Below are positions 1-34,167 of a stretch of DNA of 34,167 nt, in pieces. The translations under genes and the position numbers were made by a program. The stretch covers positions 1 to 34,167 of the forward strand of contig CDRNVI010000113.1 in NCBI GenBank assembly GCA_977017575.1. The letters run 5' to 3'. Position 1 is the first letter of the stretch. The number at the start of each line of letters is the position of its first letter. The stretch comes from Paramoeba atlantica (lineage: Eukaryota > Protista > Discosea). Under the pieces are notes generated by a model that made no database searches, was not told the DNA's origin, and saw nothing but the letters and a program-made list of their open reading frames with translations.

Positions 1-822
1 AGACAATTTGTATGAGTATCTGGTGTTATAATATTATTAATTATGATTATAACAGCTTTTGTAGGTTATGTTTTACCTTGGGGTCAAATGAGTTTTTGAG
101 CAGCAACTGTTATTACTAATTTAGTGTCAGTTATACCTTTTGTAGGTAATGATATATTATTATGATTATGAGGTGGATTTTCTGTTGATGAAGCTACATT
201 ACATCGTTTTTTTAGTTTACATTATTTATTACCTTTTGTTATAGCAGCTTTAGCTGGAGTTCATATTATATTATTACATGAAGTTGGTTCTAATAATATA
301 TTAGGTATTAATCATAAGGTAGATCAAATACCATTTCATCCTTATTTTGTTTTTAAAGATTTATTTAGTTCATTATTATTATTATTTGGTTTTAATATGT
401 ATGCTATAAAACATACTCCAAGTATAATAGACGCAGATAATTATTTAGAAGCAAATCCTTTAGTAACACCCGTACATATCGTACCAGAATGATATTTTAA
501 AGCTTTTTATGCAATTTTAAGATCTGTACCAGATAAAGCAGGTGGTTTTATCTTATTAGTTTTATCTATTATTGTTTTAATAATATTTCCATTTTATGTG
601 AAAGCACCTATAGTTAGTGGTTATTTTAGACCTATTTATAATTTAGGTTTTTGATTATTTATTATGGATTTTATTACATTAACCTGAATAGGAGGTAAAC
701 CTATAGAAGAACCTTATTATTTTATAGGTCAAATGGCTACAAGTTTTTATTTTATATATTTTATTATATTGTTACCTGTTATTGTTAAATTAGAAAAATC
801 ATTATATAAAAATATTACTTAA
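1..822 (+). CDS. cob: Cytochrome b, 5' end truncated by the window
   Basis: Frame +1 in code 4 reads [39 protein letters not shown] and [13 protein letters not shown]; TAA at 820-822. Confidence 0.98.
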
Positions 823-826
823 ACAT

Positions 827-1330
827 ATGAATAAAATTTTTAATTTTATAATTTTTTATATTTCTATATTATTTTTAGTTAATATGTTTTCAAATCATTT
901 ATTTTTTTTTAATTCTGTTGGTAATTTATTAATTATAATTATATTATTAATTATATCTTTATTTACTTTTTATATTTCTTCGTTAAAAAGTAATTTCTTA
1001 ATTATAAAAAAAAATGAAATATATAAACAATATTATTTAAAATTATTAAAACTATATTATATTTTTTATTTATATAAAAATATAATATTTCAAAATATTT
1101 TAATATCTACATTTCAAAATTATTATTTTAAATTTATAATTTTATTTTATAATATTAATTTAAATATATTATTAAATTCTATATCAAATTTATATAGTTA
1201 TTTATATAATAATTTTTTAAATACTTTTTATATTAATAATTATTTTATATTTAGTATTAAATTTAAATTATTAAATCAAATAAACTATAAAAATTTTATT
1301 TTTAAAAAATATTTTACTATAAAAAAATAA
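827..1330 (+). CDS. 167-aa membrane ORF, possibly a divergent ATP synthase subunit b (atp4/orf25-like)
   Basis: Stop-free ORF filling the cob-nad3 gap with 3-4 nt spacers. Two N-terminal hydrophobic segments are followed by a Lys/Tyr-rich helical region, as in protist Atp4. No diagnostic motif, so identity is tentative. Confidence 0.5.
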   Translation: MNKIFNFIIFYISILFLVNMFSNHLFFFNSVGNLLIIIILLIISLFTFYISSLKSNFLIIKKNEIYKQYYLKLLKLYYIFYLYKNIIFQNILISTFQNYYFKFIILFYNINLNILLNSISNLYSYLYNNFLNTFYINNYFIFSIKFKLLNQINYKNFIFKKYFTIKK

Positions 1331-1333
1331 TAT

Positions 1334-1690
1334 ATGAATTTTGAATATAGTATAATTATTATCTCTATATCATTAAGTATGATTATTTCTTTAGTATTAT
1401 TTTCTATTATTTTACTTCTTATTTATTCAAAATTTGAGATAGAAAAAGTTTCAGCATATGAATGTGGTTTTCACCCTTTTGAAGATACTAGACATAATTT
1501 TAATGTAAGATTTTATTTAGTATCTATTTTATTTTTAATTTTTGATTTAGAAATAATATTTTTATTTCCATGATTGACTTTAGTTAATTTTTTAGGAACA
1601 AGTGGTTTTTTAGTAGTATTGATTTTTATTACTATATTAACTATAGGTTTCATATATGAATGATTAAAAGGTGCTTTAACCTGAGAGTAA
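1334..1690 (+). CDS. nad3: NADH dehydrogenase subunit 3
   Basis: [28 protein letters not shown] and YEWLKGALTWE; reads through TGA to TAA at 1688-1690. Confidence 0.97.
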
Positions 1691-1708
1691 AAAATTATTT
1701 TATATATT

Positions 1709-2461
1709 ATGAATAAATTTTTTCAACCATTAGATCAATTTGATATATTTTCTTTATATATAAATTTTTATTTTAGTGATTTTTATATAACAAACTTATT
1801 TATATATTTATTTATTATTTTTTTTATAATAAATATTATAACAAGTAATGTATTATTATCTAAATTAAATTTAGTTTATAAATCGTTATGACAATACATA
1901 TATGAGAATTTTATATATTTATTTCCGTTAAATGTTTTAGTTACACAAGTAGGTAAAAGAGGTGAACCATATTTTGTTTATATAGCTAGCTTATTTTATT
2001 TTATATTAATAGCAAATTTTATTGGTTTAGTACCAAGTTCTTTTACTATTACAAGTCATATAATTTTAACATTTTTATTAGGATCAATTACTGTTATAGG
2101 ATTAACTATAATAGGTTTTTTAAAACAAAAATTACATTTTATACAGTTATTTATACCAAAAGGTGTTCCTAATATTTTATTACCTATGTTAATAGGTATC
2201 GAAGTTATTTCTTATATTGCAAGAGGTTTTAGTTTATCTATACGGTTATTTGCAAATTTAATGTCGGGACATTCATTAATACATATTTTATTATTTTTTA
2301 TTGTAAAAATATTAAAATTTAATTATATTATAGGTATTTTAGGAATATTATTAATAACTGTAATTTTTTTATTAGAGTTTGGTATTTCATTTTTACAAGC
2401 TTATGTATTTATTGTTTTAGTTTCTATTTATTTAAAAGATTCTTACGAAGCTGGACATTAA
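1709..2461 (+). CDS. atp6: ATP synthase subunit a
   Basis: N-terminal QPLDQF, NFIGLVP, SLSIRLFANLMSGH and LQAYVF; one frame in code 4. Confidence 0.97.
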
Positions 2462-2479
2462 AAAACATTTATTTTAACA

Positions 2480-2800
2480 ATGTTTAATATCTTAATTCCT
2501 TTTGAAACATTTATACCTATTTTAAGTTTTAGTTTATTTATTATAGGTATAGCGGGTATTTTTATTACACGTAGAAATATAATAATAATAATAATGTCTA
2601 TAGAGTTAATTTTAGCATCTGTAAATTTATTATTTATTTTTTTATCAATATATTTAGATGATATATATGGTCAGATATTTGCTTTATATATATTAACTAT
2701 AGCAGCTTCTGAATCAGCTATTGGTTTAGGATTAATAGTTATTTATTATAGATTAAGAGGTATTATATCTATAGATTATATTAGTACTATAAAAGGTTAA
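2480..2800 (+). CDS. nad4L: NADH dehydrogenase subunit 4L
   Basis: RRNIIIIIMSIELIL and TIAASESAIGLGLIVIYYRLRG. Confidence 0.97.
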   Translation: MFNILIPFETFIPILSFSLFIIGIAGIFITRRNIIIIIMSIELILASVNLLFIFLSIYLDDIYGQIFALYILTIAASESAIGLGLIVIYYRLRGIISIDYISTIKG

Positions 2801-2819
2801 ATTTTTTTATATACTTTTT

Positions 2820-4837
2820 ATGTATTTATTAGTATTATATTTACCATTAATAAGTTTTTTAATTATAAGTTTTTTTGGGCGTTTATTAGGAAATAAAGGT
2901 AGTTTTATAATTGCGAATTTTAATATGTTATTAACAGTGTTGTTATCATATTATATTTTTTATGAAACTGTATTAAAAGGTTCTGTATGTTTTTTAAAAT
3001 TATTTTCATGATTTAATATAGGTTTATTTAATGTAACATGAGGATTTATTTTCGATCCTGTAACAGGTGTTATGTTAATTGTAGTAAATACAATATCTTT
3101 ATTAGTTCATTTTTATTCAATAGGTTATATGTATAATGATCCTTTTTCTTCTCGATTTGTATCTTATTTATCATTATTTACATGATTTATGTTAATGTTA
3201 GTTACAGCTGATAATATATTACAATTATTTTTAGGTTGAGAAGGTGTTGGTTTAGTATCTTATTTATTAATTAATTTTTGATTTACAATAGCAGATGCAA
3301 ACAAAGCTGCAATTAAAGCTATTATTATGAATAGAATAGGTGAATTGGAGTTGGTTTAGGTATATGTTTAATATATTTAGAATATAAAACATTAAATTTT
3401 AGTATAATATTCGCAATAAGTGATATGTGTCAATTTGATTATATTTATTTTATAAATAATTATTTTAATACAATAACTTTGATAACTATTTTTATATTAA
3501 TTGGAGCTATGGGAAAATCTGCACAATTAGGTTTACATACTTGATTACCGGATGCTATGGCTGGTCCAACACCAGTTTCTGCTCTTATACATGCAGCAAC
3601 AATGGTTACAGCTGGAGTATTTATTTTAATAAGATTATCACCAATGGTTGAATATTCAGCTATTGGTTTATGAATTATAACTTTAGTTGGTGTTTTAACT
3701 AGTTTTTTTGCAGCAACTATAGGTTTATTTCAAAATGATATAAAAAAGGTTATAGCATATTCAACTTGTAGTCAATTAGGTTATATGGTGTTTATATGTG
3801 GGTTATCAAATTATTCACTAAGTTTATTTCATTTAACTAATCATGCTTTTTTTAAAGCATTATTATTTTTAAGTGCGGGGGCTATTATACATGCTTTATC
3901 TGATGAACAAGATATAAGAAAATATGGAGGGTTAATTAAATTATTACCTTATAGTTATATTATGATGTTAATAGGTTCTTTAGCATTAATGGGTATACCT
4001 TTTTTAACAGGGTTTTATTCTAAAGATGTTATAATTGAAATTACTTATATATCATATATAATAGATAGTTCTTTTATTTATTGATTAAGTGTTATAGCAG
4101 CTTTGTTTACATCATTATATAGTATTAGGTTATTAGTATATGTTTTTATAACATCACCTAATGGTTATAGAAAAATGTTTGAATTAATACATGAATCTAA
4201 TATTTTTATGTCTTTACCTTTATTTATATTAGCTTTAAATAGTATATTTTTTGGTTATATTAATAAAGATTTATTTATAGGATTAGGTAATGATACTTGA
4301 TTAAATTGATTAAATATAATTTCAACTAGAAATATTTTAATTTTAGAATCAGAATTTTTACCTTGATATATAAAAAATATTCCTTTTTTTTTTAGTATGT
4401 CTGGTATAATAATTATTTTTTTAATAAATTATTATTATACTTATTTATATAAAGTTTTAAGAAGTAATAATTATTTATATTTTAAAAGATATAATAATAT
4501 TGCAAGTTTTTTTTCTTATAAATGGTATGTGGATACTATTTATAATAAAATAATTTTAGGAGGTTTTATTAAATTATCCTATATAGTATTTAAAAATATT
4601 GATAGAGGTATTATAGAATTAATAGGGCCTTTAGGTTTAGTTAGATTATGAAATTCTTTAAGTATTAATTATAAATATTTTTTCCCAACAGGTTATATTT
4701 TTAATTATTTGTTCTTATTTATTATTTCATCTGTTAGTTTAATTATATTCTATATATTACCTATAAATAATTTAAATAGTGAATTATTATTTATATTAAT
4801 TGCTATAATTTTAATAAATAAATATAAAAATAAGTAA
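2820..4837 (+). CDS. nad5: NADH dehydrogenase subunit 5, with one apparent 1-nt deletion near 3343
   Basis: [16 protein letters not shown] and [35 protein letters not shown]. The frame changes inside NRIG(D)IG at 3339-3350. TAA at 4835-4837. Confidence 0.96.
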
Positions 4838-4854
4838 AATTTTTTTTAAAACAT

Positions 4855-5442
4855 ATGGATCAAAATTTATTTTATATATTTTTTTTTATAATAAGTATTG
4901 TATCGGCTATTTTAGTAATAATTTCTAAAAATCCTTTACATTCTATTATTTATTTAATATTAGTTTTTTGTAATATAGTTTTTATATTATTATTGTTGGA
5001 GTTGGAATTTATGTCTATGGTGTTTTTAATAGTTTATATAGGTGCAATAGCAGTATTATTTTTATTTATTATTTATATGTTAAATATAAAAGTTATAGAA
5101 TTGAATGAATTAAATATAAAATATTTGATAGGTATTATATTATTAACTTTATTAATAATATTTTTAATTTATTTATATTATATACCGATTAATGTAATTT
5201 TTAATATAGATTCCTCAAACAATAATAATTATATAAATTATTATAATATTTTATATAATATATCAAATTTAAATTTGATATCTTTAATATTATACGATAA
5301 GCATTATATATTATTTATAATACTTAGTCTTATATTATTATTAGCTATGATTGGTGTTATTATATTAACATGTAAAAGAACATATTATCTAAAAGAACAG
5401 GTAATTTTTGAACAAAATAAAAGGTTTATAAAGAATCCATAA
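4855..5442 (+). CDS. nad6: NADH dehydrogenase subunit 6
   Basis: [29 protein letters not shown] and [11 protein letters not shown]. Confidence 0.95.
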
Positions 5443-5443
5443 A

Positions 5444-7476
5444 ATGAATAATTATAAAATAAATAATATTGCAGTTAAAGATAATAATATGAAAACTATA
5501 TTACAATTATGTAATATGATTAATATAGATATACCAAAATTTTGTTATCATGAACAATTATCTATAGCAGGTAATTGTAGAATGTGTTTAGTTGAAGTAA
5601 AAGGAGCTATAAAACCTATAGCTTCTTGTGCATCCCCTTTAAATAATAATATGCATATATTAACTAATACTAAATTAGTTAAAAAGGCTAGAGAAGGTGT
5701 TTTAGAATTTTTATTATTAAATCATCCATTAGATTGTCCTATTTGTGATCAAGGAGGTGAATGTGATTTACAAGATCAATCATTAATTTTTGGTAATGAT
5801 AGAGGTAGATTTTATGAAAATAAAAGATCTGTTAATGATAAAGATTGTGGACCTTTAATAAAAACTATTATGACAAGATGTATTCATTGTACTAGATGTA
5901 TACGTTTTATAGATGAGTTTATTGGTTATAAATATTTTGGTTTGATAGGTCGAGGACAAAATATAGAAATAAGTAATTTTTTATCAAAAAATATTAATTC
6001 GGAATTATCTGGTAATTTAATTGATTTATGCCCTGTAGGTGCTTTAACTTCTAAACCTTATTCATTCATTTCTAGACCTTGAGAACTTATTTCTTGAAAT
6101 ACTATAGATATTAATGATTTATTACATATAAATATTAGAATAGATATTAGAGATAGTGAAATATTAAGAGTTTTACCTTTATTTAATGATTATATACATG
6201 AGATCTGAATCTCAGATCTAACTCGTTTTTCTTATGATAATCAAAAGAATAATCGAATAATTAATCCTTTAAAAAAGGAAGGTGCAAATAAATTTATTAT
6301 ATATAGTTGAGAAAAAGTATTAAATTTAATATTAAAAAAATGTTTAAATAGTAATTTACATTTTTTAATAGGTGATAATATAGATAGTGAAACTGCTTTA
6401 GTAATAAAAAAAGGAAAAAATTATTTTAATAATCATGAATTTACTATTAATTATAAAAAATTAACTAGGAATTCAAATAATCGTAAAAATTATATTTTAG
6501 ATTATAATATATATAAAGAATTAAATGAATTTAAAAATATTATATTAATTAATATAAATATTAGATTAGAATATCCTTTATTAAATATAAAGTTAAAACG
6601 ATTTAAAGATTTAAAATTATTAAATATTTATAATATAGGGACCTCTTATAATCAAAATTATAAAAATATAAATTATTCATCTAATTTATTAGAAGTAAAA
6701 AAATTTATAGAGGGAAAATCTTTATTAAATAATATTGTATTAAAAGCATCTAAAAATTTAATTTTATTAAATGATAATACTTTATTTAATTTTTTAATTA
6801 CAACATTGAAAAATTTAAATTTAGAATCAAGTATTAATATAGGGTTTTTAAATAATTTAAATATAAATATTATAGCTAATGAATTAAATTTATTTAATTC
6901 ATTAGTAAAATTTAATGATTATAGTTTTAAAAAAATGATTTATAAAGAAAATAATATTTTATATAATTTAAATAATTATAATTATAATTATTTAAATTAT
7001 AATTGTGATTATAATATTTTTCAAGGTTGTTATTTACCTATATTAAAAGAAATTAATAATTATGATTTATTATTACCATCAATAACTCATTATGAAAAAA
7101 AAAGTTTATTTATAAATATATTTGGTTATTGTCAATCGACAAAATTTATTTTATTTCCGCCGAAGAATGCAAGAAATGATTGAAAAATATTATATATATT
7201 ATTTAAAACAATTATTAGTGATGAAAAGATTATGAAATTATCTTTTAGTAATATTAGATTATTATTAAGTTCTTATAATATAAATATAAATACTATATTA
7301 AATATATATAATAATAATGAAATATCAAATTATAAAAATATTATGGTTTTGAAAAATAAAAATTTATATATAAAAATATGACTAATATATATTCTAATAA
7401 TAAATTTTTACAATCATCAAAAATTTTAAACAGTTGTTTAATTAATTCTAAAAAAATATATAATAATTTTCATTAA
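5444..7476 (+). CDS. nad11: NADH dehydrogenase subunit 11 (NuoG homolog), probable 1-nt deletion near 7360
   Basis: Fe-S motifs [39 protein letters not shown] and DLCPVGAL; PPKNARNDW. The C-terminal motif [19 protein letters not shown] lies in the adjacent frame and ends at TAA 7474-7476. Confidence 0.93.
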
Positions 7477-7489
7477 AAGATTTTAAAAT

Positions 7490-8476
7490 ATGAATTTTTT
7501 GTTAACTTTAATTATAACAATATTAAAATATTTAATTTTAATAGTACCTGTATTAGTAACTGTAGCTATTTTTACAGTTTTTGAAAGAAAAGTTATGGGT
7601 TATATACAACGAAGACAAGGTCCTATAAAAGTAGGTTTTTTAGGTATTTTGCAACCTTTTGCCGATGGTTTAAAATTAATGATAAAAGAACCTGTTATAC
7701 CGGTAAATTCAAATTATTTAATGTATATAGCAGCTCCAATATTAACATTATTATTAAGTTTAATAAATTGAATATTAATACCTTTTGATGAAAATGTAGT
7801 AATATCTAATATTAATATAGGAGTTTTGTTTATTTTGGGTATTTCTTCTTTAAGTGTATATGGTGTTATTATAGCTGGTTGAGCTAGTAATTCAAAATAT
7901 GCATTTTTAGGTGCTCTTAGATCTGCTGCACAAATGATATCTTATGAAGTATCTATAGGTATAATATTAATAACTCTTCTAATAGGTGTAGGTTCTTTAA
8001 ATTTAAGTAATATAGTATTAGCTCAAGAGGATATTTGATTTATTATACCATTTTTTCCTTTATTTTTATTATTTTTTATATCTTCTGTTGCAGAAACTAA
8101 TAGACACCCTTTTGATTTACCTGAGGCAGAAGCAGAATTAGTTTCTGGTTATAATGTAGAATATTCATCAGTAGGATTTGCTTTTTTTTTTATCGGTGAA
8201 TATGCTAATATTATATTAATGAGTGCATTAAATGTAATTTTATTTTTAGGAGGTTGATTACCACCTTTTAATTTTAATTTTTTTTTACCGCCTATAGTAT
8301 GATTTACAATAAAAATTGTTTTAATGATATTTTTATTTATAGTAATAAGAGCCATGTTACCTAGATATAGATATGATCAATTAATGATATTAGGTTGAAA
8401 AGTATTTTTACCGTTATCATTAGGTTTATTAGTTTTCTATGCAGGTATAATGATTGGTTTTGATTTTTTACCTTAA
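7490..8476 (+). CDS. nad1: NADH dehydrogenase subunit 1
   Basis: [50 protein letters not shown] and PRYRYDQLM. Confidence 0.98.
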
Positions 8477-8509
8477 TTTTTTAGAATAATAAAATATAAA
8501 AAATTTTGA

Positions 8510-9982
8510 ATGTTATTAAAAATTTTACTTTTTTTACCATTATTTTTTGCGTTTATTTTAAGTTTAATACCTAAGAAAAAAATTATATTATTAAAACAAT
8601 TATCTTTATTATTTAGTATAATAATTTTTTTTTATTGTATTAAATTATTAGGTAATTTTAATATATATTATTCGTATATTCAATTTCAATCAAGTATTAG
8701 TTATTATCCTGGTATGGATTTTAGTATAGGTATAGATGGTATTTCTATTTTTTTTATATTATTAATGAGTTTACTTTTACCTATTTCGTTATTAGTAAAT
8801 TGAGAAAGTGTGAAATATCGTAATAAAGATTTTACTATTACTTTATTTATATTAGAATTTTTAGTTTTTTGTATTTTTTGTTGTTTAGATATATTTTTTT
8901 TTTATATATTTTTTGAAGGTGTTTTAATACCTATGTTTTTTATTATAGGTATATGAGGTTCAAGACAACGAAAAATTCATGCTGTTTATCAATTTTTTTT
9001 ATATACTTTTTTTGGATCAATATTTATGTTAGTATCTTTTTTAATAATTTACTTACATGTAGGTTCTACAAATTGAAATATAATTAAATATATTGAATTT
9101 TCTGATCAACGACAATTAATATTATGATTAGGTTTTTTTATAGCATTTGCTATAAAAGTACCAATGATACCTTTTCATATATGATTACCAGAAGCTCATG
9201 TCGAAGCACCTACAACAGGTTCTATCTTATTAGCTGGTATTTTATTAAAATTAGGTACTTATGGTTTTTTAAGATTTTTATTACCTTTATTTCCTTATGG
9301 AATGAAATTTTTTTCACCTTTAGTTATAGTTATTTGTATAATTAGTGTTATATACGGTTCGTTAGTAACAATTAGACAAATAGATTTGAAAAAAATAATA
9401 GCATATTCATCTGTTGTACATATGAATTTTGCAATAATAGGTTTATTTGCTAATAATTTAGAAGGTTTACAAGGTAGTTTATTCTTAATGATTAGTCATG
9501 GTATAATATCAAGTTCTTTATTTTTTTGCATAGGTGTTTTATATGATCGTTATCATAGTCGTATATTATATTATTATGGAGGTTTAGTACAAGTTATGCC
9601 TATATTTGCTGTAATATTTATGATTTTTTCTTTAAGTAATATGGGCTTCCCTGGAACAAGTGGTTTTATTGGTGAAATTTTAATATTAATAGGAGTTTTT
9701 TTATGAAATATAAAAATTTCATTATTATTATTTACTAGTGTTGTTTTTGCAGCTGTTTATTCAATATGGTTATATAATAGATTAATTTTCGGTGAAATAA
9801 AAAATTATAATATAATGATTTATAATAATTTTTATTATAAAAAATGATTTATAAAATTTTCAGATATTACTAAAAGAGAATTCTTTTTAATATTACCATT
9901 TATTTTTTTAAATTTTTTATTAGGTTTTTATCCTGATTTAATTTTTAATGTAACTTATCTATCAATTTTATCACTTATTTAA
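8510..9982 (+). CDS. nad4: NADH dehydrogenase subunit 4
   Basis: FEGVLIPM, KVPMIPFHIWLPEAHVEAPT, DLKKIIAYSSVVHM and NMGFPGTSGFIGE. Confidence 0.98.
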
Positions 9983-9993
9983 ATTTAATTATT

Positions 9994-11493
9994 ATGAATT
10001 TTACAATTATTTTTAAAAATCAGGAATATCATTCTATATATAATGATATTAAATATTTATTACCAGAAATATTTTTAATTTCTGGTGTTTTATTAATTTT
10101 AGTATTTATTATTTTTTATTCAAATATTAATGTATATAAATATATAAAATTAGTTTATTGTACTATTAATTTATTGGTATTTATATTAATATTATTTATA
10201 TTATTAAATATTAATAATATAGATAATAATTTTATTATTTCATCTTATTTATTATATAGTGACGGTATAATTTTTTTTTATAAAAATTTATTGTCAATAA
10301 TTATGATTATATTATTAGTTACTTCTTATAATTATATGAGATTAAATAAATTATTAATATTTGAATTTTATATATTAATGTTATTATCTTTTATTGGTAT
10401 GATAACTTTATTATTATCATATGATTTTATTACAGCATATCTTTCTATCGAATTACAAAGTTTATGTTTTTATATTTTAGCGGCAATAAATAGAAATAAG
10501 AATAGTTCTATAGAAGCTGGTTTAAAATATTTTATATTAGGATCATTTTCATCAAGTTTATTAATAGTAGGTATAGCAATTATATATGGTGTAACTGGAT
10601 TTACTAATTTTTATGATTTATCAAAATTATTTGAATTAGGTTTATATAATATAAATTGGGATTCTTATATATTTATAGGTTTATTATTTATTAATATAGG
10701 ATTATTTTTCAAATTAGCTATACCTCCGTTTCATATATGATTACCAGATATTTATGAAGGTTCTTTGAAAATAGTATTAGCTATTTTTGCATTATTGCCT
10801 AAATTGGCTATATTAATATTTTTTTGAAAAATATATTCTATAATTTTAATAAAAGATTTAATCGACTGACAAATATTTTTTTTAATATTTATACTATTAT
10901 CTTGATTTATAGGTATATTAGGGGCTTTACAATCTAAAAAATTTTCAAGATTAATAGCTTACAGTTCTATTAATCATATGGGTTTTATATTATTAATTTT
11001 AATATTAAATGATGTATTGACTTTAACTTTATATATAATAATTTATATTTTAGCTTTAATAAATATTTTAATAATATGATTAAATATATTTAAATTTAAT
11101 AATTATAAAGGGATTAATACTATATATCAATTTTTATATATTATAAAATCTAATAATTTATTATTTATAATTTTATTAATAGCTATATTTTCATTAGCAG
11201 GAATACCACCATTAGCTGGATTTTTCAGTAAATTTTTTATTTTCATTAGTGCATTAAAACAAAATTATTATTTATTAGTAGTAATTGGACTTTTATTTAG
11301 TGTAGTTAGTTGTTTTTATTATTTAAGGTTAATAAAAATTATTATGTTTAATAATAGTTTTTATTGATTTTTTTTAACTCCTTTAAAAAGAAGTTATGCT
11401 TACATAATTGTTATATTATTTGTAGTAAATTCGATTTTTATATTATTATTGCCTTTTTTATTAGAATATTTAAATTATATAATATAATAATAA
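9994..11493 (+). CDS. nad2: NADH dehydrogenase subunit 2
   Basis: EAGLKYFILGS, FKLAIPPFHIWLPDIYEGS, RLIAYSSINHMG and SLAGIPPLAGFFSK. Confidence 0.97.
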
Positions 11494-11499
11494 TAATTT

Positions 11500-12105
11500 A
11501 TGAAGTATTTATATTTAAATCAGTTAATTTCAAGTAATTATAATATATCTTTACATAAAAAAAATAAATGAGGTAGACAACAAATTAATAATATAATTGG
11601 TTGATGTAAATTACATAATTATGTAATTATAGATATTGTTTCTATATTTTTTAATATAAAAAATATAATTAATATAATTAATTATATTTCAACTAAATTA
11701 GGTATATCTTTATTATGTTTATTATCAGATAGTAATATAATTAATACTTCATTAAAAAGAGTAAAAATAAAAAATTTTTATATGGTATATTTAGATAAAA
11801 TTTATGGTTTTATATCTAATTTTTATATGTTTATTAAAAAAGGTCGAAAACATTATAAAAATATAGTTAATTATAGATCAAAAAGGTTACCTGATATAGT
11901 ATTTATGTCAAAAGATAGTTGAAAAGATTATAATAATTTTTTTAAAATATTTTTAGAATATAAAATATTATCTATAAAAAACACATCATTTTTAGAAAAG
12001 GATATTCATATTTGTTATAATATTATGGTTAATAATTCTTTAATTATATATAATTTATGAAAATATATATATAAGCAAAATAGAATTTTATTTAAAAAAT
12101 GTTAA
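11500..12105 (+). CDS. rps2: Ribosomal protein S2, divergent
   Basis: 201-aa code-4 ORF missed by the standard-code track. YVIIDI, YGFISNF and RLPDIVF match the spacing of S2 motifs. Confidence 0.7.
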
Positions 12106-12812
12106 AAGTAAATTATAAAAAATTAAATTTAATAAGAGTTTATAAAAGAGATCTTTGAGGTAGAATAATATTAAATAGAAAATTATTATTAATTAGAAAT
12201 TATATTATTAAATTATTAAAAATAAAAAAATTTAAATATAATAAAAGAATAAATTTTTATAGGATTAATAATTTTGAGAAACCTGTATATTTTAGAAGAA
12301 GAACTAGATATGGTAAATATTTTATTTTACGAAGACAATTTAGAATTTTTTATGGTTTTTTAAGTATTAAAAATATAAAAAAAATCATAAAAAAAAGTTT
12401 TAAAAAAAAATATGCTTTAAGTTATTTTATTTATATGATGGAATCTAGATTAGATGTATTAGTTTATAGATTACATTTAGTTAAAAGTGTTAGATCAGCT
12501 AGACAATGAATATTTAATGGTAATATTATTGTTAATAATAATATTATAATTAATCCACAATATAATTTAAAAAAAGGTGATATATTAACTTTAAATAAAA
12601 AAAAAATATTATATTTTAAAAAAAAATTATATTATAATATAAAAACAAAAAATTGATCTCGAAGTATTATACCTAATTATATTGAATATGATTATAATAA
12701 TTTTGTTTTTAAATTTATAAGTCTTAATATATATGATGTACCTTTTTTTGCTCCGGTTACTTCTTATACTTTTTTAAATATAATGAATTTTTATACAAGA
12801 TATTATTTTTAA
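12099..12812 (+). CDS. rps4: Ribosomal protein S4
   Basis: S4 domain MESRLDVLVYRL...SVRSARQWIFNGNIIVNN...LKKGDI. Overlaps rps2 by 7 nt. Confidence 0.9.
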
Positions 12813-12927
12813 TTTATTAAAATAATAATATCTTTAAACTTGATCTTTTTTTGTTTTGTGTGTTTATTTATCGTTATTACACATAAATTTATTATAATAA
12901 TAATTATGTATTTTAAGATAAATAATT

Positions 12928-14427
12928 ATGGACGCTAATAATCAGCAAAATAATATTTATTTTGGAATTGTAATTAAAGTTAAGGATGGTATTGCAACAA
13001 TTAAAGGATTAGAAAACGCTAAAGCAGGAGAAGTTTTAGAATTTTCTAGTGGTGCTAAAGGATTAGCATTAAACTTAGCTGAAAATGAAATTAGTTCTGT
13101 TATTTTTGGTAATGAACAATTAATTAAACAAGGGGTTCGAGTCAAAAATACAGGTAAATTAATGACTATTAATATTTCTTCTAAATTATTAGGTAGAGTT
13201 ATTAATGCTATAGGTGAGCCTATAGATAATGATACAGCTATTGCTGCAACAGAAGTTAAAAATGTTGAGCAAAAAGCAGTAGGTATTATCGCTAGACAAT
13301 CTGTTCATGAACCTATGTTAACAGGTATGAAATCTATAGATTCTTTAATTCCTATAGGTCGTGGTCAACGTGAATTAATTATTGGTGATAGACAAACAGG
13401 TAAAACTTCTATAGCTGTCGATACTATTATTAATCAATTAAATTATAATAATAATGTTGATTTTAAAAATGTTAATTTATATTGTGTTTATGTAGCTATT
13501 GGTCAAAAAAAATCAACAGCTGCTAGAATATTTAGTACTTTACAATCATTTCAATCAGCGCAATATACAGTTATTGTAAGTGCATTTGCTTCTGAATCTG
13601 CATCATTACAATATTTAGCACCTTATGTAGGTACTTCTATAAGTGAGTATTTTAGAGATAATAAAAAACATTGTGTCATTATATATGATGATTTAACTAA
13701 ACATGCTGCCGCTTATAGACAAATGTCTTTATTATTAAGAAGACCACCAGGTAGAGAAGCTTATCCAGGAGATGTTTTTTATTTACATTCTAGATTATTA
13801 GAAAGATCTTCTAAATTATCTACTAAATTAGGTTCAGGTTCAATAACCGGTTTACCTGTTATTGAAACATTAGAAGGAGATGTTTCGGCTTATATTCCAA
13901 CTAATGTTATATCTATTACAGATGGTCAAATATTTTTAGATACTGAACAATTTTATTCAGGTATAAGACCAGCAGTAAGTGTTGGTTTATCGGTTAGTAG
14001 AGTTGGTGGAGCTGCACAACCTAAATTAATGAAATCATTAGCAGGTTCTTTAAAGGTTGGTTTAGCCCAATTTAGAGAAGTTGAAAGTTTTGCTAGTTTA
14101 GGTTGTGATATAGATCCTGTTACTCAACAATTATTAGATCGTGGTTATAGATTAACTGAATTATTTGTACAAAGTAGATTTAATAATTATTCATTAGATT
14201 TATCTTTATTATCAGTTTTTGCAGGTTCTAAAGGTTTTTTTGATAAATTAGCTATAAATAAAATAAATGGTGTATTTGAAGAAATGGTTTTAGAAAGTAA
14301 AAAATTATTTTGATTACCTTTTTTTCAATTTTTAAATGATGTAATTCATCCTGATAAAGTTGGTCTAAATTATAACTTTTTAGAAAGTTTTTTAGGCTCT
14401 TATAATAAATGATGTATTAATATTTAA
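12928..14427 (+). CDS. atp1: ATP synthase F1 alpha subunit
   Basis: [40 protein letters not shown] and [14 protein letters not shown]; continues through TGA to TAA at 14425-14427. Confidence 0.98.
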
Positions 14428-14432
14428 AAAAA

Positions 14433-15452
14433 ATGATTAATTTTGTAAATAATATAATTTTTTCAAATTTAGAGGCAGATTATGCTTTACCTGGACAATT
14501 AGGTTTTCAATACCCAGCTAATACTATAGCTCGAGGAATTATTGATTTGCATAATCATATTATGTTTTTTTTAGTTTTTATTGTTGTATTTACTTTTGCT
14601 ATGATTTATTTCACTTTAAGTACATTTACAATAAATAATAATAGTAATTTAGAGATTTTTAATAAAGTAAAAAATTTTTATAATGTAAGAATTTCGCATA
14701 ATACATTATTAGAAACTCTTTGAATTATAATACCAAGTTTAATATTAATATCTATAGCAATACCGTCTTTTGCTTTATTATATGCTATGGAAATATCTGG
14801 TGTAAGTCTGTTAACAATGAAAGTTACAGGACATCAGTGATATTGATCTTATTCTTTTGTATTTAGTTTAGATAATCCTCAAATTGTATATGATATTGCG
14901 AGTAATACAAATATAGAGTTAGGAGGTTCTTTTTCAAATAATATAGCTGAATTTAGTTTCGATAGTTATATGGTACCTACTAATGAATTATCAGATAAAG
15001 GTTTACGTTTATTAGAAACTACAAATCCAGTAGTATTGCCTGTAGATACTTTTATAAAAGTATATGTAACAGCTAGTGATGTATTACATTGTTGAGCTGT
15101 CCCTTCATTAGGTATAAAAATAGATGCTTGTCCTGGTAGGTTAAATCAGGTAAATTTATTTATAGATAGAATTGGTCATTTTTATGGTCAATGTAGTGAA
15201 TTATGTGGTGTAAATCATGGTTTTATGCCTATTGAAATATATAGTATAACTAAATTAGATTATATTACATATTTATGTTTAGCTTGTGAAGATTTTAGAA
15301 ATAATTCGTTTAATCAACTAATAAATTATTATCATTATTTTTATGAAGATGGAAGTAATGCTATTGTTTTTACTAGAGGTTTCTATGATTGATGACAAGA
15401 TCAACTTAATTTATCAATAAAAGAATTTTTAAATAAAGAAAATAGTATATAA
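14433..15452 (+). CDS. cox2: Cytochrome c oxidase subunit 2 with an internal insert and a C-terminal extension
   Basis: [31 protein letters not shown] and the CuA motif [13 protein letters not shown]; open to TAA at 15450-15452 (339 aa). Confidence 0.97.
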
Positions 15453-15455
15453 AAT

Positions 15456-16324
15456 ATGATTAATAAATTTAAACATTTTCATTTTTGACATATTGTAACA
15501 ATTAGTCCATGACCTTTATTATTATCTATGTTTGCATTATCAATGCCAGTAGGTTTAGTAACTTTTTTTCAAGGATTTTATTATGGTGTACCTGTATTTT
15601 TTATAGGTTTAATTATGGTAATATTTATTATATGTTTATGATTTAGAGATATAGTAATTGAAGCAAGTTATGAAGGTCATCATACTAAACAAGTTCAATC
15701 AAGCTTAATTATAAGCTTTTTACTTTTTATTTTTTCAGAAGTAATGCTTTTTGTAGCTTTTTTCTGAGCTTTTTTTCATTCAAGTATTTTTCCTACAGTA
15801 GAATTAAATTGTAGTTGACCTCCCGTAGGAATGAGTGAAATAATTATGGATCCTTTTGGTATTCCTTTATTAAATACTTTATTATTATTAACATCAGGTG
15901 CTACTTTAACTTTAGCACATTTATATTTAAAACAAGGATATATGGATAAATGTTTATTAACTATGGTTGTTACAATTGTATTTGCTGTATTATTTTTATC
16001 TTTTCAGTTTTATGAATATAGTGTTTCTGCTTTTGATATTTCAGATGGTGTTTATGGTTCAACTTTTTTTTGTTGTACTGGTTTACATGGTTTTCACGTT
16101 ATTGTTGGTACTATAGCTTTAAGTATGACTACTTATCGTATATATTTATCACATTTTTCACGTAATCACCATTTAGGTTTTGAATTTGCAGCTTGATATT
16201 GACATTTTGTTGATGTAGTATGATTATTTTTTATATGATTATATATTGTTGAGGTAGTGATATGGTAGCTCCTCTTATATTAGAATTAAAAGATGGAAAA
16301 GAGAATATTTTTTATTTAGTATAA
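15456..16324 (+). CDS. cox3: Cytochrome c oxidase subunit 3, probable 1-nt deletion near 16243
   Basis: SPWPL, FFWAFFHSS, DPFGIPLLNT, TGLHGFHV and WYWHFVDVVWLF. The conserved WGS ending lies in the next frame and stops at 16322-16324. Confidence 0.95.
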
Positions 16325-16331
16325 ATTTACA

Positions 16332-17993
<1,662 letters not shown>

Positions 17994-18009
17994 TAATTTT
18001 ACTAATATA

Positions 18010-18083
18010 ATCCCTCTGGTCTAATTGGTTAAGACATATCACTCATAATGGTACTGATATAGGTTCAAGTCCTATGGGGGATA
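18010..18083 (+). tRNA. tRNA with CAU anticodon (elongator Met, or lysidine-type Ile)
   Basis: Cloverleaf with acceptor ATCCCTC/GGGGGAT and anticodon arm TATCA-CTCATAA-TGGTA. Confidence 0.85.
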
Positions 18084-18084
18084 A

Positions 18085-18156
18085 ATAGTTGTAGTGTAGT
18101 GGTTAACATATTAGTCTTCAAAACTAATGACATAGGTTCAAATCCTATCAACTGTG
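18085..18156 (+). tRNA. trnW: tRNA-Trp(UCA)
   Basis: Cloverleaf with anticodon arm TTAGT-CTTCAAA-ACTAA; agrees with TGA at conserved Trp positions. Confidence 0.93.
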
Positions 18157-18188
18157 TTAATTATAGATGATATAATTAAATATAATAA

Positions 18189-18260
18189 AATAGGGTGACT
18201 GAAAGGTAAAGTATTGTTTTTTGGCAGCAAATCGTGTAGGTTCGAGTCCTACTCCTAAGT
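18189..18260 (+). tRNA. trnQ: tRNA-Gln(UUG)
   Basis: Anticodon arm TTGTT-TTTTGGC-AGCAA; T arm GTAGG-TTCGAGT-CCTAC; acceptor pairs 1 and 2 mismatched. Confidence 0.85.
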
Positions 18261-18273
18261 ATTAAAATTTTTT

Positions 18274-18346
18274 TTAAGGATAGTATAAATGGTTATTATA
18301 ATTGATTGCAAATCTATAGATATCGGTTCGAGTCCGTTTCCTAACT
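18274..18346 (+). tRNA. trnC: tRNA-Cys(GCA)
   Basis: Loop TTGCAAA, discriminator U73; acceptor pairs 1 and 3 mismatched. Confidence 0.85.
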
Positions 18347-18373
18347 TTTTTAAATTTAATATAAATATAATAA

Positions 18374-18446
18374 ATACCTATAGTTTAATTGGTTAAAACA
18401 TGCATTTGATAAGTGCAAATTGATAGTTCGAGTCTATCTGGGGTTA
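18374..18446 (+). tRNA. trnI: tRNA-Ile(GAU)
   Basis: Arm TGCAT-TTGATAA-GTGCA; acceptor pairs 2 and 3 mismatched. Confidence 0.9.
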
Positions 18447-18455
18447 TAAATAAAA

Positions 18456-18528
18456 AAATAGTTAGCTCAATTGGTAGAGCATCGGCCTTTTAAGCTGAGG
18501 GTTATAGGTTCGAGCCCTATACTATCTA
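18456..18528 (+). tRNA. trnK: tRNA-Lys(UUU)
   Basis: Arm TCGGC-CTTTTAA-GCTGA; acceptor pair 2 mismatched (A:C). Confidence 0.93.
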
Positions 18529-18534
18529 TAAAAA

Positions 18535-18607
18535 TATGGAATGGTGTAATAGGTTAGCACATCGAGTTGTGATTTCGATAGTATGAGTTCAAGTCTCATT
18601 TCTTACC
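18535..18607 (+). tRNA. trnH: tRNA-His(GUG)
   Basis: Arm TCGAG-TTGTGAT-TTCGA, C73; acceptor pairs 1-3 mismatched. Confidence 0.9.
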
Positions 18608-18673
18608 TAAATTAAGAATAATAAAATTAATAAAATATATATTTTATTAAAATTTTTTTATTAATTTGTAAAG

Positions 18674-18747
18674 ATAGATGTGATGGAATTGGTAGACATA
18701 TTAGTTTTAGGCACTAAATTTTAGGGGTTCGAGTCCCCTCATCTGTA
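18674..18747 (+). tRNA. trnL: tRNA-Leu(UAG) with a short variable region
   Basis: Leu-type D arm ATGGAATTGGTAGACAT; arm TTAGT-TTTAGGC-ACTAA; variable region only ATTTT. Confidence 0.88.
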
Positions 18748-18781
18748 TTGTATGTATAAAAAAAGAAAAAATATTTTTTAT

Positions 18782-18852
18782 AAGGATGTAGTTTAAAGGT
18801 AAAATATCTATTTTGGGTGTAGACGTTATAGGTTCAAATCCTATCGTCCTGA
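18782..18852 (+). tRNA. trnP: tRNA-Pro(UGG)
   Basis: Arm TCTAT-TTTGGGT-GTAGA; acceptor pair 1 mismatched (A:G). Confidence 0.92.
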
Positions 18853-18865
18853 TAATTATAATAAC

Positions 18866-18939
18866 AAGGAGGTAGCTTAATAGGCTAAAGCTTTAACCTG
18901 TCGAGTTAAAAGATGAGGGTTCGAATCCCTTCCTCCGCA
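18866..18939 (+). tRNA. trnD: tRNA-Asp(GUC)
   Basis: Arm TTAAC-CTGTCGA-GTTAA; acceptor pairs 1 and 2 mismatched. Confidence 0.88.
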
Positions 18940-19239
18940 TAAAATATAATAAAATATGTTTATTTTATTACTATATAATCAAGATGTTTTGTATATAAAA
19001 TATAAAATATTATCTATTATATCTATTATATCAATTTATGATAAATGTACATTTACCATATGAAATAACAGTCATAAAACATACATATTTTACTTAAAAT
19101 TTTTTTAAAAAGAGAAAAAATTATAAAATAAATAATTATAGTAATTTAAAAGATTTTATTTTTTTAATAAAATAAAAAATTAGTAAATTAATATGATTAT
19201 TTATTTTAGATATATCTTACTTTAATAATATATGATTTA

Positions 19240-19311
19240 TTTTTCTTCGTCTAATGGTTAGGACATTGCTCTTTCACAGCAGAAATAAGGGTTCAAATCC
19301 CTTAGAAATGA
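19240..19311 (+). tRNA. trnE: tRNA-Glu(UUC)
   Basis: Arm TTGCT-CTTTCAC-AGCAG, U8C9; acceptor pair 2 is U:U and pair 1 is U:G. Confidence 0.92.
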
Positions 19312-19485
19312 AATTATTTTATCCGTATTAATTTAATTTAATAAAATTTTTTTGTAAATTTTTGAAATCTATTATACACTGATTTAAGTATATTATTTGT
19401 CACATATAATAAGGGGGGTTTGGGGGGTTTGTATAAGAGATAATATTTTATTTTCATATACAAAAATTTTTATTAATTATTTTTT

Positions 19486-19568
19486 AATGGTGTGATGGAA
19501 TTGGTAAACATGATAGACTTAAAATCTATTGCCTTTTAGGCTTGAGGGTTCGAGTCCCTCCTCCAATA
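19486..19568 (+). tRNA. trnL: tRNA-Leu(UAA)
   Basis: Arm ATAGA-CTTAAAA-TCTAT with a long variable arm; acceptor pairs 2 and 6 mismatched. Confidence 0.9.
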
Positions 19569-19586
19569 ACGATGAGTTAATTATTT

Positions 19587-19659
19587 TTTAAGATGGAGTA
19601 ATAGGTTAACTCAGTGGTCTCATGAGCCACAGATGTAGGTTCGAGTCCTACTCTTCTTA
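19587..19659 (+). tRNA. trnM: tRNA-Met(CAU), probably the initiator
   Basis: D stem GAGT/ACTC and loop CTCATGA resemble mitochondrial fMet tRNAs; acceptor pairs 1-3 mismatched. Confidence 0.85.
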
Positions 19660-19758
19660 TATAATTACGTAAATATTATTATGGATTACATTTGAATATG
19701 TAATCAATTTTGAATTTTTATTAATTAGTAAAATATATGTATAAAAATATTTTCGAAA

Positions 19759-19998
19759 ATGGCAGGACAAGAAATTATGTTAATTTTTGCAAAAAAAGTA
19801 GGTGCTGGTTTAGCTACTATAGGTTTAGCAGGTGCTGGAGTAGGTATAGGAATAGTTTTTGGAGCTTTTTTAATTGCTTATTCACGTAATACTACAATTA
19901 AAAACGATTTATTTGGTTATACTTTATTAGGTTTCGCATTAACAGAAGCAATTGCTCTGTTTGCCCTAATGATGGCTTTCTTAATCTTATATACTTAA
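19759..19998 (+). CDS. atp9: ATP synthase subunit c
   Basis: [21 protein letters not shown] and [13 protein letters not shown], with the proton-binding Glu present. Confidence 0.98.
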
Positions 19999-20025
19999 TC
20001 AACCTATTTTTGTTGTTTTGTATTT

Positions 20026-20099
20026 AATTGGTTAGTTTAATTGGTTAAAATTATGATCTTCTAAATCATTAGATATAGGTTCGAGTCCTATACCAATTA
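20026..20099 (+). tRNA. trnR: tRNA-Arg(UCU)
   Basis: Arm ATGAT-CTTCTAA-ATCAT; fully paired acceptor stem. Confidence 0.93.
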
Positions 20100-20107
20100 T
20101 AATTTTT

Positions 20108-20188
20108 TATAGTGTGGCTGAGCGGTAAAGCGGTAGACTGTAAATCTATTGTATTTATACATCGTAGGTTCGAATCCTACCACTTCCA
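20108..20188 (+). tRNA. trnY: tRNA-Tyr(GUA)
   Basis: Arm GTAGA-CTGTAAA-TCTAT with a long variable arm; acceptor pairs 1-3 mismatched. Confidence 0.92.
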
Positions 20189-20239
20189 TTTGATTAAAAT
20201 ATATAATAATGTTGAATAATTTTTAAACAAATCATTTTA

Positions 20240-21245
20240 AAATTTTTTTATAAATTTAAAATAGTATTAAACGGATATCTTGCCAATAATAAGTTTATAG
20301 ACGTTTTAAAACGTAATGTGAAAGTAAAATAATAATAATTTTTCAATATTCACGTATCTAAAGGGAAAACCCAATTAAATTAAATAATTAAAGAATATCT
20401 AATGAATTGAATCATCTTAGTAATTAGTTAAAAAAAATAAAAATGATATTATTAGTAGTGGCGAGCGAAAATAAAATAGCTAAATTAAACAATAATATAA
20501 ATAAAAAATATAATAATTTGGAATAATTAACAAAATAAGTAATAGTCTTGTTATTTTTTATTATTATTATTGGTTTTGAGTAAAATAAAAACTAAATTTG
20601 TTTGAAGATTAGAGTACCATCTCTAAAGGCTAAAGAATTATTATTGAGCGATAGTGAAAAAGTACTGTGAAGGAAAGATGAAAAGAAATTTTTTAAAAAT
20701 GTTGAAATAGATTTTGAAATTTAATACTAAATAGCACTTTAAGCATAAATAATTATATGTTAAAAGGTACCTTTTGCATAATGGGTCAGTGAGTTAATTA
20801 TTGTAGCAAAATAAAAAATTATTAAATTTTTTAATTGTAATTAATATATTTATAGTTATAATAATTAGACCCGAAACCAAGTGATCTAGTCATGGGCAGA
20901 TTGAAGTTAATTAAATATTAATGGAGGATCGAACCCGTTTATGTTGCAATATATTGGGATGACCTATGATTAGGGGTGAAAGGCTAATCAAACTTGGAGA
21001 TAGCTGGTTTTCTACGAAATCTATTTAAGTAGAGATGAAATTTAAATTTATATAAGGTAGAGCTACCATATTGGGTTGTTGAATCCATATGAACTTCAAA
21101 TAAATATAAAGTAAAAATTTTAATTTCGATATATGGCGAAAAGGTTGTATATCAAGAGGGAAAGAGCCCAGATTATAAATTAAGGTTTCTAAATTAATAT
21201 TAAGTTAAAAAGTATATTATAATATTAACAATGAATAGGAGGTAG

Positions 21246-21279
<34 letters not shown>

Positions 21280-23030
21280 CAGCTCACTATTGATAGATAT
21301 TTATATACAAAAATATAACGAAAATAAATATTATACCGAAATTATAAAATATTATTTAAAATAATAATATTGGTAGTAGAACGTTTTATAAAAGAAAAAA
21401 AAAATTGTTAAATTATAAAATTAAAATTGAATATACTGGCATAAGTAGCAAAAATAATGTTATAAACATTATCATCTAAAAATCTAAGGTTTCTAATGTC
21501 AAGATAAACTGCATTAGGTTAATCGGTCCCTAAAATGAATATGATAGTAATAATTGAAGGGTAGTTAAAGAGTTATAAGGATAACATAATATTTTTAACG
21601 TTATTAGTAGATGACAGTTTATTTTTTAAATATTTTAGGATCAAATTTTAATAAATATAGTAAAACATTGTGTGATATATTCGAATATATTGATTGAAAT
21701 ATTTAAAAAATAAATTCAAGAAAGAATACTAATATATAAAACCGTACTAAATCCTACACAGGAGGATTAGTAGAGAATACTAAGATGAATAATTGAATAA
21801 TATCGAAGGAACTCGGCAAATTAACTCTGTAACTTCGGGAGAAAGAGTATTTTTATATATACATTATATGTATATAAAAATGTAACAGAATAGAGGATGG
21901 CGACTGTTTAACAAAAACACAGGACTTTGCAAAATTAATTAATGATGTATAAGGTCTGACACCTGCCCGGTGCTATAAAGGTAATTGTTATTGTTAATAT
22001 ATTATTTAATGTATTAGCTTTATATAGAATGAATAGTAAACGGCAGCTGTAAATATAACGGTTCGAAGGTAGCGAAATTCCTTGTCGAGTAAGTTTCGAC
22101 CTTGCATGAATGGTGTAACGACTATCCTACTGTCTCCGGTATTATATTAGCGAAATTGAATTCTCTGTGCAGATGCAGCGTATTAATAGCTAGACGGAAA
22201 GACCCTATGCACCTTTACTGCAGTTATATTTTGTTATTAAAAATTAAATTTATAGGATACAAACTAATCGTTTTAAAATTTTAATATTAGTTAATTGTTT
22301 AGATAATCTTGGAATAGTTTGAATTTAATTTTTAAAACTTAATAATTTTTTATTGACAGAATATATTTGGTAGTTTCTCTGGGGCGGAGACCTCATAAAA
22401 TGTAACTGAGGTGTACAAAGGTAATTAAAATTTTATTAGAAAATTTTGGCGTGTAATGGCTAAAAATTACTTAACTGTGAGATTTACAAATCAAACAGAG
22501 ATCTTTTTTATTAAAAAGGTCGGTCATAGTGATCCAATATAATTGAATGGAAAATATATTGCTCAACGGATAAAAGGTACGCTAGGGATAACAGGCTTAT
22601 GACTCCGGAGAGAAGATATCGACGGGGTTGTTTGGCACCTCGATGTCGATTGGTCACATCCTGGTTAAGAAAAATGTTCCAAGGGTAAGGCTGTTCGCCT
22701 TTTAAAGTGGCACCTGAATTGGGTTCAGAACGTCGTGAGACAGTTCGGTTCCTATCTACTATTAATTAATTAAAATTGAAGGAATCTTATCTTAGTACGA
22801 AAGGACTGGAGAAGGAATATCACTGGTAAATCGGTTGTAATTATAATTGCATAGTCGAGTAGCTAAATATTAATAATATAATTATTGAATTCAATCAGAT
22901 ATAAGAAGATTATCCTAAAATATTTTAAAAGTATTGATTGTAAAAGATTATTACGAAATTAAGTTATGTGTGTAAGTCCTGTGAAGGATTGAGCTAAATA
23001 ATTTTAAGAATCAATCTAATTTATAAAAAG
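20240..23030 (+). rRNA. rnl: Mitochondrial large-subunit rRNA, ends approximate
   Basis: Universal 23S motifs: AGTACTGTGAAGGAAAG, GACCCGAAACCAAGTGATCT, AAGGAACTCGGCAAA, GACGGAAAGACCC, GCTAGGGATAACAGGCT, GCACCTCGATGTCG and GGGTTCAGAACGTCGTGAGACAGTTCGG. Confidence 0.96.
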
Positions 23031-23077
23031 AAAAAAGAAAAAAGAAAAAAAATTTCTATATAAGAAAAAATAAAATA

Positions 23078-23135
23078 TATAATATTTTGAAAATATTATA
23101 TGTAATAAAACAACAAACTTTAAATTAAAGTTTGT
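23078..23135. repeat. Two adjacent perfect inverted repeats between rnl and trnN
   Basis: TATAATATTTT-G-AAAATATTATA (23078-23100) and ACAAACTTTA-AAT-TAAAGTTTGT (23113-23135). Confidence 0.7.
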
Positions 23136-23149
23136 AATTTGTAAAACAA

Positions 23150-23222
23150 TACTTGGTAGTTTCAATGGTAAAATAATTGGCTGTTAACCAATCAGATGTA
23201 GGTTCGAATCCTGCCCAGGTCG
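23150..23222 (+). tRNA. trnN: tRNA-Asn(GUU)
   Basis: Arm ATTGG-CTGTTAA-CCAAT, G73; acceptor pair 1 mismatched (U:C). Confidence 0.93.
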
Positions 23223-23236
23223 TTGTATAAAAATAA

Positions 23237-23325
23237 GTTTATGTGGCTGAGTGGTTTAAAGTAATCCTCTTGAAAAGGATCGTATAATTTTAATTATACC
23301 GTGGGTTCGAATCCCACCATAATCT
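23237..23325 (+). tRNA. trnS: tRNA-Ser(UGA)
   Basis: Arm ATCCT-CTTGAAA-AGGAT with a long variable arm; acceptor pair 2 is U:U. Confidence 0.92.
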
Positions 23326-23387
23326 TAATATAAAAAAAAAGGAAAAAATTTATGTAAATTATATAATATATAATATAATTATATATA

Positions 23388-24920
23388 AATACTTGTATGT
23401 TTTATTCTGGCTTTGAGTAAATGCTAGTAGTTCGCTTAACACATGCTAGTCAATTAAAATTTAAAATTTAAAATTAATGGCGTAAGGGTGAGTAATATAT
23501 AAAAACGGGACTTATAATTATGTTTATATTATAAACTGGTTTATAAAGATTTAGGTAGTTGGAGGTGTAATAGACTAACAAGCCGATAATTCTTAGTTGA
23601 TCTTAGAAGGAGGTACAACCACATTGGGAATGAGAAAAGGCCCAAGTTCCATTAGGAGGCAGCAGTGAGGAATATTGAACAATGAGCGAAAGCTTGATTC
23701 AGCGAAACTACCTGAATTATGACAATTTATTGAAAAATTCTTGTTTAAGTGAGCATAATGAGGTTAAACTTAAGAATAAGCATCGACTAACTTCGTGCCA
23801 GCAGTCGCGGTGATACGGAGGATGCGGGTGTTACTCAGCATTACTGGGCGTAAAGCGTATGATAAGTGGTTTATTTTTTAATAATATAATTTTAAAGGCG
23901 TTATTAGTAATAATGAATAAATTATATATTAGTAAACTAAGAGTATTATTCAGATATATAGTATTCATAGAGGAAAGGTGAAATTTTATGATACTATGGA
24001 GACTATCAGAAGGTGAAAGCTATATATTAGATTTATACTGACACTAAAGTACGAAGGTATGGGTATCAAAGAGGATTAGAGACCCTTGTAGTCCATACAG
24101 ACAACGATGGATGCTAACTGTAGGAAATATTTTTGTGGTTTAGCTAACGCGTAAGCATCCCGCCTGGGGAGTATGATCGCAAGATTTGAACTCAAAGAAA
24201 GTGGCTGAGATTTGGTACGAACGGTGGAACATGTGGTTTAATCTGATATAACGCATAAAATCTTACCAATTCTAGATTGAAAAAAATTATAATAAATATA
24301 GTAAACTTTATATAATTTTTTTAAGCAGGTGTCGCATGGCTGTCGTCAGCTCGTGTAGTGATATGTATGGTTAGGTCCTGTAACGAGTGTAATCCTTACA
24401 ATATAATAAAATATATGATATATTATTATATTATTATATGTTATATTATTATATGTTATATTATTATATTTTATTATATTGTATTATTAATTATATATTA
24501 AATGAAATAGAGGAGGACGTCAAGTAGGTATGGCCCTGATGAATTGGGCTACACACGTGTTACAAAAATAATTACAAAAAAAAAATAAATTGTGAAATTT
24601 ATTTAAATTATAAAGATTATTATAGTTCGGATTATTTTTTGAAAATAAAAATATGAAGTTGAAATCGTCAGTAATCGAAAATTAGAATGTTTCGGTGAAA
24701 TGGGATCCAAATCTAGTACACACTGCCCGTCACGCCAAGAAAGTTGTTAATATTGGAAAAATTATAATTAATAATTTATATTTATTAATTATTTTTAATC
24801 TATTGGAGATAATTAATTTTTAATAAAATATTATTAATTATTTAATTTGAATGTATTGATAGTAATCAGGGTGAAGTCGTAACATGGTAGTGGTAGGGGA
24901 ACCTGCCGCTGGATGGAAAA
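23388..24920 (+). rRNA. rns: Mitochondrial small-subunit rRNA, ends approximate
   Basis: CTTAACACATGC, GGAGGCAGCAGTGAGGAATATTG, GTGCCAGCAG, CATGGCTGTCGTCAGCTCGTG, GGGCTACACACGTG and GAAGTCGTAACA; no anti-Shine-Dalgarno tail. Confidence 0.96.
24426..24470 (+). repeat. Three tandem copies of a 15-nt unit inside the SSU rRNA V7 region
   Basis: TTATATTATTATATG twice, then TTATATTATTATATT. Confidence 0.85.
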
Positions 24921-25043
24921 TAAATTTATATTTTTTTAAAGGTAAGCTTATCGAACCCCTTTAAAATATTATATATTAAATTATATTCTCGTAAAAATTT
25001 TTTATAAGAGTGTATAATTTATATTAATACAAATCATATTTTA

Positions 25044-25132
25044 GGTGAGTTGACCGAGTGGTTGAAGGTGTCGATCTGCTAAATCGATATATTATTCATA
25101 TAATATCATGGGTTCGAATCCCATACTTACCT
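25044..25132 (+). tRNA. trnS: tRNA-Ser(GCU)
   Basis: Arm TCGAT-CTGCTAA-ATCGA with a long variable arm; paired acceptor stem. Confidence 0.93.
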
Positions 25133-25165
25133 TATAAAAAAATAATTTGTAATTAAAAAAAGTTT

Positions 25166-25238
25166 TTGGGGGTAGCTCAGTAGGTAGAGCGAAAGCCTGA
25201 AAAGCTTTAGGTCATTGGTTCAAACCCAATTCTCCACA
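25166..25238 (+). tRNA. trnF: tRNA-Phe(GAA)
   Basis: Arm AAAGC-CTGAAAA-GCTTT; acceptor pair 1 mismatched (U:C). Confidence 0.93.
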
Positions 25239-25265
25239 TAAAACTTATATTAAATTTAATTATAT

Positions 25266-25934
25266 ATGGAATCATTAAAAAGAAAAAGAAAGAAAATTAA
25301 AAAAATAGAAAAAGTTTAAAAAAATAGAAAAATTAAGGAAAGAAATAATACAAATATGTTTGAAAAAAAAGAAAGTTTAATAAAAAATAGAAAAATTAAA
25401 TTAATAAAAATTAATAGATTTAAATTACCTGTTACTTGATTATATAAAAAAAGGTTTAATATAAAATTAAAAAGCAAGTATATATATGCAGCAAAATTAT
25501 CTTTTTTTAAAAAAAGATATTTATTTATTAATATACTAAAAAATTTTTTAAAAGGGTTCAAAATTAGATTGGTTATCTTTGAAATTTTGTACTATTAATT
25601 TAATATTAAAATTTAGAAAAAATACTTATTTAAATTTTTCGCATATTAATGGTAATGTAATAAAAAATTTTTCATGTGGTTTTTATTATAAAAAATCATT
25701 AAAAAAAACATATTTTGCTTTAAATTCATTAATTGTAGCTTCAAAAATTGATTTTAAATATTTATATATGAAAAAATGATTCATATTAAATATAATTTAT
25801 AAATATTATACTCGTAAAATTTTGAGAAATTTAAAAGAATTATTGAGACTACACCTTATAATTTAAAATTTATTAATTTTATAAAATCAAAAGCTCATAA
25901 TGGTATAAGAAAGAAAAAGAGAAGAAGAAAATAA
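25266..25934 (+). CDS. rps11: Ribosomal protein S11 with a long Lys-rich N-terminal region; frameshifted, start uncertain
   Basis: FRKNTYLNFSHINGNVIKNFSCG and the terminal KAHNGIRKKKRRRK* match the S11 core and its HNGCR tail. The pieces lie in different frames. Confidence 0.65.
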
Positions 25935-25937
25935 TAA

Positions 25938-26263
25938 ATGAAAAAGAAAAAAATTATAAATTATTTAGATAATTCTTTTTTAAGTTTTATTATCTATAGA
26001 ATATAAAAAAAAATTAAATAATAATATATCTATTGAATTAAAGTATTTTTATTGATTATATAAGAATGTATATATACGTAATATTAAAGGATTAATTATA
26101 AATTTTAATAAAAAACAATATTTAAATATGGAAAGTTTTTATAATATTATAGGTATAAAAATATACGATTAAATCAATTATATTTTGTTACTTCACCTTT
26201 TAATCTATTTTTAAAATATAAAATTAGTAATATTAAAAAATATAAATTATATATATTATAAAT
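25938..26263 (+). CDS. Divergent, frameshifted basic ORF, possibly ribosomal protein S19
   Basis: ATG 3 nt after rps11. YLDNSFLSFI and IKGLIINFNKKQYL...NIIGIKI weakly resemble S19 motifs. Ends approximate. Confidence 0.35.
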
Positions 26264-26273
26264 AAAAAAAAAT

Positions 26274-26867
26274 ATGTTATTAAAAAAAAATAGTAATAAT
26301 TATGCTGTAAATTATATATTAAATTTACTAATTAAATATATTTCGCATATAAAAATAACAGATGAATTTATTAAAATTAAATTAGTATCAAAAGATTATT
26401 TAGGTTTTGTTTTAAATATTTTTAATAAGCATACTTTTTTAAGATATAAGGTAATAACTGATATTTGCTGTAGTGATTTTATTGATAGAGCTAAACGTTT
26501 TGAAATTGATTATAATTTATTAAGTAATAGATTATAATTCTAGATTAATTATTTCTGTATCTTGTGATAAATTAGATGTTATAAGATCTATTACTGATAT
26601 TTATTTAGGTGCCGATTGGTTAGAACGTGAAGTTTGAGATATGTATGGTATTTTTTTTCATGGGTCATAAAGATTTAAGACGTATATTTAACCGATTATG
26701 GTTTTGAAGGTTATCCGTTTCGTAAAGATTTTCCTTTAAATGGTTATTTAGAAATAAGGTATGATGAAGATAAACAATATTTGATTTATGAGCCTATTGA
26801 ATTAATGCAAAATATGAGATCATATAGTTTTACTAATCCTTTATTAAATAAAAAATATATACTTTAA
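26274..26867 (+). CDS. nad9: NADH dehydrogenase subunit 9, with three apparent 1-nt insertions
   Basis: [36 protein letters not shown](L)[16 protein letters not shown]; TAA at 26865-26867. Confidence 0.93.
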
Positions 26868-26871
26868 AAAC

Positions 26872-28056
26872 GTGAATAAAATATTTAAAAAATAAAAACT
26901 TTTACAATTAATTTGGACCACAGCATCCAGCAGCTCATGGAGTTTTAAGATTAATATTAGAATTAAATGGTGAAATTATAGAAAAGAGCTGATCCTCATA
27001 TAGGATTATTACATAGAGGTACTGAAAAATTAATAGAATATAAGACTTTTATACAAGCTTTACCTTATTTTGATAGATTAGATTATGTATCTATGATGGC
27101 TCAAGAACATTGTTATTCATTAGCTGTAGAAACTTTAAGTTCTACTAATGTACCTATAAGAGCAAAGATGATACGTATGATTTTTGGTGAAATAACTAGA
27201 ATATTAAACAATATTTTAGGGTTAACTACACATGCGTTAGATGTTGGAGCGATGACACCTTTTTTATGACTTTTTGAAGAACGTGAAAAAATAATGGAAT
27301 TTTACGAAAGGGTATCAGGTGCTAGAATGCATGCAGCATATATAAGACCAGGAGGTATTAGTCAAGATATACCTATGTCTTTTTGTGATGATTTATATAA
27401 ATTTACACAAAATTTTATTAACTCTTTAATGGAAATGGAAGAATTATTAAATAGAAATAGAATATGAAAGCAACGTTTAGTTGATGTAGGTATATTAGAT
27501 TATAATCAAGCACAAACTTGAGGTTGTAGTGGAGTTATTTTAAGAGGATCTGGTATTCCTTGAGATATTAGAAAAAGTGAACCTTATGAATTATATAATG
27601 AAGTTGATTTTAAATCTTATATAGGAAATAAAGGTGATTGTTTTGATAGATTTTTAATTAGATTAAAAGAAATGCATGAGAGTTTAAAAATAATTTTACA
27701 ACTTTTAAATAATTTAAAAGAAGGTCCTATTTCAAATTACAATAATAAATTAACTATACCTTCAAGATCATTAATGAAGTTTTCTATGGAATCTTTAATA
27801 CATCATTTTAAATTATTTACAGAAGGTGTTAATATACCTTTTAATGATGTTTATAGATCTATAGAAGCTCCTAAAGGGGAATTTGGTGTTTTTTTAGTTT
27901 CGGGAGGATTAAATAGACCGGTAAGATGTAAGGATAAAAGCACCAGGGTTTAATCATTTACAATTATTAGATACATTATCAAAAGGACATATGATAGCCG
28001 ACGTTGTTACTATTATAGGTACTTTAGATATAGTTTTTGGGGAGGTTGATCGTTAA
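26872..28056 (+). CDS. nad7: NADH dehydrogenase subunit 7, GTG start, several 1-nt indels
   Basis: [62 protein letters not shown] and [12 protein letters not shown]. Confidence 0.96.
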
Positions 28057-28089
28057 TCAAATATTAATATAATATTAAATATTATATAT

Positions 28090-28543
28090 ATGCAAAAAAA
28101 ATTAAATCGATTTTTTAATTTAAGAATTAATTCTAGAGGTGCCGCTTTGAAAATTTAAATATAGGACCTAATTTAAGTCCTTATATGAATAGAGAGAAAA
28201 TCAAAGAATTTTGTAATGAATTTAATAAACAAACTTTTATATATAGATCGGAAGATTTATTAATATATGTTAGATTATTTTTATATACTGATAAATCATT
28301 TGTTTTTTTAATAAAAGGACCTTCTTTTAGTACTTTATTAAAATTGGTTTGAAATATTATGAGTTTAACTAATAAAAAATATTATGGAAAATTCAATTAC
28401 ATTAAGAAGTCTATATGATATTGTTATATGCGTAATTATTATTGATTTAAATATATAATAATTTAAATCAAAATTGAATAAAATTGCGATTTAAAAATAG
28501 TTTTTTTTCTATATCAAATTTACAAATTAATAAAATTATATAA
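28090..28543 (+). CDS. rpl11: Ribosomal protein L11, several indels
   Basis: IGPNL, KEFCNEFNKQT, YTDKSFVFLIKGPSFSTLLK and ITLRSLYDI. TAA at 28541-28543 gives an L11-like length. Confidence 0.75.
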
Positions 28544-28600
28544 AAAAATATGAATAATAATATTATAGCTTTTATGGTTGAATGGCTCATTAACCATAAT
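28544..28600. other. Junction between mitochondrial and bacterial sequence
   Basis: Abrupt change from extremely AT-rich code-4 organellar DNA to moderately AT-rich DNA with standard-code bacterial genes. Confidence 0.88.
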
Positions 28601-29684
28601 GTCATTGATTTATCTGCTATTGACGATAGAGATAATAATGCATTGCATATATTAGCTGAATGCCACGATTACCAACAGGATAACTATATAAAAAATAAAT
28701 TATCAGATATAGCTTTATTGTTACTTCAAAATTCAAGAGTAAACGTAAAAAAGAAATTTTACAAACAAAAACCAGTCAAATATCATTAATATTAGTATAC
28801 ACGCCCATATTACTCCATTACATACTGCTGTTAAAAATCGTTCACAAGGCTTAGCATCCATCCTGTTATCTCGCCCTGAAATAGATGTTAATCAAAGAAC
28901 TGGCTTTGATTACATGGCACTGCATATTGCCACATTAAATGGTGATCATAATATGGTGAATTTTTTACTTGCAAAAGGCGCTGAGGTAGACAGCCAAAAT
29001 CAATATAAATACGGACACGAAATTACTAGAGGGAAAACACCGTTGATGGTGGCTATAGTATCTAATGATCACAAGATGGTTGAATTATTACTCGAGAATG
29101 GCGCATCTACAAGCATGCAAGACAATACAGGAAGAAATGCACTATTTTATGCAATAGCAAGTGATTTCTGCTTAAAAGACCCAAATTAGCAAATTTAAAC
29201 GCATTAGAAATGGTAATAAAGAGCAAATTATGATGATAAACAAGTTAAAAACAGTAATAAACTAGATATAGTAACTTTGTTATTGAAACAACCTAATATT
29301 AGTATTAACTTACAAGATAATGATGGGAATACCCCATTAATGGATTTAATTAAAGCTATGTCGTATGAAATGACAGCAAATAACATAGTCATCTGCAAAC
29401 TATTACTCGAGCATGGAGCTGATGTAACAATCACAAATAAAGATGGTAAAACAGCACTATCCATGTTGAAATCACATAATGTCTCAGCAAAATGCACGCA
29501 GCAAAAAGAGCAGCTTCTCCAACTATTAGAACGAACTGAAAAACAAACCTTGGAAAAAACTGAATATCAGCAAAGTGTCATTGGTCAACTTAGTAATTCA
29601 CTTAGTAATCTATTTAGTAATAGTACCACGCTATCGTCTAACAAAAGTGGACCGTTATCTTTTATCTCACTATCACCACATTAA
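28550..29684 (+). CDS. Bacterial ankyrin-repeat protein, frameshifted into three ORFs, N-terminus probably missing
   Basis: Repeats DNNALHILAE, ITPLHTAV, MALHIATLNGDHNMVNFLLAKGAEVD, GKTPLMVAI...LLLENGAS, GRNALFYA, DGNTPLMDL...LLLEHGADV and DGKTAL. Confidence 0.9.
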
Positions 29685-29730
29685 TAATAGCAACACATTA
29701 GGGACTATTTACAATTCCGTTCTACAAGTC

Positions 29731-29761
29731 CATCATCCCGCGGTCAAGCTGTGGGATAACG
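29731..29761 (-). repeat. REP-like palindrome (CGTC-type family, CGTT variant)
   Basis: ATCCCGCGG-TCAAG-CTGTGGGAT stem-loop in the gap between convergent genes. The minus strand starts CGTTATCCCA. Confidence 0.7.
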
Positions 29762-29924
29762 AACCAGGAGGGAAATAGATAATTCAGTCTCTTTAAATTT
29801 CATAATGTTCATTGCAGTAAACCAATTCGTTTTAGCAAATTGTAAACAGCCTATAACAATTTATATTGTTTTCTTAACTCTTGAGTAATTAAGAGCTTAA
29901 AATAGCATGACTTTGAGTAAATAG

Positions 29925-30726
29925 TTATTCTTCATCCGATTTTGGTGACGCACTACTGCCTGCCAAAATACCTCCATCAATCGTTAATTCAATACCAGTT
30001 ATGTATTTCGATTCATCTGATCCTAAATACAGCACTGCATTAGCAACATCGATTGGTTCACCCATGTGACCTAATGGAATCCCGGCAGCAACATTAGCAA
30101 TAGCAGTCTCCCGGTTGTTAGGATCACCTAACATTGCATCCCAAATTGGAGTTAAGATTGCCCCCGGGTGCACTGAATTACACCGAATATGGTAACCGGC
30201 ATTCGCACAATATAAAGCAACTGATTTAGTATGATTACGCACGGCTGCTTTACTCGATGCATATGGCAGCAGCGCCTGGAATACCAACCAAACCAGAACG
30301 CGATGACATATTAATAATAGAGCCACCGTGTTGTTTCATTAAACTAATAGCATATTTACATCCTAAAAATACCCCGTCTAAATTCACTTGATGTACATAA
30401 TGCCATGCCTTTAAACTGGTATGCTCTGGATCTTGCAGACCTAAATTGTGATCAAAGCCGGTGATCCCAGCATTATTAAATACAATATCTAAGCGACCGT
30501 ATTGTTGCTTAATCGTCTGCATTACATCCTGCCAAGCTTGTTCATCAGTAACATCTAATCGATAAAACTGTGCACCAATGTCGTTAGCAGCTGCTTGACC
30601 TTCGTCGACTAAAATATCGGTGATAATGACAGTTGCACCTTCACGTGCAAATAACTCAGCTGTGGCTAAGCCAATGCCTCGACTGCCGCCGGTAATCAAT
30701 GTAACCTTGTCTTTAACCCGTGCCAT
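29925..30726 (-). CDS. Classical short-chain dehydrogenase/reductase (3alpha,20beta-HSD or cyclopentanol dehydrogenase-like), one frameshift
   Basis: TGGSRGIG, NNAG, NMSS, catalytic YASSK, IRCNSVHPG and ITGIELTIDGG; AAGGGG RBS upstream. Confidence 0.92.
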
Positions 30727-30762
30727 AAATCCCCTTACTTTACATCTTAAAATTACATTGAA

Positions 30763-33019
30763 TTAATCGATTATACTCACTGCTTCTACCCGTTGAAAAC
30801 CACGCGGTAGTTTGCTACCACGTTGGCCACGTTTACCATGATAATTGATTAAGTCTTTTGGTTTCAACGTTAGAGTACGTTTACCAGATTGAATCGCTAA
30901 ACTCTTTGTTTTATCCAATACCACGACATGCGCCATCAATTCATCGCGCTTGGCTGCACTGCTACTTGGAATATTCATGATCTTATTTCCTTTACCGCGC
31001 ACCAGCAAAGGTAACTCACTGGTTGCAAAGACTAACAAACGTCCTGTACTACTAATCGCTACAATCACTGTATTATCTAATTGGGTAACACTACATGGTG
31101 TTAGTGCTAATGTATTTGTCGGTGGCTTTAACACCGCCTTACCATTACGGTTTTTAGTGTGTAATTCACTTAACTGAGTCATGAATCCATAGCCTGCGTC
31201 TGATGCTAATAATGCGTAATGTTCTACTTCTCCAGATAATACCACCGATAAATTCAGCACCTTCTGCTAACTTGACGCGCCCAGTTAATGGCTCTCCTTG
31301 GCTACGCGCCGACGGCAAGCTGTGGGCAAGTATACTATAACTACGCCCACTGGTATCAATAAACAATGCTGCCTTGATTACTACGCCCTTTAGCGCTGGT
31401 TAAGAACCCATCACCGGCTCTATAACTTAATGTATTCGGATCAATATCGTGACCTTTGGCAGCACGCACCCAGCCTTTTTTAGATAGCACAATGGTGACT
31501 GCTTCATTGGGTAAGACATCTTGTTCACGTAATGCTTGCGGCTTGTCCACGTTCAACTAATGGCGAACGACGCTGATCACCATATTCTTTTACATCACTG
31601 GTGAGTTCTTTACGGATTAGGGTTTTTAAGCGACCTTCTGAACTAAGCGTTTGAGTTAAACTGTCACGTTCATCGGCCAGCTCACTTTGTTCACCTTTGA
31701 TCTTAATCTCTTCTAAACGAGCCAAATGGCGCAACTTTAAGTCTAAAATGGCTTCTGCCTGTAATTCAGATAATTTAAACCGTTTAATCAATTCAACCTT
31801 TGGTTTATCGGCCTCACGAATCAATTGGATCACTTCATCTATATTCAGGTACGCGATCAATAACCCATCTAAAATATGTAATCGTGCTTCTACCTTTTCC
31901 AAACGATATTGTAAGCGACGTTTTACTGTTTGTTTACGAAATGATAACCACTCTTTTAAAAATTCCAATAAACTAAAAACTTTGGGACGACCATCTAAGC
32001 CAATCATATTCAGATTAACGCGATAACTACGTTCTAAATCGGTTGGCAAACAAGTGCGCCATCAATTTATCTGCATCTACCTGTTAGACTTTAACGTAAT
32101 TAACAAACGGGTCGGATTTTCGTGATCAGACTCATCACGTTAAATCCGTTACCATTGGCAATTTCTTTGCACGCATTTGTTGCGCGATTTGTTCTAATAC
32201 TTTGGCACCAGAGACTTGATAAGGTAGGCGGTAATCACAATGTCGCTCTTTTCTTTGCTGTACACAGCACGTAACCGTACACTGCCATTTCCAGTGCGAT
32301 ACATTGTCATGATCTCTTGATGTGGTGTAATGATTTCAGCTGCGGTTGGAAAATCAGGACCTTTAATATGCTGACAAATATCGTCTAACGTTGCCCGCGG
32401 CGATTCTAATAAGTGAATACACGCACTGACTACTTCATTAATATGATGTGGTGGATGTCGGTTGCCATACCAACTGCCAATCCCAGTGGCACCTATTTAA
32501 TAATGCATTCGGTAAACGTGCTGGCAAATTAACTGGCTCTTGTAATGTTCCATCAAAGTTAGCTTGCCAATCAACCGTCACCCTGTCCTAATTCAGCTAA
32601 TAGTGTTTGCGCATACTTAGCTAAACGTGCTTCGGTATAACGCATTGCAGCAAATGATTTTGGATCGTCTGTTGAACCCCAGTTACCTTGACCATCTACT
32701 AATGGATAACGATAAGAAAATGCTTGTGCCATGTGCACCATCGCTTCATAACAGGCTGCATCACCGTGCGGATGGTATTTACTAATACATCCCCGATAGT
32801 GCGTGCAGACTTTTTGTATTTAGCACTGGCTTTTAAGCCTAATTCTGACATCGCATAAACGATGCGCCGTTGTACTGGTTTTAAACCATCACCTAAATGT
32901 GGTAAGGCACGATCTAAAATGACGTACATTGAATAATCGAGATAAGCTTTTTCAGTAAACACATGCAGCGGTGTTTGTTCAATGCCATCGGCATTAAATG
33001 TATTGGTGGTAATTGTCAT
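30763..33019 (-). CDS. parC: DNA topoisomerase IV subunit A, multiple frameshifts
   Basis: [78 protein letters not shown] and [12 protein letters not shown], in gammaproteobacterial ParC form. Confidence 0.96.
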
Positions 33020-33134
33020 AAACGTCAGATCCTCAGTAGATTAATTGCATTGTAACGCCATATTTAATTTTATCTAACAGGCCAAAATAAGTTTGCTTTC
33101 AAAAACACCTTAATAAAACCTTTGCATGTCGAGG

Positions 33135-33172
33135 CGTTATCCCAGAAGCCGTGGAACGGCTATCTGGGATCC
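33135..33172 (+). repeat. REP-like palindrome (CGTC-type family, CGTT variant)
   Basis: CGTT-ATCCCAGA-AGCCGT-GGA-ACGGCT-A-TCTGGGAT-CC, a 14-bp stem with one bulge, between divergent parC and fumC. Confidence 0.75.
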
Positions 33173-33289
33173 GAATAACCAATTAGTCATGCTATTGTAA
33201 TTAACATTAATCCTATCAGCAATATACGCTCTTCGTGTTTTAACTTGATTTCCCCCCAAAAAACACCGTATGATTAGCCCGCAGTTAAC

Positions 33290-33295
33290 GAGGGA
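33290..33295 (+). promoter_or_regulatory. Shine-Dalgarno site for fumC
   Basis: GAGGGA 6 nt upstream of the ATG at 33302. Confidence 0.65.
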
Positions 33296-33301
33296 TACAC
33301 T

Positions 33302-34167
33302 ATGAATGAGATCACATATCGCACTGAATCAGACAGTATGGGTGACATCCAAGTACCGAGCAACGCATATTGGGGTGCACAAACACAACGCTCTTTACAC
33401 CACTTTGCCATTGGTGATCCGCATGCTGACCGTATGCCACTAGCGGTTGTGCGTGCAATGGGTATTTTAAAACATGCTTGTGCACTGGCTAATAATAAAT
33501 TAGAAAAATTACCTAACGATAAAGCTGAATTAATCATTCAAGCAGCAACTGAAATATACCAAGGAAAGTTGGATGCACATTTTCCATTACGCATTTGGCA
33601 AACCGGTAGTGGTACTCAAACTAATATGAATACTAACGAAGTGATTGCTAACCGCGCCATTGAAATTACCGGTGGCACATTAGGTAGCAAAACGCCAATC
33701 CACCCAAATGATCATGTTAACATGTCACAATCATCCAATGATACCTTTCCAACAGCAATGTACATTGCTGCGGCAATTGGATTAACCCAAGAATTAATCC
33801 CTGCTGTTACCCAATTGCATGAAGCCTTAGCCACTAAAGCCGCTGCTTATCGTGATATTATTAAAATTGGACGTACTCATTTACAAGATGCCGTGCCGTT
33901 GAGTCTAGGCCAAGAATTTTCAGGGTATGTTGCACAATTAGAACATGCATTGGATGGTATTAAACACAGCTTAGATGGCTTATACCAATTGGCTATCGGT
34001 GGTACCGCGGTTGGTACTGGTTTAAACGCTCATCCAGAGTTTGCTACGTTAACTGCACAATACATTGCAGAATTGACTAAATTACCGTTACCTCTGCACC
34101 GAATAAGTTTGCAGCGTTAGCAGCACACGATGCCTTAGTGAGCGCCAGTGGCAGTTTAAAAACATTG
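33302..34167 (+). CDS. fumC: Class II fumarate hydratase, 3' end truncated by the window, 1-nt deletion near 34090
   Basis: [61 protein letters not shown] and [10 protein letters not shown]. After the shift it continues [16 protein letters not shown]. Confidence 0.97.

Follow-up and report, generated by a model that had tools for sequence, protein, structure and literature searches.

Mitochondrial DNA joined to a bacterial ankyrin gene in a Paramoeba atlantica contig is most probably a chimeric artefact

Introduction

Does a contig in which the mitochondrial DNA of a protist runs straight into a bacterial ankyrin gene record a transfer of DNA between organisms, or two separate molecules that were joined by accident? 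The question was raised by a stretch of 34,167 bases, hereafter the window, which is an entire contig (C113) of a 45.7-Mb, 248-contig protist assembly. The window has two parts, about 28.6 kb of AT-rich mitochondrial DNA (mtDNA) read with genetic code 4, and then 5.6 kb of gammaproteobacterial DNA. Taken at face value, it would represent a symbiont-to-mitochondrion transfer or bacterial genes in a protist genome, and finding it to be a chimera prevents a false claim of this kind. Contaminant or cobiont DNA in eukaryotic assemblies is a cause of false calls of horizontal transfer. Genuine insertions, both NUMTs and symbiont-to-host transfers, have two junctions, host flanks and read support at normal depth, and they usually show some divergence.

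Results and Discussion

The two parts of the window

The mitochondrial part of the window (1 to about 28.5 kb) had a GC content of 13-32%, and its GC skew was positive throughout. Over 28.4-28.9 kb the GC fraction climbed from about 0.13-0.19 to 0.27-0.39 and the skew flipped sign. Beyond about 28.6 kb, GC fractions of up to 0.35-0.42 were reached. A first-pass annotation of the window had described protist mtDNA fused directly to bacterial DNA, in frame with an ankyrin gene. The shift in GC and skew, and an open reading frame (ORF) at 28550-28789 that spans the change, confirmed that such a fusion is present in the contig. The window contained a single junction, and both contig ends and both native breakpoints lay mid-gene.

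The mitochondrial partner

The host mtDNA segment (1-28573, forward strand) had a GC content of about 20%, read TGA as Trp, and was 100% identical to other contigs over the part tested. It begins within cob, carries nad, atp and cox genes, 19 tRNAs, rnl, rns, nad9, nad7 and, last, rpl11, and is collinear with contigs C95, C112 and C114. The 1,074 bases 5' of the breakpoint matched at least 14 other contigs with 99-100% identity, and all of these matches ended at 28573. Past this position, each of the 11 contigs that we checked (C135, C129, C126, C125, C121, C120, C118, C112, C114, C95 and C221) continued as mtDNA. The native sequence there runs through a 126-codon ORF to rps12, rps7, rpl2 and the other genes of the ribosomal-protein cluster. 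When window 1-28573 was joined to C114 14419-25268, a mitochondrial circle of 39,423 bp with 19.7% GC resulted, which led back to cob at window position 1. The continuation of the mtDNA elsewhere and its closure to cob, which the first-pass annotation had named as a test, were thus both found. The window is without 10.85 kb of the organelle genome, its mitochondrial part breaking off mid-ORF. Besides the ribosomal-protein cluster, large orphan ORFs of 814 and 376 codons fall in the missing block.

An rpl11-like frame (28137-28466, forward strand; Ribosomal_L11_N, E 3e-6, below the Pfam cut-off) is the last mitochondrial gene to be complete ahead of the join, and it ends at a TAA (28464-28466) under code 4. 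Over 28091-28200, reading this gene through seems to take a +1 shift of frame near 28150-28160. Its ATG frame (MQKK...AALKI) hits a TAA, and the L11 motif (NIGPNLSPY...) resumes one base over. This stretch was identical in 11 contigs, which leaves either a homopolymer error common to them or a genuine frameshift.

Position and nature of the breakpoint

A three-way comparison of the window, the native mtDNA and the native bacterial locus placed the breakpoint at 28573/28574. On the mitochondrial side, it falls 8 codons into the next ORF after the rpl11-like frame. Alignment with C135, C129 and C121, together with the rebuilt circle, identified 28550-28573 (forward strand) as the first 8 codons (MNNNIIAF) of the 126-codon mitochondrial ORF, truncated by the join. 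On the bacterial side, the breakpoint lies at about codon 671 of a 1041-codon ankyrin gene, within an ankyrin repeat. The join had earlier been placed right after rpl11, at 28543-28549, and this has to be corrected because the MNNNIIAF codons belong to a genuine mitochondrial ORF in other contigs. The same annotation had let rpl11 stop at 28543, with an ATG 6 nt on. The ATG at 28550 is real, but the TAA at 28541-28543 shares its frame with the downstream ORF, the L11-like frame having already closed at 28464-28466. The bacterial part enters within an ankyrin repeat, as that annotation noted; an Ank repeat match at residues 656-681 of the native protein covers codon 671.

The ATG at 28550 starts a 79-codon ORF (28550-28789, translation table 11) that reads from mitochondrial into ankyrin-like sequence. 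The stop of this chimeric ORF is due to read errors in the tail, an A for T at 28786 that lies 3' of two positions, 28746 and 28766, where an A is missing. The 79-aa product had no exact match in a look-up, a result that says nothing either way because its end is set by a read error. The in-frame fusion to the ankyrin gene is a matter of chance, with 1-in-3 odds of a matching frame.

We looked for a tRNA, an IS, an integrase or a notable repeat at the join and detected none there, in agreement with the first reading. Nanopore and SMRTbell adapter motifs, which provide a weak test, were not found in the window. The native partners have about 1 nt (a T) in common at 28573/28574, which leaves a 1-nt ambiguity in the breakpoint position.

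These details bear on whether the assembler alone could have produced the join, its graph linking the mitochondrial path to a low-coverage bacterial read via AT-rich, low-complexity sequence, with no chimeric read involved. The join indeed sits in a T-run amid very AT-rich sequence, and the assembly contains many redundant, tangled mitochondrial contigs. However, the roughly 1-5 nt common to the native sequences at the breakpoint are too little for an overlap. The six joins described below, at six unrelated mitochondrial positions and one of them to a telomere end, are also better explained by chimeric molecules. We regard an error of the assembler alone as improbable.

The bacterial partner

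The bacterial tail (28574-34167) had no second copy in the 45.7-Mb assembly, apart from a 144-nt repeat. A word search with a 158-aa fragment of its SDR product led to a 266-aa protein (P0001) that was 100% identical. P0001 is encoded on a public contig of 2,447,832 bp (ena:ERZ24900291:ctg4025c; locus L111). It is encoded in a second sample as well, on a contig of 7,617 bp (ena:ERZ26859036; locus L112). Window 28573-34167 aligned to L111 12155-6562 at 99.57%, and to L112 equally well. Both loci pass the breakpoint as uninterrupted bacterial sequence, L112 extending 520 bp beyond it. The native locus has intact genes in the order fumC (469 aa), parC (751 aa), SDR (266 aa), ankyrin (1041 aa), alr, dnaB and rplI.

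The window retains the 3' third of the ankyrin-repeat protein gene (codons ~671-1041 of 1041; 28574-29684, forward strand), which aligned to L111 from 12155 downwards and had Ank matches in Pfam. This part carries four one-base indels and one substitution. The Ank_2 family was matched by the window pieces at E 2e-25 and by the native protein, which has multiple Ank repeats, at E 6.6e-75. The SDR-family oxidoreductase gene (29925-30726, reverse strand) is split in the window by one extra base at 30265. The gene for topoisomerase IV subunit A, parC (30763-33019, reverse strand), contains 13 one-base indels. A dispersed intergenic repeat of about 150 nt with a conserved hairpin core follows at 33052-33196 (forward strand). 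The class II fumarase gene fumC (33302-34167, forward strand) is represented by its 5' ~289 of 469 codons and ends at the contig edge, with one indel at 34087.

Compared with L111, the tail showed 24 differences in 5,595 nt, consisting of 23 one-base indels and one substitution, and 13 of the 24 were within parC. A frameshift-aware alignment of the window parC with a related ParC independently gave 13 frame changes; the corrected path was free of in-frame stops, and all 13 changes are explained by the one-base indels relative to L111. The mitochondrial part of the window was error-free against other contigs, the errors being confined to the bacterial tail. Such a pattern fits a lightly supported long read. 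We also considered the frameshifted parC, SDR and ankyrin genes as decaying pseudogenes. This was rejected, because the tail differs from the intact reference almost purely by one-base indels and the apparent frameshifts are therefore read errors rather than decay.

Other joins in the assembly

Seven mitochondrial contigs were compared in full; C115, C118, C120, C121, C125, C126, C127, C129 and C135 were compared at most as 4-kb loci. Six of the seven, the window included, proved to consist of two joined parts, and the mitochondrial position of the join differed in every case. In the window, mtDNA is left at 28573 (in the coordinates of the rebuilt circle, mt) for the bacterial ankyrin gene. 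C221 (8228/8229) holds a second join to what is probably the same bacterium, where mt 30561 adjoins a bacterial dnaA without about 30 N-terminal codons. In C95 (21778/21779), the partner at mt 7079 is DNA with a phage-tail-like ORF, and in C112 (3644/3645) mt 14207 meets a NACHT/HEAT ORF. C114 (11261/11262) joins mt 25415 to DNA of about 37% GC, and C210 (12586/12587) joins mt 27495 to about 73 TTTAGGG telomere units.

The telomere array of C210 (12062-12586, about 525 bp) has its G-strand running 5' to 3' toward the join, and mtDNA (mt 27495-28311) follows directly after it. Upstream of the array, copies of nuclear retroelements encode an integrase (rve) domain. C210 thus sets a natural chromosome end against mtDNA, and little other than an end-to-end union of two molecules would readily explain this. 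The TTTAGGG array corresponds to the telomere repeat of the host. In C221, the genes 3' of dnaA are recF, gyrB, a PP2C phosphatase and a B12-type ribonucleotide reductase, with recF and gyrB intact, and this bacterial part is a bacterial replication-origin region. We advise splitting or removing the small mitochondrial contigs of this assembly, namely C95, C112, C113, C114, C210 and C221 and probably further ones.

Origin of the join

Because both partners exist unbroken elsewhere and the same assembly contains other false joins, we conclude that the join in the window is an artefact, two separate molecules having been joined in library preparation, amplification or sequencing. We put the probability of this reading at roughly 90%. 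If the assembler-only variant is counted as well, an assembly or sequencing artefact is nearly certain. The first-pass annotation had ranked a chimeric read, an amplification (MDA) product or a misassembly first among its readings, and the unbroken native partners, the error-laden tail and the five other chimeras all support that ranking.

The artefact most likely arose as follows. A fragment of the very abundant host mtDNA would have been joined to a chromosome fragment of a co-sequenced gammaproteobacterium. The mtDNA was presumably by far the commonest molecule in the library, which would make it the likeliest partner in chance joins by ligation, amplification or pore reloading. A chimeric read that overlaps many true mitochondrial reads could then lead the assembler to extend a mitochondrial contig with it. 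The bacterial half would be left as an unpolished, poorly corrected tail, and the join would rest on one read or very few.

Contigs misbuilt on single long chimeric reads have been documented (PMC7500977). Like the window, the chimeric Canu nanopore contigs of Drechmeria coniospora in that report are two-part joins with no breakpoint signature, their true sequences occur elsewhere, and they are detectable by comparison with other contigs. The window differs from them in that its partners are organellar DNA and DNA of a different organism. The window also resembles the cases of false horizontal-transfer calls, as bacterial genes were filed under a eukaryote and a free-living source genome is available. 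Unlike in those contaminant cases, the contig physically links the bacterial piece to mtDNA, and this may explain its survival in the host assembly.

If the recombinant were real, a minority of molecules would have mtDNA inserted into the ankyrin gene of the bacterium, or bacterial DNA inserted into mtDNA. Host mtDNA would have recombined in a few cells with that of an intracellular, ankyrin-rich gammaproteobacterium, and the assembler would have caught one such molecule. The contig does exist, the host and the bacterium co-occur in four samples (see below), and ankyrin-rich bacteria are often intracellular. Like genuine NUMTs and symbiont insertions, the window brings DNA of two genetic compartments side by side; unlike them, it has no second junction, no host flanks and no divergence. 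A second or reciprocal junction with recipient flanks was sought and none was present in the assembly, and the one junction that exists bears no mobile-element or repeat signature. The comparison of empty sites also argues against integration, as the intact mtDNA is found in 11 assembly contigs and the intact bacterial locus in the two public contigs. Divergence after integration is missing on both sides, as the mitochondrial part matches the consensus at 100% and a single substitution separates the 5.6 kb of bacterial sequence from its reference. Moreover, the other random chimeras, including the telomere-mtDNA join, demonstrate that an artefact process was active in this assembly. We therefore consider recombination in vivo very improbable, even less likely than an error of the assembler alone.

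The two molecules could also lie together in the host nuclear genome, as a NUMT beside a transferred bacterial fragment. Nothing specific speaks for this, and the contig has no nuclear flank. Its 28.6 kb of mtDNA do not differ from the organelle consensus. Counted by substitutions, the bacterial piece has 99.98% identity to the free bacterial chromosome, and it is found nowhere else in the 45.7-Mb assembly. This is the least likely of the explanations, with hardly any probability left to it. Transfer between the symbiont and host mtDNA and insertion in the nucleus had been the second and third readings of the first-pass annotation. With the native partners intact and a single junction, neither gained support, and the chimeric artefact is the reading we retain.

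The bacterium and its possible tie to the host

The dispersed repeat of about 150 nt was found in the window (33052-33196), twice in L111 (3134-3296 and 7533-7676), in C221 (11819-11962) and in C223 (7093-7236). The copies were 81-88% identical to each other, and a 31-nt core was exact in the window, C221 and C223 copies. This core forms a GC-rich hairpin, although no significant RNA fold was obtained (z -1.1). The repeat looks like a REP- or MITE-like element. Because they have this repeat in common, the tail of the window, the tail of C221, C223 and L111 probably come from one bacterial genome. About 34 kb of that 2.45-Mb genome is present in the host assembly, in the two tails and C223. We conjecture that the bacterial DNA may persist there mainly where it is attached to mtDNA.

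Of the words of a 4-kb stretch made up equally of mitochondrial and bacterial DNA, 73-86% were present in four sequencing runs, which came from four samples of a single study (2023-2025). In a run from another organism and study, 46% of these words were present. As word shares drawn from both halves, these figures bear on the co-occurrence of host and bacterium rather than on the junction itself. Given an error rate of about 0.4-1% in the tail, 86% would be close to the ceiling expected if both halves are present. The recurrence of the bacterium with the host in four samples leaves a hint of a host associate, and the earlier side remark that even an artefact would point to a host-bacterium pair was reasonable. 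What remains is modest, a gammaproteobacterium with a public 2.45-Mb contig and large ankyrin proteins that is a candidate associate of the host in four samples. A literature search for Paramoeba together with Legionellales returned nothing relevant.

A Legionellales-like identity of the bacterial partner is plausible on protein similarity. The best match of fumC was a Legionellales MAG at 68% identity, with other phyla equally close. When close relatives were sought through fumC-related loci, none was found, the identities being at most 68% across mixed phyla, and these loci showed no synteny with parC. The full-length ParC was 65.5% identical to that of an unclassified Gammaproteobacteria MAG and 64.3% identical to that of a Coxiellaceae MAG, and a 174-aa piece of ParC was 62% identical to Legionella worsleiensis. 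Named matches of the SDR protein, at 64-69% identity, came from Legionellaceae, Legionellales, Gammaproteobacteria, Rickettsiaceae and Candidatus Amoebophilus. The nearest of them (P0025, P0036 and P0041; 68-69%) belong to Legionellaceae, Rickettsiaceae and Candidatus Amoebophilus, which are amoeba-associated lineages. This distribution hints that the SDR gene may move among intracellular bacteria.
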